The notes under the pieces: model-generated | What the model saw: only the letters and a program-made list of their open reading frames with translations | Told to the model about the DNA's origin: nothing | The model's database searches: none | Translations under genes and position numbers: made by a program | Shown: positions 1 through 64,000 of the stretch, piece by piece | Numbering within the stretch: the first letter of the stretch is position 1 | Layout of the letters: the number at the start of each line of letters is the position of its first letter | Assembly: GCA_000165345.1 (NCBI GenBank) | Contig: CM000432.1 | Location: forward strand, 128,001 to 192,000 | Direction: 5' to 3' | Length of the DNA stretch: 64,000 bases

Positions 1-846
1 GCGGTAGTTGTGTTAGCAGCAGCAAAGGCAGCAGAAGCAGCACAAGGTTATGATAACAACAATAACAATAATAATGTTAAAGAACTTTATGAAGAGAGCG
101 AAAATACGGCAAATCAAAGATTAGAAGCTGTTGATTCAATGTTAAAAAGTCACCACTCAGCGTCTAATTCTCCAGTTTTATCACGGGATGGAGAAAAGAA
201 TGAATTATCATCTGTTACTGTCTCAAAGCCGTTAGAAAATAATGAGGGACTTAACAAGGATTTATCAGTGACTGCTGAATGTGAAGAAATGACAAGTTAT
301 CAGAAAGATTACTCAAATAACAATAATAGTAATGGTAATGGTAATGTTAATGGAATAGAAATTCCTTTAGAGTCAAATATGTTATTGAATAATCATCACA
401 ATAACCATTTATTAATGGATACAGTTAATTCCAAGATGGTATCATCAGGAATTTGTATAAATGGCAAGTATGAATTAATAGGAAATGAAATAAATATTGT
501 TCATACGAACAATAGTAATGATGATGGTATTATTTCAACTGAAGGTGTAGGAGGTGGTGTTGTTTCTACTTCCTCTGCCACAGTAACATCTTCTACGTCC
601 TTGGAAGTATCTGATCCATTTTGTTACCCTACTCCAATAGCTTTATCTTCAGCATCGAACCATATAGAAAAGAATGAAATTAACGATGGCCGTAGTAATG
701 GTGATCCCACTATTAATAATAGTATTGATAACAGTACTAGTAATACTGGAAATACTAGCAATACAGAAGGTGGTGTTTCATTGGTTTCAAGAGGTTTGAC
801 AACTCAATCAACAACTGATACAAGTATAGAAACACCAGGGAACTGA
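1..846 (+). CDS. 3' end of a gene that begins upstream of the window; Asn/Ser/Thr-rich low-complexity protein of unknown function
   Basis: Frame 1 is open from nt 1 (AVVVLAAAKAAEAA...) to the stop at 844-846. Composition is dominated by N/S/T runs and I recognise no domain. Seen directly in the sequence. Confidence 0.4.
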   Translation, partial: AVVVLAAAKAAEAAQGYDNNNNNNNVKELYEESENTANQRLEAVDSMLKSHHSASNSPVLSRDGEKNELSSVTVSKPLENNEGLNKDLSVTAECEEMTSYQKDYSNNNNSNGNGNVNGIEIPLESNMLLNNHHNNHLLMDTVNSKMVSSGICINGKYELIGNEINIVHTNNSNDDGIISTEGVGGGVVSTSSATVTSSTSLEVSDPFCYPTPIALSSASNHIEKNEINDGRSNGDPTINNSIDNSTSNTGNTSNTEGGVSLVSRGLTTQSTTDTSIETPGN

Positions 847-1350
847 TAGAGCAATAGTAATTAGTGATTATATTTGAATTTATTGATAATTAGTTTATAT
901 AATTAATATTATACTTTTTTTTTGGATGATCATGAATATTAAATTAGGTCTTGAAAGAAAGAAAAACGCCAAGTATAATTTTAAAATGAATGTTAATACA
1001 ATTTTGATCAGGCGATTATTGTGATCTATGTTTATATAATTTTTTCTTTAAATAAATAAATGTAAATTTTAATAATTAATCATTAAAAAAAAGAAGAAAC
1101 TTGGCAGAATTAATAGCGATAACTAAATGATTTATAAGACAAACATAAATATGATGGAAGATATCACTGTTTTTTATTAAAATTTTAAAAAAGTCATTTT
1201 TTTTCTCTTTCTCATCTTAAGCAAAATTTTTTCTCGTAGCTTATTTATCCAATATTTTAATCAATAGCCATTAATTATACTTTTTTGAATTATTCATGTG
1301 GAAAATTTTTGTGATACAATACCGGTATTGAAAGTGCGAAATTTCAAATG

Positions 1351-1392
1351 ATTGCATGCATGTCCACATAATGCATGCAAATATGCATAAGA
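1351..1392. promoter_or_regulatory. Cluster of TGCATGCA-type palindromic motifs ~160 bp upstream of the predicted first exon of the COWP-like gene
   Basis: gattgcatgcatgtccacataatgcatgcaaatatgcata has two exact TGCATGCA copies plus an ATGCATA. The motif is a well-known apicomplexan upstream element; that AP2-family proteins bind it is general knowledge. Its promoter role here is inference. Confidence 0.5.
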
Positions 1393-1550
1393 AAATTGAG
1401 CGCAAAAAAGTTGATATTTAAGTTATTAGAATAAGATATGATGAATTAATAATATAAAGTTCTCGTCATCGAGTGCTGATGCATAGAAAAAAAAAGGAAA
1501 TGAGATTAAAATATTAATTACAGGAAAAAAAAGATTGGATAAAGATATTT

Positions 1551-4500
1551 ATGCAAGTAACATTAAGTTTTGCAGAAAAGCTGAGACCACATTTGAGAAA
1601 ATGTGTGTCTTTGTTTATATTATCAATACTGGTATTTAATGGTAGGTTGAAAATAAAATGAGGGAATTTTTTCTAGTCAAGAGAGAATTTACTATGAATA
1701 AAGAAAAAATTTCCAATACAAATTGAAAAATTAAAAAACAATTTATCTTTGAACAAATTGACTAAAATTTTAATTAGAACCAATTAATTCAGAGAATGGA
1801 CCACAATTAAGAAGATTAGGATCTCATCATCTTCATCACTCGCATCATCATACCCCTGTTCAAGTTCAGGGAAGTATTGTAAGAACGCCAACTGCTCAAG
1901 GATTAGCAAGAGAACTTCCTATTCCAACGCCTTTATATTCTCAAGTTCCAGAAGTGAATGGATCTGAGGAAACTGTTACATCAATACAAGAAACTGTGGT
2001 TGAAACAGGCCATCCAAAGTATTCAAAAAGAGATGTGATTGTTACAAGAGATCCCTTTTACACATGTCCTATGGGATTCAATTTCGAAGGTAAGTTAATA
2101 GGTTTTTTTATTTTCATTTAAACTTTGGAATAACTTTTATTTTAAATTAATTTTTTTTTATAGTTCCTACAATTGATGGAATATCATCATCCCCTCAGCA
2201 AAAATGTTTCAAAATGGAAGTAGCAGATTTTGTATTGGGATGTCCAAATGGTTGGGCATTTAATGGGATTAAATGCACGGGAGTTTTAACAGCAGATGCA
2301 CAGAAAGCATGTGATGAAGGTTTGGATATTTTAATGGACGAAAATGTTGGTATTCAATGTGTACAAAATTTGGTTGCCCCAAAACTTATTTCTTGTCCAG
2401 AAAATTACTTATTATTAGAAAATGAATGCGTTTTTCCAATGCATTCAAAACCTGATTTGATTTGTCCGGAATCCTTTGTTCCACTAAGTAATGGAAATTG
2501 TCAGAAAGATATAAGAGTTCCCGCAGCACTGGAATGTCCTCCAGAATACATTTTAAATAATGGTGAATGTGAAAAAAGAGTCGAAGTTCCAATATCACAA
2601 TTTAATAAAATTTGTCCATTAGGTTTTAATTTGGATACTGATGGAAATTGCACAAAACAAGTAAATATGAATGCTTTATTTACTTGTAAAGAAGGTTATG
2701 AAAAATCTCCAGTTGGAAATGGAGAAAATGGCTGTGTTAGATCAATTGTAATAGATGCAAGATATAGATGTCCACAAGAGTAAGTTTGGATTTGATTAAA
2801 AGTAATTATTTTAATTCATCATAGATATGAACTTATAGATAATAAATGTGTAAAGAAGATGACAAAGCCTCCAATGGTTTCTTGTCAAGAAGGTAAGTTT
2901 TTCATATCATTATTTCAAATAAATAACACTTAAATAAAAACCATTTACAATGCTTTATTTCTTAATCATTATTTTAACTAAATTAGGTTATTCTTTGGAA
3001 AATAATATTGAATGTGTTAAACAAAGCAAGTTACCAGCTAAATTTGAATGTCCAAAGAAGAAAGATTATATGTATAACCCACAAACAAAGTTATGTCATT
3101 CAATGAGTCATCATCATTCTCGTAAGTTATTAATTTGAAAATATATCAAAGAGACTAAAACTAATAATAACCTTTTTAATATCAGAGAAAACACATCAGC
3201 CATTAGTAGTATGTCCAGCTGGATCTATCCCACAAGACAATAGTCACTGTTTATCTATTGAAAGGTCACCTCCAAAAGTGGAATGCCTTGATTCAGGTAA
3301 GTTATTTCGACGGAAAAATCTTTTTGAAAAGAAAGTTTGAATTTGACTGTTTTTAATAATTTATAGGTTGGATTTTTGATCAGAGCATGAAATTATGTGT
3401 ATACAATGAATATACAAGTGTAAATTTTGAATGTCCCATGAATTCTCAAAATATAGGTAACGGAAAGTAAGTTGAAATAGGAAATCAAATAGTAAAAATA
3501 AAACACTTTACTTTAAAAAATACAAAGATGTAAAGTAATGGAAACTGAAAGTACTGATATTGAATGTCCACCTGAATTTGTATATGAAGGAAATGGACTA
3601 TGTATTAGCAGAATACAAGCGGATCCCCAGATTAAATGTCCAAATGGTAAGTTTTAATTGAGTATTTGTAAAATTTTTCCTAATTACAAGTCTTATTTAA
3701 ATAATATTAACTTTATTAAATCATTGAAAACAGGGTCATCTGCTACTCCTCAAGGAACCTGCTTAAAAATTGAATTAATATTACCAAAACCAATTTGTCC
3801 AGAAGGACTTAGACCATCAATAACAGTAATGGATGGACAAATTCCATTGTGTATAGGAAGAGAAACAGTACCAAAACAAGAAACTTGTCCTTCAAATTAT
3901 GAACTTGTGACAGCCTCTGATACTGGGTTAAGAAGATGCAGAACATATACAAAAAGTGAACCAATAATAGCTTGTGCAAATGGATTTGTAGAGGATGCTC
4001 AAGGTTGTGTACAAACTATTACATCTTCTCCAAGACTACTATGTCCAGAAGACTATATACTTCAATATTCTAGATGTATTAAACAAATTGAGGATATGCC
4101 AAATAAAATGTGTCCAGCAGGATTTGAATTGATTGACGATGACCAATGCAGTCAAACAGTTTACTCGAAACCAATTCCAAATTGTCCTGACGATTATATG
4201 TTTGACAATATTGTTAAAAGATGTTATAAAGTAGATGTCCAATATGATTTTGCATCTGTAGATACAGGTATTTACAAGCAAAATTTTACAAGCATTGTAC
4301 AGACAGGAGAAAAGGATGATGATAAAGATGAAAAAACAAGTGAAAATGAGACAATTAAAGAAACTTTTCAAACAAATAATCCTCCTTTCCAGAATCAAAT
4401 TCCAAATTATCCTGGTGGAAGGTATCCTCCATATGAGAGAATGCTCCCTCCTCAAACTCAATCTCAATCCATAAGGCCTCCTCCAGTTCAGACAATGTAT

Positions 4501-4704
4501 CCACCACAAGCATATTTACAAAATGGAGTCTATTCAAGCTACGGAGGAATGATGCCTCAACCTACACAACTTAATACTGGTGCTGCAGGCTACGGCTACC
4601 CCTTTCCTGGCTTCCAACAGTATGCGCCTGCTCCAAGGTTTACAAATAGTCCATCTTACCCAGTTTATATGAGAAGTCTTTCGGAAGAAAAAAATGAGTT
4701 ATAA
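1551..4704 (+). CDS. Secreted cysteine-repeat protein of the Cryptosporidium oocyst-wall-protein (COWP) type, multi-exon. Proposed exons: 1551..1641 (candidate signal-peptide exon, low confidence), 1778 or 1793..2089, 2164..2779, 2825..2892, 2987..3121, 3186..3296, 3367..3466, 3528..3646, 3734..4704 (stop included).
   Basis: Repeated C-P-x-G-[FYW]-x-[LF]...C units (CPNGW, CPENYLL, CPESFVPL, CPPEYIL, CPLGFNL, CPAGS, CPPEF, CPEGL, CPSNYEL, CPEDYIL, CPAGFEL, CPDDYMF) match COWP type-I repeats. Every junction has a GTAAGT-like donor, an AG acceptor and a continuous frame (phases 1,2,1,1,1,2,1), and the joined sequence keeps the Cys spacing, for example ...RYRCPQE|YELIDNKCVKK... and ...NIGNGK|CKVMETESTDIECPPEF.... 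A His-rich stretch (HHLHHSHHH) sits near the N-terminus and a Pro/Gln/Tyr-rich tail at the C-terminus. Exon 1 (MQVTLSFAEKLRPHLRKCVSLFILSILVFN, donor G|GTAGGT, phase 1) is only a prediction of the missing signal peptide. Confidence 0.6.
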
Positions 4705-5110
4705 AATAATGTTAGATATGTTAATTGTGGAGTGATCTTTTAGCAATAAAATATAGCTTCACTAAATATAAATAAGTTTAATAGTCTTATTTTCTCCATT
4801 TTAATTTCTATCCTCCCTTCTATTTTTATGTATTTAGAATTGATTAAGGATTGATTGTAAAGAAGAATTTTCAAGTTAATTTTTAGCTTTTTTTAGTATC
4901 CAAGAAATTATATTTACATCTGTAAACAAAATTATACCTTTTATTTAAGTAAATATTATGTTTGATCAGAATTGAACAAGAAAATACAAAAAAAATTTCC
5001 AATGGAGAAAGGAACAGGAAAATTTCTATTTAAACAAGTATTTTTTTTAAAGATTCCAGTCGTAATCATTCTTTTTATCTAAAAATTCACTAAGTAATTT
5101 GTTTTTTTCC

Positions 5111-5180
5111 GCATGCATACATGTTTTGTGCTACAACATGCAACATAATTTGTCCACATGCATTATTAAATATATGCACA
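5111..5180. promoter_or_regulatory. GCATGCA/CATGCA motif cluster ~650 bp upstream of the Eaf1-like ATG
   Basis: gcatgcatacatg...acatgcaaca...acatgcatta...atatgcacac. Confidence 0.4.
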
Positions 5181-5827
5181 CAAAAATTTTTCGATATATT
5201 TGGGAATGGAATATGATGATTAGGGGGGAAAAAAGTGAGAGAAGCAAACAATAAAGATAATCTTCAAAAATGTTGGGAGTTATGTGATCTGGAACATAAA
5301 TATATAAGTTTGGTGAGAATAAAAAGAAAATGGACAGAGTATATTGAAAATTAAACTATGGGGGCATCAAGTGAATCATACCAGGTTTTAAATATCAAAG
5401 AAAATAAATGAACATTAACCTCAGGTGCGAAAAACATTTAATACAATCAAAAAACTTAGAAAAAAGCGGTAAACGTGCAGTAAGAATATTTATATTTAAA
5501 TAGTCAAGAATAAATAGTAATTTGAATAATTGGTAAGGAACTAAACGGCGGGAAAATAAATGTAGACAGATACCAAACAAAAACAATTTTTGGAAAAAAA
5601 AGCTGAAAAAGGGCCCACAAGAAGGTATAAAAATTGATCAAGATTATTAAAGTTTCAGAGAGTTCTTGGAAGTTTTTACGGCATTATTGCCAGAAAGTGG
5701 GTAATCTATCTGAAATCAGTGAAATTTTTGGAAAAAACAACTGTGTGGATTGTATTGTAGAATTAGCGAAAAATCGATGACAAGAATAAACTAAAAGAGC
5801 CTGGTGCAATATTTAGACTTGAATTCA

Positions 5828-8800
5828 ATGCTGAATCGACTGTATATGGCCGAGAAGGCCTTATCTATACTTCGCAGTGGCAATGCTATACCTTATCCTG
5901 AACCACAAGGTAGTGTAAGAAGCCAGTGGGATTTTTTACTACAGGAGATGACATGGATGTCAAAAGATTATTATGAAGAGCGAAGATGGAAAATTTATGC
6001 AGCCAGACGTTTATCACAAATGGTTCAGAATTATTGGAGGAAAAAGATGCTCAATTTGGAACGCCATATTTCATCTAAATGTAGCGCATTAATTCAGTCA
6101 TTTTGGCTTGGGATTGCTGATAATGTAGATCCTGAATTAATACCAAATGATTTGAAGCCATATACAATGGTTGTTCAGCCTGCACCCGTTGGTGAGGATG
6201 GTCAGGCAAACGCTTCTAAAAGGCGTTTATATAATTATTGCATAAGACAATTTGAAAGGAGTTTATATGAGTGTGAAAAGCTTAATGAGTTGACTAAAAC
6301 TTCTAACGATAATAATAAGGAGAAGAACGTTGAGAATGTTTCAGAAAATGAGATTCCAGCCTCTCCAATGAGCATTGACATCGACCACGATAACGAAAGT
6401 TGTCAGTGGGTAGTAGATGAGGATTTATTGCTACAATTGGATCCACTAGTCTTTGTAAAAACTGCAATTCCACCGACTGCATCATCCACAGATATAATTG
6501 ATCTAGATAACATCCAAAATAAGGGTTCATCAACCAATCAAAATATAGGATCTTCGGCATTAGGTGGTACAAATGCAAATACAAATGCAAGTAATACGGG
6601 AAATACTGTTGGAAGTTCTTCCAAATCTTCATCAAACAATTCGGCCATAACCAAATATTCAGAAATATCCGATTTATTTAACGAATTTTCAAAGAAGCAG
6701 GAAACCGTAGTGGATTTGAATGATTATCGTAAATATCTTGAGAATTGGGCAGATACTGTTCAAGTACTACTTCAAGGACCTGGAATAATTAATACAAGAG
6801 CAGAGTATCGCCCACCTAATTTTCATTTGGATTCAAAGAATTATTTGGTCGCTCCCAGGTCAAACTTTCTGGAGATGGAAGATATATCTCTCATTCTTTC
6901 TCTGTTTGTACTTGCAGTGGATCACTTACCAGCATTCTTAAATCGTTATATGGCATCATCTCCTTCTAATGTTGTATATAGATCTTCAGGAGGAATGATA
7001 TCAGGTTCTTCGTCTCATGAATCTATGGTAAACGACTTTAATGTAGAAAGTAAAAGGAAGAGTAGAAGAAGAGCAGCTTCAAACACAAAGAAGATATCTG
7101 GTGTAATGCCTCCACCCATTCAATCCTCAGTTTCAATGCCACATGGAGTTTCTGGTGGTATTGGTCTTCCACAATCTTCTGCGGTGTCTTCAGTTGGAGG
7201 TGCTATGGGTGGAGGAGTTGCAGGAGGAGCAGTTTCTGCTTCTGGAGGGATTTCAGGTCCTAGCACTGTTCCAATGGTAGGAGACCAATCTACAAGCTTT
7301 GATATTCTTGCATATGCCGATACTTGGGATACTTCCGAAGACATTATATTAGTTTATTTCGTTTCTCAATACTCTTCAACACCTAGTTGTGGGGTTTTGA
7401 GCAAAAAGTTGGTTCCCACAACAAATTGGAACTTGATTGCATTATCTCATAATTACTTTTTTGGTGCTTTATATGGGAGGATGAAAACAGCAAAGCAATG
7501 TCAGGAAAGGTGGAACTTTTTGAATAGGGATGAAATTGATGGATCATCTATTGAGCATGTTGAAAAGAATGTTAGCAAGGATAAAGCTACTGAGGAAGAA
7601 GCTGTTAGTAACAATGGAGAATTATCTGGGAATGCAAGCAACAAAGAAGCAGCTAGCGCTATAGTTATGACTGAAGGCAACGATACAGGTAATGTTACCA
7701 AGAGCGATATAGATCGGTTGATGAAAAGGGAGAAGCAAATCCGGATAATGCCTAATTTGAACAAGCGATATATTATAAGCAGTACTCTTTTGAAACATTT
7801 AAAGGAGTTTAGTAAATCTTTGGAAGATTCCGAGGGATCTGAAAACAAAGCGGAGAATGGATGCCCTAAAGTTGCTTCAGAAGAAGTTGGAGGTGAATTG
7901 ACCGGCACAATAGATTCATCTTCAATGAAAGATTCAAAGGAATTAGAGAAAATGGAAAGTAATGTTACTGATGGTAAAGCTATTTATGGAGACAACTTGC
8001 TATATTTCAAGAAAAAGATCATTCCTAAGATGACTATATTGGATTTAATCGAAAAGAGCAACAATGTGAGAAGTAAGACGGAGAATCATTTAGAGAGTAA
8101 TTCGGGTTCTAATAATGATAATAGTACCGGCTCTAGTATATTAGCTTCTCAGAATAATCAGGGATCTGAGGGTACCCATAACGAAGTTAAAAGCCAGAAT
8201 ATTGTTTCCAATAATGAAGATGGTGAATGCACTAATAGGGGAAATAACAAGGGGTCAAATAATATTAAGACAGTAAGCTCTTATCAGAGAGAGCAATTGG
8301 AGCTTTTGTCTTCAATAGTGAGCAAATTTGGTGCAAACATGAGAAAGAGGTCATTACAGAATCAGCAGTTTCAAGACTCTTTCCAGATTACTTCTTATCT
8401 GCAGACAATTCAACAAAATTATGGGTCAAACATCCTTCAGGACGGGGTATTACCACCTCACCAGAGCCATGCAAATCTAGTAGCACATGTTAATCAGATG
8501 CTAAATCAACATATAGAGTCTACAATGGCCAATTATAATAATACTGGAGGTGGTAATGTTGGCAACAATACTTCCACAAGTACTAATACTGGTGGTGTAA
8601 ATACTAATCCCAATAATGCTGGGACTTCTAATGCTAATGCTGGTGGGAATAATATCAATGGAAATGTTAACAACAATATTGGCGGTGGAGGTAGCATTGT
8701 TGGAAATAATTCTAATGGAGTAATTAACTCAGGCTCAGGTGGTCCTAGTACCAGTAGTAACATGCCAAATCATACTCAAGGTAATTCGGGTACTCAAATG

Positions 8801-11245
8801 GGAGGTGGAGCTCAATTAGGATCTTCCAATTTTACTCCTCTTCCAAGCGGAATACCTGCCCATTTATTAGCTCCAGGAAATCTTCCTTCTGCAACTAGTG
8901 TTGAGGAGTATCTATCTCGTTTACCTGGGATTGATATACAGCTAAAGCTGATCGATTATTCCCTGGATAGGTATCGCCAGAGTACAATGGGAGGAAGATA
9001 CGGAGGCACTGGGATTTTGATGTCGACTTCTTCAACATGTAGAAAGCCTCAATTACCCGAGTTTTTGCTACAGCGCTCGGTAATTAATAGCGGAGCTAAT
9101 TCAGGGATAGTTGGTGGTGGACAACAGGGGGCCAATATTCATGGAGTTGGTCAACATGTTGGAATGATGCCCCCTCAACAGGGGATGATTCATCAGGGAG
9201 GAGGCGTCAGTAGTGGTGTGGGAGGCGATCAGCAAGTTCCTTTGCAACAGTCATCTTACACCCCTCCAGTAATCTCCGGACAACCCGGTCAGATGATTCT
9301 TCCAAATAACCAGATGATTAAGATGAAAAAGAGAGAGATTAACCAGAAACAGGTGGTTGCTCAGGCAAGCAATATAAAGAGGAGGAAAACCAATATGATT
9401 CCTCCCAACTCCCAACCAAATAGCATGATGGGGCCAAATGGAGTTCAAGGGGAAATGATTCAGTCTCATGGAAGGATTGGGATGATGCAGGGAATACCTC
9501 CACATATGGGGGGAGCAGGCCAGGGAATTCCACAGCCACATTCCCATCCTCATTCTCATCACCTTCAACAGCAACAACCTGGTTCCTCTTCTCAGTTACA
9601 GCCTCAGCAATATCAGGCTCAACAGTACTATCCACAACAACATCCGCAACAACATCCACAACAACAACAGCAGCACCCACAACAGCAACATCATCAACAG
9701 CAAATACAACAGAACCAGCATTCGATTCCCCAAGTTCAACATCATCACCAGCAGTACCAGCAACAACAGCAGCAGCAACAACAGCAGCAGCAACAACAGC
9801 AGCAGCAACAGCAACAGCAACAGCAGCATCAACAACAACAGCACCCTCACTCTCACCCCCATGTTCAGCAACAACCAATCCAGGGACAAACACACACTCA
9901 ACATACTTCATCTCACCCTTCATTAGGTAATTCCCAAATGCACCTCTCTATGCAACAAATGCAACAACAAAAATACAATCAGTATCACTCACAACAGGTA
10001 ACTCCCCAAGCCCAGTCTTCCCACCAACAACATCATATAGGTAATCCATATCAACAAACCCAAAATCAGGGCCAATATCATTCTCAGCAAATGGGAATGA
10101 TGCAGGGTCCAGTGGTTGGACCTGATATGCATGGAGGAAATTCTACTGCAGGAGCCTATGGCCAGAGTATGGGCACTAAGAGGGGAGTTCAACCTGGAGG
10201 AATGAACCACCCCTCTGCACAGATGATGAATACTCAGGGTTCCCATGGAGCTGTAGGCGGTATCGGGAGTGTCTCATCTTCGTCTATAGTCGGAAGTAAT
10301 GGTAATAGCGGTAATAGTGTTGGTATTGGAAATAGTGGGAATGGAGGAAGTATGTCTAGGCAGGTGAATACTTATATGGGATACTCTGGTATGCAAAACA
10401 GAGGAGGGAACGGGCCCGGCGATATGAACTCCGGGATGGGAGAAGGCGTAATGGGAGTTGGGATAAACGTGAATGGGCCTGGACAAGCTCCAGGGGTAGC
10501 TTCGCACCAAGTTTCTACAAGCGGCCGACTTATTCCTCCATCTTCGTCAATGGATGGCCAGAGGTACAGTAATGCAAGCTCAAATGCAAGTAGCATGAAT
10601 GGGGTTGGAGTAGGAGGAGGTGGAGTCTCTGGATCAAGTTCGGGATTACCATCAAATGAGAATAGCATTTCAGGAACTCACAAGATGGTGGCGGGAGGTG
10701 TCCCTCAACATCAACAACAGCCTCAGTCAATGCAGAAACTAGGAGTATCCAATCCTGGATATATTGGAGGTGGGAGTACTGGTACAATAGGAGGAAATAA
10801 CTCCGAAATGTGGGTTGGCGCTGGAAATGTAGATTTGGTAACAGGAGGAGGCCCTACTTCATCACAGTCTCTTCCAGTAGTTCGCCATCAATCACACTCA
10901 AATATTGGAAGCGGAATTCCTCATGGTACGGGTATGATCAGTGGAGGAGGTGGAGGAATGCATTCTGATACACACTTAGGACCTTCTATTAAGCAAAACT
11001 CAATGAATCAGCATTACAGTAATTTGAATGGAGATTTGAATTCTAATATTGGAGCAGCAGCAACTTCAGTAGGAGGAGCTTTGAATGGAGTCCAGGTCAC
11101 TGGTGGTATGGATGAAGGGGTAAGTATTACTGGAACTGGTCATAGTACTACAAATTCTACTAATACAGGAGTAATTTCGACTTCTAATTTAAACATTAAT
11201 ATTGCTGATAAAACTAATAACAACATCAATAGTAATTCCCAATGA
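5828..11245 (+). CDS. Eaf1/Vid21-like HSA + SANT protein (platform subunit of the NuA4/TIP60-type histone acetyltransferase complex), followed by ~900 aa of Gln/His/Gly/Asn-rich low complexity
   Basis: The HSA signature SQWDFLLQEMTWMSKDYYEERRWKIYAARRLSQMV (compare HWDYLLEEMxWMSxDFxxERKWK in Eaf1/p400/Domino) is followed by a SANT/Myb-like block WDTSEDIILVYFVSQY...RMKTAKQCQERWNFL. No ATPase domain is present, so the architecture is Eaf1-like rather than p400/Swr1. The ORF track opens at a GTG at 5804; the first ATG is 5828. Confidence 0.6.
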   Translation: MLNRLYMAEKALSILRSGNAIPYPEPQGSVRSQWDFLLQEMTWMSKDYYEERRWKIYAARRLSQMVQNYWRKKMLNLERHISSKCSALIQSFWLGIADNVDPELIPNDLKPYTMVVQPAPVGEDGQANASKRRLYNYCIRQFERSLYECEKLNELTKTSNDNNKEKNVENVSENEIPASPMSIDIDHDNESCQWVVDEDLLLQLDPLVFVKTAIPPTASSTDIIDLDNIQNKGSSTNQNIGSSALGGTNANTNASNTGNTVGSSSKSSSNNSAITKYSEISDLFNEFSKKQETVVDLNDYRKYLENWADTVQVLLQGPGIINTRAEYRPPNFHLDSKNYLVAPRSNFLEMEDISLILSLFVLAVDHLPAFLNRYMASSPSNVVYRSSGGMISGSSSHESMVNDFNVESKRKSRRRAASNTKKISGVMPPPIQSSVSMPHGVSGGIGLPQSSAVSSVGGAMGGGVAGGAVSASGGISGPSTVPMVGDQSTSFDILAYADTWDTSEDIILVYFVSQYSSTPSCGVLSKKLVPTTNWNLIALSHNYFFGALYGRMKTAKQCQERWNFLNRDEIDGSSIEHVEKNVSKDKATEEEAVSNNGELSGNASNKEAASAIVMTEGNDTGNVTKSDIDRLMKREKQIRIMPNLNKRYIISSTLLKHLKEFSKSLEDSEGSENKAENGCPKVASEEVGGELTGTIDSSSMKDSKELEKMESNVTDGKAIYGDNLLYFKKKIIPKMTILDLIEKSNNVRSKTENHLESNSGSNNDNSTGSSILASQNNQGSEGTHNEVKSQNIVSNNEDGECTNRGNNKGSNNIKTVSSYQREQLELLSSIVSKFGANMRKRSLQNQQFQDSFQITSYLQTIQQNYGSNILQDGVLPPHQSHANLVAHVNQMLNQHIESTMANYNNTGGGNVGNNTSTSTNTGGVNTNPNNAGTSNANAGGNNINGNVNNNIGGGGSIVGNNSNGVINSGSGGPSTSSNMPNHTQGNSGTQMGGGAQLGSSNFTPLPSGIPAHLLAPGNLPSATSVEEYLSRLPGIDIQLKLIDYSLDRYRQSTMGGRYGGTGILMSTSSTCRKPQLPEFLLQRSVINSGANSGIVGGGQQGANIHGVGQHVGMMPPQQGMIHQGGGVSSGVGGDQQVPLQQSSYTPPVISGQPGQMILPNNQMIKMKKREINQKQVVAQASNIKRRKTNMIPPNSQPNSMMGPNGVQGEMIQSHGRIGMMQGIPPHMGGAGQGIPQPHSHPHSHHLQQQQPGSSSQLQPQQYQAQQYYPQQHPQQHPQQQQQHPQQQHHQQQIQQNQHSIPQVQHHHQQYQQQQQQQQQQQQQQQQQQQQQQQHQQQQHPHSHPHVQQQPIQGQTHTQHTSSHPSLGNSQMHLSMQQMQQQKYNQYHSQQVTPQAQSSHQQHHIGNPYQQTQNQGQYHSQQMGMMQGPVVGPDMHGGNSTAGAYGQSMGTKRGVQPGGMNHPSAQMMNTQGSHGAVGGIGSVSSSSIVGSNGNSGNSVGIGNSGNGGSMSRQVNTYMGYSGMQNRGGNGPGDMNSGMGEGVMGVGINVNGPGQAPGVASHQVSTSGRLIPPSSSMDGQRYSNASSNASSMNGVGVGGGGVSGSSSGLPSNENSISGTHKMVAGGVPQHQQQPQSMQKLGVSNPGYIGGGSTGTIGGNNSEMWVGAGNVDLVTGGGPTSSQSLPVVRHQSHSNIGSGIPHGTGMISGGGGGMHSDTHLGPSIKQNSMNQHYSNLNGDLNSNIGAAATSVGGALNGVQVTGGMDEGVSITGTGHSTTNSTNTGVISTSNLNINIADKTNNNINSNSQ
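9750..9840 (+). repeat. (CAG/CAA)n microsatellite encoding a ~37-residue poly-Gln run inside the Eaf1-like CDS, flanked by HSHPHSHH His-Pro repeats
   Basis: Direct reading shows the cagcaacaacagcagcag... array. The opposite-strand Leu-rich ORFs at 9339..9923 and 9596..9904 are artefacts of this repeat. Confidence 0.9.
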
Positions 11246-12286
11246 GAAGCTTTTATAGAGAAGACATAAATATTGTTGATTATTTGTAAATAGAGGTATT
11301 CTATATATTGCTAATTTATTGGGTCTTTCTGTAATACAGAATCTTTTTAGAATTAATAATATAAGGTGAATGACTTTGAAATTCTTTTTCAAATAATATT
11401 ACAGTAGCATACACAAATTAATGAAGAATATAATCTTCTCTTTCTATGATATTTATACTTTGACAATGTGAGAGGACAAAAGATGAAAAGGAGTACGAGT
11501 TTTAAAGTTACTTTTTGCAAGTATACATATTATAAACGCATTATGAAAGATATTAAAGGCTTAATACTTCTTTAAATTTCTAAATGTTCTTAGTTAAACA
11601 TCTTGAATGGGAAGAAGAAGAGTAGAGGAAAAAAAGAACCATTTATGTTTGGTTTTACTTGCTATTATATTAAACTTGCATACAAAATTGTGAAAAATTT
11701 ATTCTATAATTAAGTTAAATGTAAAAAGAAAAATGGATAAAGGAATTAAATTAATTGTTATATTGTTATTTTTTAAAATAGAAAACTATATATTAATTAC
11801 ATCTTAAATACTATTTACTACTTAGCATACGATGAGAACATAGAAAGTAGATTATTAGATATTAATTTAAACATAATACTTATAATTTTTTTGCGATTTT
11901 AATTCAAATAGACTTGAATTTCATTACTCAAGGTAAGTCCCTAATTGATCTCTTTCTCAAATTTGGTTTCTATTCTATTTAAATTAATATAGTGGGAACT
12001 AAAAAAAAAAGGAAAAAATAGTCACAATTTCAAATGAAGTAGAATGGATGTTTTTTCAATTAGAAAAGTAGATAATCTATGAATTTCAGCAATTTTCATT
12101 TCGCAAAATTTAGAAATATCACCCAGGAAAAGAAAGAACTACTTATATATATGAAAGCAAAAATGCACACACGTATTCTTTTGGATTCTAAGATAGAAAG
12201 TATGAGCTTAAGAATTCCATAAATTTTATCTTAGACTTCCCGAATTTTCTATAACACAGATAATCTGAAACATAAAGTTAATATAT

Positions 12287-12343
<57 letters not shown>

Positions 12344-13203
12344 TGAAATGAAATATTTATATCGTTCATTATCTCAACTTGGTTAAAAAAACAATGACGT
12401 GTTTTGGCGGCACATGTGGGGAAAGGATTTTTTGTGGGATTGCAAGTATTGAAGAGAAATAAGTATTATGGGTGTTTAAGTGAGAAATATTTAATGAGTG
12501 TTTTTTTTAAATAAATTAGTTGAGCAGGAAAATTGAAGTTTTCCTTTAATATTCGACGGAAGGCAGAGATAAGAGAGAGAGAGTTATCTCACCTCAATCT
12601 TTTTGATTGGAAAGGGTCAGAAAGAGTCTTAGCTAATGTCGTGTTGAAGCGGGGAAAGTTTCCAAATTGTTAATTATACGATTTCAGAATATTGTTTGAA
12701 CAATAGCAGGAGGAAGCATTTCAATCTTTTGAAACTTTAATGGCTATCATTTACAGAAATTGAAAGGGCTATTGTTCAAATTAATAGATCAATTCTTCAA
12801 GATTTAAGTGGCAATATAATAATAATATTATTATATTTTGAACATTAAAAGTATTTGCATGCAAATTTACTTGAGCTTATTTAAATAAATTTTTGGATAA
12901 TAAATAAATTTGTTATATTATCTAATTACTTTAGAACTAGAGGAAAAAGAAAGTTGTAAAAGATATTTGGATAAACTAATATATAAAGACTTATCTTGTT
13001 TCTTCTTGGGTAAAATATGGAATAAGAGTTTGTTCAATTTCATTGGAGTAGTTAAAAATTCTGATTAAGCGAATAATAAATATTTAAATAATAAATTGAT
13101 AATTAATAATTACATGTATTAATTTATAAATATTGATTAATTAACATATTATACCATTCCCGAGATTCCATTAGAAGAAAAAAGATAGAGATATTTTGAA
13201 TCC

Positions 13204-14361
13204 ATGATGAGAAGCAAAAGATTGAGTTATATCCCAACTTTTGAGGATGAAAATGATTTTAAAAGCAATGATTTGAAAAAGGAAATGAATGATCAAGCTA
13301 TGGAAATTGATAATGACTGTGGTTGTGATTACGAAGACTTGGTCACTCGTGATAATACTGAGAATGAAAGAGAAGATGGAGAAATTGAGATGATTGATGA
13401 AAATGACGAAAATGAGCAAGAGGAGGGTTTATACAAGGATATTGATGGTGACGATGAAGATGATTATGAAGAAAGTGAAGAGGGAAGCGATACTATTTTT
13501 CCATTAATTTCTGAACCTTTGAAAACTTTTGTTACAGTAAATCCAGCAACACTTGAAGATGAAGAACTTTGGCCATTATCTAGTTTGAAAAGCTTATGCG
13601 AATATGTGGGAATTTCGGTCAAGGGAAATAGGAGGTGCATATTAAATAGATTACAAGCTTGGAATGGAGCTCCATTATCTGGAGCTGGCCATCCAGACTC
13701 ATATGATACGCGTTCAGCAAGATTTCATACTGTTCCAATGGCGTTTTTAGAAAAAAATAAGGTAGATCAGAGAAACAAAACAAGAAGTTGTTTAGAAAAT
13801 AAGATGGAGAAGAACAGAAGCTCTCTAGGAATGAAAGATTCTTTAAATGAAAATGGGAATATAGTTGGTGAACATCGAGAATTTGATGAGAGTGAAGGCA
13901 AAAGTAATAATCTTAAAAGCTTTCATTCTCCTTGTATTATTAAAAGAATGGAGTCATTAACTTCAACCCCCGTAACATCTTCTAAAAGAGAAATAAAGTC
14001 GTGTTTGAATACCACAAGTACTCCTAGAAAGAAATTAACACAAACCTCAAAGTCAGCTGGGAGAATTTGTTTTTCACCTTACAACCATGTAAGAGTTTTT
14101 GTATCGAACCCAGGGGAGAGAGAACTCAATATGGATCCTGACTCAATTTTAAGGCTGATTGACGATTATGATTATGAGTTTGAAGAAGATGATAATCGGT
14201 TATTAGGAGAATCTTGCAATACAAATACAAACAATTTAGTGAACGAATTTCAAAATAAGGAGACTTTTTTGATAACTAATAAGGATTATGTTGATGAAGA
14301 GAATAGTAACAAGAGCAACTTCTGGAGTAATTCTGCAAGTGTTTTTGCATCAAATGAATAA
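13204..14361 (+). CDS. Acidic SAP-domain protein of unknown function (possible chromatin or mitotic protein)
   Basis: A 385-aa ORF from a real ATG. A D/E-rich N-terminus is followed by a SAP-like helix-extended-helix (LSSLKSLCEYVGISVKGNRRCILNRLQAW) and a C-terminal Ser/Thr-Pro and basic cluster (TSTPVTSSKREIK...TSTPRKK). The domain call rests on pattern recognition alone. Confidence 0.5.
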   Translation: MMRSKRLSYIPTFEDENDFKSNDLKKEMNDQAMEIDNDCGCDYEDLVTRDNTENEREDGEIEMIDENDENEQEEGLYKDIDGDDEDDYEESEEGSDTIFPLISEPLKTFVTVNPATLEDEELWPLSSLKSLCEYVGISVKGNRRCILNRLQAWNGAPLSGAGHPDSYDTRSARFHTVPMAFLEKNKVDQRNKTRSCLENKMEKNRSSLGMKDSLNENGNIVGEHREFDESEGKSNNLKSFHSPCIIKRMESLTSTPVTSSKREIKSCLNTTSTPRKKLTQTSKSAGRICFSPYNHVRVFVSNPGERELNMDPDSILRLIDDYDYEFEEDDNRLLGESCNTNTNNLVNEFQNKETFLITNKDYVDEENSNKSNFWSNSASVFASNE

Positions 14362-14555
14362 TTAGTTAATTAGATACCATTTTCAAAACAAATTAATATT
14401 TAGTTTTGAAGGATAAATAGTAATTTGTCGATTAGTAGAGTAATATATCAATCAGTTGATAAAATTTAAATTCTTTAACAATCTACAATTAGGAAAGAAT
14501 AGTAAAATTAAAGAAAAATGAGTAATTAATATCTACTTGTTATAATTAAAATAAT

Positions 14556-15707
14556 CTATTGTTTATCCTTTTTATCTTCTGAATCACTCTTATTAAGCTG
14601 TCTTAAAGCATCCTGGATTCTTGGATCATTAATATCAACTCCTGGGATTCCTTGAATAAGTCCTTCAATAGAGTTTGGATCACTTGTACTTCCAGCTTGA
14701 GCATTATTCCCTTGGTTAGGATTTGTAGAAGTATTAGATGTATTTTCAGAAGTGGATGTACCTTGTTGCTGATTACTAGTATTAGTGTTATTGGTGGAAT
14801 CATTGCCAGAAAAGTCTTGAATAGAGAGCAAAAGAGCTTGCCTAAGCTCATCATCAACTTCCATAGCATTAATCTCATTGATAGTTGGGATAGAGTCAAA
14901 ATTATTGGTTGTTGATTGTCCTTGTGCAGAGTTAGCAGGCTCTGCAGATGAGGGATTTCCTTCAGTATTGCCTTCGAGCCTCATCTGACGGTTTCTTTCC
15001 TCCTCCATTGACATCCTAAGTGCCATATAAAGCTCAGGATCAGCGTTAGGATCAATTCCAAACTCAAATCCAGAAGTTTCTCCAGCAGCTCCAGCAAGCC
15101 CATCTGCATAAACTCCAGAGGAAGTTCCTTCTCCAAGAACAATGGGAGATGCCATGAGTGCATCAGTTAAGTTTGTAGGAGCAGCAACCTCTACGAAGTT
15201 ACTGGTATTATCATTATTTGCAGCATTTACTAATGCTTGGAGTCTTTCTCTATTCACGAGAATCTCTCCAAAACTAATAATATCGATAGAAACATTGTTC
15301 TTCTTCAAAACTTTTCCAAGCTTCTCTAGCTGTTTCTCAGTTAAGTCGTCTTCTAGAGGACTACCAACAAAACATACAATTCTTTGCCTTAGATTTTTAT
15401 TAAGTCTATGCTTTAGAGCCAATTGTGCGATTTGTATTCCTCTGAGAAGATCAATCTTCCCATTAAGCCGAATCCCATCCATTGCATGCATGGTCTTACT
15501 TAAATCTGATGTTGGTGTTACCCTCAATTCAATTCTTTCGCCTGCCATTGATAGTATTCCAACAAGATTTTCTGGATTCTGCTGAGTTTTGATTCCGGAG
15601 ATAAAGTTAGTTGCATCTTGCTGTTGGAGCATTCTTGATGTTCCGTAGTCACCATTTCTTGAATAGTTTGAATTATCCAAACAAATTACTGTTGCTTCCA
15701 AAGTCAT
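14556..15707 (-). CDS. RPN10: 26S proteasome regulatory subunit Rpn10/PSMD4 (ubiquitin receptor: VWA domain plus two UIMs)
   Basis: MTLEATVICLDNSNYSRNGDY...IVCFVGSP matches the Rpn10 VWA N-terminus. The C-terminus has UIM-like DPELYMALRMSMEEE and DDELRQALLLSIQDF. The ORF track opens at a TTG at 15773; the first ATG is 15707. Confidence 0.8.
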   Translation of the reverse strand: MTLEATVICLDNSNYSRNGDYGTSRMLQQQDATNFISGIKTQQNPENLVGILSMAGERIELRVTPTSDLSKTMHAMDGIRLNGKIDLLRGIQIAQLALKHRLNKNLRQRIVCFVGSPLEDDLTEKQLEKLGKVLKKNNVSIDIISFGEILVNRERLQALVNAANNDNTSNFVEVAAPTNLTDALMASPIVLGEGTSSGVYADGLAGAAGETSGFEFGIDPNADPELYMALRMSMEEERNRQMRLEGNTEGNPSSAEPANSAQGQSTTNNFDSIPTINEINAMEVDDELRQALLLSIQDFSGNDSTNNTNTSNQQQGTSTSENTSNTSTNPNQGNNAQAGSTSDPNSIEGLIQGIPGVDINDPRIQDALRQLNKSDSEDKKDKQ

Positions 15708-15917
15708 TGTTACTAATTTTCTAACCTTTCCAATGTATTCCTTCGTTTCTTTAAGTTTAGTTCTTCCTTTCAACGTACTTTTACTGGAATGATATCAGTC
15801 CAAGGCTATTGCCATTCTATTTATATATTAATTTTATTCAAAACTGATAAATCTCGTAAATTGTACACTAGCTTATTTTACAAGTATTATTTAAAAATAA
15901 TATTTAACTCCCCTCAA

Positions 15918-15926
15918 TGGCGCCAA
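15918..15926. promoter_or_regulatory. E2F-like site TGGCGCCAA in the divergent Rpn10 / V-ATPase-C promoter
   Basis: An isolated GC-rich nonamer in AT-rich DNA, matching the TTTGGCGCC/GGCGCCAA class reported as over-represented upstream of Cryptosporidium genes. Confidence 0.45.
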
Positions 15927-16702
15927 TAATTGTGTATAAAATAATTATTATTTTAGCAGAAAAAAAATTGCATATAAAATCTAAATAAGATTTAGGGGGA
16001 AGGTAAATGAATTATCAAAAAATTTAGTATATTTATTAAATCATACAAAAACAGTTAGAGCATTGCTATTATTAACTTCTCTAGGATTAATGAATTAAGA
16101 TTTGAACCTCGTTAATTATTTTTAGTTAAATGTAATTATATATTAATAAGTAACTAGATTCTAATTTAATACCAAATAATTATTGATCTATACCAATTTA
16201 AAGTATTTAGCTTCCCTGTTCAATATCGATTGCTTAAATTATTTATCAGGAAGTGTTTTCTTTTTTCTAGAGCAATCCTTTTTCTTAGTAAAAATTGCTT
16301 ATTTAAGTAGGCAGGTTGAAAACTTTAAACCTTGGAAAAAATATGGCGGCAACCGGGGAATTTTTTTTTAATTATAAATATTTTATTGATATATATTTTT
16401 TTTAAAATATTATTTACAAGTTAATAGGGGCGAAAAAAAATAAATATATTTGGGACGAGGGAACAAAAAAAAAAAAAAAAGTTAATTATTACAAGTTATC
16501 TAAGCAAAAAGGAATATTTTGTAATAAATCAACAAATATCTAGGTCAATTTATGGAGGAAGAAAATAAACAGTGATTAATTAAAAGCGAGTATTTATTAC
16601 AATATAAAGGATTAAAAAAATTGGATAACGCCATTATTATTAATCATTATTTAAACAACTAAAAGTTTTAGTAGATATTTGTTAGTGATTTAGTGAGCTA
16701 AT

Positions 16703-17974
16703 ATGGGATCATCTGATAGCAATAAGGAATCTCAAACTCAACAATATTTGATAGTGGCATGTGCCTTAACTGAAAATAGTAAGGATTCGATTAAAGATGA
16801 ACTTATAAAGAGTTCAAAGAATATTAGCTCAAATGTGAGTGTACTGGATTTTGACGTTCCATTTTCACTAAAGTTTGGAGCATTTGACGATTTAGTCAAG
16901 TTAGTGGACGATTTAGCCAAACATGATACCGGTGTAGAGGTTGTTTTGAGGAGAGTAGAAAGATTGGGTCTAGAACTAGACCCTGGAATGGAATTGAGAA
17001 TCATTTGGCAAAGAAGTTCATATACAATACAACAATATTTGAGAAGTTTCTCCTGGGATCATGCTAAATTTCCTAAAGAAAGATCAATGAAGGAGAATTT
17101 GGCAGCATTGTTACAATCAGTCTCTAAATTGGATACAGATTTAAGAGCAAAATCTGCTCAATTTAACGAGGTAAAGGCTTCAGTTCAAAATAGTTTTGGG
17201 AAATCAGCAACTCAAGGTTCTTCAAATTCAGGTAATGGCGCAGAAAGTGGAACTTCTAATACTAGTGGCAACAATTTAATAGTAGTATCTGGAACTTTGA
17301 ATACAAAAGACTTAACTGATGTAATTACACCAGAATGTATTGAAAGTGGCGACATTGTGGATACTGAGCATATTATTACTGTTTTTGTGATTGTTCCAAA
17401 AGGAAACAAGGAAAACTTCTTAAGTAGTTATGAAAGCTTTGACAAATATGTTGTTCCAAAGTCTGCCAAATTCATTAAAGGGATTACTGACAAGGATGGA
17501 AATGAAATAACTCGGGTTTTAATATTCAAGTCTTCTGTTGAGAATTTTAAGACAAACTGTAAAAATCATAAATTTACTGTAAGAGATGACTTTAAATACT
17601 CACAAGAGAAGTATAACCATTTAATGAGTACTCGTCAAAAGCTTTTACAAGAGAAGGATAAGCAAGAAAAGTACCTTAAGAGAATGTGTTTTGCTGGATT
17701 CTCTGAAATTTTCATTTCTTGGATACATGTTAAGGCTATGAGATGCTTTGTTGAGGCTGTATTACGCTATGGAGTCCCACCACAATTTGCCTCATTCATG
17801 ATTAGTATGGATTCAAATCAGTCAAAATTGAAGAAGGTCCAGAATTCTGTAGAGAAGGTATTCACTGAAATGGGTAGAATTGGCGCTACATTCAAGTCCA
17901 ATGAGAAGGACGTTGATGACGAATACACTCCATATGTATTTCTGCAATTCTCTCCATATCAGCAATCTCTTTGA
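16703..17974 (+). CDS. V-type H+-ATPase subunit C (Vma5/ATP6V1C)
   Basis: Collinear with V1 subunit C: YLIVACALTEN..., NISSNVSVLDFDVPFSLKFGAFDDLVKLVDDLAKHD (compare [25 protein letters not shown]), and ISWIHVKAMRCFVEAVLRYGVPPQFASFMI (compare [29 protein letters not shown]). Confidence 0.8.
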   Translation: MGSSDSNKESQTQQYLIVACALTENSKDSIKDELIKSSKNISSNVSVLDFDVPFSLKFGAFDDLVKLVDDLAKHDTGVEVVLRRVERLGLELDPGMELRIIWQRSSYTIQQYLRSFSWDHAKFPKERSMKENLAALLQSVSKLDTDLRAKSAQFNEVKASVQNSFGKSATQGSSNSGNGAESGTSNTSGNNLIVVSGTLNTKDLTDVITPECIESGDIVDTEHIITVFVIVPKGNKENFLSSYESFDKYVVPKSAKFIKGITDKDGNEITRVLIFKSSVENFKTNCKNHKFTVRDDFKYSQEKYNHLMSTRQKLLQEKDKQEKYLKRMCFAGFSEIFISWIHVKAMRCFVEAVLRYGVPPQFASFMISMDSNQSKLKKVQNSVEKVFTEMGRIGATFKSNEKDVDDEYTPYVFLQFSPYQQSL

Positions 17975-18201
17975 GTTTTATATTCACCACATAATTCAAT
18001 CTATAATGAGAGGTGGAGATCTTAGAATTCAGATAGAATATTATCAATTTGTTTTATAATAGAGAGAGATGTTCTTTAATACTAATAATTTTTTTTTAAA
18101 TTTTAAATATTCAAATTAATCCTTATTTGATATCTATACTTATATTTATCTATGATTTTGTTTTTTTATGCCTAATTCTAACTATATTTTCTTTCAGTAT
18201 C

Positions 18202-19293
18202 TTAGTTTGAGTCTATGTTTGAGGATGCTGAAGCTGAAGATGGAGACCAAAGTATATCATAGTTTCTTAGTACATGCTGGCTTTGCTCACCAATTTCTTT
18301 ACTATTCATATTCTTTCGATCTTCATTTGCTCTATCTTCATCATCGTCCTTATCAGATTGCAAAATATCTCTACTAAACAAAAAGTAATTTCCAATACTA
18401 TCCTTGTTGAAATTATTAGTTTCTGTATCAACAGAACTAAAGTAGTGACTTCCATTATTCTCTGGTAAGTCGGTAGTGTTATTATCATAGAGAGCTTTAA
18501 TTTGTTGACGGACCTTTTCTTGCTGTCTTCTAATTCGTTCAATTCTCTGGGCTGTTGTATTACTTTCCTGATTCTGGTTAGTAATAACTTGAGTTTTTAC
18601 TGACTCAACTGGAGTAATAATGTTATCCTCATTAAAGCTTGTAACACAAGGTTGAGTTTCCTGCTTATATTTGGCTTCTTTTAATACTGAGGTCCAAGGT
18701 GTGTCTATATAAGCTTCCAATACGTTAATAAAAGTAAAGATAGTCTCTTGTAAGTTTATTAAGTCTTCATGAAAAAGTTCTAATTGGTCAGAAAGTCTGG
18801 ACTCCTCATTATGAGTAATATCCTTTTTAATTTGTTCAATTCCCTCTTCAAATTTAAAGTTTCCTTTCCCAAATTTGGAGGGAATGTCCCGATTGCACCA
18901 ATCTGGAACCTTATTCTGTTCAATTTTCTTTGAGCTCCCCGAAAAATTCCTTTCTTTGCCAATTAGGTTGTAGAGCTTTCTTATTTGCTCATTAAGAACA
19001 ACACTAATACTCTCTAGATTTGAAACTGAATTCTTTACTTGTTTACATTGGTATCTAAACCCTTCAAATGAAAACAATCCTCTTTTACATTCTATACATA
19101 ATAACTCAGGAATAACATTAGGCAACTCAGTTCCTAGACCCGTAGCAACACCAAACTTATCTCTTTTACAAATCACACACTCATTAGAGTCTTCAAAATT
19201 CCAAATTCCTCCTTTTGGGAGCTTTCTTTTATTATTCCCAAATAATAAATCATAAATTAGCTCTTGTTTTGCATAGTTCCTCTGACTCTGCAT
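18202..19293 (-). CDS. Hypothetical protein with a CxxC...CxxC motif pair, no family recognised
   Basis: A 363-aa ORF from an ATG with non-repetitive composition. CVICKRD...(x23)...CIECKRG could be a small zinc-binding module. An E2F-like GGCGCCAA and CATGCAA repeats lie ~100 bp upstream. Confidence 0.5.
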   Translation of the reverse strand: MQSQRNYAKQELIYDLLFGNNKRKLPKGGIWNFEDSNECVICKRDKFGVATGLGTELPNVIPELLCIECKRGLFSFEGFRYQCKQVKNSVSNLESISVVLNEQIRKLYNLIGKERNFSGSSKKIEQNKVPDWCNRDIPSKFGKGNFKFEEGIEQIKKDITHNEESRLSDQLELFHEDLINLQETIFTFINVLEAYIDTPWTSVLKEAKYKQETQPCVTSFNEDNIITPVESVKTQVITNQNQESNTTAQRIERIRRQQEKVRQQIKALYDNNTTDLPENNGSHYFSSVDTETNNFNKDSIGNYFLFSRDILQSDKDDDEDRANEDRKNMNSKEIGEQSQHVLRNYDILWSPSSASASSNIDSN

Positions 19294-19384
19294 TGTGAAT
19301 AAAGGTCTGCTAACCTGATTTAGTTTTTACTTTACTTTTAGGAAAAGTAGAAACTTTGGAGAGCTGTTTTAGTCCTTTATTAAA

Positions 19385-19406
19385 TTTTTTCATGCAAACC
19401 CCATGC
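19385..19406. promoter_or_regulatory. CATGCAA x2 plus the E2F-like GGCGCCAA, ~100 bp upstream of the 18202..19293(-) gene
   Basis: tcatgcaaaccccatgcaaggcgccaatat. Confidence 0.45.
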
Positions 19407-19998
19407 AAGGCGCCAATATATACACTGAAATAATAAATTTAACTGAATAGGAATTGAAAGGATGCAAATTTTTACTAAACATTCAGAATCAAATAATTAT
19501 ATTTAATTAACCAATTTAAACAAGAGTAGCCATATGGAATCACAGGTTTTAATGCTTTAACACGAATGTTTTTTTTAAATTTGTTGTACCTTTAAAAATT
19601 TAGCAAAGCCTAAATTGTCTCACATTTGACCCGCCTATGTGGAATTATTACATGCAAAGTAAATTAAAATATAAATTTAGAAGTAAATAAAGAAATAAGT
19701 TCATTAAAAAATAAAAGAAATCTAATAAAGGATTTGAGCTAATAATAATAAGGATCACTCTGATTGAGGTTGTTCTCTGCTTTTCCAGAAACATATTGAA
19801 CTAGTATCTACTAGTTTGAATTAATCATAAATATTCCTATATTAAAAATATTCTCCTGGCTAATGTAGCATAAATTGGGTGCCTTTTTGATTAGTATAAA
19901 ATATATCTCTATTTATTTATTTAAAAAAGGTAAAAGTTGTTTATTTGTTGTTCTCAGAATTAACAACTGGTAAATTAGAATGTAAAGTAATATTAAGA

Positions 19999-20916
19999 AT
20001 GAATACTCCAACTAAAAAGAATACTCAAGATAAGGTTAATGATGAATCTTTATTAGGTTCATACTACAGACTAAAGTCTTATAAAAAGCTCACAAGTAAT
20101 AAGAAGTCTACGATAAATGGAGAAGTTTCCAACCAAAATATAGATGAAAACGCAATTTATACAACTCCAATAAGAAGCTCTCGAAGAATAAGTTCACGCA
20201 AGAATTATGCAAAAGAAGAGCCTAATCTTTTGGATTATTCACCAGATTCCAAGAATGGGAAAATTTTAGTCACTCCGAATCCATATATCGGAGATGATAT
20301 TGTTGAGGAATTGCTAAATGATATGCTTTTGAAGTATAAAGACAAAATTCAAATAATCAATTTTAATAAACAACCTCAAATACTTGATGAGATCAATAAA
20401 GATGAAATTGAGGATTTATATACGAAGTTTGATTCAAAACTACAAATTAATGATTCTAATACAAGAACAATCCATTCTATTGAAAAAGAGACCTTTGAAA
20501 GCCAGGAAGAAATTAATTGTGAAGACAAAAATGAAGAAAAAAATCAAGAGATAGAAGATAAGAAACTTAAGCCTATCTTACCAAAACTAGCAGGAAAGAA
20601 AGAGTATTTTGTGTGCAGAAATAAACCAAGAAAATTCATTGGGGGTGGTACAGTAACTAACTCAATATTGGTAAATAATACATGCAAATACGAAATTATT
20701 GCAGAAAACGAATATTGGATGGTTGTTGAGTTCCCAAAGAACAGCAGTCTATATAGAAAACATAACTGTCCACGTGTACTCACTCAAAAGAGAATATTTG
20801 GGAGTCCAGTTAATTTCCCAGCAGTACAGTCTATTGACGAGTACAAAACCTTACATTCAGAACTGAAACAATTGCTAGAACTTAGTAATTACTGTTATTC
20901 CCCAGATTTGTTTTAG
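19999..20916 (+). CDS. Hypothetical protein, no family recognised
   Basis: The ORF track opens at a TTG at 19945; the first ATG (MNTPTKKN...) is 19999. The Lys/Asn/Glu-rich N-terminal half is followed by a more ordered C-terminal ~110 aa (YFVCRNKPRKFIGGGTVTNSILV...). Confidence 0.45.
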   Translation: MNTPTKKNTQDKVNDESLLGSYYRLKSYKKLTSNKKSTINGEVSNQNIDENAIYTTPIRSSRRISSRKNYAKEEPNLLDYSPDSKNGKILVTPNPYIGDDIVEELLNDMLLKYKDKIQIINFNKQPQILDEINKDEIEDLYTKFDSKLQINDSNTRTIHSIEKETFESQEEINCEDKNEEKNQEIEDKKLKPILPKLAGKKEYFVCRNKPRKFIGGGTVTNSILVNNTCKYEIIAENEYWMVVEFPKNSSLYRKHNCPRVLTQKRIFGSPVNFPAVQSIDEYKTLHSELKQLLELSNYCYSPDLF

Positions 20917-21351
20917 TTTGAAGCAAGAATTTATTTATAATAACTAATTGTAAACATTCTTTAATATTTATTTGTTTTGCGAGACAAAGAGAACAATACA
21001 AGTTAGAGTGATCGTAGTTTTTCTCGAAAAATAAATAATTATATTTATTTGTTTTCAAAAAAAAAACTGAATAAAAAAAAAACTCTTATTTCAAATAATA
21101 TTTGTGTGCATGTATAATTAATATTCAAAATCCCAGATTTTTTTAAATTCTTGCAAAAATTCTAAATTTAGGAAAAAAATAACTTAACAAAAATTTGTAA
21201 AATATTTTCTTTCTTTATTCCTCTCTCTCTTGAAAGCATTAGCAAATATTTGCAATTTTATTGGTCTTTCTATTTTATTCCATAGTAATCATTTTGTGAC
21301 AATTTTCCCAAACTTTAACAAATTTTCCACTTTTTACCCACATCAACACAA

Positions 21352-21395
21352 TTCCCGCCTTTTGTACTAAACGGGGTGGCGCCTTTGGGGCGCGC
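21352..21395. promoter_or_regulatory. Triple E2F-like cluster (TTCCCGCC, TGGCGCC, GGCGCGC) ~200 bp upstream of the UBC E2 ATG
   Basis: attcccgccttttgtactaaacggggtggcgcctttggggcgcgcagcg is the only GC-rich island in this intergenic region. Confidence 0.5.
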
Positions 21396-21598
21396 AGCGT
21401 AGATTTTATTGATATTTTTGTTGTTCAGCTATTAGTTTAAATAAATTTGAGCAAAGGGGGAAAGCTAAGGAAAAAATCGTAGCTTTAAAGTTGGTCAATA
21501 AAATTATTTTTCAAAGCTTCAAAGCAATATAGAATTAGAGTCATATATTTGCGAGAATATTTCTTCTAACCCAAGATTAAACAGAAAGGTCAAGAAAG

Positions 21599-22454
<856 letters not shown>

Positions 22455-23948
22455 ATAAAATTTCAAGGAGAGATAGGAGGGGAAATAGATTTGAAAGAAC
22501 AGGAAAAGGCGATTGGTTCGAGGTTATATAAAGAGAATATTATATTTTCCCATTATTACTATAATTATATTATCCTTTTCTTTTGTGAATAGAATAATCG
22601 GCCTAGTAGCAGTTCCATAAAAATGGTCTTCAAAATTCCTTGATTAGTACTTGTGAAGTTGTTAATATACAATTCACAATTAGCAGGATTAGGAAAGTTT
22701 GATACTAAGGCTGTTACTCGACTAATCTACTCACATGTATTCCCACTCACTTTTCTATAAGGGCTTTAATAAATTTCAAGGTATTGAGAGTATTATCACC
22801 ATACATCCTAATTCAAACAGAAGAATTTAACACCTAATTCCCATATGAAGATTTTATACTTTGGTACATTTACCTATTTATTTAATCAGATTTGGGATAT
22901 TAATGTATTCCTTGTCCTCGTATGCCTTAATTATTGAAAATGCGCGGCAATTTATAACTAATTTAGAATGTGGGCCTCACTGCAATTTTACTGCTTAAAA
23001 ATTTATTCGGTTCCTTTTCTTTATCTTAAGGAGTTGGATATTATACAGTATTTTGGTTTAAATTGAGTTACACCCACATGTTTCTTTAGCTTGATTTTTT
23101 AGTATGTTGGTGAGTAGTTTTGTTGGTCTAAGTATATATGCGCATATATGTAGAAGTATACTTGCGTATGTAGGGTTTTTAAGAAGAGATACGATTTCAA
23201 GTTGGCATGAGGTGTTTGGTAGACCTAGCGGGGCAATTCATTATTGTGTTGTTCCAAAGTGCGAGACATCCTATTTTTTTGCTCAGTTAGATGAACTTGC
23301 GTTTTTCCATGCTACGTTTGGAAAATTCGCAAAACGATTCCATGTTTGATTTGCCAACGCATTAAAACTGTTTTTTTGATGTTGACTTAACCATTAAATT
23401 ATCTACAGTGGCTAATATTCATTTAATTTATTCGGTTAATAACATTTTGTATTTTTATTTCGAGGGGAAAATCATAAGAAATTCAAGTGTTTTCTAGTGA
23501 ATAAATGGGACCTTACTGGTTAATTCATCGAAATCTGATAGTTCCTTGTTTTTTAAGCAAATACACTTAATTGCAATACAAGATATTTTCTTTATTTGAT
23601 TAATTTGATAAAAAGATTAACTCAGATTTTACAAAAATCAATATTTATGCTAAAGTTAAATAATTAAAAAAAAAAGAGAAATCAATGGCTTGACCTTTAA
23701 TTATGATAAAATTACATTGGTCTGTTTACACGCAATAGAGATTATTATAAAATTAACTTTGAATTTAATCATGTGGATAAATGTATTATTCGAATTACTC
23801 GAATGGAATTAAAGGTTATCATTAAAGCTCAGTACAATTACTATTCCAACATAATCGTAGTTCTCTTCTTAGATTAATAAGCCTTATACTTCCAATATTG
23901 TGTTTCTCGAATACAATTATTAACCTGTAAAACGTCCACATAGAAAAT

Positions 23949-23990
23949 TGCATGCACATGCAATGTAATAACTATTGTGCAATGCATGCA
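23949..23990. promoter_or_regulatory. TGCATGCA-type cluster in a convergent (3'-3') intergenic region; its target is unknown
   Basis: tgcatgcacatgcaatgtaataactattgtgcaatgcatgcaaa. It lies 220 bp beyond the Epl1-like stop, so there is no obvious downstream gene. Confidence 0.3.
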
Positions 23991-24211
23991 AAAAAAAAAT
24001 TAACCAAATTTTAAATTAGAAAAAAAAATTAGCTAAAATAGTTAAGTCTATGATAAATAGTAATTATATGTAAGTATTGGTTGTTTATAGTGTTTTTACT
24101 AATAGTTTATAAGTATTCAAGTATCTATTAATAATAAATTAATTATTAGTCTCTTGATATTGGACTATTAAATTGAGAATTTATTCCATACTGTTTAATA
24201 AAATATATGTT

Positions 24212-26452
24212 CTAGCACGTCATCTCAGCATCTAGATATGAAGCATTCCTTGGAATGGATCTGTTAGTTGGATTTTGGTTTCCAGTAGAAAATCCAGCTG
24301 CTGAATTGGTATTATTTACCCCAATGACAGGATTTATAGGCATACTAGCAGCTCCGAGGTTAGAATTAGGATTATTCATTGCGCCGGAAAGTCTAATAGT
24401 CGATTTAGGAAGATCATTCATTGAACTGTGATGGATACCAGTATTATTAGAGCTTGAGGAAATACTGACTGAGATTCCTTGTGTGTTGTTTCCATTGCTA
24501 CTATTACCAAAAGGATCAAAGTTACCTTCAGTGCAAAGCTCATCAATAAGATCGCACATGGAGGCGGTTTTCCTAAAATATGAACTTATAATAAATTGGT
24601 TACTCCCCCCACAGTTACTAGCGAGATCGAGTTTATCCGGATCAGTGAAATATGGTTCAAAATTGTCTTGAAATAGTAAATGGCGATCAAACCATATTCT
24701 TCCTCCTCTCCCTCGTCTACGAACAAGCCTATGAGGTCTGCATGGAGTTCTCAGACTTTGTAGAGGCTCCAATCTGGCAAGGTCAACCCCATTTTTATAT
24801 ATAGACTGAATATAATTCGGAATAGCAATCCTACAGAAAGCGGGTGAAGGCCCAGGTTGTGCTTGGTTTTCCTGGCTCTGTTGGCAATCTTCATTTAACT
24901 TTGCAGGCTCTATATTAGAATGGCCAGGGGTTTGAGGCATTATGACCTCTCCTTTATTGCCATCACTCATCACCGAAAAAGATTGATCCGTGTTTTCTCC
25001 ATTCTTAATGGCTTCTGTATGATCTTGTTTACCAGCATAAGTCCTAAAAACATTAAAAATAGAAGAGGTAAGTTGTAAAGAACCATAGTAATAGTAAGAA
25101 AGAAGTGACGTTTCATTTTCCCAAGAATACTTAAGAAGCATATCTAGGTTACCAATCTCTGAAGATAGCTTTTTAATGAACATACTCAGATCTCCAGGAT
25201 TAAAACTAGAAGAAAAATCTCCACCCTGGATAAATAACGGGGAGCCTGCCGTTAAGCCCATAACTCCACCGCCAGTAAAAAGCTGAGCAATAGAACCCCC
25301 TGCTCCTGTTCCAATAGAAAGCTGGGAAACTCCTCTCATTTCTTTCTTATGTTGTCTCTTCTGCTGCTTGTAGTTCTTTAGCCTATCCCAGATCGGGCAT
25401 CTATAGAACGGATCGGTGATCTCGTGCCGTCTCTGATCGAAAATGCAAGTGTCCAGCTCTGCCAGTAGAAGCTTCTTTTCATCCCTTTGTCTAAGCTTCC
25501 TAAAGCTTTTCTCAACTTTACGGAAGTCGTCCAAAAGCTTCTCCAACTTTTCCAAAGTCTCCTTGTTATTCCGCCTTGGCCGTCTCAAAGTCATTTTTTC
25601 TCTCACTCGAGGCCTAAAGCATGCATATGGAGATGAATCATGAGGTGAAGTAATTGGCCAAAAATGACGTAATAATGGCTTTCCTAACTTATGACGACGC
25701 ATCCTCCAATACTTATAAATTAACAAGGCCTGTTGATTTTTTATGGATGACAAGCCCCTCTCCCTGCATATTTGCAAAGCCTCATCGAAGCTTATCTCAC
25801 TTCCTCTACCAGTACTCTTCTCCATAAAATCGATCATCTTAATAAAATCTGACTCAGAAACTCCAACCTTCATGTGTTCAGACAAACTCTGTAAGAACTC
25901 CTCATCTACCTTGACCATATTATAATGCACCACAGTCCCATCCTCCAAGCGAATCCCAGAAACAAACTCTTTATGAACCGGAAATCTTATATAGTGTTCA
26001 GGCCTTTGAAATGCTATCAGCTTTGGAACATTAAGTGGGCAAATCTCTACTGGAGGAACCAAAATCGATGAAGCTGTAGCTCCCGATAAAGAACCTGACG
26101 ATCCTCCCAGCCCACCTGCACACGAGCTCCCGCCAGATGACGTGGCAGAACCTGCATGTGTGTTCGTATTAGAGTTATCTTTGTCCTTAGAAGTTGATGA
26201 AGATACCGAGGAATCATTTCCAGTAGACTGTCTCTGTGAAGATTTTTCTTTTTCCTCCGCTCTCATTTGATTGATCACCTCTTGGATCCTCTGCTTCTCT
26301 TCGTCGATTATGCTGCGAACTTCATCAGGCTCAAGTTTGTCATTGCTTTCTTCAAGAGCCTTTTCTAATTGGCTAATGGAAAAAACTACTTGGAGCTTTT
26401 TCTGTGGGTCCAGTGTCTTTGGCCTCGCATTACGTGTTGAAGTCTGCGACAT
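24212..26452 (-). CDS. Enhancer-of-polycomb-like (Epl1/EPC) protein with an EPcA domain, a NuA4 piccolo-module subunit, plus a long low-complexity C-terminus
   Basis: Residues ~130-330 (IAFQRPEHYIRFPVHKEF...HYNMVKVDEEFLQSL...LLIYKYWRMRRHKLGKPLLRHFWP...FRPRVREKMTLRRPRRNNKETLEKLEKL...) follow the EPcA pattern, including the FRPR-KM-RR-R-N basic box. The domain call is from memory of the family, not a search. Confidence 0.55.
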   Translation of the reverse strand: MSQTSTRNARPKTLDPQKKLQVVFSISQLEKALEESNDKLEPDEVRSIIDEEKQRIQEVINQMRAEEKEKSSQRQSTGNDSSVSSSTSKDKDNSNTNTHAGSATSSGGSSCAGGLGGSSGSLSGATASSILVPPVEICPLNVPKLIAFQRPEHYIRFPVHKEFVSGIRLEDGTVVHYNMVKVDEEFLQSLSEHMKVGVSESDFIKMIDFMEKSTGRGSEISFDEALQICRERGLSSIKNQQALLIYKYWRMRRHKLGKPLLRHFWPITSPHDSSPYACFRPRVREKMTLRRPRRNNKETLEKLEKLLDDFRKVEKSFRKLRQRDEKKLLLAELDTCIFDQRRHEITDPFYRCPIWDRLKNYKQQKRQHKKEMRGVSQLSIGTGAGGSIAQLFTGGGVMGLTAGSPLFIQGGDFSSSFNPGDLSMFIKKLSSEIGNLDMLLKYSWENETSLLSYYYYGSLQLTSSIFNVFRTYAGKQDHTEAIKNGENTDQSFSVMSDGNKGEVIMPQTPGHSNIEPAKLNEDCQQSQENQAQPGPSPAFCRIAIPNYIQSIYKNGVDLARLEPLQSLRTPCRPHRLVRRRGRGGRIWFDRHLLFQDNFEPYFTDPDKLDLASNCGGSNQFIISSYFRKTASMCDLIDELCTEGNFDPFGNSSNGNNTQGISVSISSSSNNTGIHHSSMNDLPKSTIRLSGAMNNPNSNLGAASMPINPVIGVNNTNSAAGFSTGNQNPTNRSIPRNASYLDAEMTC

Positions 26453-28221
26453 TCTTTCGATGCTTGCTTCTCTCCCTCGTATAAATACTTAAAAGTGACG
26501 AGTAACCAACACTCACGTTGGGTACTCTTATAACAATTTCTAAGCCAGAACTTTTAAAATATTCTTAATTACTTCTTTAAATAATATCAAGATTAAAGCA
26601 ATGCCTCCTTTTTAATTTATCCTTGCTTTTAGCACCTAATTCTTCATCCATTAAATCTCTACTTGTGGCACTGAATCCAATCTTTCTTTTTGTTTCTTCA
26701 CCAATAATCCCTCAAAAAACCTGCTTCTCACACCCTCTTTTAGCTCCTCCTTTTCCCTTGTAATGCTTACAACACAAATTTTTATCAGACAGCCATTTCT
26801 CGAAATCTCCTCCTCAGTCCTTCTACCGCCACTATTCACCTCTTCAAAACTTTGCTTAAAATAATGATTTTAAAGCTCTCCTATTGAGCTTCTTTCTTTC
26901 TCTTCTTCCTATCCTTTTCCTCGCCCTTTTTTCTTTTTCCTTATTTTTCCCCCAATTTTTATGCCCCGGTACCCCGATTTTATATTGAGACGGATTCTAT
27001 AATTTCCCCGCCTAATTTTATATTATTCGTGCAAGAAAAAAAAATCCTTTTTCCCACATTAAATAAATGTTAAAACTAATTCTACAAATTTTATCACTAA
27101 AATAGTCTATTCATAGTTATCATTTCCTTCTATTCATTCGCTCCTTCTTATTTTATGATTATTTCAACCAGAAACTGACCTCTATATTATTTCTGTCTAC
27201 AGATTTATATCCTCCCCACACCCTTGGATACGTCCACAAATCACCCAGTCTGTTTTTAATTTAAAACTCCACTGATCAAAACACTATTTCATCTGAAAAT
27301 AACCAGAAATAATCTTCCTAACTTACTTCACACAGTTCGCAATAGCCATAAATATAGTGAACCCTAGTCAAAACCAGAATTTCTTTTTTCTTTGAGAAAA
27401 AAAGTAGAAAAAAAAATGAGTAGATATTAAATTTAGATCAATCGGTTAATTGATGGATAGATTCAATAATTAATTTACAAGAAATCGACAAAATAAGCAA
27501 AATTCTAATTTTAAGTACTTCTTTGCCCTATTATCAACTAAAAACTTACTTGTATAATATACTTATAATTCATTCTTACAAGTAAAAATCCTTCATCGTC
27601 TCCTTACTCTACTCCGATATTAATTTAACTTTTATAACTAATTCTAAGTCAATTAATAAATTAGAATCCTCAAAATTAGTCGTCTTACCAATCATTCATC
27701 CTCTTTTTCATCATTTCCTACTATGGAGAAAATAAAAATAAAAAGCCATTTCTTTCATATTCAAAATGATGTATAAATAATGGCTCTTATAGACTCTAAT
27801 CATCCCTATTATTACTATTGTTCATATTCATTTTTGACCTCAATTTATTATTATTCTTTTTTTCAAGTTACCAAATCCAATTAATTTAAAACAAGCCATT
27901 TTCATGCAAAAGTTTTAATGAGTAAAATTTTCGTCATACATTAATTGAACATATTAGATTTATTTTCAACTCTTTTATTTAATGTCTAATTACCTTATAT
28001 AAAATCAAATTTCCAATCATTAACCGAAGGTAATATATATATTCATTATTTTGTCCATTTCGACAATTAATCACATATTCAATTTCACCATATTACTATC
28101 CATTGCAATGGTCCAAATAATATCTTCTATTTCTCTTGCTCACTCTTAGGCACACACCATTTTCTTATTGATTCTTATTGTTATCCGTCCTCGATTAATG
28201 AAAATTGTGAAAAAAAAAAAT

Positions 28222-28232
28222 TTTGGCGCCAA
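28222..28232. promoter_or_regulatory. E2F-like TTTGGCGCCAA, 165 bp upstream of the NTF2 ATG
   Basis: aaaattttggcgccaacaattcc. Confidence 0.5.
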
Positions 28233-28396
28233 CAATTCCATTTGCTCTTATTAATATTTAATTATTAAATTTACTATTTTTTTTATAGAAATAATAATTT
28301 TGTTTTCATAGCAATAAAAAGACTTTAAACTTTTTTTGTTAAACTTGAATTAATCCAAAACCGTTTCTCATTTTTTTTTTGATTAATAGGAAAAGA

Positions 28397-28786
28397 ATGG
28401 ATCAAAGCATTAATCTGAACCCTCAATTCGACCAAATTGGTAAACAATTTGTACAACATTATTACCAAACATTTCAAACAAATAGACCTGCTCTTGGAGG
28501 ATTATATGGTCCCCAATCAATGTTAACATGGGAAGATACTCAATTCCAAGGTCAAGCCAATATTGTTAACAAGTTTAATTCTCTTAATTTCCAAAGAGTC
28601 CAATTTGAAATCACTCGTGTAGACTGCCAACCTTCTCCAAACAATGGTTCAATAGTTTTTGTTACTGGAGATGTTAGAATTGATGATGGCCAACCTTTGA
28701 AATTTTCACAAGTCTTCAATCTTATGCCTTCTGGGAACGGTGGATTCATGATTTTTAACGATCTATTTAGACTAAATCTTGGTTAA
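28397..28786 (+). CDS. NTF2: Nuclear transport factor 2 (NTF2)
   Basis: MDQSINLNPQFDQIGKQFVQHYYQTFQTNRPALGGLY...FVTGDVRIDDGQPLKFSQVFNLMP...GGFMIFNDLFRLN is collinear with NTF2 (...FxQxYYxxFDxDR..LxxLY...QxFxLxPxG..YYVxNDxFRLN). The ORF track opens at a TTG at 28379; the first ATG is 28397. Confidence 0.8.
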   Translation: MDQSINLNPQFDQIGKQFVQHYYQTFQTNRPALGGLYGPQSMLTWEDTQFQGQANIVNKFNSLNFQRVQFEITRVDCQPSPNNGSIVFVTGDVRIDDGQPLKFSQVFNLMPSGNGGFMIFNDLFRLNLG

Positions 28787-29276
28787 AGAAATTAAGCTTT
28801 ATTATTATTGCATTGTTTTTACAAAAGTTTATTAATTTTGAAGGCTCCCTCCATTTTAATTAAGAAGAAAAATTCTTAATATTACGCCAAAAAGATATTT
28901 TAATCTTCACGATAATATTGAGAATTTTATTTCAAATAAGTAGACTAACATTAAGAATAAAAGTGTAGATTTTATAGAAAGTTAATCAAAAGAAAAACGA
29001 TTCAATTTGAACCCGAGTTTTTTCTCTTATGATTAATTCACTATCATTTACCCATATCTCTTTCATTGATATTAACATTTAGAAAATATCAATAATTTTC
29101 CATTTACATAATTGTGAGTTAATAAGAATATTAAATACATATAATACCCTTTTAGAATCAACAATTTATTATTATTTGACTAGTAATTTGTATCATAGAC
29201 CCAATATGTAATTTGTAAATCTATAATAAATCCCATAATCAGTTTTTGGAAGACAGTAAAAAACAAGTTTCAGACT

Positions 29277-31193
<1,917 letters not shown>

Positions 31194-31928
31194 TTCTACG
31201 AAATTAATATTTAATCCAAATTAATTTTAAAATCGAATTTTCTTTATTCTATAATTCTTCTCCAATAAGAACTATTAATAAAGATAACAAGTATTTACGA
31301 TTGTTTCTCAAAACTTTTGGACTTTGCTTAAATTATTTTACCAATGTTTGTCCTCAATGTTTATTATACCTATTATCTTTTTGAAATAATTATCTAATTC
31401 TTCTAAAACAAAAGTTAATTAAATTAAAATTCTTTTCTTTAATGGTTTAATCTTCCAAGTCTTATTTTAGTTATAACAAAAGCTTTGTTTGTTAAAAACC
31501 TTTTTTCTCGCACACACTACTGTTTCAATTTTCTTTCTTTCAATAGCAAGAGCATAGCCTCTTATTACACTCAACCAACTTTTTCTCTTAAAGTTAGAAC
31601 TTCCCAATCCTCACAGTCTTCTTCCTCTAATAGTTTACTCAAATGTCAGAAATCCTCTATATGTCGACATTACGCCGAATGCAACTTTCTATGCAACTGG
31701 CGTCTTGTCGGAAGATCCAAGCTTGTCGTGTCTTCATGTATTTTTTTTCTTATCAAAACAAGAGGTTTTGACTGAATCTATCCATAGAGAAGTTCTGCCG
31801 ACCTTTTTATAGCTTTTCTTTAATAAATTCTATCTGTTTTTTTTACTTTAAAAATTCTTTTTTTTTTTTTTTAACCCTAGTAGTAATGGTTATTTTTCCC
31901 ACAAACAACCACAAATTGACATGAAATG

Positions 31929-31939
31929 TTTCCCGCCAA
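31929..31939. promoter_or_regulatory. E2F-like TTTCCCGCCAA between the ApiAP2 (29277..31193, -) and DPH6 genes
   Basis: gaaatgtttcccgccaatttgtgcatg, with an adjacent TGCATG half-site. Confidence 0.4.
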
Positions 31940-32340
31940 TTTGTGCATGTACTAATTAACGGTATTAGGTCTTCCACATGGAAATAATAATCGGAAATGT
32001 TATAACATGAATTAATACATGCAAAAATAAATTGAAAAATAAATTGGCATTAATTTGGGACAGGATGTGGGGATATTTACGCAAAGCAATCCTCTTGAAA
32101 CAAATAGCTATTGTAACAAATTTTCATGTTTCAAACTAGCATTATAATGCAAAGAATTTATTAATTCATTTAATTAAATAGTTAATTACCTACTATATAT
32201 AAATTAATAAGTTTGTTATTGTGAATAAAGGCAATAGAATGGTGCGATTTATTATTTATTCGTGTATTAATAGAATTGTAGTTTCGTAATGTAAAGCGTT
32301 TTTATGAAATTTAATTGAAACAAATATTAATATATATGTT

Positions 32341-42600: not shown

Positions 42601-43893
42601 AATAACTTAAGAAATTTGAATGAAGAGGAACATGTTGATGAAAATCAATTAATATTGAAAATGGAAGCTGATATGGACTCTATTGGTAGCAACTTATCAA
42701 ACTCATTGTTCGTTTCAAGTAAAATGTTGATTGATGGTTGGCCTGAAGACTTTGAGAGAAGACTATTTGGAGAAATGGGGATAAATATTAACTCGGGACA
42801 TTTAAGATTTAAGAATGATACCAAGGAAATTAGTGGGAATGTTGAGAATTACAAACCAATTTCTGAGTTAGAGAATGATAAAAAAGGAAAATCTGATGAA
42901 GGAATTCAGAATCTATTTGATGCAGATTTGGAAACAGGAGTAGACTTTTATAATAACAATTATACTGGTAAAGAAACTTTGGGGATTGAGAATGAGATTT
43001 ATGAAGAACATTTCCCACATATTACCTTAAGCTTTAATCCTCCAATTTGTATTTTATATGCAAAATTATATTGGAAAGAAAATAAGTCTCCAGTATCTAC
43101 AATAGTATCTGTTAGATTAAGATCTAGAAATGTCTCAAAGCCCAGAATAAGAAATTTCAACCCAGTTGTTCATGAATGTTTTGGAAATCAAAAATCTGTA
43201 AATGAAAGTTATACTCAGGATAGAATTGACACAATTCAAATTATCCCTCCTGAGGAGATGGTAAACACATACCTTGGGAATCCATCGAACAGGTACCCTT
43301 ATATTTACAATTTTACCTTATCTTTTGCAGGTTCTTGTGGTGATTCAAGATTTATAGAAAGAAAAGACGAAGCTGCGCTATCATTAAAGGAAATTGAACT
43401 AATTCCATGCATTTCTAATGATTTAGTACTTTCTTACTCAGATCCTTTATCGGAAACCAATATATCTCTTGTTAATACAGAACATCTTCTAAAGAAGTCT
43501 CGGTTAAGAGAAAAATACTTGGAAATACAAAAGATTATTCTAGATAATCTTAGAAAAGATATAGAAAAGAATACTACCAACTTAAACTTAAGTAATATTT
43601 CTGTCAAATATAAGAAACCATTAAACGAAACTAATGTATACTTGGATCTTAATACAGTCTTATCAGAGGAATCAAAGTTAAGATCGTCGCATATTCCAAG
43701 CGTAAGGTTGCTAATTCAGGAAAATAGAAAGGAAATAAAATATTCAAGGAAATCTAGAAATCACAGAAGATTATTAGAGGATGATGCAGGGAAAAATTGG
43801 AGTCTTCTTTTTGCCTATGCTTTGCATTTATGGCTTAATCTAACAATAATATGGGTTTGGAACTTAATATATTTCTTAAAAAAGTTCAATTAA
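36601..43893 (+). CDS. Large (2430 aa) predicted type I membrane or secreted glycoprotein with at least one fibronectin-type-III-like domain; family unknown
   Basis: An N-terminal signal-peptide-like MVFKIIKYISTILIFIIFGAES and a C-terminal TM segment WSLLFAYALHLWLNLTIIWVWNLIYF, followed by a 5-aa tail. The FN3-like block is PNEPRDFQFIPLTINSLKLSWNTPKSHGGSEIFDYLINLSPE...YKAIVQARNKFGIGKPS. Many N-glycosylation sequons. An uninterrupted 7.3-kb ORF. Confidence 0.6.
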   Translation: MVFKIIKYISTILIFIIFGAESNIQNDIENNDLITINTHLRNEISVFELIKFENQRFIPKNVNVEFYWDKFQVNDIYKRVCYFYSPKNTTKTPKNQHENNYSYSIGGFNLFQTAFSREPNSLKEVDIRMLEISKTLLRFFDYEYDLSRPTNDSSADINIWRHIRYNKMKLSNLIIPGRGSSRLYIKTETNLAYIGNYFGYLKVKYEDEVELKAVKLSISPSPLNLFILKENQVFEESNNKVIVIDFVLRNHLVFRNLNTFFQPKLEGFNENLCKIKNILQKESQIIEIRPGGLEKIQIICSIGRLKPELIKDLLLIQINSFWSSSSRYKTTYKYSEIVRHERKFNRGLFLSEFIMDYPISSEFFNFKIVGQREYSINYLKENETGIINFYNPFKTDFLSSQYWISLDLLQISEKVLNLRYIKIIIEVDSKLSDFLYVTFDNNIREKFYELDSITEMNSLLFLKINLGFNPQTLIDQVFVTNDRESMKLKIPIKVKLFENHKDISNDTNIFERIWIFNFDLESEADEYIIKNNLLENKIRQPRLIVRDLDENISLNILKIKNSKAKDSEEVEINFLENKENNFGLISKVSVLTMKNYDIGQLTLNFKKLINRKIFEIKQNNSAINNSIEDLPYFIEIGKNKRLQLATIASCGIVELNKNEIDFGIVPVSLFGNPKLIQKIEMKLRRFEAGRKCGKKFSVGFSVSINFNLRVTWKKNLYPSSSTRIIKINKKDIKLIKEYIYDFYIEDSEVFLLIVEPDFNSPVNVEHKQSTDISTQLEVYIPATMKKYYNNELRDTSEKLNLKNEFLTRNLFFSQFVKIACIIRGLHISAGTPQIRNALHSEIMSQELVKSGKLPISLFFIEIKNEEDFPVQYSLQRDFRLENKEREINKYFTENYTFYISYEKNANNKSEELINKFEEQFNIVENKTFSELISKESELFDNLAFNFPFKSLYLMNAIIILKFGLVCIFNGEVFTYQNSFCVKLLPTEIAESVGNLKISFGHIRMNIWQVLIRFRLENSNTELLTGLKFYETGRLDWKFYNFGNFPLDLEIFEKFVPVIFSNQNLDSAFKLKETIELGKIEKIIRISAVPWLEVSSEIPRTGYLLPKENRLITILVHNQILTSTSINSKFKELKCSYDLVFKGLTDIGETLDISDDPFSRMLLENDHELRQESNGMKSLFSLDWKIPNVVNDLGYGGGFVKKITLINSPTSKIEGNHSVLEYIQFIVEIQNPIICTKKERKTYTDEDESDSFSSDENDQQIEDVYTDRTNTSEDNFCTPFNNIEVVKGFRIIWYPYNNFSPTNYKSLEILIKDVPKFDFKTSSYSFESDKQEESEENSEISRIFTNYIKETDSQDSEYAYLLKIKYDFVLNQQYTFKFAITHHDNIKNSVFIPPFGFNVTAQNHSLRWLKSLNSVENGISQSSILKNFTKRICKGNVNVFSDNSMILNWDKEFLKIINTFSISYLESDTIEQVEEEEWQVKELFFDLIDNEEHSPNNKKLLFIRNSYKTDGIAKFFSEDINNGTSLFVKIQDLPSSLRIKILVEIQDNNSEKFQCISKTFQTNDGVPNEPRDFQFIPLTINSLKLSWNTPKSHGGSEIFDYLINLSPELVASPNEFKIENISIISDKLMIISDQIYPFVSYKAIVQARNKFGIGKPSIIHHISSRGVNSCISTGTYKLVINENSTRQITWKVENQENIDLKSVLIYLYCNKRGNFKNQFLIELLKASNICNFYFGKVICTWIENKEYILDLRCDSYSFKMINKTDKFVNGDFSCIGEFGTQKLRKLKGESNNNINLDHKIKVYHINSIDELNDIKQKREKLYYPRGYNPEWDNGLTKTILKMDIMGQNTSLIEIEVNYLHETENMNEIILNGTVENVFHNKYYYDLKQVKRMKSSTSMKNWSIFEERNHLDINNHKLGQEEQIELVILNLIPEMTILISIRELNGNNEEVSISRHVLRIPNKTKKIELLNRKLLSLGILKVQLDDHFITQGEFSGKRSGNGNNLRNLNEEEHVDENQLILKMEADMDSIGSNLSNSLFVSSKMLIDGWPEDFERRLFGEMGININSGHLRFKNDTKEISGNVENYKPISELENDKKGKSDEGIQNLFDADLETGVDFYNNNYTGKETLGIENEIYEEHFPHITLSFNPPICILYAKLYWKENKSPVSTIVSVRLRSRNVSKPRIRNFNPVVHECFGNQKSVNESYTQDRIDTIQIIPPEEMVNTYLGNPSNRYPYIYNFTLSFAGSCGDSRFIERKDEAALSLKEIELIPCISNDLVLSYSDPLSETNISLVNTEHLLKKSRLREKYLEIQKIILDNLRKDIEKNTTNLNLSNISVKYKKPLNETNVYLDLNTVLSEESKLRSSHIPSVRLLIQENRKEIKYSRKSRNHRRLLEDDAGKNWSLLFAYALHLWLNLTIIWVWNLIYFLKKFN

Positions 43894-44024
43894 AATACAT
43901 TGAATTAATACTAAGCAGAACACATCTGAAAAAGGATCATTATTAGCAAATTTTTCTCATATTCATCCTTCTTTTTGATCATTCAAACTTATGAAGAACC
44001 TAGCCCGTAATAATTTAAATGTTT

Positions 44025-44037
44025 TTTGGCGGGAAAG
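44025..44037. promoter_or_regulatory. Canonical E2F site TTTTGGCGGGAAA, 110 bp upstream of the TAF1 ATG
   Basis: tgttttttggcgggaaagtggg is identical to the classical TTTSGCGC/TTTGGCGGGAAA E2F consensus. Confidence 0.5.
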
Positions 44038-44146
44038 TGGGTACTACATATTGAAATATATTACGAATCATTAAATGAAAAAAAGTAATAAAAGTCTTTT
44101 CTTCTTTAAAGGTATAGAAAGAAGGAGATTTATGTTGTGATGAATT

Positions 44147-47100
44147 ATGAAAACGAATAGTTTTCATAGTGAGGAGGGTTTTTTTGGATTTTTGGGACAG
44201 ATGAATAAGAGTTTTGTGGGAGAGTTATGCTTGGAAGAATTAACAGAATCTGAAGAATCAGAAATTGAAGACACTGAAGTAATCAAAAATGAGGATGTAT
44301 TGAAACTAAGAGAATTAGAGACATTAAGAAGCATTCCTGTTTCAATTAAGCTTCCAAGTGATATTAATAATGATGGCTCGGAGGATGAATTGCTCTGTAA
44401 GAAGGAGAATAAAGCAAGGACAGAAGTAGCTCCAGGTTCCAATATTAAGGTAAATAGAGGTAGAGGAGGAAGTTCGAATTTGAATGGAATTAGTTTGGAA
44501 ACAATTGATACTGATGTGGAAAATGACTCAATTAAAGTAGAAATTTCTGAAAAGTTGTTAGAGCCAATGAGTAGAATTAGATCTGGTAATACTCAAGAAG
44601 GAGGTATATTTTGGGGGGAAAAAGATGAAAAGGATGAAAATTATGAAGATATGGGTTCAATTGATTCTGGATATTCGATTTTCGGGATTACTAGGCCCTT
44701 TACTAGTAATCTTTTAAAGGTAACTATGGAGGATGGAGATAGCGACAACGACTCTGAGGACGAATTGGAATACTTTCAAATGTCAGACAGTGAGAAGTTA
44801 ATGTTTAAGGTTAGATCTAAAATCAAGGGCGATCATTTTTTGGATGAGATATCCAACAAGATTTCAATATTTCCTTCGGATGAAAATAGTGCTCAAGGCG
44901 AATCTACTGAATTCTTTATACACATTGATACAAAGGATCCTGGTTTTTCAAAAAATTTAGGAGGAATATCTAAGGAGCTTAAGGAAAAGCTGGGATTAGA
45001 TAATTCATCAAAGAGTAATCTTGGAGTGGATTTGTTAGGAATTACGGACTCAATCACAAGAAATCAAGAAGTTAACACTATTGGATTAGGCGGAAAGGAA
45101 CAAGATCATAGTAAGGGAGAAGCTCAGCAGTCCTCCTCAGGAGGAGGTAGTGGCAATAATTGTAATACTGGTGGTAGCAGTAGCAGCAAACCTTTGAGCA
45201 AGGCACAACAAGAACGTCAAAGACGACAGAAAATGAAGAAAATAGATAAGCAAAAGCGTTTAGAGCTTGCAATTTTGGGAATGAATCCTTTAGATTACGA
45301 AGGTGGTATTAGAAATCCCGACAAAGTACTTGATGAAAATCAGGATTTGGTTGATATGAAGGATGGAGAGGATGGAAAAGTAGGAGAAAGCTCGGTTGGA
45401 GGTTCTTCATCTTATAATAGTGGAATAGCTGCCTTGGCTTCGTCCATATTAATGTCCAATATGCCTCAGAAGGATCGTATTTTTGGTTTAAAGCTTCGGG
45501 AAATGTCTTTGGATGATTCGTGTCTGTTTTCCATTCGTCAGTTTCTTCACTTGGTTCCGAGACTGTTTGATGGAAAATCATATGATGAGATTGATAATCT
45601 TTTTGAGGAGATACGGACTTCTATCGCTTCTTCTGGATCAAAGAATGAGAAACAAAGATCAAAACAAACATTTAAAAGTAGGAATGAATGGCAAAATCTA
45701 TTGATAAAGTGGCTTACTTATGTTGTTAAGTTCTCAGAAAGAAATGGAATTTCAATGTATGAATCTTGGGCAGAGAGTAATCGTCAATATCATGAAAGCA
45801 GAGTCTTACTAAATAGTTTGGGAAGTGGTTATGGTGAAGACGGGGGAGCTAATGGAGGAGATCAAATTGGAGGTGGAAATTCCTTACCTCCAATATCCTC
45901 TCTCCACACTCCCTTGGCATGGTCTTTTTATTTAGTTAGTGGAAATATGCTTCCAATCGATGGAGTTAGATTCCACAAATCAGATTTCAGAATGGGAATT
46001 TTTGAATCATTTTCATCAAAAACCAACCTAATTTATACATATTCGTCCAATTGGTTCGCCTCTCTAGTGAATTCTAAGAGTGTGAGATCTGAGTCAGGGT
46101 TTGAACCTTTTGGTCCTTGGTTGGTTACCCCTTTATTTCTTGGAGCTAAAGGGGGAGGAGGATCACAAGGACATTCTTCGACTCCTCAGCTTCTTCACAG
46201 ATATTTCCAAAGACAAAGAGAGTTCAAGGACATTCCTTCCAGCATCAATTCATCTATTTGTTTTGTTTCACCAGATGATTTATCTTTAATTCACCAGACT
46301 CCTGTTGCACTTTTTGAATATTTGGAGCAGTATCCACTTTTGCTAAATAATTTAGGAATGGCTGCTAGAATTCATAGATATGTAAGATGCGAGGATGATT
46401 CAAATCGAAAACAGATTGAAGATTTACTTTCAGAGTGTGGTCCTTTGGGATTTGTTCAAAAGGTTCAGGAAGATGCTAAAACCAGCGGATCCTCAACTTC
46501 ATCTCAATCTGGGACTTTCCCAAAGTTCTTTGGAGTGAACTATCCACTTGAAGAAAATGAGTCAATGGCAGTTTTAGAAACTGGTCTATTTAAAGCTCCA
46601 ATATACCATCATCCCAGAAGGCAAAGAAATCTCCAGGTTGGAGAAAATACTAATATGGAGGATGGAGGAGAGGCTTCCTTTATCAAAGATGATGAGGATG
46701 AGGAGGAGCGAGACAGAAGTGGGAAGGGGAAGTTTTCTGCATACTTTTTGTTGATAAGAAAGCAGATTCAACAAGGATCTTCAAAATGTGGGCTTTATTT
46801 AAGGCCTTTGTCTGGAGATTGTTTAACTTGTTTATATTCCGTTGGACAGGAAGAACCTCTGGTTGAAGTACCTTGTGTGGATAGTAAAAGCTTTTCCAAT
46901 CTAAGAAGGGATCAGTTGAAAGCTCTGGTGTTAAGGTATGCGAAGGAAAATGGGAAAGATACATTTAATGAGGTGAGAAAATTGAGTCAAAAAATGTTTA
47001 GAAATACTTTTGACCAAAATACTCTACAGAAGATTTTAATGTCTTGCAAGGAAACCAAGGAAAGTAGTGGAAGTGATTCCATTTCTGGAATAGGAGTTGG

Positions 47101-50044
47101 AGGATCCTCTGGAGCAGGAGGGCCTTCTTTGAGTTCTAACGGTAGCCATTCGAGTTTGCTTGGAGGAATTGGGGGAGGAGTTGTAGTAGGAACTGGGATT
47201 GGAGGCAGTAGCAGCCAATCAAGCATTCAGGTAGGAGGTGGAGGAGGATCAGGAGGTGGAGGAGTTCTGATCAAACAACTTAATGAATCGGAGCTGAGAC
47301 AAATAATTAATCCAGAATCTCTCTGTGCCTTAGATAGCTCTGTTTCAGGGGATATGAGACTTAAACAAATTGGAGTAAGGTCTTTAAGACACTTCTCGAA
47401 GATTCCTATTGTAGTAAGCGAGCTGGATCAGATGGAGGAGATTGCAAAACAGTATGCAGAACAAGCTAGAAAGAAGACTAACAGTCTGATAGAGAAAGCT
47501 AAAGAGACGGAAACCTGGAGTAAAGACTCTTCTATGGGTAAATCTTGTAAGTACTCATCCCTACTGAGCTTAATCAATGAGGTAAGTACTGGATTAATAA
47601 ACTCAAATGGAAGAAGGCTTACTCCTGTTGCTCGGTATATTGAAGAGTCACTTTTACTTTCTCCTTGGAACATTACACAAGAATATGGACAAGTAATGAG
47701 ACATCAGAATGGCCAATTTAGTATTGCAGGTATCGGAGATCCAAGTGGAGGAAGAGGAGAAGGTGTAAACTTTATAAGGAGAGGACTCATAGATTCTGCA
47801 ATAGAGTCTAGAAGTCAGAAAGCCTTGGCGGGGAAGAGTGAGGACCTTAGAAAGCTTTCAATGGATCAACTTAGACAAAGGCTTCTTCAATGTGGATTTG
47901 ATGATGTAGCAATTATTCCTCTCCCTAGATGGGATAGAGTAGCATTGGTTAGACATTTTGATACCAGCGGAGGAAATTCCAATGGGAAATCTGGAAGTGG
48001 GTCATCCTCAAACAGTATGCTTCAAAACAAAGCTTTATCTTCTGAGGAGTATCAAAGAGCTATAGTCAATGTATTAGTTAATCAAAAGAATGCTTTAAGT
48101 CCAGATGATCCAATAATGACCGATGATGAGGAGGAGGAAGAGGAGAGAAGAGGAGATGGCAGAGACGACGAATTAAGAGTAGAGGATGAAGGAGAAGTTG
48201 AAATGGAACTGGATATTTTATCTGAAAACACACCCAATAAGAGCGAGACTGAAGGTTCTAGAGGAGAGTTAAAACCTTCACAGGATGTTGATATGCTTGA
48301 ATCAATGTTGATTGACAGCTCCAATTCAAGATCGGATCTAGTAGTTTCACAAGACTCAAGTCCGAACCGAGATTTAGATGACTCAGGATCTGATCTGGAT
48401 GAAGATCTTGATCTTGAAGAATCCTTTATTTCCTCACTAGTTAAGTCTAATGACAATAACAACGAAAGTAACGAAAGAATTTCTGGGAAATATGAAGGAG
48501 ACAATGGTAACTATGATAATAGTAATTTAACAAGTGGAGATTATTCTAATAGTAAAGTTAAACATATGAAACAAAGCAAACTTTATGATCAGTTATACGG
48601 GAATTCAAACGATGATACTGGTAGAGATGAAGAGGATGAAAAAGACTTGGAAGAGTTTAGAAGAATGATTTCTAAGAGTACTCCTCAGGATGGTATAGAT
48701 CAAGAACTTGATGGAAGTGGAATGGATTGGAGGAATCAAAACTCACAAGAGGATTCTTCCTCTTCAAGTCAGGAATATGTTCCTAGAATAGCTTGGATAC
48801 GTGTTAGACGTAATATGAATACTTGGCAATATGAAGATGAAAAAGTTGTTTATATATATGGGGAAGAGAATATTAGATACTTCCTTTACTGGAGAAGGAT
48901 GAGAATGCAACTTAAAAGAGAGGAAAGACGTCAACTGAATCCCACAGGAGTTCCAGGAGTTTTGGGAAGAGCTAGCAGAACTTGTAGAAGATGTGGACAA
49001 GTTGGACACATTGCTTCAAATCCAATGTGTCCTTATTATGAGGGTAACAAGAGTAGTTCAGGAACAAGTAGGTATCAAAATGCAATTTCTCAGTCTAGAA
49101 AGAAGAATATGTTATTGCCAAAAGGCCTTGAGATTGGAGGAGGTATAGCTTCATGTAAATTGTCAGCTTCTGAAGAAGAAAGCACAATTGCAAATCTTTT
49201 GGGGATGGGGTACTCTCAAACAAATAATTGTGATATTAAACAGTTAGTAACTTTGGACAACGTGGTTCAGTCTGTAAGAGTTGGAAAACGAGGAAGGCCA
49301 CCTTCAAATCCTACATCTAACTCAAGGGGAGATACAGGATTGAGTAGTTCATCAATTGGGAATACCCAACTGAGTTCATCAAGTTTAGGAAACTTTGAAG
49401 ATTCTACTGAGACTCAAACAAATACACAAGCTGGTGTAGGAACGGGATCTTCAGTTCAATTCTCAAGGCTTTCTGCAAGACAAAGAAGAAAGATGATGGA
49501 TAATGATGATAAGAGCTCAGTTGTAAGCTTTACCAGTACTGCTTTAAATGGTGGCTCCCAGACATGTAACTTTAATAATGCTCTAAATCCTTCAAACGGA
49601 GGAGCTGGCTTACATATTTCAAATAACTTGGATGGATCCCATAACGTAATTAATGCAGGACCTAATATTACCTCCTACACTGAAGCTTTAGATGAATTTT
49701 GTATTGAACTTCAAAGAATTATTAATAGTACAAAAACTCTTCATCACTATTCACATGTATTTTGGAATAGGGTTAGTGAAAGAATTGCACCAAATTATTA
49801 TAATTTAGTTAAAAGGCCAATGTGGCTTCAATTAATGATAAATAAATGCAAAAAAAGGGAATACAAATCTAGAAAAGATTTCCAAGATGACTTGGACTTA
49901 ATAGTTGAGAACTGCAAGATTTATAATGGGGTAAATCATCCTCTTGTATCTGTTGCAACCTTAATACATTCAAATGTTGTAAAAAAGATTGATGAGATTC
50001 AAGGAATTGAAAAGATTGAAGCTTATTTATCACTAAAACCCTAG
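44147..50044 (+). CDS. TAF1: TFIID subunit TAF1 (central DUF3591-type core, zinc knuckle, one C-terminal bromodomain)
   Basis: LSPWNITQEYGQVMRHQNGQFSIAGIGDPSGGRGEGVNF...DLRKLSMDQLRQRLLQCGFDDVAIIPLPRWDRVALVRHF parallels the human TAF1 core (NGLLQLSGTVDPTGCGEGFSY...[39 protein letters not shown]). The zinc knuckle RTCRRCGQVGHIASNPMCPYY parallels [21 protein letters not shown]. The C-terminal bromodomain is ...YYNLVKRPMWLQLMINKC...FQDDLDLIVENCKIYNG. Confidence 0.75.
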   Translation: MKTNSFHSEEGFFGFLGQMNKSFVGELCLEELTESEESEIEDTEVIKNEDVLKLRELETLRSIPVSIKLPSDINNDGSEDELLCKKENKARTEVAPGSNIKVNRGRGGSSNLNGISLETIDTDVENDSIKVEISEKLLEPMSRIRSGNTQEGGIFWGEKDEKDENYEDMGSIDSGYSIFGITRPFTSNLLKVTMEDGDSDNDSEDELEYFQMSDSEKLMFKVRSKIKGDHFLDEISNKISIFPSDENSAQGESTEFFIHIDTKDPGFSKNLGGISKELKEKLGLDNSSKSNLGVDLLGITDSITRNQEVNTIGLGGKEQDHSKGEAQQSSSGGGSGNNCNTGGSSSSKPLSKAQQERQRRQKMKKIDKQKRLELAILGMNPLDYEGGIRNPDKVLDENQDLVDMKDGEDGKVGESSVGGSSSYNSGIAALASSILMSNMPQKDRIFGLKLREMSLDDSCLFSIRQFLHLVPRLFDGKSYDEIDNLFEEIRTSIASSGSKNEKQRSKQTFKSRNEWQNLLIKWLTYVVKFSERNGISMYESWAESNRQYHESRVLLNSLGSGYGEDGGANGGDQIGGGNSLPPISSLHTPLAWSFYLVSGNMLPIDGVRFHKSDFRMGIFESFSSKTNLIYTYSSNWFASLVNSKSVRSESGFEPFGPWLVTPLFLGAKGGGGSQGHSSTPQLLHRYFQRQREFKDIPSSINSSICFVSPDDLSLIHQTPVALFEYLEQYPLLLNNLGMAARIHRYVRCEDDSNRKQIEDLLSECGPLGFVQKVQEDAKTSGSSTSSQSGTFPKFFGVNYPLEENESMAVLETGLFKAPIYHHPRRQRNLQVGENTNMEDGGEASFIKDDEDEEERDRSGKGKFSAYFLLIRKQIQQGSSKCGLYLRPLSGDCLTCLYSVGQEEPLVEVPCVDSKSFSNLRRDQLKALVLRYAKENGKDTFNEVRKLSQKMFRNTFDQNTLQKILMSCKETKESSGSDSISGIGVGGSSGAGGPSLSSNGSHSSLLGGIGGGVVVGTGIGGSSSQSSIQVGGGGGSGGGGVLIKQLNESELRQIINPESLCALDSSVSGDMRLKQIGVRSLRHFSKIPIVVSELDQMEEIAKQYAEQARKKTNSLIEKAKETETWSKDSSMGKSCKYSSLLSLINEVSTGLINSNGRRLTPVARYIEESLLLSPWNITQEYGQVMRHQNGQFSIAGIGDPSGGRGEGVNFIRRGLIDSAIESRSQKALAGKSEDLRKLSMDQLRQRLLQCGFDDVAIIPLPRWDRVALVRHFDTSGGNSNGKSGSGSSSNSMLQNKALSSEEYQRAIVNVLVNQKNALSPDDPIMTDDEEEEEERRGDGRDDELRVEDEGEVEMELDILSENTPNKSETEGSRGELKPSQDVDMLESMLIDSSNSRSDLVVSQDSSPNRDLDDSGSDLDEDLDLEESFISSLVKSNDNNNESNERISGKYEGDNGNYDNSNLTSGDYSNSKVKHMKQSKLYDQLYGNSNDDTGRDEEDEKDLEEFRRMISKSTPQDGIDQELDGSGMDWRNQNSQEDSSSSSQEYVPRIAWIRVRRNMNTWQYEDEKVVYIYGEENIRYFLYWRRMRMQLKREERRQLNPTGVPGVLGRASRTCRRCGQVGHIASNPMCPYYEGNKSSSGTSRYQNAISQSRKKNMLLPKGLEIGGGIASCKLSASEEESTIANLLGMGYSQTNNCDIKQLVTLDNVVQSVRVGKRGRPPSNPTSNSRGDTGLSSSSIGNTQLSSSSLGNFEDSTETQTNTQAGVGTGSSVQFSRLSARQRRKMMDNDDKSSVVSFTSTALNGGSQTCNFNNALNPSNGGAGLHISNNLDGSHNVINAGPNITSYTEALDEFCIELQRIINSTKTLHHYSHVFWNRVSERIAPNYYNLVKRPMWLQLMINKCKKREYKSRKDFQDDLDLIVENCKIYNGVNHPLVSVATLIHSNVVKKIDEIQGIEKIEAYLSLKP

Positions 50045-50486
50045 TCAGGTTTATCTGGCTATTAATTATTTATTAATTAGTTTTATTATATATTAAGGTA
50101 TTAATTCATTATTTATGAAAATAGAAAGAAAAATTGGCTTATGCATGCAAATATTATTAATTATTTTTTCCAGGGTTAAGATATTTCAACCTGCAAGGTA
50201 AAATTGATTTTTAAGGTAATCCGACAGGAAGCAATTCTATGAAAATTTGTAAGAAAAATCTAAATAAGACAGAAATTCTATAGTTTCTAGTAGTAAAAAT
50301 ATAAATTGATTATTTATTAATCTATTTTGATTTAATAAAGTAAGCAAGTAATTATTTTTTTTATTAAAGCCACAAGTACCTAAATATAAATGCTATAATT
50401 GAGTTACCTTTAAAGCTTAAGTAATAGACTTTAGGAATGATTTCTTTACTTATTTTTTTTATTTGAATTGTTCTATTTGATCTTTT

Positions 50487-51029
50487 TTACAATAAATCAG
50501 CTTCTTCTCTCAAGTATTCACCCACATCAGTTTGATGATAAACCGCAATAGTTTCTGGATCAGCATTCTTCATGTCAGCAGAACTCTTTGCTAAGACACC
50601 AAATCCCAATGGTAGCTCATCCATTGAATATACTACAACTCCAACGTTATTACTTAGACCATCAGTCATTCTACTAATATGCCTTTTGATTACATGATTT
50701 CCATAAATATAGCTCTGTTCACCTCCTGGTTTTACCCATACCTTATTTGGAGTCAGTCTTGCTATATACTGTAAAGAAGTTATTCCTAATCTGAATTTAT
50801 TATTCTTAGAAAATTTGCCTAAGCATGTTCCCATACTTAATAAACTTTTTTTTGGAACAATACTTGCTGCTTTTGCTAAAGTTTCACTCATATAGAATAC
50901 ATTTCCCTTATGTAATCTAAAAACATAACTTTCATCTTCCCTCTCTAATAATGACAACAAGTTATTGCCCAAATAATTACTTAGCTTTTCAAACAATATC
51001 TTTGTTTCTTCTTCTGTTAATGGTCTCAT
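50487..51029 (-). CDS. NIP7: 60S ribosomal subunit biogenesis protein NIP7 (PUA domain)
   Basis: MRPLTEEETKILFEKLSNYLG...FRLHKGNVFYMSE...GTCLGKFSKNNKFRLGITSLQYIA...KVWVKPGGEQSYIYGNHV...GVVVYSMDELPLGFGVLAKS is collinear with NIP7 along its full length. The ORF track opens at a GTG at 51035; the first ATG is 51029. Confidence 0.85.
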   Translation of the reverse strand: MRPLTEEETKILFEKLSNYLGNNLLSLLEREDESYVFRLHKGNVFYMSETLAKAASIVPKKSLLSMGTCLGKFSKNNKFRLGITSLQYIARLTPNKVWVKPGGEQSYIYGNHVIKRHISRMTDGLSNNVGVVVYSMDELPLGFGVLAKSSADMKNADPETIAVYHQTDVGEYLREEADLL

Positions 51030-51250
51030 TTTCACCTTTTATTATATTATTATTATTATTCCTTTAGTGCAATTAACTCTTAATATTTACTTGCTTCAGT
51101 CCTTCTCTAAATGATCTACTTACTTCCTTGTATAAAAATCCAGATTTTTCTTTAAACAAAGAGGATGAATTTCTCAAATTCAAATTATCCCTGTTTTCTT
51201 TAACTTGGACCATATATAATTTTAGTCTCGTAAAAAATGACATTCGGCAA

Positions 51251-51275
51251 TGGCGCCATAACGAACGGGCGCGCC
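51251..51275. promoter_or_regulatory. Paired E2F-like sites TGGCGCCAT and GGGCGCGCC, ~220 bp upstream of the NIP7 ATG (minus strand)
   Basis: cggcaatggcgccataacgaacgggcgcgcctttatggccgg. Confidence 0.5.
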
Positions 51276-51438
51276 TTTATGGCCGGTATAGCATGTATTT
51301 TTATAATGGCAAATGTTAATCATTTTGACTTTTTAATGTTAGTAAATCACAAATTTTTTTTAACTAATTAGAGAATTATTATTATTACTGTTATTCTTAT
51401 TATTATTATTAGTTTTTCTCCATCAATACTCTCTATAG

Positions 51439-54255
51439 TTAGAACTTATTTTTTCTTGTATATTGCATTTGATTTTGGTATTGGAAATTAGTATTATCTC
51501 CTATATTATTATTAATATAATTCCCTTGAACAGACTTACCACATAAACCATCTTGTCTCATGTATGTGCCATTGGGACATTGATATGTTGGATCCATTAC
51601 TCCAACACATTTACCTTCAGATTGGGTATATCCTGATGGACAACTAAGTATGAATGGAGCAAATTCAAGAGCAGCACATTGACCAATATTTGATAAAGGC
51701 CTTACAGAGCCAAATAATCTTCTTCTTTGTCCAAAACCGCTAATACTTGCTAATTTTGCCATTTGCAAAGAATTGTTTTCATTGTAATAATTATTTGATG
51801 ATAGAATTCCTTCTTGAGACATATTTGAGAAAGAATTGTTCATGTTGGAGTAATTGACCACATTTCTAACTTCAGAGTATCCAGGTGGACATTGCATTTT
51901 TCCCTCAGTTGGAACAAGCTCTATACAATTTTTATGCTTACAGCTCTTCTTGTGAATATACCTACATTTATTATGTTGTGTTATTTTTCCTCCCGATAAA
52001 CAATGATATTTAAAAGGTTTCTTGATAGTTTCCATACACATATCTGCTTTATGAAGCCCAAGTGGCTCGGTTTTTTCTGGACATTCCACATTAGGCTTAA
52101 ATTCTAAATAACTTTCACAGCCTTCAATTGGACAGGTTTTTTCTATTGTTTCTAGGCAAAAGTCTCCCATTAAAGTCGAACTATCATCCAAACATCTTTT
52201 TTCTATAGGTTGAGTCACTTTAGAGACACATTTTGGCTTTTCTTTAATGTTTGAGATCACTTTAATACTATGATGAGTGCCATGATGATGATTTGAAATC
52301 AACATTCTTTTATTATAACTGGCTGTTTCAAGAATATCATCTCCTGTAAAAATTTCACTTCCGAAAGGGCATTTCCATTCAGGGCCAGACATTTTTGCTA
52401 TATTTCTACAGTTTTCACTTCTACACACTGGATTTTTAGTTTCAATGCATTCATATTGGCCAAATTCATTAGTTCTTAGCTCAAAGTTATCTGAACATTG
52501 ATAGAGAGGATTCATTTTCTTTTCTCTGGGATTTTCTTCTCCTTTTGGGATACATTTTGGAAGTCTGGTTGTTGAGCTCTCGGATAATAAGTAGCCTTCT
52601 GAGCATTTGTACAAGATAGAATCAATGTTTTGCTGCTCACATCTACCACTTCTCAATTTGTAATCAGTTGGACAACTAAAGTTTGGCATAACTGAACTAA
52701 TTTTAATGCATTTCCTCTTATCAGTAGACTGTGAACCATTATGGCAGACATACGTAGCTGGAGCTGTTTCTACGTTAACACACATTTTGGGTATGTATTC
52801 TGGTATCTCAACACATTGATGTACTATTTTAGTACTTTCTCTGGGAACAATATAATCACGATGATGTCCATGGTGATGATTTCCATGATTAAGCATCATA
52901 TTCAAATTTCTAGTCTCTAAAACGACTTCTTCTCTATTAATATCTATTCCAGTTTCAGTATCATAGCTAGTACACTTTTTCTTGTATTGAGTAATTGAAC
53001 AATCCTTTTCTATCTTTCTCTCACATACTTGAGTTTGTAAATTCAATACAAATCTTGGAGGACAAGTAACAATTGGATCAATTTCAATCTCTCTCTTGCA
53101 TTGATTATCAACTTGATCAAAGATATATCCCTCTGGACAATCAACATTCGGGCTCATGCTTTGATTCTTTACACAATATTGGCCAACAATAACTGCATCT
53201 GGATCCATACAATATGAAAGTGGGTTAATTTCAATAATTTGTCTCTCCTGAAGATAACATAAACCATTTCTATGTATATATCCGTCATTACAACGAGGAA
53301 TTGCTGATTCCTTTTTTATACACTTTCTAACACTTTCAACAAATACAAAACCGATTGGACATTGTTGTGGAATTTCTTCTTTTATTAAATAGCAAATATC
53401 TTCTCCTGAATGATCTTTTTCCATAATCATTCCAGCAGGACATTCGGAAATAGGCTGCATAAATTCTTCTTTCTGACAATAATGTCGTGATTCTAAAGTT
53501 GGATATGCACCTTGAATTGATGAATCTCGTTTAACATCTTTCAATAAATAACCTTCTGGACAGAATATTTCTGGTCTTGACTTTTGATTACATGATCCTT
53601 TACCATTATCTGATGATCCCTCTGGACATATTGGCTTATGAAATACCTTAACCCTACAAACTGGAGACTTTGAACCATCGTCATTGTACTCTTTTTCACC
53701 ATCCAAAAATGCTACATTTGATGTATAGCTAGACTCATCCTGTTCATGAATTGCTCGAATAGATAAAGGTATCTCACGGCAACTATATTCTTTCTTAACC
53801 AATTTTTTAATATAGCATCCATCATCTCTTTCTTCCTCATTTACCCCACAATTCATTTCTGCTTCCTTTAATTTATAACAATCACCATTTCCATCTTCAA
53901 TATATCCTGCTTCGCACTTTGGAGTTTCTCTATTTTCTATATAACATGCCTGAGTGCGCTTGTCATATCTAGTGTTTTCTGGGCACGTCAAAACCTTATC
54001 TGTATGTACATTTTTACTACATTGAGTTGCTCCTGGTGAAGATTTAAATCCCTCAGGACAAGATTTCAACAATTGCTCAGTTACAATACAACCGTTTTCT
54101 TGCTCTGAAAATATTCCGTTATGTGGACAGTTTGGAATAGGGCTAACTAAACAATCAATTCCATTACATATCGCACCATTTGCACTGACAAGGGTATTTG
54201 TTTTGATCCAAATCCCTAATAGCAATATATATAAAATCAAATTAAAAGGAAGCAT
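51439..54255 (-). CDS. Oocyst-wall-protein (COWP)-family cysteine-repeat secreted protein, intronless, 938 aa
   Basis: A signal peptide MLPFNLILYILLLGIWIKTNTLVSANG is followed by tandem C-P-x-G-[FY]-x-[LF]...C units (CPEGFKS, CEAGYIED, CPEGYLLKD, CPAGMIM, CPIGFVFV, CNDGYIH, CPEGYIFD, CPPRFVLN, CSEGYLL, CPFGSEIF, CPPGYSEV, CPSGYTQ, CPNGTYM) and His-rich tracts (HGNHHHGHH, NHHHGTHH). It is a paralogue of the gene at 1551..4704. Confidence 0.7.
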   Translation of the reverse strand: MLPFNLILYILLLGIWIKTNTLVSANGAICNGIDCLVSPIPNCPHNGIFSEQENGCIVTEQLLKSCPEGFKSSPGATQCSKNVHTDKVLTCPENTRYDKRTQACYIENRETPKCEAGYIEDGNGDCYKLKEAEMNCGVNEEERDDGCYIKKLVKKEYSCREIPLSIRAIHEQDESSYTSNVAFLDGEKEYNDDGSKSPVCRVKVFHKPICPEGSSDNGKGSCNQKSRPEIFCPEGYLLKDVKRDSSIQGAYPTLESRHYCQKEEFMQPISECPAGMIMEKDHSGEDICYLIKEEIPQQCPIGFVFVESVRKCIKKESAIPRCNDGYIHRNGLCYLQERQIIEINPLSYCMDPDAVIVGQYCVKNQSMSPNVDCPEGYIFDQVDNQCKREIEIDPIVTCPPRFVLNLQTQVCERKIEKDCSITQYKKKCTSYDTETGIDINREEVVLETRNLNMMLNHGNHHHGHHRDYIVPRESTKIVHQCVEIPEYIPKMCVNVETAPATYVCHNGSQSTDKRKCIKISSVMPNFSCPTDYKLRSGRCEQQNIDSILYKCSEGYLLSESSTTRLPKCIPKGEENPREKKMNPLYQCSDNFELRTNEFGQYECIETKNPVCRSENCRNIAKMSGPEWKCPFGSEIFTGDDILETASYNKRMLISNHHHGTHHSIKVISNIKEKPKCVSKVTQPIEKRCLDDSSTLMGDFCLETIEKTCPIEGCESYLEFKPNVECPEKTEPLGLHKADMCMETIKKPFKYHCLSGGKITQHNKCRYIHKKSCKHKNCIELVPTEGKMQCPPGYSEVRNVVNYSNMNNSFSNMSQEGILSSNNYYNENNSLQMAKLASISGFGQRRRLFGSVRPLSNIGQCAALEFAPFILSCPSGYTQSEGKCVGVMDPTYQCPNGTYMRQDGLCGKSVQGNYINNNIGDNTNFQYQNQMQYTRKNKF

Positions 54256-54330
54256 AGAAAATAGAAATTTTACACCATTTATTATTATTCTACATTACGA
54301 ATTTTATTTGTTCTATTAATATTCTCTATT

Positions 54331-54390
54331 ACGTGGCAGGCCATACATGCAAAATGTCATGCATGTATTTAGCGCGGATTCGAGCCTATA
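54331..54390. promoter_or_regulatory. CATGCA half-site pair plus a GC-rich element, 80-130 bp upstream of the intronless COWP-like gene ATG (minus strand)
   Basis: acgtggcaggccatacatgcaaaatgtcatgcatgtatttagcgcggattcgagcc. Confidence 0.4.
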
Positions 54391-54781
54391 TGTGTACTTA
54401 AATTTTCAATAGTAAGAATGGTGTATATTATTTAAAAAAAAAAAAAGGGAGAATAGATTTACAAACAAAACAATAAAAGTATTAGACAATTATTTATGCC
54501 AAATCAGAAATCCGGGTTTTAGCCACTTTTGTTCTAGGGTTAAATAATTTTTAGCAACAATATAATAATCCATAGTATGATTATTGTGAGTATTCATATT
54601 TGCATGTTCCTTTAAATATTTATTACATTTTCCTTTATCAACATAGAATTTATATTTCGAAAAGTATTGCATTCTACAACCCTTTAAAAGCGAGTATCCT
54701 AATATCCAATTTTTCCTTCCACCTTTCTTTCTTACCTTTCTTTCCCTATTAGATTGGAATGCACAATGCAATTCCAAATGC

Positions 54782-56824
54782 TTAAGTTACTTGTTTATTT
54801 TCCTGTTCTGAAGTACCTTGTAGTTGTAATTCCTTTTCTGCCCGAGTGTTCACCAGAGATTCATTGGAATTAACATGATTTACCTGCTTTTGCAATCTAA
54901 CATTTGTATTATTAATGCTGTTGGACTGCATTTGACCTGTATTAGTTGTAGTGGTAGACAGACTTATATTATTTTGAAATTGATTTCCCAATACATTAGG
55001 ATTCGGAATAATTGAAGGCATAATTGGGGTATACGAACCCATAAAAGGCATAGTGTATCCATAAGGTGAGTACCAACCTGAATAAGCAGCAGCCATGGCA
55101 GCCATATAGTCTGCATGGTAATTACTTGGGATATTTGTACCACAAATAGTAATGCTAGAAGAAGGCATTGCTTTAGTTTCTTGTCCTGGCATAATTGCAC
55201 CATATTGATCTAATGTAGATTCAGCAATATTCTTTACAGTGTTGGAAGGAACAGTTTGAACAGAACCTTTAAAACTTCCAACATTCAAAGCAGCACATTG
55301 CAATTTTTCAGCATCCGATTCTTCTGATTTATTTGACTCTAATCCAGTAAAAGGGGCTAATCCATATTGTGAAAACAAAAATGGGTTTGCACGGATTGCA
55401 GCATTAGCATAATTACCACCTGAATTTGACGATATTGCAAGATTGGCAGCAGTTGCATACGCAACCTGTTGTTGCAAATAGTAATTTGCCATTTGAGCAT
55501 GCTGTAAAGCAACCAGAGTATTATAATCCATACCAACAAAAGGATTTGTGGAGGCAGCAGAAGAGCTTTGATCCATAAAAGTCGAGCTAAGCTGACTTTG
55601 ATTTGTAGGAAAGAAACTCAAGTCAGAAGAATCAAGAGTTTCTGTCTTAGAGTTAGGTTTAAATCTTTTAGATGATACTGTGGTTGTGCTGGTTGATGGG
55701 TTCATATATGCTCCTGTAGTCTGTCTCTCTACAAGACGATCGGAATCAATTTGGTTTGCCATAAGTGCCAAAAATAAATCATCAGAAGAAACATTTTCTC
55801 CAATTGTAGAAGCTACGGGAATTGTGGCGGAAAATTTAGATTCATTTTGGTTTGCATTAGAGCTCTGCTTATGCTTGGCTGTCACATATTCTCTGGCAGA
55901 TGTGATAGGGCTAGTAATCCCAGCAGCATTCCCTTCACTGCTATCCATTTTCTTAATAATCTCGCCATATAATGTCGCAGGATTAATATTAGAAGTATTA
56001 TAATGAGACCAAACCTCATCATCACTTTCAGGAGCAGGAAAATGAAGCATAATTCCTTTAGTTCTTCTTGCTTCCTTGAGCGCTTGAGACCCAACATAAG
56101 GTTCCTCCCCCTCTTCATCACTCTCAGAAAATCTAAAATGTTTTAGATGGCTTCTTCTATGCAATGGACTGTTAATCAACAAAAATCGAATGGCAGCCTT
56201 TTCTGCATCCCTAACAGTGGCGTATGGCTTGTTCGGCCCTACATAAAAACTCTTGGAATACTTTCTGGTAGCCCATGTAAACCTAGCATAAACCCTGCTT
56301 TCTTTATCTTTCCAATATACTCCAATTTGATTATATTTTAGCTGTCTTGAACCAGCCTCGTGATTTGCTGCCGAACGACGACCTGATTTAGAAGTGCTTT
56401 GTGTTGAATGCACTAACTCTTCAGCTCCTGTATCAATACTAATAGGATGAATATCAAAAGCAGATTGCTCTTCTGGCTTTTCTTTAGAATCTTTATTTGG
56501 AAGAACATCCTCCGTTTTTGAATCTTCAGTTTGTATATCTTCTGAGTTATTTACCCCAGCAACAGAAAGAACACTATTTGAATCACAAAGTTCATTAGTA
56601 GTTATAGTAGTTGTCAGACATGAATCGTCATCTTCAACGTAAGAACCACTTTTGCTAATTGTAATTGGCTTTGTAATATTATACTCATATATACCTGCAT
56701 TTGTAGCATCAATTGGAATGGTATTACCTTCTTGCCCCAAGTCCAAAAATACCTTTTGATCACTAGAAAGTGGATTCACAGCCTTAATCATTTTTGAGAA
56801 GTTTTCTTCTGCTTCGTTTTCCAT
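54782..56824 (-). CDS. ApiAP2 transcription factor (single central AP2 domain), otherwise Ser/Thr/Asn-rich
   Basis: QIGVYWKDKESRVYARFTWATRKYSKSFYVGPNKPYATVRDAEKAAIRFL fits the ApiAP2 pattern (GV.W......W.A.......KSF.V...G...A...A..A...). The ORF track opens at a TTG at 56863; the first ATG is 56824. Confidence 0.6.
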   Translation of the reverse strand: MENEAEENFSKMIKAVNPLSSDQKVFLDLGQEGNTIPIDATNAGIYEYNITKPITISKSGSYVEDDDSCLTTTITTNELCDSNSVLSVAGVNNSEDIQTEDSKTEDVLPNKDSKEKPEEQSAFDIHPISIDTGAEELVHSTQSTSKSGRRSAANHEAGSRQLKYNQIGVYWKDKESRVYARFTWATRKYSKSFYVGPNKPYATVRDAEKAAIRFLLINSPLHRRSHLKHFRFSESDEEGEEPYVGSQALKEARRTKGIMLHFPAPESDDEVWSHYNTSNINPATLYGEIIKKMDSSEGNAAGITSPITSAREYVTAKHKQSSNANQNESKFSATIPVASTIGENVSSDDLFLALMANQIDSDRLVERQTTGAYMNPSTSTTTVSSKRFKPNSKTETLDSSDLSFFPTNQSQLSSTFMDQSSSAASTNPFVGMDYNTLVALQHAQMANYYLQQQVAYATAANLAISSNSGGNYANAAIRANPFLFSQYGLAPFTGLESNKSEESDAEKLQCAALNVGSFKGSVQTVPSNTVKNIAESTLDQYGAIMPGQETKAMPSSSITICGTNIPSNYHADYMAAMAAAYSGWYSPYGYTMPFMGSYTPIMPSIIPNPNVLGNQFQNNISLSTTTTNTGQMQSNSINNTNVRLQKQVNHVNSNESLVNTRAEKELQLQGTSEQENKQVT

Positions 56825-57355
56825 CTTTTCTTGACTTACTCCTATTTCTAGTTGCCTTTCCAATTCGCTGATAAAGTTACTAACTAGAATGGCTAGTAAT
56901 ACCTTCTTTTTATCAAATAAATTGACTCAGAAATTAATAAATATTACACAGATCTCTGTTTATGATGTTTTCCTTAGTTTAACCAACACATAAAGAAACA
57001 CACACATTCACACTCCTGTGGGGTAGAAAATCTGGTTTTTCTTCGTGATTGAGCCACTTTTACTCACTTGACTAATCTTCACAGAAAGAGTAATGAACAC
57101 AAGTGCTATTACTTGATTAATAAAGTAAAAAAGCCAATCTATTGAATATTTTCTTCTTTTTTATTTTCTTGAATCTCCAAAATCTATTTATGAATTCTCA
57201 GTTCTAACCTGCTTTTCCTGCGAAAAAATGCTTATCACCTTACTCTCACTTCAAATTCCGCTCCTCCTACCCTGGTATCTTCACCAATATCTTCCTTTCT
57301 TGATCTTTTGGTTCAGAACCTATGGATTTTTATGAAATGAATGGTACCGATACCA

Positions 57356-57410
57356 CACGTGAGCAGATTTAGCATGCTATTAATGTGGGCAACACGTGGA
57401 TAGGGCGGTA
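57356..57410. promoter_or_regulatory. Two CACGTG palindromes 37 bp apart plus GGGCGG, in the divergent ApiAP2 (54782..56824, -) / PNO promoter
   Basis: ccacacgtgagcagatttagcatgctattaatgtgggcaacacgtggatagggcgg. Confidence 0.4.
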
Positions 57411-57747
57411 AAAATTGAATCCAATAATTTTATTTTATCTAACGTATAGTAATCTTCTTACTAATTATAATAAATTATTAATTTCAAATATATATATTTA
57501 TAATATACTTTTTCACAGATTTCACTGGCCAGACTTTTATTTATTTTTTCCCCCCAAAAAATTATAATTGCATTTTTTGTTCCGATTTTTTTTTTTGAAA
57601 AAATATTTTAAAATTGAAAAAGTAATAAAAAAAAATTTCACACGTCATTCATTTCTGATTTATCCTAAAAAATATTTTCGTATCATTTTTGCTTATGTGT
57701 CGGTATATTTACCGGACTGTCCACATAACACATACGTGTTTTTTTCC

Positions 57748-57785
57748 CCATGCATACATGCATGCGAAACATTACATGCAATATA
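57748..57785. promoter_or_regulatory. TGCATGC/CATGCA cluster ~720 bp upstream of the PNO ATG
   Basis: ccatgcatacatgcatgcgaaacattacatgcaatat. Confidence 0.4.
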
Positions 57786-58504
57786 TTTGTTTAGAGTTTA
57801 GTATAAAGCACAATAATTTTTTTTAAAATATTCGCAAGTCCTACGTAATCTGTAAGTGAAACAAATTTCTTTTAGCTATTAAATTTAGAAGATATTTTAC
57901 TTATGTTTAGTACAAAATCTATTTTTATAGGATAATAAAAATAAATTCTTTACACTTGAATTTCTATAATTTTTTGTTTTAACTAATTTGATAGTTTATG
58001 AAAAAATGGTAGCTATTATATTTCCACCAAAATTTGAATTCAAATTTCAATTAGAAAAAAAAACTATTTACTTATCCAGATCTGTTCACAAGTATAACTT
58101 AAACCAAATAAAGGTATTTAGATGAGCTCTTTTCTACTGTTCTATTATATTTTAAAGAAAAACAAATAATTAGCTTAATCATTTTACTTCACAAATAATC
58201 TAATAATTTAATCGTAAAATTTAAAAAATAACTTTTAGCGGCAAAAATAGTCAAACATGTCGAGGGAGGGGACACATTGAGATTTTTGACTTCTCGTAAA
58301 AAAGTAAAGAATCGAGAATGAGGGAAAGGAATTAAATAAAAGAAAATCATTATTAAGAATTATTAAAACATTGAACAAAATTTGAGAAGTATCCCTATTT
58401 AAATAGAATAAAGACCGACACGTTTTATAATACTATGAATAAGGCCCGAAAGTAAGAAAAGAAAGAATTGTAAAGTATATTAGGATTGATAAATAACATT
58501 TACT

Positions 58505-61500
58505 ATGGGTGAAAAAGAAATAGTAGATGGGTGTGTAGCTGCTTGCCACATTGCATATGCTTGCTCTGAGGTGGCATTTACATATCCAATCACTCCCTCT
58601 AGTACAATTTCTGAGGTCGCAGACTCATGGATGTCTCGTGGACGACGAAATATTTTTGATCAAGTTGTATCAGTTGTTGAAATGCAGAGCGAAATGGGTT
58701 CTGCAGGCGCATTACATGGATCTTTGTCTGTTGGTTGCTCCACAACAACTTTTACTGCTTCACAAGGGTTATTGTTAATGATTCCAAATATGTACAAAAT
58801 TGCTGGTGAGCTTTGGCCATGCGTATTTCATGTTACAGCCAGAGCTATCGCTACATCTTCACTCTCTATTTTCGGAGACCACAATGATATTATGGCTGCC
58901 AGACAAACTGGCTGGGCTTTTTTGGGAGCTATGACAGTACAGGAAGTTATGGATTTGGCATTGGTCTCACATGTGAGTACATTTGAGTGTAGCGTTCCCT
59001 TTGTTAACTTCTTTGATGGATTCAGAACATCTCACGAATTACAGAAAATTGATATGATTAGTTATGAAACTATTAAGAAGATTTTTCCATATGAAAAACT
59101 TAAAGAGTTCAGAGAAAGAGCATTAAATCCAACACACCCAACTCTAAGAGGTACCGCTACAAGCTCGGATGTCTATTTTCAACTTGCTGAGGCAAGAAAT
59201 AAATATTACGAATCTACTCCAGATATTGTTCAGAGTGTTATGGACCGTTTGGCTAAATTGATTGGTAGAAGCTATCACCTTTTTGACTACTATGGCCACC
59301 CTGATGCTGAGTTTTTAATCGTTGTAATGGGTTCAGGCGGTCTCACAATTGAGGAGATGATTGATTATCTAATGGAGAAGAGTAATGAAAAGGTTGGCAT
59401 GATCAAGGTTAGGCTTTTTAGACCTTGGTCTATTGATGCTTTTGTTAAAAAGATTCCAAAGACTACGAAAAGAATTACTGTTTTGGAAAGGTGCAAAGAA
59501 AGTGGCTCTCTTGGTGAACCACTTTGTCTGGATGTATCTACCAGCATTATGAGATCCGAACTTTCTAGTAATAATATTTTGGTATTAGGTGGAAGATATG
59601 GTCTAGCAAGCAAAGAGTTTACTCCAGGAATGGCTTTAGCAGTCTGGGAAAACATGATAAGTGAAAAACCAATCAATAATTTCTCTGTTGGAATTGATGA
59701 CGATGTCACATTTAAATCTCTCTTTGTTAGGCAACCAAGGTTGGATTTACTTACTAGCGAAACTAAGCAATGCCTCTTTTGGGGTCTCGGCTCTGATGGT
59801 ACCGTTTCTGCTAATAAAAATGCTATCAAGATCATTGGAGAGTCTACAGATCTTCAGGTTCAGGGTTACTTTGCATATGATGCAAAGAAAGCTGGCGGAG
59901 CTACCATGAGCCATCTTAGGTTTGGCCCAAAACCCATTAAATCTGCCTATTTACTTCAAAGATGTGATTATGTTGCAGTACACCACCCATCATATGTTCA
60001 CAAGTTTGATGTATTAGAGAATATTAAGCAAGGTGGTTGCTTCGTACTTAATTGCCCTTGGAGTACATTGGAGGAGCTTAATCATGAGCTTCCTTCGAAG
60101 ATCAAACATCAAATTGCATCTAGAGATGTTAAATTCTACGTTATTGACGCTCAAAGGATTGCTCAGGAGTCTAATCTTGGAAGAAGAATTAATAATATAC
60201 TTATGGTTGTCTTTTTCAGTTTGACAAATATCATTCCCTTAGACCTCGCAATTAAGCTTGTAAAGGAAGCAATTAAAAAAACATACGGAAAAAAGGGAGA
60301 TGCTGTTGTTAATTCCAACTGGAAGGCTGTTGACCTTACCTTAGAGTCTTTGATTCAGATATCGTATGACAAGTCTCAGTGGATAAGCAAAGACAAATGC
60401 GGAGAAAAATCACTTCCAGCTACAGCTGTTGAAACGGGGAATAAAGACCAAGAAATAACTAAATCCACAGTTCTAAAGCAAAAACCGGAACATGACGTAA
60501 ATCAATTCGTAAAAGATATATTAGGACCAGTTAATGCCTTAAAAGGAGACGAACTTCCGGTTTCTATGTTTGATCCTACCGGCACTGTTCCTCTTGGTAC
60601 TACTGCATATGAAAAAAGAGGCATTGCCATGTCCATTCCTATTGTTGATATGAATAAATGCACTCAGTGCAATTATTGTTCAATAGTCTGTCCACATGCA
60701 GCCATTCGTCCATTCTTATTAGATGAGGCAGAATTTAAGAATGCACCCGAAACAATGCATATACCAAAAGCCAAGGGCGGTCAGGAATTCTCATCATATT
60801 ACTATCGAATTCAGGTAACTCCACTTGATTGTACTGGTTGTGAGTTATGCGTACATGCATGCCCGGATGATGCACTTCATATGGAAGGCCTGCAAAAGAT
60901 GGAAGCAGTGGAGAAAACTCACTGGGATTATTTAATTGGTCTTCCAAATAAGGCTGAAAAGTTTGATAGAACAACAGTAAAGGGTTCACAGTTCCAGCAA
61001 CCTCTTCTTGAGTTTTCTGCAGCATGCGAAGGATGCGGAGAAACACCTTATGTAAAGTTATTGACACAACTTTTTGGCGAAAGAATGGTTATAGCAAATG
61101 CAACAGGTTGCTCTTCAATTTGGGGAGCATCTTATCCTTCAGTACCATATACAAAGAACCAGAAAGGATATGGACCAGCTTGGGGTAATTCTCTTTTTGA
61201 AGATAATGCGGAATACGGATTAGGAATGGTTGTAGGATATAGACAAAGAAGGGATAGATTTAGAGAGTTAGTTTCCAATGAGATTTTGAAGGATATTACT
61301 GAAGAGGAAGAGTTTTTAAAAGATGACAACGCCTCAGTTCAAGGTAGGAACGAGATTATTACTAAATATGATCATTTGAAGGATTATTTAAGGTCTTGGC
61401 TTAAGAACATTAGGAATGGTGAAGCATGCCAGAGCTTATTTGAAGAAATATCAAAGTTGCTTGAGGATAATTTGATTAATAGTAATAATTTTGCTCAGGT

Positions 61501-64000
61501 ATTGAAAAAAGACCGAATTGAACTCTTAGAAAAGCTTTATGATTCTAGAGATTTGATACCAAAGATTAGCCATTGGATTGTTGGTGGAGATGGCTGGGCT
61601 TACGATATTGGATATGCCGGTCTTGACCATGTTTTATCATTTGGAGAGGATGTAAATATCATAATTTTGGATACTGAGGTATATTCTAATACAGGAGGTC
61701 AAGCTTCTAAGAGTACTCCTTTTGGTGCTATAGCAAAGTTTGCTCAGAGTGGTAATTTGAGACAAAAGAAGGATATCGGATCTATTGCAATGGAATATGG
61801 ATCAGTATATGTTGCATCCGTTGCTTTAGGAGCAAACTACTCACAAACTATCAAATCTTTGCTAGAGGCTGAGAAATACCCAGGAACATCTTTGATTGTA
61901 GCTTATTCAACTTGTATTGAACATGGTTACACTAAATATAATCTCCAACAAGAAAGTGTTAAGCTTGCAGTAGAAAGTGGATACTGGCCTTTGTATCGAT
62001 ATAATCCAGAGCTGGTACGAACCGAAGTTGTGGATAACCTAACAACAATAGTATCTTCTGGGTTTACCTTAGATTCCAAAAAAGTTAAGGTTGATATAGA
62101 GAACTTCCTAAAGAGGGAGAACCGTTTCTTGCAATTAATAAGGAGTAACCCAGAATTGGCTTCAATGGCAAAAGATAAGTTAAAGGCTCATTCAGACAAA
62201 AGGTTCCAGAAGATGAAGGACATGTCTGAGAATGTCACAGTAACAGCTTTGAAAGATCAAATAAAGAAACTTAAGGATCAATTGATTTCCATTCAAAATG
62301 CAAGCAAAACCGGCGAATTAGCTGCAAGTGGTTTAATTAATGCAGATTTATTCATTGAACAAGAAATGCATGTATTATACGGTACCGAAACAGGAAATTC
62401 AGAAGAGGTTGCACAGTATATACAGAGCCAGTTGGTATCAAGAGGATATTCATCCAGCTCATTGAATTTAGATGATTTGGATATTGATGAGTTTTTGAAT
62501 CCAGATAAGTTTTCTACAGTGATAATTGTTACAAGTACTTCAGGACAGGGAGAGTTTCCAGGATCATCAGGAATTTTATACGAGGCTTTGCTTAAGAAAC
62601 ACTTGGAGAATCAGGATGACAAGTTCTGTAGTTTTATGAGATTTGGAATATTTGGTTTAGGTGATTCCAACTACGTTTTCTTCAATGAAGCAGCAAAAAA
62701 ATGGGACAAACTTTTGTTAGATTGTGGAGCAGTTAGAATTGGAGCAGTGGGAATGGGAGATGATCAATCAGAAGAAAAATACGAAACTGAGCTAATTGAA
62801 TGGCTACCAGATTATTTACAATTGATTAATGCTCCAGAACCAAAGCATGATGAGAAGAGTGAGATTCCAAAAGCAACTACTTTTAAAGTGACAATACTGG
62901 ACTCTTGTAGAAATGATATATTAAATGAATCAACTGGTACTTTATGTGAGAAATTGGATGAAAATAATAATATTGGGAATTCACATTATAAGCCAATAAT
63001 TCCTCCAAATTCAGTTTTACTTCCCGTAATAGAAAATAAGAGAATAACAAATCAAGATTATGATAAGGATGTAAGACATATAGTATTTAAATTAATTGGT
63101 GATGGAGGTGATACTCCATCTCTTTCTTATTGTTTGGGAGATAGTTTAGCATTGTATGGTCAAAATCCAGTAAATGAAGCAATTAAAGCTATAGAAATGT
63201 TTGGTTATAATCCGTATAGTTTGCTTAGGTTGAGTATAAATGAAGAAAATGAGGCAAATAATACAAATAAAGTAAATCAGAGATACAGTTCATTATTTGG
63301 ATATGATATAACTGTGTTGCAATTATTTGTGGAATGCTTGGATCTTTGGGGAAAGCCTAATCGCAAGTTTTTCCAGGAATTTTATCGTTATTGTAGTAAC
63401 CCAGAAGAGAAGATTCAAGCAAAGAAGTGGGCACAGAATGAAGGGAAGAAACTAATTGAAGAGTTTTCATCAAAAACTGGGACATATTTGGATGTATTTA
63501 AAATGTTCGAATCAGCAAGACCAACTCTTGCTCAGCTTTTAGATATCGTACCTTTCATAAAGTCGAGATCATATTCAATAGCTTCTTGTAATAAATTTGT
63601 AAATGGAGAAAAAATTGAACTTTGTGTAGGAATAGTGGACTGGAAGCTTGAATCAGGTGAGATTAGGTATGGCCAATGCACAGGTTTCTTAAATAGATTA
63701 CCGATACTAGATTCAGAATCAAAAATAGACAGTATTCCTAGACTTCCTTCAAATATTAAAGCAAGCGCTTTCAACTTACCTTTTGATTATAGATCGCCGG
63801 TTATTATGGCTTGTATGGGCACTGGAATTGCACCTTTTAGAGCCTTTGTTCAGAATAAAAAGTACATTAGAGATGTATTAAAAGAAGAAATTGGACCAGT
63901 AATATTATATTTTGGTTGTAGATATTATGATAATGACTATTTATACCGTGAAGAGCTTGAGAATTATGTAAAGGAAGGGGTTATTACTTCTTTGAATATT
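58505..64000 (+). CDS. PNO: Pyruvate:NADP+ oxidoreductase (PNO): an N-terminal pyruvate:ferredoxin oxidoreductase fused to a C-terminal NADPH-cytochrome-P450-reductase-like module. 5' partial; 1832 codons to the window edge with no stop reached.
   Basis: PFOR hallmarks are present. The N-terminal domain I reads VDGCVAACHIAYACSEVAFTYPITPSS...QSEMGSAG. The 2x[4Fe-4S] ferredoxin domain CTQCNYCSIVCPHAAIRP...CTGCELCVHACP starts at ~60660. The TPP site is GDGWAYDIG...ILDTEVYSNTGGQ at ~61570-61700. From ~62367 a flavodoxin/FMN domain (HVLYGTETGNSEEVAQ...IFGLGDSNY) is followed by FAD (RSYSIAS) and NADPH (MACMGTGIAPFRAF) motifs of the CPR family. This fusion is established for Cryptosporidium and Euglena PNO. 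Confidence 0.9.
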   Translation, partial: MGEKEIVDGCVAACHIAYACSEVAFTYPITPSSTISEVADSWMSRGRRNIFDQVVSVVEMQSEMGSAGALHGSLSVGCSTTTFTASQGLLLMIPNMYKIAGELWPCVFHVTARAIATSSLSIFGDHNDIMAARQTGWAFLGAMTVQEVMDLALVSHVSTFECSVPFVNFFDGFRTSHELQKIDMISYETIKKIFPYEKLKEFRERALNPTHPTLRGTATSSDVYFQLAEARNKYYESTPDIVQSVMDRLAKLIGRSYHLFDYYGHPDAEFLIVVMGSGGLTIEEMIDYLMEKSNEKVGMIKVRLFRPWSIDAFVKKIPKTTKRITVLERCKESGSLGEPLCLDVSTSIMRSELSSNNILVLGGRYGLASKEFTPGMALAVWENMISEKPINNFSVGIDDDVTFKSLFVRQPRLDLLTSETKQCLFWGLGSDGTVSANKNAIKIIGESTDLQVQGYFAYDAKKAGGATMSHLRFGPKPIKSAYLLQRCDYVAVHHPSYVHKFDVLENIKQGGCFVLNCPWSTLEELNHELPSKIKHQIASRDVKFYVIDAQRIAQESNLGRRINNILMVVFFSLTNIIPLDLAIKLVKEAIKKTYGKKGDAVVNSNWKAVDLTLESLIQISYDKSQWISKDKCGEKSLPATAVETGNKDQEITKSTVLKQKPEHDVNQFVKDILGPVNALKGDELPVSMFDPTGTVPLGTTAYEKRGIAMSIPIVDMNKCTQCNYCSIVCPHAAIRPFLLDEAEFKNAPETMHIPKAKGGQEFSSYYYRIQVTPLDCTGCELCVHACPDDALHMEGLQKMEAVEKTHWDYLIGLPNKAEKFDRTTVKGSQFQQPLLEFSAACEGCGETPYVKLLTQLFGERMVIANATGCSSIWGASYPSVPYTKNQKGYGPAWGNSLFEDNAEYGLGMVVGYRQRRDRFRELVSNEILKDITEEEEFLKDDNASVQGRNEIITKYDHLKDYLRSWLKNIRNGEACQSLFEEISKLLEDNLINSNNFAQVLKKDRIELLEKLYDSRDLIPKISHWIVGGDGWAYDIGYAGLDHVLSFGEDVNIIILDTEVYSNTGGQASKSTPFGAIAKFAQSGNLRQKKDIGSIAMEYGSVYVASVALGANYSQTIKSLLEAEKYPGTSLIVAYSTCIEHGYTKYNLQQESVKLAVESGYWPLYRYNPELVRTEVVDNLTTIVSSGFTLDSKKVKVDIENFLKRENRFLQLIRSNPELASMAKDKLKAHSDKRFQKMKDMSENVTVTALKDQIKKLKDQLISIQNASKTGELAASGLINADLFIEQEMHVLYGTETGNSEEVAQYIQSQLVSRGYSSSSLNLDDLDIDEFLNPDKFSTVIIVTSTSGQGEFPGSSGILYEALLKKHLENQDDKFCSFMRFGIFGLGDSNYVFFNEAAKKWDKLLLDCGAVRIGAVGMGDDQSEEKYETELIEWLPDYLQLINAPEPKHDEKSEIPKATTFKVTILDSCRNDILNESTGTLCEKLDENNNIGNSHYKPIIPPNSVLLPVIENKRITNQDYDKDVRHIVFKLIGDGGDTPSLSYCLGDSLALYGQNPVNEAIKAIEMFGYNPYSLLRLSINEENEANNTNKVNQRYSSLFGYDITVLQLFVECLDLWGKPNRKFFQEFYRYCSNPEEKIQAKKWAQNEGKKLIEEFSSKTGTYLDVFKMFESARPTLAQLLDIVPFIKSRSYSIASCNKFVNGEKIELCVGIVDWKLESGEIRYGQCTGFLNRLPILDSESKIDSIPRLPSNIKASAFNLPFDYRSPVIMACMGTGIAPFRAFVQNKKYIRDVLKEEIGPVILYFGCRYYDNDYLYREELENYVKEGVITSLNI

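What the first reader, a model, noticed from the sequence alone, without database searches (positions are those of the whole stretch)
1551..4704. Intron-rich COWP-type gene with exon boundaries that track the cysteine-repeat units
I can place at least seven, probably eight, short introns (45-150 nt) in this gene: 2090-2163, 2780-2824, 2893-2986, 3122-3185, 3297-3366, 3467-3527 and 3647-3733, plus a putative intron between the signal-peptide exon and 1778. All have GTAAGT-like donors and AG acceptors. Elsewhere in the window 18 of 22 genes are intronless, including the second COWP paralogue. Most exons are symmetric in phase 1 (2987..3121, 3186..3296, 3528..3646), and each carries one or two C...CPxG[FY]...C modules. 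That is the arrangement expected for modular extracellular domains built by exon duplication or shuffling, so this locus could record how the COWP repeat array expanded.
Basis: partly seen in the sequence, partly recalled or inferred. Interest (0 to 1): 0.6.

Follow-up and report, generated by a model that had tools for sequence, protein, structure and literature searches.

The report
COWP7: known eight-intron oocyst-wall gene
This is the already annotated Cryptosporidium parvum oocyst wall protein 7 gene (cgd4_500), whose eight introns are real and published; half of the introns in its repeat region cut the same codon of the cysteine repeat, and some of those positions recur in a free-living algal relative, so they look ancient rather than a trace of recent repeat growth.

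Summary
It translates to an 840-aa protein identical, first to last residue, to C. parvum oocyst wall protein 7 (EAK87738.1). A 2025 paper states that cowp7 (cgd4_500) has eight predicted introns. A published primer that spans the exon 2/3 junction supports intron 2.

All eight introns keep their position and phase in C. andersoni and seven of eight in C. bovis, so they predate the genus.

The protein holds 22 two-cysteine units. Four of the seven introns in the array sit in the codon just before the aromatic residue of C-P-x-G-[FYW], inside the motif rather than between motifs (permutation P = 0.02-0.04).

This 22-unit protein is an old orthogroup, also found in Rhytidocystis, gregarines and the chromerid alga Vitrella. 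Two Vitrella genes, with introns confirmed by transcript contigs, have 6 of 9 and 4 of 9 array introns in that same codon. COWP7 introns 3 and 8 match Vitrella introns in column and phase.

Introns and exons show no residual similarity to one another.

The gene structure is therefore known. The periodic intron is real but ancient, and it does not record a Cryptosporidium-specific expansion.

The parts
1551..1641 (+). Exon 1 of COWP7 (cgd4_500): start codon and hydrophobic signal-peptide region. Ends in phase 1.
   Evidence: The spliced product is identical to EAK87738.1.
1642..1777 (+). Intron 1, 136 nt, GTAGGT..AG, phase 1. Lies 11 codons upstream of the conserved RRLG motif.
   Evidence: Same column and phase in C. 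bovis; same phase a few columns away, in poorly aligned sequence, in C. andersoni. Vitrella P0177 and metagenome locus L006 have phase-1 introns at a similar place in a poorly aligned region.
1778..2089 (+). Exon 2, 312 nt, phase 1 to 1. Holds the N-terminal low-complexity region, the KYSKRDVIVTRDPFYT motif and the start of repeat unit 1.
2090..2163 (+). Intron 2, 74 nt, GTAAGT..AG, phase 1. Lies in unit 1, eight codons after its first Cys.
   Evidence: A published forward RT-qPCR primer spans the 2089|2164 junction. It is absent from the genome and present in the spliced CDS, and the 97-bp amplicon matches the paper's value.
2164..2779 (+). Exon 3, 616 nt, phase 1 to 2. Covers units 1 to 9 (start of unit 9).
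2780..2824 (+). Intron 3, 45 nt, phase 2. Lies in unit 9, in codon C1+3 (CPQ|EY).
   Evidence: Same alignment column and phase as an intron of Vitrella P0178. By ordinal unit count it also matches P0177 (CPK|EY).
2825..2892 (+). Exon 4, 68 nt, phase 2 to 1. Exactly one repeat period, from unit 9 C1+3 to unit 10 C1+3.
2893..2986 (+). Intron 4, 94 nt, phase 1. Lies in unit 10, in codon C1+3 (CQE|GY).
2987..3121 (+). Exon 5, 135 nt, phase 1 to 1. Covers units 10-11 up to the His-rich hinge.
3122..3185 (+). Intron 5, 64 nt, phase 1. Lies in the His-rich hinge after unit 11 (HHHS|QKTH). This is the variable mid-point of the 11+11 array.
3186..3296 (+). Exon 6, 111 nt, phase 1 to 1. Covers the hinge, unit 12 and the start of unit 13.
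3297..3366 (+). Intron 6, 70 nt, phase 1. Lies in unit 13, in the Gly codon before the aromatic residue (CLDS|GW).
   Evidence: Both Vitrella genes have an intron in the same or the adjacent codon, but in phase 2.
3367..3466 (+). Exon 7, 100 nt, phase 1 to 2.
3467..3527 (+). Intron 7, 61 nt, phase 2. Lies in unit 14, in the codon just before the second Cys.
3528..3646 (+). Exon 8, 119 nt, phase 2 to 1. It is not symmetric, contrary to the finding.
3647..3733 (+). Intron 8, 87 nt, phase 1. Lies in unit 16, in codon C1+3 (CPN|GS).
   Evidence: Same alignment column and phase as introns in both Vitrella genes, in two MAFFT modes.
3734..4704 (+). Exon 9, 971 nt. Covers units 16-22, the CYKVDVQYDF motif and the Pro/Gln/Tyr-rich tail. 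Stop codon TAA at 4702-4704.
   Evidence: Residue P827 matches the residue number used in the published CRISPR tagging design.

Best explanation
The locus is cowp7 (cgd4_500) on C. parvum chromosome 4. Its pre-mRNA carries eight short, AT-rich spliceosomal introns with near-perfect GTAAGT donors. Removing them joins nine exons into an 840-aa secreted protein.

The protein has a signal peptide, an RRLG motif, and 22 two-cysteine units arranged as 11, a His-rich hinge, then 11. The spacing from the second Cys of a unit to the first Cys of the next is almost invariably 12. A Pro/Gln/Tyr-rich tail follows. Published work places the protein, at low abundance, evenly across the oocyst wall, presumably as a disulfide-cross-linked structural component.

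Shown here:
- The gene model.
- Conservation of all eight intron positions across the genus.
- Membership of COWP7 in a 22-unit orthogroup older than the phylum.
- Recurrent placement of introns in the codon preceding the aromatic residue of C-P-x-G-[FYW], in both Cryptosporidium and Vitrella.

Inferred:
- At least introns 3 and 8, and probably introns 1 and 6, were inherited from the common ancestor of apicomplexans and chromerids.
- COWP7 is therefore an intron-retaining survivor in a genome that lost most of its introns.
- The periodic intron reflects an ancient feature of this gene and not a recent expansion of the COWP repeat array.
For: Gene model:
- The ORF is continuous and the splice signals are canonical.
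- The product is identical in full to EAK87738.1 and three other C. parvum annotations. Four assemblies give the same 3,154-nt span.
- PMC12548878 states that cowp7 is predicted to contain 8 introns, and reports a C-terminal endogenous tag that localises to the oocyst wall.
- Retaining any single intron gives a stop codon within 2-15 codons, so a tagged full-length product implies that all eight are removed.
- The junction primer of PMC8305202 exists only in the spliced CDS.

Genus-wide conservation:
- C. andersoni has all eight introns: seven at the same alignment column and phase, and intron 1 in the same phase a few columns away in a poorly aligned stretch. C. bovis has seven at the same column and phase and intron 4 shifted by one codon and phase. 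C. felis and C. canis share the seven they annotate, with minor discrepancies (C. felis intron 2 four columns away; C. canis intron 3 annotated with a different acceptor).

Repeat register:
- Unit table and permutation P = 0.036 / 0.018.

Deep orthology:
- The profile search finds collinear hits.
- There are 44 array cysteines in Rhytidocystis, gregarine-type contigs and Vitrella P0177. All 44 are invariant between Cryptosporidium and Rhytidocystis.

Vitrella introns:
- The annotated introns were mapped, and each is confirmed by independent transcript contigs.
- 6 of 9 and 4 of 9 array introns lie at C1+3.
- COWP7 intron 8 matches both Vitrella genes in column and phase, and intron 3 matches P0178. 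Intron 6 lies in the same codon with a different phase.

Structure model:
- A model with pLDDT 70-84 over residues 300-510 places C-P-x-G-[FY] in a loop between strands, so the recurrent intron lies in a connecting loop.
Against: - The overlap of intron-bearing units between COWP7 and Vitrella P0177 is only modestly significant if C1+3 is treated as an insertion hot spot: hypergeometric P = 0.046, or 0.023 when phases are included.
- MAFFT shifts the pre-hinge units of P0177 by one unit, so the match to the P0177 intron in unit 9 rests on ordinal counting.
- The intron in unit 13 differs in phase between the lineages.
- Introns 2, 4, 5 and 7 have no counterpart outside Cryptosporidium.
- Orthologues in Gregarina niphandrodes and in several unidentified contigs are intronless. 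Ancestral presence therefore requires several independent losses.
- I obtained no spliced C. parvum transcript. No cDNA-type contig carries the protein.
- The structure model has low confidence overall (mean pLDDT 52, pTM 0.24).
Confidence: 0.72

Rival explanations
1. Parallel gain at a hot spot. The codon before the aromatic residue is usually GGN after a codon ending in A or G. That repeatedly creates AG|G(T) proto-splice sites, and introns were inserted there independently in the Cryptosporidium and Vitrella lineages.
For: Two of the four COWP7 sites are perfect AAG|GT or CAG|GT junctions. Phases differ among units and between lineages at unit 13. The unit overlap is only P = 0.046 under this null. 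Gregarine orthologues are intronless.
Against: COWP7 units 3, 7, 8, 17 and 21 have equally good AAG|GT, TAG|GT, CAG|GA or AAG|GA sites at that codon but no intron. The unit 9 junctions are AGA|AT and AGA|GT, which are not proto-splice sites, yet they share codon and phase in both lineages. Intron 8 matches both Vitrella paralogues exactly. From general knowledge, Cryptosporidium is a lineage of large-scale intron loss; the 2004 annotation had only 213 introns.
Confidence: 0.2
2. One reading: the exon structure records expansion of the COWP repeat array by exon duplication or shuffling at this locus or within the Cryptosporidium COWP family.
For: Intron positions are periodic. Six of eight introns are phase 1. 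Exon 4 is exactly one repeat period long.
Against: The 22-unit array is conserved unit for unit outside Cryptosporidium. Introns share no sequence: 1 of 28 pairs reaches z > 2. Intron-bearing units are not more similar than random sets (P = 0.87), and units share only 0-8 of 20 non-Cys residues. All introns are fixed in C. andersoni. The paralogue in the window is intronless and only 22-26% identical, in several alternative registers.
Confidence: 0.06
3. Artefact: the small ORFs are separate genes, or the locus is a decaying pseudogene in which chance GT..AG pairs allow a reading frame to be stitched together.
For: None beyond the short exon sizes (68-135 nt).
Against: Every spliced junction restores the canonical Cys spacing. 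The protein is 54-97% identical and collinear across five other species. Intronless orthologues encode the same 22 units in one ORF. There is published junction RT-qPCR and endogenous C-terminal tagging.
Confidence: 0.01

Closest known systems
Cryptosporidium parvum oocyst wall protein 7, COWP7 (cgd4_500; EAK87738.1, Q5CQJ2)
   Same: Identical 840-aa product and the same 3,154-nt gene span with eight introns. PMC12548878 states the gene has 8 predicted introns and places the protein in the oocyst wall.
   Different: Nothing differs. This is that gene.
Vitrella brassicaformis OWP-domain proteins CEM28898.1 (P0177) and CEL92668.1 (P0178)
   Same: They share the RxLG motif, the (T)DPYYEC-type lead-in, 22 (or 21) two-Cys units split 11+11 (or 10+11) by a hinge, and a Pro-rich tail. 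Their introns are concentrated in the same codon of the repeat, and some are in the same unit and phase as COWP7 introns 3, 8 and (nearly) 6.
   Different: They have 10 and 9 introns, with additional classes of position: three codons after the second Cys, and phase 0 one residue before the first Cys. The hinge insert is about 120 aa. The genome is GC-rich. They lack counterparts of COWP7 introns 2, 4, 5 and 7.
COWP7-type orthologues of Rhytidocystis (GHVQ/GHVS transcripts), Gregarina niphandrodes XP_011129683.1 and Selenidium pygospionis
   Same: Collinear array, with all 44 cysteines aligned to COWP7 in Rhytidocystis. The C-terminal CY-K-[IV]-[ED]-V-[KQ]-Y-x-F motif and a Pro/Gln tail are shared.
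   Different: The G. niphandrodes gene and a related gregarine-type contig are single ORFs without introns. Rhytidocystis and Selenidium are known only as transcripts.
Other COWP family members, for example the paralogue in this window at 51439-54255, probably COWP3 (cgd4_670)
   Same: Signal peptide and the same kind of periodic Cys repeat.
   Different: It is a single exon, 22-26% identical, not collinear, and has extra His-rich and irregular segments. COWP3 concentrates at the oocyst suture, whereas COWP7 is spread over the wall.
Metazoan modular extracellular genes built by exon shuffling (EGF-type modules bounded by phase-1 introns); comparison from general knowledge
   Same: Phase-1 bias (6 of 8 introns) and introns in register with a disulfide-rich repeat.
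   Different: Here the introns cut inside the sequence motif. Only some units carry one, only 3 of 7 internal exons are symmetric, and there is no evidence that the module moves between unrelated genes.

Membership tests
COWP / OWP family (Cryptosporidium oocyst wall proteins) | Sequence identity or clear homology to a named family member | tested here: met
   Identical to EAK87738.1 'oocyst wall protein 7'. Orthologues are named OWP7 in C. hominis, C. canis, C. ubiquitum and C. tyzzeri.
COWP / OWP family (Cryptosporidium oocyst wall proteins) | Cysteines at a regular interval of about 10-12 residues across most of the protein (as described in PMC12548878) | tested here: met
   There are 44 array cysteines. 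The spacing is 12 in nearly every C2-to-C1 interval and 11-22 in the C1-to-C2 intervals.
COWP / OWP family (Cryptosporidium oocyst wall proteins) | N-terminal signal peptide and no transmembrane domain | tested here: inconclusive
   Exon 1 encodes a hydrophobic stretch, CVSLFILSILVF, which the structure model predicts as a helix. No signal-peptide predictor was available. [quoted passage not shown]
COWP / OWP family (Cryptosporidium oocyst wall proteins) | Localisation to the oocyst wall | not testable with these tools
   Reported for COWP7-mNeon / mScarlet in PMC12548878.
COWP / OWP family (Cryptosporidium oocyst wall proteins) | A curated domain model | tested here: not met
   No Pfam-A family matches at E <= 0.01 and no PDB relative was found. 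This reflects the absence of a matching model, not evidence against membership.
Exon-shuffled or exon-duplicated modular gene (one module per symmetric exon) | Introns lie at module boundaries | tested here: inconclusive
   In sequence terms the introns lie inside C-P-x-G-[FYW], three codons after the first Cys. In the structure model (pLDDT 70-84 locally, 52 overall) that motif is a loop joining consecutive strand groups, so the position could be a structural boundary.
Exon-shuffled or exon-duplicated modular gene (one module per symmetric exon) | Exons symmetric in phase (1-1) | tested here: not met
   Only 3 of 7 internal exons are 1-1. Exons 3, 4, 7 and 8 are asymmetric.
Exon-shuffled or exon-duplicated modular gene (one module per symmetric exon) | Residual similarity among duplicated exons and introns | tested here: not met
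   No intron-intron similarity. Intron-bearing units are no more alike than random quartets, P = 0.87.
Exon-shuffled or exon-duplicated modular gene (one module per symmetric exon) | Periodic intron position relative to the repeat | tested here: met
   COWP7: 4 of 7, P = 0.018. Vitrella: 6 of 9, P about 0.0002, and 4 of 9, P = 0.006.

The most novel reading that the evidence does not exclude
The introns in the codon before the aromatic residue of C-P-x-G-[FYW] are relics of an exon-intron module. Tandem duplication of that module built the 22-unit OWP array before chromerids and apicomplexans diverged. COWP7 is the one Cryptosporidium wall-protein gene that still preserves part of that arrangement, possibly because its low, female-stage-restricted expression limited intron loss through reverse transcripts, or because splicing is needed for its expression.
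Probability: 0.3. Interest if true: 0.45.

Novelty: already known. Interest (0 to 1): 0.3.

Why it matters
The gene, its product and its eight introns are already in GenBank and CryptoDB-based publications, so the finding adds no new element to the genome. Three points came out of the check.

First, COWP7 belongs to a rigidly conserved 22-unit wall-protein orthogroup that extends to free-living Vitrella. That makes it the COWP most likely to represent the ancestral wall component.

Second, this gene alone holds 8 introns, against 213 in the whole original C. parvum annotation (a count reported in PMC2483917). At least two of the eight sit at positions shared with Vitrella. It is therefore a compact test case for intron retention versus gain in an intron-poor parasite.

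Third, junction-spanning assays are practical for this gene, as the published viability RT-qPCR already shows. None of these points changes current understanding of oocyst wall biology.

Tried and rejected
- Templeton et al. 2004 (PMC321576), the paper that defined COWP1-9, is not held. What it says about COWP7 introns could not be checked.
- Pfam found no family and the PDB holds no relative.
- I looked for spliced C. parvum transcript contigs that carry the exact protein. Only four chromosome-scale genomic records exist.
- Intron-versus-intron local alignments with shuffles gave nothing beyond chance.
- Unit-versus-unit similarity and lag analysis showed no higher-order repeat and no clustering of intron-bearing units.
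It cannot place introns on specific units.
- Synteny between C. parvum and gregarines was not found. Gregarine loci share GET4 - SpoU - OWP - steroid dehydrogenase. The C. parvum upstream ORF has no Pfam match and the downstream gene is an HSA/Myb protein.
- A possible third, in-frame intron in metagenome locus L006 (the long loop of unit 17) could not be resolved.
- The full-length AlphaFold model is too weak for a fold search or for disulfide assignment (mean pLDDT 52, pTM 0.24).
Full report
**1. The observation**

I read 1200-5100 and listed the ORFs. The eight introns are 1642-1777, 2090-2163, 2780-2824, 2893-2986, 3122-3185, 3297-3366, 3467-3527 and 3647-3733. They are 45-136 nt long and 14-23% GC, in a window of 32% GC. 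Seven have GTAAGT donors and one has GTAGGT. All have AG acceptors.

Six introns are phase 1 and two (introns 3 and 7) are phase 2. The symmetric 1-1 exons are 1778-2089, 2987-3121 and 3186-3296.

**2. Identity**

The 840-aa translation is identical from first to last residue to C. parvum Iowa II 'oocyst wall protein 7' (EAK87738.1, Q5CQJ2) and to three later C. parvum annotations. Orthologues of 799-851 aa exist in C. meleagridis (97% identity), C. canis (80%), C. felis (79%), C. bovis (73%) and C. andersoni (54%). Four C. parvum assemblies annotate the same 3,154-nt gene about 129 kb into a 1.1-Mb chromosome.

The window is therefore C. parvum chromosome 4 and the gene is cowp7, cgd4_500. 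No Pfam model matches and there is no solved relative.

**3. What is published**

- PMC12548878 (PLoS Pathog 2025) says in the legend of its S3 Fig that 'Cowp7 is predicted to contain 8 introns'. It tags the endogenous C terminus and finds the fusion, at low intensity, evenly across the oocyst wall.
- Its CRISPR design mutates 'proline at position 827'. Residue 827 of my model is proline.
- Retaining any one intron creates a stop codon within 2-15 codons. A C-terminal tag that reaches the wall therefore implies removal of all eight introns.
- PMC8305202 designed an intron-spanning COWP7 RT-qPCR and reports no amplification from genomic DNA. Its forward primer is absent from the genome. It is present in my spliced CDS across the 2089|2164 junction, and the amplicon is 97 bp, as the paper states.
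- PMC2483917 counted 213 introns in the whole 2004 C. parvum annotation, with a median of 61 nt and 78% AT. This one gene held about 4% of them.
- Templeton et al. 2004 is not held.
- My literature searches found no discussion of the position of these introns relative to the repeats or to other taxa.

**4. Conservation within the genus**

I fetched the orthologous loci of C. andersoni, C. bovis, C. felis and C. canis. I recovered the annotated exon chains with a script that requires an exact match to the annotated protein.

On a protein alignment, seven of the eight C. andersoni introns fall at the same column and phase as in C. parvum. Intron 1 has the same phase but lies five columns away, in the poorly aligned signal-peptide region. 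C. andersoni belongs to the gastric clade, and this is the deepest split I sampled. C. bovis shares seven at the same column and phase, with intron 4 shifted by one codon and phase. The C. felis and C. canis models lack the signal-peptide exon and share the other seven, with C. felis intron 2 four columns away. The C. canis model leaves part of intron 3 in frame. Intron lengths differ freely between species. All eight introns therefore predate the radiation of the genus.

**5. Register with the repeat**

Downstream of residue 126 the protein has 44 cysteines forming 22 units. Each unit is C1-x(10-21)-C2-x(11)-next C1. The C2-to-C1 spacing is 12 in almost every unit, and C1 is usually followed by P-x-G-[FYW].

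Seven introns lie in the array:

| Intron | Unit | Position | Phase |
|---|---|---|---|
| 2 | 1 | eight codons after C1 | 1 |
| 3 | 9 | CPQ\|EY, codon before the aromatic residue | 2 |
| 4 | 10 | CQE\|GY, codon before the aromatic residue | 1 |
| 5 | 11 | His-rich hinge after the unit | 1 |
| 6 | 13 | CLDS\|GW, codon before the aromatic residue | 1 |
| 7 | 14 | codon before C2 | 2 |
| 8 | 16 | CPN\|GS, third codon after C1 (no aromatic residue follows) | 1 |

Random placement of seven introns in the array reaches the observed concentration with P = 0.036 for the exact codon offset and P = 0.018 allowing one codon of slack. The boundaries are in register with the repeat, but they fall inside the conserved motif rather than between motifs.

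**6. No trace of recent duplication**

With splice consensus ends removed, only 1 of 28 intron pairs exceeds z = 2 against shuffles. Units share only 0-8 of 20 non-Cys positions. The four intron-bearing units are no more alike than random quartets (P = 0.87), and there is no higher-order periodicity.

The second COWP gene in the window (51439-54255, minus strand) is a single 938-aa ORF. It is probably COWP3, cgd4_670, the only other nearby chromosome 4 COWP named. It is 22-26% identical to COWP7 in several alternative registers, so it cannot be used to place introns on particular units.

**7. An orthogroup older than the phylum**

A profile of four COWP7 orthologues, searched against 1.84 billion representative proteins, gave 287 hits. 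A few of these are collinear over nearly the whole profile. Their sources are:

- Rhytidocystis pertsovi and Rhytidocystis sp. (transcript assemblies GHVQ and GHVS).
- Selenidium pygospionis and Gregarina niphandrodes.
- Two Vitrella brassicaformis proteins.
- Several unidentified contigs.

All share an RxLG motif, a KP-x-Y-[VI]K...T lead-in, the C-terminal C-[YF]-K-[VI]-[ED]-V motif and a Pro/Gln-rich tail.

Counting cysteines gives 22 units in C. parvum, C. andersoni, both Rhytidocystis species, locus L006, the gregarine-type contig, three further contiguous ORFs and Vitrella P0177 (11 + long hinge + 11). It gives 21 units in G. niphandrodes, Vitrella P0178 and Chromera. All 44 array cysteines are invariant in an alignment of four Cryptosporidium and two Rhytidocystis proteins. 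The array was therefore complete long before Cryptosporidium existed.

**8. Introns outside Cryptosporidium**

- The G. niphandrodes gene and a syntenic gregarine-type contig are single ORFs.
- Metagenome locus L006 has a phase-1 intron after the signal peptide and a phase-0 intron one residue before C1 of unit 15.
- Vitrella P0177 has 10 introns and P0178 has 9. Independent transcript contigs match the genomic loci in 11 and 10 blocks at 99-100% identity, with breaks at the annotated introns (one P0178 acceptor is ambiguous by a few nucleotides).
- In P0177, 6 of 9 array introns lie in the third codon after C1 (P about 0.0002). In P0178, 4 of 9 do (P = 0.006). This is the same codon that COWP7 introns 3, 4, 6 and 8 occupy.

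In MAFFT alignments of 15 orthologues, in both E-INS-i and L-INS-i modes:

- COWP7 intron 8 coincides in column and phase with introns of both Vitrella genes.
- Intron 3 coincides in column and phase with one in P0178. By ordinal unit count it also matches CPK|EY in P0177.
- Intron 6 lies in the same or the adjacent codon as introns in both Vitrella genes, but in phase 1 rather than phase 2.
- Intron 1 lies within a few poorly aligned columns of phase-1 introns in P0177 and L006.
- The L006 phase-0 intron coincides exactly with introns in both Vitrella genes.

Under a uniform null, two or more exact matches have P = 0.0007. Under a hot-spot null that only shuffles which units carry a C1+3 intron, the overlap of three units has P = 0.046, or 0.023 when phases are included.

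**9. Hot spot or inheritance**

The codon concerned often creates an AG|GT-like exon junction. However, COWP7 units 3, 7, 8, 17 and 21 have equally good sites and no intron. The unit 9 junctions (AGA|AT in C. parvum, AGA|GT in Vitrella) are not proto-splice sites, yet they share codon and phase.

I therefore favour inheritance for introns 3 and 8, and probably for introns 1 and 6. Introns 2, 4, 5 and 7 are undecided. I give parallel gain about one chance in five.

**10. Structure**

An AlphaFold model built from six orthologues has mean pLDDT 52 overall but 70-84 over residues 300-510. There it shows a repeating pattern: a short strand before C1, a five-residue loop at C-P-x-G-[FY], a short strand, then a long strand starting at C2. 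If that is right, the recurrent intron lies in a loop that joins successive strand groups. This would reconcile 'inside the sequence motif' with 'near a structural boundary'. It is an inference from a weak model.

**11. Verdict**

The register between introns and repeats is real. It is an ancient property of a 22-unit wall-protein gene shared with Vitrella, with no sign of duplication at this locus or within Cryptosporidium. I found no published statement of the periodicity or of the shared positions, but this is an incremental evolutionary note and not a new kind of element.

Noticed in passing
window 1353-1360 and 1372-1379; also 12856, 15483, 23949, 23983, 50142: The palindrome TGCATGCA occurs twice about 170-200 nt upstream of the COWP7 start codon. 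It occurs 7 times in the window against 0.64 expected (0 of 100 shuffles reach 7). PMC3734150 describes it as the binding site of ApiAP2 cgd2_3490 and as the 'AP2_1' upstream motif.
   Followed up: partly
P0029 (Shewanella algicola WP_188927108.1), P0032 / P0175 (Pseudoalteromonas sp. T1lg23B WP_105169424.1), P0023 (JGI, 4088 aa), P0026 (Logan, 3386 aa): Giant proteins hit the COWP7 profile at E = 5e-107 to 1.5e-38 in 11-23 stretches. Two come from marine gammaproteobacteria (P0029, P0032/P0175). The other two (P0023, P0026) are of unidentified source but share an N-terminal region with the Pseudoalteromonas type. All have the same cysteine spacing of 12 alternating with 11-13, for example NCPSNYTLSGSSCSRLLTDTNTWKC. 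An OWP-type repeat in bacteria may be worth separate study.
   Followed up: partly
L004 (C. canis) 2406-2433; L003 (C. felis); L002 (C. bovis) 2929-2987: Several orthologue annotations look imperfect. The C. canis model uses a 28-nt 'intron 3' that leaves a 16-residue in-frame insertion. The C. felis and C. canis models lack the signal-peptide exon. C. bovis intron 4 is shifted by one codon and phase relative to the other species.
   Followed up: partly
L005 (Logan SRR11177099) and L007 (Gregarina niphandrodes KK211459.1): The gene order GET4 - SpoU methylase - OWP - (TFIIS-type zinc ribbon) - steroid dehydrogenase is shared by G. niphandrodes and an unidentified contig, which is therefore probably from a gregarine. 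C. parvum does not share this neighbourhood.
   Followed up: partly
window 4560-4704 (COWP7 residues about 802-840): The C-terminal tail AAGYGYPFPGFQQYAP.P...SYPVYMR.L is almost invariant from C. parvum to C. andersoni, while the preceding 100 residues are variable. A Tyr/Pro-rich conserved tail on a wall protein could be a cross-linking or sorting signal. Non-Cryptosporidium orthologues have a different Pro/Gln-rich tail.
   Followed up: no
window 51439-54255 (minus strand): The second COWP gene is one 938-aa ORF with a signal peptide, irregular Cys spacing and His-rich stretches (NHGNHHHGHH, SNHHHGTHH). It is probably COWP3 (cgd4_670), which the literature places at the oocyst suture.
   Followed up: partly
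L006 (ENA ERZ25084491 contig), 2840-5848: An unidentified metagenome organism (53% GC) carries a COWP7-type gene with at least two introns. One of them (4400-4747, phase 0) is at exactly the position of introns in both Vitrella genes. A 47-residue loop in unit 17 may hide a third, in-frame intron.
   Followed up: partly

Follow-up and report, generated by a model that had tools for sequence, protein, structure and literature searches.

A conserved cysteine-free, tyrosine-rich tail on the Cryptosporidium oocyst wall protein COWP7

The Cryptosporidium oocyst wall protein COWP7 carries a cysteine-free C-terminal tail of ~110 residues on which purifying selection acts, and we tentatively favour the view that this tail is a conserved assembly and sorting module that integrates COWP7 into the wall. 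The oocyst wall underlies the survival of Cryptosporidium under chlorination and its spread by water. According to the prevailing view it is a purely cysteine/disulfide-based lattice, as opposed to the tyrosine-linked walls of Eimeria. COWP7 is one family member with a second, strongly selected module devoid of cysteine, which whole-protein composition screens miss. Since a tagged strain and a guide RNA exist, the tail offers a genetically tractable handle on wall protein sorting, assembly and perhaps cross-linking, with the caveat that the C-terminus resembles an ER-retrieval signal and has been buried by the tag in all localisations so far.

Results

The COWP7 gene and its product

In the 64,000-nucleotide stretch of DNA analysed here (the window), we built by hand a gene model of nine exons and eight introns in which the splice phases close and whose spliced product is 100% identical to COWP7 of C. 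parvum Iowa II (cgd4_500, 840 aa; EAK87738.1 / Q5CQJ2). The eight introns agree with the published gene (PMC12548878), the mass of the model product (93.94 kDa) equals the published value, and a published cDNA primer across the exon 2/3 junction matches the spliced coding sequence and is absent from the genomic sequence. Moreover, the frame of exon 9 is open in four orthologous loci. The exons and the features of the C-terminal region are as follows, in window coordinates:

1551..1641, plus strand: exon 1, with the start codon and the signal-peptide-like N-terminus MQVTLSFAEKLRPHLRKCVSLFILSILVFN
1778..2089, plus strand: exon 2, with an invariant RRLG (RRL at aa 42-44) plus a His-rich run (1810-1851); the repeat array starts here with its first Cys
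2164..2779, plus strand: exon 3, Cys repeats (hand-built model)
2825..2892, plus strand: exon 4 (hand-built model)
2987..3121, plus strand: exon 5 (hand-built model)
3186..3296, plus strand: exon 6 (hand-built model)
3367..3466, plus strand: exon 7 (hand-built model)
3528..3646, plus strand: exon 8 (hand-built model)
3734..4704, plus strand: exon 9, with the last 13 Cys of the array, linker, tail and stop codon
4225..4374, plus strand: Cys-free linker, aa 682-731, its first part (YKVDVQYDFASVDT...) conserved
4375..4584, plus strand: Pro/Gln/Tyr/Gly-rich variable spacer, aa 732-801, with 7 Tyr and a conserved RML (4438-4446, aa 753-755)
4585..4680, plus strand: invariant core AGYGYPFPGFQQYAPAPRFTNSPSYPVYMRSL, aa 802-833, in which 5 Tyr and 2 Phe are invariant
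4612-4623 and 4672-4680, plus strand: the motifs FQQY and RSL (aa 831-833), respectively, within the core AGYGYPFPGFQQYAPAPRFTNSPSYPVYMRSL
4681..4701, plus strand: acidic C-terminal peptide SEEKNEL, ending in the KDEL-like KNEL (4690-4701)

By inspection, the N-terminus reads as a signal peptide, with a basic N-region that precedes the hydrophobic CVSLFILSILVF, and signal peptides are stated for COWPs (PMC12548878). The body of the protein is an array of 44 Cys between aa 127 and 681, spaced 11-22 residues apart (median 12). With its signal peptide, its Cys array and its identity to a named member, COWP7 is a genuine COWP, which bears out the original prediction of a COWP-type protein from the sequence of the window. 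A Pfam search with the whole protein returned no match at E values up to 10. Two minus-strand ORFs (4039-4509 and 4355-4537) are spurious, as the plus frame combines saturated synonymous change with a conserved protein. The gene is already known; its tail anatomy is apparently undescribed, as we found no account of the tail architecture in the literature searched.

Composition of the tail

The tail occupies positions 4372-4704 of the plus strand (frame start 4372, stop codon 4702-4704), where it had been predicted. The peptide originally quoted for it is exact and corresponds to aa 734-830 of the spliced model, but it stops short of the C-terminus, omitting the last ten residues (RSLSEEKNEL), which prove relevant. 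Those 97 quoted residues are indeed free of Cys and hold 12 Tyr rather than 14, together with 21 Pro, 12 Gln and 9 Gly. The tail overall has 0 Cys, 11% Tyr, 19% Pro and 11% Gln, its Tyr content contrasting with 3.2% in the COWP7 body and with a background of 3.5% in the long ORFs of the window. At this background, a stretch of 98 aa would hold at least 12 Tyr with a probability of ~2e-4, and among the 12,567 segments of 109 aa tested the tail is alone in reaching 12 Tyr.

The tail has no repeat unit. There is no sign of the Tyr periodicity that had been envisaged, the spacing of the aromatic residues being like that of shuffled sequences (z about -1), and sticker-and-spacer design therefore gains no specific support. 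Tandem repeats are absent too, as TRF reports only a trivial (CTCAAT)x3. Nor is the label prion-like appropriate, with Q+N at 18% and Pro at 19%.

Conservation of the tail

The tail consists of three parts, a variable spacer, an invariant 32-aa core and an acidic end, and it follows a linker in which conservation is poor over the acidic stretch EKDDDKDEKTSENETIKE (from 4309; mean identity to orthologues 0.36). Across ten Cryptosporidium species the length of the tail is about kept, with 11-14 Tyr, five of them invariant. C. parvum, C. hominis, C. tyzzeri, C. meleagridis, C. ubiquitum and the chipmunk genotype have no indels in the tail and differ by few substitutions at most; free variation, which the original prediction had named as evidence against itself, is thus not seen. 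In C. bovis and C. andersoni the Tyr positions are shifted while composition and Tyr count are held. The spacer accounts for this drift: its sequence changes (pN/pS 0.26-0.41 versus C. felis and C. bovis) while its length is held and its composition and Tyr number are kept in all 10 species, and Tyr is not favoured, its conservation of 0.84 comparing with 0.84 for Pro and 0.86 for Gln.

The core AGYGYPFPGFQQYAPAPRFTNSPSYPVYMRSL has a mean identity of 0.96 across the nine other species and ranks among the most conserved 36-aa segments of COWP7, its Phe, Pro, Gly and Gln being as invariant as its Tyr. Compared with C. felis it shows 18 synonymous and 0 nonsynonymous differences, and with pN/pS at 0-0.05 and pS at 0.8-0.9 its synonymous sites are saturated. 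Since the amino acids are kept under these circumstances, what is constrained is the protein, not the DNA. A DNA- or RNA-level element behind the conservation of the tail is ruled out on the same grounds.

All 10 species share the terminal -EL, although both of its codons show synonymous change, and the orthologues end in KNEL, KTEL, NGEL, YEEL or EDEL. KNEL of C. parvum fits the PROSITE pattern [KRHQSA][DENQ]EL. According to the code of Raykhel 2007, which was measured in mammalian cells and not in Cryptosporidium, KTEL and EDEL occur as natural signals that have been tested (AGR2 -KTEL, ERp18 -EDEL), and reporters with Y or N at -4 and any non-Pro residue at -3 are effective. All five tetrapeptides lie within this tested KDEL-like range, with NGEL of C. 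canis being the weakest and marginal. A 9-aa insertion in C. bovis falls between the conserved RSL, which lies 7 residues from the C-terminus, and -EEL, leaving the terminal EEL intact. To judge from these sequences, the end of COWP7 looks like an ER-retrieval signal. Soluble ER proteins such as ERp18 (-EDEL), AGR2 (-KTEL) and CRT3 (-RNEL) likewise combine a signal peptide with a C-terminal x-x-E-L, whereas COWP7 is a repeat-rich protein of structural type that is seen in the wall, the role of its motif being predicted.

The tail is restricted to COWP7

A profile of the tail searched against 1.84e9 representative proteins retrieved only COWP7 clusters at E<=0.001 and no homology to GAM56/82 or any Tyr-rich wall protein. 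Pfam gave no match to the tail alone (E up to 10), and against all PDB sequences the profile produced chance-level matches only, to herpesvirus capsid protein at E 0.13. AlphaFold2, given exon 9 and an alignment of six sequences, assigned no secondary structure to the spacer at a mean pLDDT of 40, a model too weak to support or exclude a fold. Given this model, the Pro content of 19% and a mean hydropathy at or below the Uversky boundary, the spacer is probably disordered.

COWP1-6, 8 and 9 share with COWP7 the signal peptide, the Cys arrays spaced by ~12 residues, expression in sexual stages and localisation to the wall. The tail is absent from all of these, however, as the profile matches COWP7 only. 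COWP2 ends in a His-rich stretch, unlike COWP7, and COWP7 is also unusual among COWPs in having 8 introns. The paralogue at 51439-54255, which lies on the minus strand (a point absent from the original prediction), encodes 938 aa with a mass of 106.43 kDa, the published mass of COWP3. As anticipated, it has no such tail: 5 Cys and 6 Tyr lie in its final 110 aa, and its Cys-containing C-terminal region closes with an N/Q/Y-rich stretch of only ~30 aa.

Published expression and localisation of COWP7

Transcription of COWP7 peaks sharply at 72 h, a time at which sexual stages occur, and in oocysts its mRNA is induced by an oxidative stressor together with those for thioredoxin and HSP70. COWP7-mNeon and COWP7-mScarlet label the oocyst wall evenly but dimly (PMC12548878). 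In these strains the fluorescent protein is fused directly after ...KNEL, and the native -EL is thus buried in every published localisation of COWP7, a relevant point in view of the warning by Raykhel et al. that C-terminal fusions can make KDEL-type proteins look secreted. The tagged strain also carries P827A inside the invariant core. As this strain was propagated and the fusion reached the wall, neither an unaltered P827 nor a free -EL is essential for viability or gross targeting. The available guide RNA lies at 4663-4682 of the window. Proteomics of oocyst walls yielded 20 COWP7 peptides, in a proteome that also contained ER Hsp90 and PDI, the latter being abundant in wall preparations. 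COWP7 is a low-abundance COWP, and an earlier purified-wall proteome is reported not to have detected it.

Discussion

How might the tail serve as an assembly and sorting module? In the scenario that we tentatively favour, the disulfide-bonded Cys-repeat body would form the structural unit of COWP7, while the flexible tail would present its invariant motif to a specific partner, either another wall component or COWP7 itself. Tyr, Phe and Arg of the spacer would add multivalent, non-covalent cohesion, and the KDEL-like end may slow COWP7 in the early secretory pathway, or hold it there or in a macrogamont storage compartment, up to the time of wall construction. The core is as invariant as one would expect of a specific interface or a recognition site, and not of a generic substrate. 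What we infer here is the disorder, the docking to a partner, the non-covalent cohesion and the retention; covalent fixation after assembly is conceivable at most.

Disordered P/Q/Y(/G)-rich regions drive the assembly of extracellular matrices in the case of amelogenin and wheat HMW glutenin subunits. Glutenin joins such regions to terminal domains whose Cys residues form disulfide networks, and amelogenin bears a short charged C-terminal peptide. However, these proteins use tandem repeats, of which the COWP7 tail has none, and there is no Pfam or PDB homology, the likeness being one of composition only.

It is possible, though in our view unlikely, that the tail serves oxidative cross-linking, with a peroxidase or oxidase coupling its Tyr to dityrosine or DOPA-derived links and thereby adding a second covalent chemistry to the wall. 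Eimeria and Toxoplasma provide the precedent for dityrosine links. The Tyr-rich tail, with its Ser/Gly/Pro context, resembles the Tyr-rich and likewise probably unstructured domains of the dityrosine-linked secreted wall proteins there, Eimeria GAM56/GAM82 and the small Tyr-rich proteins of Toxoplasma. In COWP7 the conserved RML and RSL (2 such motifs found versus 0.23 expected) flank 9 of the 12 Tyr, as RxL/RRL flank the Tyr-rich domains of GAM56/82. The kept Tyr number with its five invariant residues and the presence of COWP7 in the wall are consistent with such a role, and so is, circumstantially, the induction of its mRNA by an oxidative stressor. Moreover, with a whole-protein Tyr content of 4.2%, COWP7 would have been missed by composition screens like that for Tyr-rich proteins of Toxoplasma, in which the cut-off was >5% Tyr over the whole protein. 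However, dityrosine is stated to be absent from Cryptosporidium walls (PMC3760245), whereas the walls built with GAMs autofluoresce, and the tail is homologous neither to GAM56/82, which do not have COWP Cys repeats, nor to any other protein. In the GAMs the Tyr-rich domains lack positional conservation and are processed to small peptides, while the core of COWP7 is invariant, with Phe, Pro, Gly and Gln no less fixed than Tyr; in the spacer, too, Tyr is no better kept than Pro or Gln. Unlike the processed GAMs, COWP7 retains its C-terminal tag in the wall, which argues against complete removal of the tail. Finally, as a low-abundance COWP, COWP7 would be unable to harden the bulk of the wall.

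A further scenario, which we consider rather improbable, assigns the main role to the C-terminus: the KDEL-like end would keep COWP7 in the ER or in ER-derived wall-forming bodies until cleavage at RSL removes the signal and frees the protein when the wall is assembled, or else COWP7 would in part be an ER-resident folding factor for the other COWPs. The signal peptide together with an invariant -EL in five tetrapeptides of KDEL-like type points in this direction, as does the conserved RSL close to the end, with the C. bovis insertion falling between it and -EEL. All localisations come from C-terminal fusions, which can make such proteins look secreted (Raykhel et al.), one purified-wall proteome is reported not to have detected COWP7, and the proteome that did contain it also held ER Hsp90 and PDI. 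Induction by oxidative stress alongside thioredoxin and HSP70 would suit a folding-related factor. Yet this scenario leaves the conservation of 100 further residues unexplained, the body has the repeat array typical of a structural COWP, NGEL of C. canis is marginal as a signal, and the fusion signal is even and wall-like.

Perhaps both chemistry and retention operate in a minor wall component, although we regard this combination as improbable. COWP7 would be held by its KDEL-like end in ER-derived wall-forming bodies, cleaved at RSL upon fertilisation and then stitch the disulfide-bonded COWP lattice together by oxidative coupling of its tail. If so, the invariant core would be the recognition site of the coupling enzyme, and the published fusions, with their tags at the C-terminus, would have hidden retention signal and processing alike.

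Cross-linking of a transglutaminase type, in which Gln residues of the tail, such as those in the invariant FQQY, would donate acyl groups to Lys of other wall proteins, appears very improbable. The ten species have 11-15 Gln in the tail, including the invariant QQ pair, and with only 0-2 Lys the tail could serve as a donor only. PDI is abundant in wall preparations, and the PDIs of Giardia possess a transglutaminase activity that is tied to cyst wall formation. However, this case is built only from composition and analogy, and we know of no report of isopeptide bonds in Cryptosporidium.

That the tail is low-complexity sequence without a function, or that the 3' region is mis-annotated, as the lack of Pfam and PDB matches and the low AlphaFold2 confidence might suggest, is effectively refuted by the contrast between synonymous and nonsynonymous change, since the core amino acids barely change at saturated synonymous sites, and also conflicts with the frame being open in every species, the invariant tail length among close species and the expression of the C-terminal knock-in fusions.

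Tryptic peptides of the tail include MLPPQTQSQSIR, FTNSPSYPVYMR and SLSEEK.

The COWP7 gene and the anatomy of its tail

The tyrosine-rich tail belongs to a plus-strand gene in the AT-rich window (32% GC), whose model we assembled by hand. It has nine exons and eight introns of 45-136 nt each (GTAAGT/GTAGGT...AG) with closing splice phases, and the tail lies within the last exon.

Exons of the hand-built COWP7 model
1551-1641, plus strand: exon 1
1778-2089, plus strand: exon 2
2164-2779, plus strand: exon 3
2825-2892, plus strand: exon 4
2987-3121, plus strand: exon 5
3186-3296, plus strand: exon 6
3367-3466, plus strand: exon 7
3528-3646, plus strand: exon 8
3734-4704, plus strand: exon 9

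The spliced product of 840 aa matches oocyst wall protein 7 of C. parvum Iowa II (COWP7, cgd4_500) at every residue, bearing out the COWP-type assignment of the original prediction. The model is secure, since this identity agrees with the computed mass (93.94 kDa, the value printed in a wall proteome), the intron count (eight, as in PMC12548878) and a published cDNA-specific primer that crosses the exon 2/3 junction and is present in the spliced CDS but absent from the genomic sequence. The C. canis database model has no signal peptide and contains an inserted segment, GRSNTYVPFPLIMNYR, at the position of C. parvum intron 3, while that of C. felis has a short N-terminus and omits VPTI where exons 2 and 3 join; these oddities are probably annotation errors, not biology.

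While the gene itself is already known, the literature searched neither mentions the tail nor describes its architecture. The tail reading frame begins at 4372. The peptide originally quoted is letter-exact over its 97 aa, but holds 12 tyrosines where 14 had been claimed, and it leaves out the final RSLSEEKNEL. The tail (aa 732-840) is indeed Cys-free, the last Cys of COWP7 being residue 681, and consists of 11% Tyr, 19% Pro and 11% Gln, compared with a Tyr background of 3.5% in the long ORFs of the window; among 12,567 windows of 109 aa, no other holds at least 12 Tyr (binomial P ~2e-4). A supposed Tyr periodicity did not hold up, as aromatic spacing is indistinguishable from that of shuffled sequence. 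No tandem repeat was detected in the tail, nor does it contain adjacent aromatics anywhere.

Conservation and predicted structure

We aligned COWP7 from 10 Cryptosporidium species or genotypes (parvum, hominis, meleagridis, chipmunk genotype I, ubiquitum, one further assembly, felis, canis, bovis and andersoni). After a poorly conserved acidic linker (identity 0.36), the tail divides into a spacer, a core and an end, with an overall length of 107-127 aa. The P/Q/Y/G-rich spacer (aa 732-801) drifts in sequence (pN/pS 0.26-0.41 versus C. felis and C. bovis), but it keeps its length and composition, and the tail its number of Tyr (11-14), C. andersoni included despite its many differing positions. 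The core (aa 802-833, AGYGYPFPGFQQYAPAPRFTNSPSYPVYMRSL) is essentially invariant (mean identity 0.96), with all five Tyr, two Phe, a QQ pair and most Pro and Gly fixed, and belongs with the best-conserved 36-aa windows in the entire protein. Its codons show 17-20 synonymous differences over ~22 synonymous sites versus C. felis, C. bovis and C. andersoni, and 0-3 nonsynonymous differences versus the first two; with synonymous change near saturation and so few nonsynonymous changes, constraint must act on the protein. The Cys repeats are constrained no more strongly than the core. Nor does the tail vary freely among close relatives, an outcome that would have spoken against the original prediction: parvum, hominis, tyzzeri and meleagridis differ by only 1-3 substitutions and no indels. 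The tail is found in the gastric lineage (andersoni) and in intestinal lineages.

A profile of the tail matched only two clusters among 1.84 billion representative proteins, both COWP7, and Pfam and PDB sequence searches with it returned nothing meaningful; by these searches it is an orphan module confined to COWP7. AlphaFold2 modelling of the last exon from six sequences gave low confidence along the whole length (mean pLDDT 40), lowest of all in the tail, where it placed no secondary structure, a prediction compatible with disorder. Mean hydropathy lies on the Uversky boundary or slightly below it, and helices are unlikely because a proline occurs every few residues.

The C-terminal end and published localisation

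The C-terminal peptide is acidic and finishes in -EL in every aligned species, the terminal tetrapeptides being KNEL, KTEL, NGEL, YEEL and EDEL among the 10.

4672-4680, plus strand: RSL, a conserved RxL, 7 residues upstream of the end
4690-4701, plus strand: KNEL, the KDEL-like COWP7 terminus

Both last codons (E, L) differ synonymously between species, and C. bovis retains the terminal EEL despite an insertion of 9 aa. KNEL matches the PROSITE ER-retention pattern. In a systematic mammalian study (Raykhel 2007), position -4 tolerates K, R, H, N and aromatics and -3 anything but Pro, while E is preferred at -2 and L at -1; EDEL (ERp18) and KTEL (AGR2) are natural KDEL-like signals. Across the aligned species, the KDEL-like end is a genuinely conserved feature, and the conserved RSL upstream of it suggests a putative release cleavage.

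COWP7 tagged C-terminally with mNeon or mScarlet gives an even but dim oocyst wall label. All published localisations place the tag after -EL, a design about which Raykhel 2007 cautions, since C-terminal tags give KDEL-like proteins a secreted appearance; masking of the end is thus a caveat on these localisations. Apart from one change (P827A), the homology primer published for this tagging matches 4610-4701, and the tag follows it immediately, so that the fusion keeps the entire tail with KNEL now internal. The change affects Pro827 (Tyr826-Pro827 at 4657-4662) and falls inside the otherwise invariant core. As the strain propagates in mice and its fusion gets to the wall, Pro827 is dispensable for gross targeting and viability. 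COWP7 was detected in one wall proteome (20 peptides) and by whole-oocyst proteomics, but not in an earlier purified-wall proteome.

Possible roles of the tail

We tentatively regard the tail as a conserved assembly and sorting module of COWP7, a reading that may well be wrong. The flexible aromatic/proline spacer would display the invariant core as a docking motif, while the KDEL-like end would modulate passage through the early secretory pathway.

Oxidative Tyr cross-linking to dityrosine, as originally proposed, seems unlikely. The Tyr/Ser/Gly/Pro composition does resemble the Tyr-rich domains of the Eimeria wall proteins GAM56 and GAM82; these are flanked by RxL/RRL, and conserved RML and RSL surround 9 of the 12 tail Tyr (two motifs versus 0.23 expected). 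However, Cryptosporidium walls are stated to be without dityrosine (PMC3760245), COWP7 is a minor wall component, and the profile search revealed no homology to any Tyr-rich wall protein. Moreover, the position of the GAM domains is explicitly not conserved, whereas the COWP7 core is invariant, its non-Tyr residues as much as its Tyr. That retention and release, by way of the -EL end and RSL, are the main role of the tail is more doubtful still, and a transglutaminase substrate is highly improbable. These readings are not mutually exclusive. As a new variation within the already known COWP family, the tail qualifies the "Cys-only" view of this wall.

Mature oocysts exposed to a xanthine-oxidase oxidative stressor strongly upregulate COWP7 mRNA, together with thioredoxin and HSP70 (PMC8305202). 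Such a response is surprising if COWP7 serves the wall only as a structural protein, because the wall is already complete at this stage.

Upstream and neighbouring features

Two copies of the AP2_1 ApiAP2 site TGCATGCA (1353-1360 and 1372-1379) lie upstream of COWP7, ~175-200 bp before its start codon. In all, the window holds seven copies versus 0.64 expected, and enrichment of the motif has been reported upstream of COWP genes of the late class (Class II). COWP7 transcription peaks sharply at 72 h in culture. Near the N-terminus (1810-1851, aa 42-55, RRLGSHHLHHSHHH), an invariant RRLG precedes a His-rich run ~12 residues past the signal peptide, in 5/5 orthologues that have an N-terminus. 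RRL is thought to mark Eimeria GAM processing sites. In Toxoplasma, ASP5 cleaves RRL as the TEXEL site.

The intronless minus-strand ORF at 51439-54255 (938 aa, 62 Cys, no Pfam match) has a computed mass of 106.43 kDa, the published mass of COWP3. Two of its stretches are rich in His, NHGNHHHGHHRD and SNHHHGTHHS, and its C-terminal end is a short Cys-free, N/Q/Y-rich segment of ~30 aa; comparison of this C-terminus upholds the earlier statement that the paralogue lacks such a tail. Downstream of COWP7, a plus-strand ORF (5804-11245, 1813 aa) encodes an HSA domain, a weak Myb-like domain and long stretches of low complexity, among them 23 consecutive Gln (9758-9826), and it is also syntenic with COWP7 in C. 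meleagridis, C. bovis and C. andersoni.

Follow-up and report, generated by a model that had tools for sequence, protein, structure and literature searches.

An ultraconserved non-coding core in the divergent spacer upstream of the Cryptosporidium PNO gene

Among Cryptosporidium enzymes PNO is a textbook case, and it is recognised as a candidate drug target. Its PFOR half carries out the TPP-dependent decarboxylation of pyruvate to acetyl-CoA, and electrons are passed from the [4Fe-4S] clusters of PFOR to the fused FMN, from there to FAD and finally to NADP+. Both CpPNO (UniProt Q968X7, pyruvate dehydrogenase [NADP+]) and the PNO of Euglena gracilis have the same single-polypeptide layout as the open reading frame described below, with PFOR domains I-VI followed by a linker and by FMN, FAD and NADPH domains.

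Little is understood of how Cryptosporidium controls transcription, and the motifs known are short and statistically defined. In plants, fungi and animals the CACGTG hexamer of the G-box/E-box is bound by dimers of bZIP or bHLH proteins. A published census of transcription factors in Cryptosporidium holds three CCAAT-binding bZIP proteins and one other, and no bHLH protein. The upstream motif families described for C. parvum are E2F, AP2_1 (GCATGC/TGCAT), G-box and CAAT-box-like (Oberstaller 2013/2014, Mullapudi 2007), of which TGCAT/GCATGC has been described as an ApiAP2 binding motif (PMC4117751, PMC3734150) and the G-box as a C. parvum motif family (PMC3734150). In published ATAC-seq data bidirectional promoters make up more than half of the C. 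parvum regulatory peaks, with E2F motifs dominant. In the literature searched, neither a conserved non-coding element nor a site of the CACGTG type was found for Cryptosporidium. What is new here is an ultraconserved non-coding core that holds a pair of CACGTG sites in the spacer upstream of PNO; PNO itself is known. The core is a concrete, small target and could lead to a new factor-site pair in Cryptosporidium.

The PNO reading frame

The window, that is the whole stretch of 64,000 nt that was analysed, ends within the PNO gene, for which the following features were mapped.

58505..64000, + strand: PNO CDS, codons 1-1832 of 1934 (stop-free frame, Pfam order, PDB matches, C. parvum identity)
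58505..62233, + strand: PFOR module, aa 1-1243 (BLASTP, collinear with Moorella PFOR)
60659-60694 and 60830-60865, + strand: two [4Fe-4S] CxxCxxCxxxCP boxes, aa 719-730 and 776-787 (motif search)
61586-61612, + strand: TPP motif GDGWAYDIG, aa 1028-1036 (motif search)
62234..62362, + strand: inter-module linker of ~43 aa, between the end of PFOR homology and Flavodoxin_1, which starts at aa 1290
62372..64000, + strand: diflavin reductase module (Pfam, PDB matches)
62372-62803, + strand: Flavodoxin_1 (Pfam)
63008-63688, + strand: FAD_binding_1 (Pfam)
63806 to window end, + strand: NAD_binding_1, partial (Pfam)

An earlier note on this DNA had described an uninterrupted fusion of PFOR and CPR with two Cys boxes and a GDGWAYDIG motif, and in these respects it was borne out. 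All 1832 codons between 58505 and 64000 are free of stops, with neither a stop nor a frameshift between the halves, and both the Cys boxes and the TPP motif are present at the residues given above. The Pfam order is POR_N, PFOR_II, POR, EKR, 2x Fer4, TPP_enzyme_C, Flavodoxin_1, FAD_binding_1 and NAD_binding_1; a complete PFOR of the homodimer type thus stands N-terminal to CPR-type FMN/FAD/NADPH domains in the same frame. Residues 3-1171 of the full-length Moorella PFOR are collinear with the PFOR module at 52% identity (BLASTP). Among PDB entries the ORF matched PFOR structures 6cin/1b0p at E=0, while CPR structures 3fjo/1amo matched aa 1288-1832 at E ~1e-50. The frame is broken off by the end of the window inside the NADPH-binding domain, which leaves the last ~102 codons outside. 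The ORF was identical to C. parvum EAK87662.1/QOY41958.1 at 1832/1832 residues and to Q968X7 at 1830/1832. By this identity the reading frame is that of PNO from C. parvum, and, as the identity to EAK87662.1 means that the enzyme is already known, there is nothing new in the enzyme itself. Pyruvate- and CoA-dependent reduction of NADP+ would be expected of it from the near-identity to Q968X7.

Two further claims had to be revised. The linker had been given as ~60 aa and K/E-rich, but PFOR homology extends to aa 1243, which leaves ~43 aa, and its K+E fraction of 0.16 against 0.14 protein-wide is not a marked enrichment. The fusion had also been used as a taxonomic clue shared by Cryptosporidium and Euglena. 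It does identify the organism, but the restriction to these two groups does not hold, full-length PFOR-CPR fusions being found in gregarines and Chromera velia too.

Three conserved footprints in the divergent spacer

The spacer between PNO and its divergent neighbour spans 56825-58504 (1.68 kb), on chr4 at ~184.3-186.1 kb of CP029783.1, and is the widest gap among divergent ORF pairs within the window. These bounds were those of the earlier note and agree with the neighbour ATG at 56824. Its features, of which only block C was assigned a strand, are as follows.

57165..57465: block A, conserved non-coding, ~300 nt (MAFFT conservation profile of 11 species; BLASTN of C. tyzzeri vs C. muris)
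57336..57410: ultraconserved core of block A, 75 nt (cross-species identity, palindrome density)
57343 GGTACC, 57356 CACGTG, 57372 GCATGC, 57384 TGTGGGC, 57393 CACGTG, 57403 GGGCGG: motifs of the core
57421..57449: CCAAT (57421-57425) and CTAACGTATAG (57439-57449), adjoining the core and kept in 10 of 11 species, C. muris excepted
57698..57790: block B, TGCAT cluster with CGGTATATTTACCGGACTGTCCACAT, ATACGTGT, ATGCATACATGCATGC and TACATGCAA (cross-species conservation)
58259..58335, + strand: block C, G-box GTCGAGGGAGGGGAC and then a conserved leader, ~170-245 bp 5' of the PNO ATG

The motif positions reported before were recovered, namely CACGTG at 57356 and 57393 (37 bp apart), GGGCGG at 57403 and a TGCATGC cluster, ATGCATACATGCATGC and TACATGCAA being mapped to 57750-57781. 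The spacer as a whole is three separately conserved footprints and not one unusual PNO promoter. Block B was retained as far as C. xiaoi and C. ryanae and is largely missing in C. muris. The G-box GTCGAGGGAGGGGAC of block C, ~235 bp from the PNO ATG, was kept in all species, in C. muris partly, and block C is probably the proximal promoter of PNO or the place where its 5' UTR begins.

Conservation was highest in the core of block A. At the nucleotide level the cores of C. parvum and C. muris share 88.9% identity, compared to 68.8% for the PNO CDS, 81.8% for the codons of the invariant domain of the neighbour and 40-46% for third codon positions, those of PNO being at 46%. Among six divergent species conservation over 57325-57404 was 0.83-0.99, as opposed to 0.2-0.5 in most of the spacer, and the 170-nt flank of the core towards the neighbour was moderately conserved (0.65-0.8). 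In a comparison of C. tyzzeri with C. muris over the 15.8-kb locus, block A was the sole intergenic BLASTN match (238 nt, E=2e-28). Within its 75 nt the core has 4 GC-rich palindromic hexamers against an expectation of 0.13; no place in the window has a higher density, and one coding site equals it. Further copies of the core were found neither in the window at up to 3 mismatches nor in metagenome contigs. Taken together, the comparisons argue strongly that block A is under strong selection. Near-invariance over 75 nt exceeds what is typical of binding-site clusters; an RNA element of a long 5' leader, unstructured but sequence-specific, would also account for it.

The CACGTG hexamer on its own is not enriched, 3 copies being observed in the window against 1.9 expected. 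The earlier note had seen no CACGTG pair elsewhere in the window, and with a single other copy, at 20771 and inside an ORF, there is indeed no second pair. Three sites placed at random would include a pair no more than 45 bp apart with P ~0.004; close pairs of this kind were seen for 3/219 rare hexamers, which makes the CACGTG pair alone a mild outlier. The lack of enrichment, together with the roughly one close pair expected among rare hexamers, would suit a chance co-occurrence that has no function. Such a coincidence is nevertheless extremely improbable in view of the cross-species record: all 11 Cryptosporidium species have the second CACGTG unchanged, and the first is present in 9/11, with the spacing of 36-37 bp preserved in the same number, although synonymous sites are near saturation over these distances. 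It is this conservation that marks the pair as non-random, and phylogenetic footprinting shows the upstream motifs to be under selection. The unit of selection is the 75-nt core and not the hexamer pair: in C. xiaoi and C. ryanae the first CACGTG is gone and the remaining core is kept.

Block A resembles the described C. parvum motif families in having GCATGC and CCAAT together with the near-matches TGTGGG and GGGCGG (PMC3734150, PMC4117751), as block B does in its TGCAT motifs and block C in its G-box. GCATGC and CCAAT are the only exact matches at C. parvum block A, the resemblances to E2F and G-box being one mismatch off. For E2F the C. parvum sequence GGGCGGTAAAA is one mismatch from the consensus (TGGCGCCA / DTTGSCGCCH / TTTGGCGGGAA) with no exact match, whereas ATTGGCGCCC of C. 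muris, at the same edge of the core, matches DTTGSCGCCH exactly. In contrast to block A, the described families are without CACGTG and GGTACC, and the papers that describe them do not contain the string ACGTG in their text. They are also short, degenerate and defined by over-representation, while the core is single-copy, ~75 nt long and near-invariant throughout the genus. With G-box/E-box elements the core shares the same palindromic hexamer, present twice, and a promoter-like setting; it differs in having no known cognate factor in Cryptosporidium and in that C. xiaoi and C. ryanae do without one CACGTG. Like conserved non-coding elements of animals and plants, the core surpasses nearby coding DNA in conservation and adjoins a gene whose putative DNA-binding domain is invariant, but here a single short element is involved, and the protist genome around it is very compact.

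The divergent neighbour

The gene on the far side of the spacer has the following features.

54782..56824, - strand: neighbour gene, 680 aa, Cryptosporidium-restricted family (translation)
55925-56347, - strand: nearly invariant core of the protein, aa 160-300 (ortholog comparison)
56177-56326, - strand: weakly AP2-like stretch, aa 167-216 (Pfam AP2 PF00847, below cut-off)

Orthologs were found in Cryptosporidium only, plus one 282-aa protein from Logan samples, and an exhaustive HMMER search recovered the family itself alone. Residues 161-200 are 100% identical throughout the genus. Against Pfam the whole protein gave no match at E<=10. The best Pfam match was AP2 PF00847, for which the isolated domain scored 12.4 bits (E=0.21) against a curated cut-off of 33.3 and covered profile positions 4-47 of 54. 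No PDB sequence, solved AP2 domains included, was matched by phmmer. An AlphaFold2 model had the element order E-E-E-H, which is compatible with an AP2 fold, but at a pLDDT of 45 it is a low-confidence model, and Foldseek matches to it (best E=0.12) are meaningless. The likeness to ApiAP2 proteins consists of this best Pfam match, the predicted strand-strand-strand-helix order and the UniRef name of the C. canis ortholog, 'AP2/ERF domain-containing'; the protein differs from them in scoring under the curated Pfam threshold, in having no PDB match and in carrying an additional invariant extension of ~85 aa (aa 217-300) that matches no known domain. The label ApiAP2, given to the gene in the earlier note, is on these grounds not established, and the protein is better described as regulator-like and weakly AP2-like with a putative DNA-binding domain. 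For a distant homolog (P0146) the contigs are ~1.3 kb long and reach ~30 nt upstream of the gene. A search for transcript-like contigs with the neighbour gene returned chromosome-scale assemblies only. Look-ups in literature and supplements on cgd4_690 and cgd4_680, which we take to be the relevant gene IDs, found nothing.

Nature of block A and the gene it may serve

Block A was examined for signs of RNA and of protein. Rfam 15 gave no match at E<=1 over 56700-58600 and ARAGORN no tRNA. RNAalifold on both strands returned ~-19 kcal/mol with 0 and 3 compensatory pairs and a covariation term of ~0. For C. parvum and C. muris alike, the MFE z-scores of the two strands fell between -0.57 and +0.12; neither stability above background nor covarying structure was seen. 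With all four approaches negative, a structured RNA gene at block A was rejected. A hidden coding exon or small ORF was ruled out by frame-breaking indels (mostly 1-2 nt, non-multiples of three), by the absence of 3-nt periodicity in substitutions (109/101/85 by phase, p=0.22) and by the ORFs of the spacer, which are at most 77 aa and of which none is conserved. From the negative RNA and coding tests together with the palindromes, block A is read as an element acting at the level of DNA rather than as RNA or protein.

An unannotated ncRNA gene, be it snoRNA/snRNA-like or encoding RNase MRP RNA, telomerase RNA or a spliced-leader RNA, would account for a discrete single-copy unit of 230-300 nt conserved above the level of coding DNA, and both RNase MRP and telomerase RNA are missing from the published list of Rfam-annotated C. 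parvum ncRNAs. Such a gene is very unlikely given the missing Rfam match, the missing covariation and the z-scores near zero. A telomerase template is further contradicted by the lack of any 7-mer of (CCTAAA)n, presumably the telomere template repeat, anywhere in the spacer. In the spliced-leader variant an 18-nt invariant exon would end at the GT of the first CACGTG, where in C. xiaoi and C. ryanae the invariant AATGGTACCGATACCACA is followed by CAG|GTAAGT, which looks exactly like a splice donor. This variant is disfavoured by a published SLIDR/SLOPPR and small-RNA-seq search that saw no spliced leader in C. parvum, and by the weak donor context in C. muris (GTGCGC). The minus strand of C. 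xiaoi can be read as U1-like (ACTTACCTG), but C. parvum and C. muris differ from it at three positions, and the idea was dropped upon inspection by eye.

The position of block A was compared between species with respect to both flanking genes. In C. parvum the CACGTG pair lies ~530-570 bp from the neighbour ATG. The distance from the invariant CACGTG to that ATG is 561-599 bp in 10 species, while its distance to the PNO ATG varies, over 1069-1779 bp against these figures and over 627-1779 bp at its widest. Purine bias on the minus strand is strongest immediately on the neighbour's side of the core and continues to ~58100. Rightward of the core the + strand turns purine-rich after ~700-800 bp, at block C, where its purine fraction peaks at 0.63-0.66 in most species, and the CACGTG pair is consequently on the neighbour's side of this switch. 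As a sign of transcription the skew is indirect; it is clear in 8/11 species and less so in C. xiaoi and C. ryanae, and C. muris lacks it. Block A was assigned to the neighbour because of the conserved spacing, the strand skew and PNO's own G-box block, and the core probably controls the divergent neighbour rather than PNO alone. With only a few hundred bp separating it from the neighbour, a promoter is likelier than a distant enhancer. Block A may also act on PNO over a longer range.

The view of the earlier note, in which the CACGTG pair is a feature of the PNO promoter, would make block A a distal enhancer-like element or an alternative promoter of PNO and tie PNO to a CACGTG-binding factor. 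Block A does lie in a shared spacer of exceptional width for the window, PNO stays its rightward neighbour in every species that has block A, and GCATGC and GGCG-core motifs have been reported upstream of C. parvum glycolysis genes, although PNO was outside the glycolysis set analysed in that study. A PNO-directed role is nevertheless rather improbable considering the unstable distance to PNO next to a stable one to the neighbour, the separate proximal block at PNO and the side of the skew switch on which block A falls; the pair is probably not specific to PNO. Block A could instead lie inside a long 5' leader of the neighbour mRNA and act at the level of RNA, as a platform for RNA-binding proteins or in translational control with upstream ATGs. 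The conserved distance to the neighbour ATG would fit this, as would the 170 nt of moderate conservation, which on the neighbour's coding strand are purine-rich like its CDS, and the extent of minus-strand purine bias permits a start to the right of the core. A leader function nonetheless has a modest chance at best of being correct: stable or covarying structure is absent, the small ORF that begins at the ATG of GCATGC shifts frame between species through 1-nt indels, and palindromic hexamers with CCAAT and E2F-like sites typify recognition of duplex DNA.

On balance we lean towards block A being a cis-regulatory module, which most likely serves the divergent 680-aa gene as its promoter or upstream control region and is perhaps bidirectional, with blocks B and C more plausibly belonging to PNO. 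The core would then be a tight cluster of putative sites for dimeric transcription factors, which together with its flank would read GGTACC, CACGTG, GCATGC, G-box-like TGTGGG, CACGTG, E2F-like GGGCGG and CCAAT. The module might work in both directions, while the TGCAT cluster of block B and the G-box of block C may be elements dedicated to PNO. What was observed directly is the sequence with its conservation, palindrome density, spacing and strand skew, and the missing RNA and coding signals; we infer protein binding at the core, the gene that is controlled and the identity of the CACGTG-binding factor. A bolder proposal, which we consider doubtful, is that block A is a genus-wide master control element for a novel factor, either the neighbour regulating itself or an undescribed CACGTG-binding dimer, and that it could couple a regulator to PNO. 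If true by way of the neighbour, this would be an autoregulatory loop with both halves frozen across the genus. Blocks A and B also contain TACCG-bearing sites, only partly conserved, that resemble what we take to be the plant DRE/GCC-box.

Conservation of the spacer upstream of PNO

An earlier note on this DNA, made from the sequence alone, had placed two CACGTG palindromes (57356 and 57393) among several motifs upstream of the pyruvate:NADP+ oxidoreductase gene (PNO), and all of these motifs were found where it had put them. Three copies of CACGTG were observed in the window against 1.9 expected; no other pair exists there, as had been claimed, the remaining copy (20771) being single and within an ORF. 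The probability of any pair ≤45 bp apart among three random sites was ~0.004, and 3 of the 219 similarly rare hexamers in the window have a pair at this distance. Judged on the window alone the pair was only mildly beyond chance, and the comparison was therefore extended to the orthologous loci in ten other Cryptosporidium species (11 with C. parvum). Gene order was common to all 11, with a ~680-aa gene (the neighbour) divergent to PNO across a spacer of 1.0–2.4 kb. The conservation profile of a MAFFT alignment of the spacer across the Cryptosporidium species showed three peaks, blocks A, B and C.

Features of the PNO locus
54782–56824, minus strand: neighbour, 680 aa
56825–58504: spacer
57165–57465: block A, conservation peak (MAFFT)
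57336–57410: block A core, almost invariant, AATGGTACCGATACCACA-CGTG...GCATGC..TTAATGTGGGCAACACGTGGATAGGGCG
After the block A core: CCAAT and CTAACGTATAG, kept in every species but C. muris
~57698–57790: block B, the TGCATGC cluster of the earlier note, conserved as far as C. xiaoi and C. ryanae
~58259–58335: block C, G-box GTCGAGGGAGGGGAC at its start, ~235 bp before the PNO ATG
58505–64000, plus strand: PNO

The CACGTG pair was kept in 9 of the 11 species at a spacing of 37 bp (36 bp in C. muris). The exceptions, C. xiaoi and C. ryanae, have CAGGTA in place of the first copy, within CAG|GTAAGT, a perfect splice-donor look-alike, and retain the second unchanged. The spacers of these two species are enlarged to 2.3–2.4 kb (C. 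xiaoi, L009 2693–5000; C. ryanae, L010 2624–5000), the added length lying entirely between block A and PNO.

Identity between C. parvum and C. muris was 88.9% in the block A core, compared to 68.8% in the PNO CDS, 46% at PNO third positions and 81.8% in the codons for the neighbour domain that is 100% conserved as protein. Across the 15.8 kb of the syntenic locus, block A was also the only intergenic stretch for which BLASTN aligned C. tyzzeri with C. muris (238 nt, E=2e-28). Selection acts on the block rather than on the hexamer pair, and the pair marks a genus-wide ultraconserved non-coding element, undescribed in the literature that was searched.

Nature of block A and the gene it serves

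A coding function for block A was not supported, as its indels are mostly 1–2 nt and three-base periodicity is absent from its substitutions. Structured RNA was likewise unsupported: block A had no Rfam match at E≤1, no tRNA was detected in its region, RNAalifold on either strand gave ~-19 kcal/mol over ~310 columns with only 0–3 compensatory pairs, and MFE z-scores ranged from -0.57 to +0.12 (C. parvum and C. muris, both strands). An RNA gene is very improbable, and an element acting as a leader at the RNA level was considered unlikely. A spliced-leader RNA merited consideration, since an invariant 18-mer precedes CAG|GTAAGT in C. xiaoi and C. ryanae, but in C. parvum no spliced leader had come out of published SLIDR/SLOPPR and small-RNA-seq searches. 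No telomere-template 7-mer, for the repeat (CCTAAA)n, was found in the spacer. Positive evidence was obtained for a putative duplex-DNA element: the 75-nt core holds four palindromic GC-rich hexamers (GGTACC, CACGTG, GCATGC, CACGTG) against 0.13 expected, a count equalled at only one other site in the window, within a CDS. That site (25586–25684; CTCGAG, AGGCCT, GCATGC, TGGCCA) is coding, in the ORF 24212–26452 on the minus strand. We favour, with modest confidence, a DNA-level regulatory module.

Exact GCATGC (the AP2_1 core) and CCAAT occur at the block A core, its TGTGGGC fits 7 of the 8 positions of the G-box-like DTGTGGGG, and GGGCGGTAAAA in the C. parvum core is one mismatch off E2F-type sites, C. 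muris having an exact ATTGGCGCCC at this position. AP2_1, CCAAT, G-box-like and E2F-type motifs belong to the families reported from promoters of C. parvum (PMC3734150, PMC4117751), and published ATAC-seq peaks are dominated by E2F and bidirectional in more than half. The string ACGTG is absent from the text of both motif papers, and no link between CACGTG and Cryptosporidium regulation was found in the searchable literature. Elsewhere in the window, the intergenic gap 847–2213 has two AP2_1-type GCATGC palindromes 19 bp apart (1354 and 1373) with ACCGGT near, which may be another ApiAP2-type promoter cluster. TACCG-containing sites repeat in the conserved blocks (57701–57726 and 57343–57351) as GTACCGATA, the inverted repeat CGGTA-N4-TACCG and, on the minus strand, ATACCGACA, conserved between species only in part; we take them to resemble plant AP2/ERF sites of the DRE/GCC type.

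The pair had been read as part of an unusual PNO promoter; it is probably not a feature specific to PNO. The invariant CACGTG lies 561–599 bp from the neighbour ATG in ten species, and 416 bp from it in C. muris; its distance to the PNO ATG is 1069–1779 bp (627 bp in C. muris). Coding strands at the locus are purine-rich. The purine fraction of the plus strand reaches its minimum (0.39–0.40) directly on the neighbour side of the block A core, stays below 0.5 over ~700 bp to the right of the core, switches at ~58100–58200 and reaches its maximum (0.63–0.66) over block C. Of the 11 species, 8 show this pattern clearly, C. xiaoi and C. ryanae show it more weakly and C. muris does not show it. PNO moreover has a conserved proximal block of its own, block C, whose G-box is present in all species, in part in C. 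muris. Together with a purine-rich conserved leader, this G-box lies ~170–245 bp upstream of the PNO ATG, and block C is probably the real proximal promoter of PNO. Spacing, strand composition and this separate block together suggest a PNO transcription unit starting near block C, with block A part of the leftward unit or common to both units. A distal element specific to PNO is improbable. Block A is most likely a dense module of putative transcription-factor binding sites that lies at the promoter of the neighbour, a regulator-like gene; the module may be common to both genes.

Architecture and distribution of the PNO fusion

Translation of the PNO ORF gave 1832 codons without a stop, confirming the uninterrupted PFOR-CPR fusion that had been proposed. 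Pfam domains followed in the order POR_N, PFOR_II, POR, EKR, two ferredoxin-type 4Fe-4S motifs, TPP_enzyme_C, Flavodoxin_1, FAD_binding_1 and the start of NAD_binding_1, which is partial as the window ends inside it. The protein matched the solved PFOR structures 6cin and 1b0p (E=0), and aa 1288–1832 matched the cytochrome P450 reductases 3fjo and 1amo (E ~1e-50). The predicted cofactor motifs were present.

Motifs of the PNO protein
aa 719–730 and 776–787: two CxxCxxCxxxCP boxes
aa 1028–1036: GDGWAYDIG

Full-length Moorella PFOR aligned collinearly up to aa 1243 and the flavodoxin domain begins at aa 1290, which gives a linker of ~43 aa (62234–62362). The linker had been described as 60 aa and K/E-rich; it exists, but the last PFOR helix had been counted within it, and its K+E fraction is 0.16 versus 0.14 for the entire protein. 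The translation is identical to C. parvum EAK87662.1/QOY41958.1 (1832/1832) and nearly so to UniProt Q968X7 ("Pyruvate dehydrogenase [NADP+], CpPNO"; 1830/1832), so the window belongs to C. parvum, the gene is already known and the enzyme half of the earlier note was correct. Differences numbered 12–13 positions to C. hominis and 19 to C. tyzzeri. The identification as PNO thus held, and the fusion is more widespread than the Cryptosporidium and Euglena named in the earlier note: full-length PFOR-reductase fusions with 41–48% identity (P0007–P0021) occur in gregarines (Blabericola, Gregarina), Chromera velia and eukaryotic metagenome/Logan contigs, making the distribution broad among alveolates and other protists.

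The divergent neighbour gene

A Pfam scan of the whole 680-aa neighbour gave no match. Its conserved core (~aa 160–300; 55925–56347, minus strand; ~140 aa) hardly varies from C. parvum to C. muris, with aa 161–200 100% identical throughout the genus; outside the core identity between these two species is ~56%. Scanned alone, the domain had AP2 (PF00847) as its top match, over profile positions 4–47 of 54, scoring 12.4 bits where the cut-off is 33.3. Its AlphaFold2 model was of low confidence (pLDDT 45) with the element order strand-strand-strand-helix, Foldseek and phmmer found nothing in the PDB, and exhaustive HMMER over 1.84 billion representatives returned only the neighbour's own family and one 282-aa protein (P0146). 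The neighbour, labelled ApiAP2 in the earlier note, is therefore a plausible candidate for that family. The C. canis ortholog is labelled "AP2/ERF domain-containing" in UniRef. P0146 is 65% identical to the invariant core, was found in two Logan samples and, among known members of this orphan family, would be the most distant.

Loci of P0146, on short contigs
L012 31–879: Logan ERR15302239
L013 39–887: Logan ERR11260129

A C. meleagridis gene model (L005 1–3342) joins the neighbour to the next upstream gene in a 1722-aa product with NIP7/UPF0113 domains, and the C. felis ortholog (P0142) carries the name "UPF0113 family protein". Both look like annotation artefacts, the C. felis name apparently having been propagated from the C. 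meleagridis fusion.
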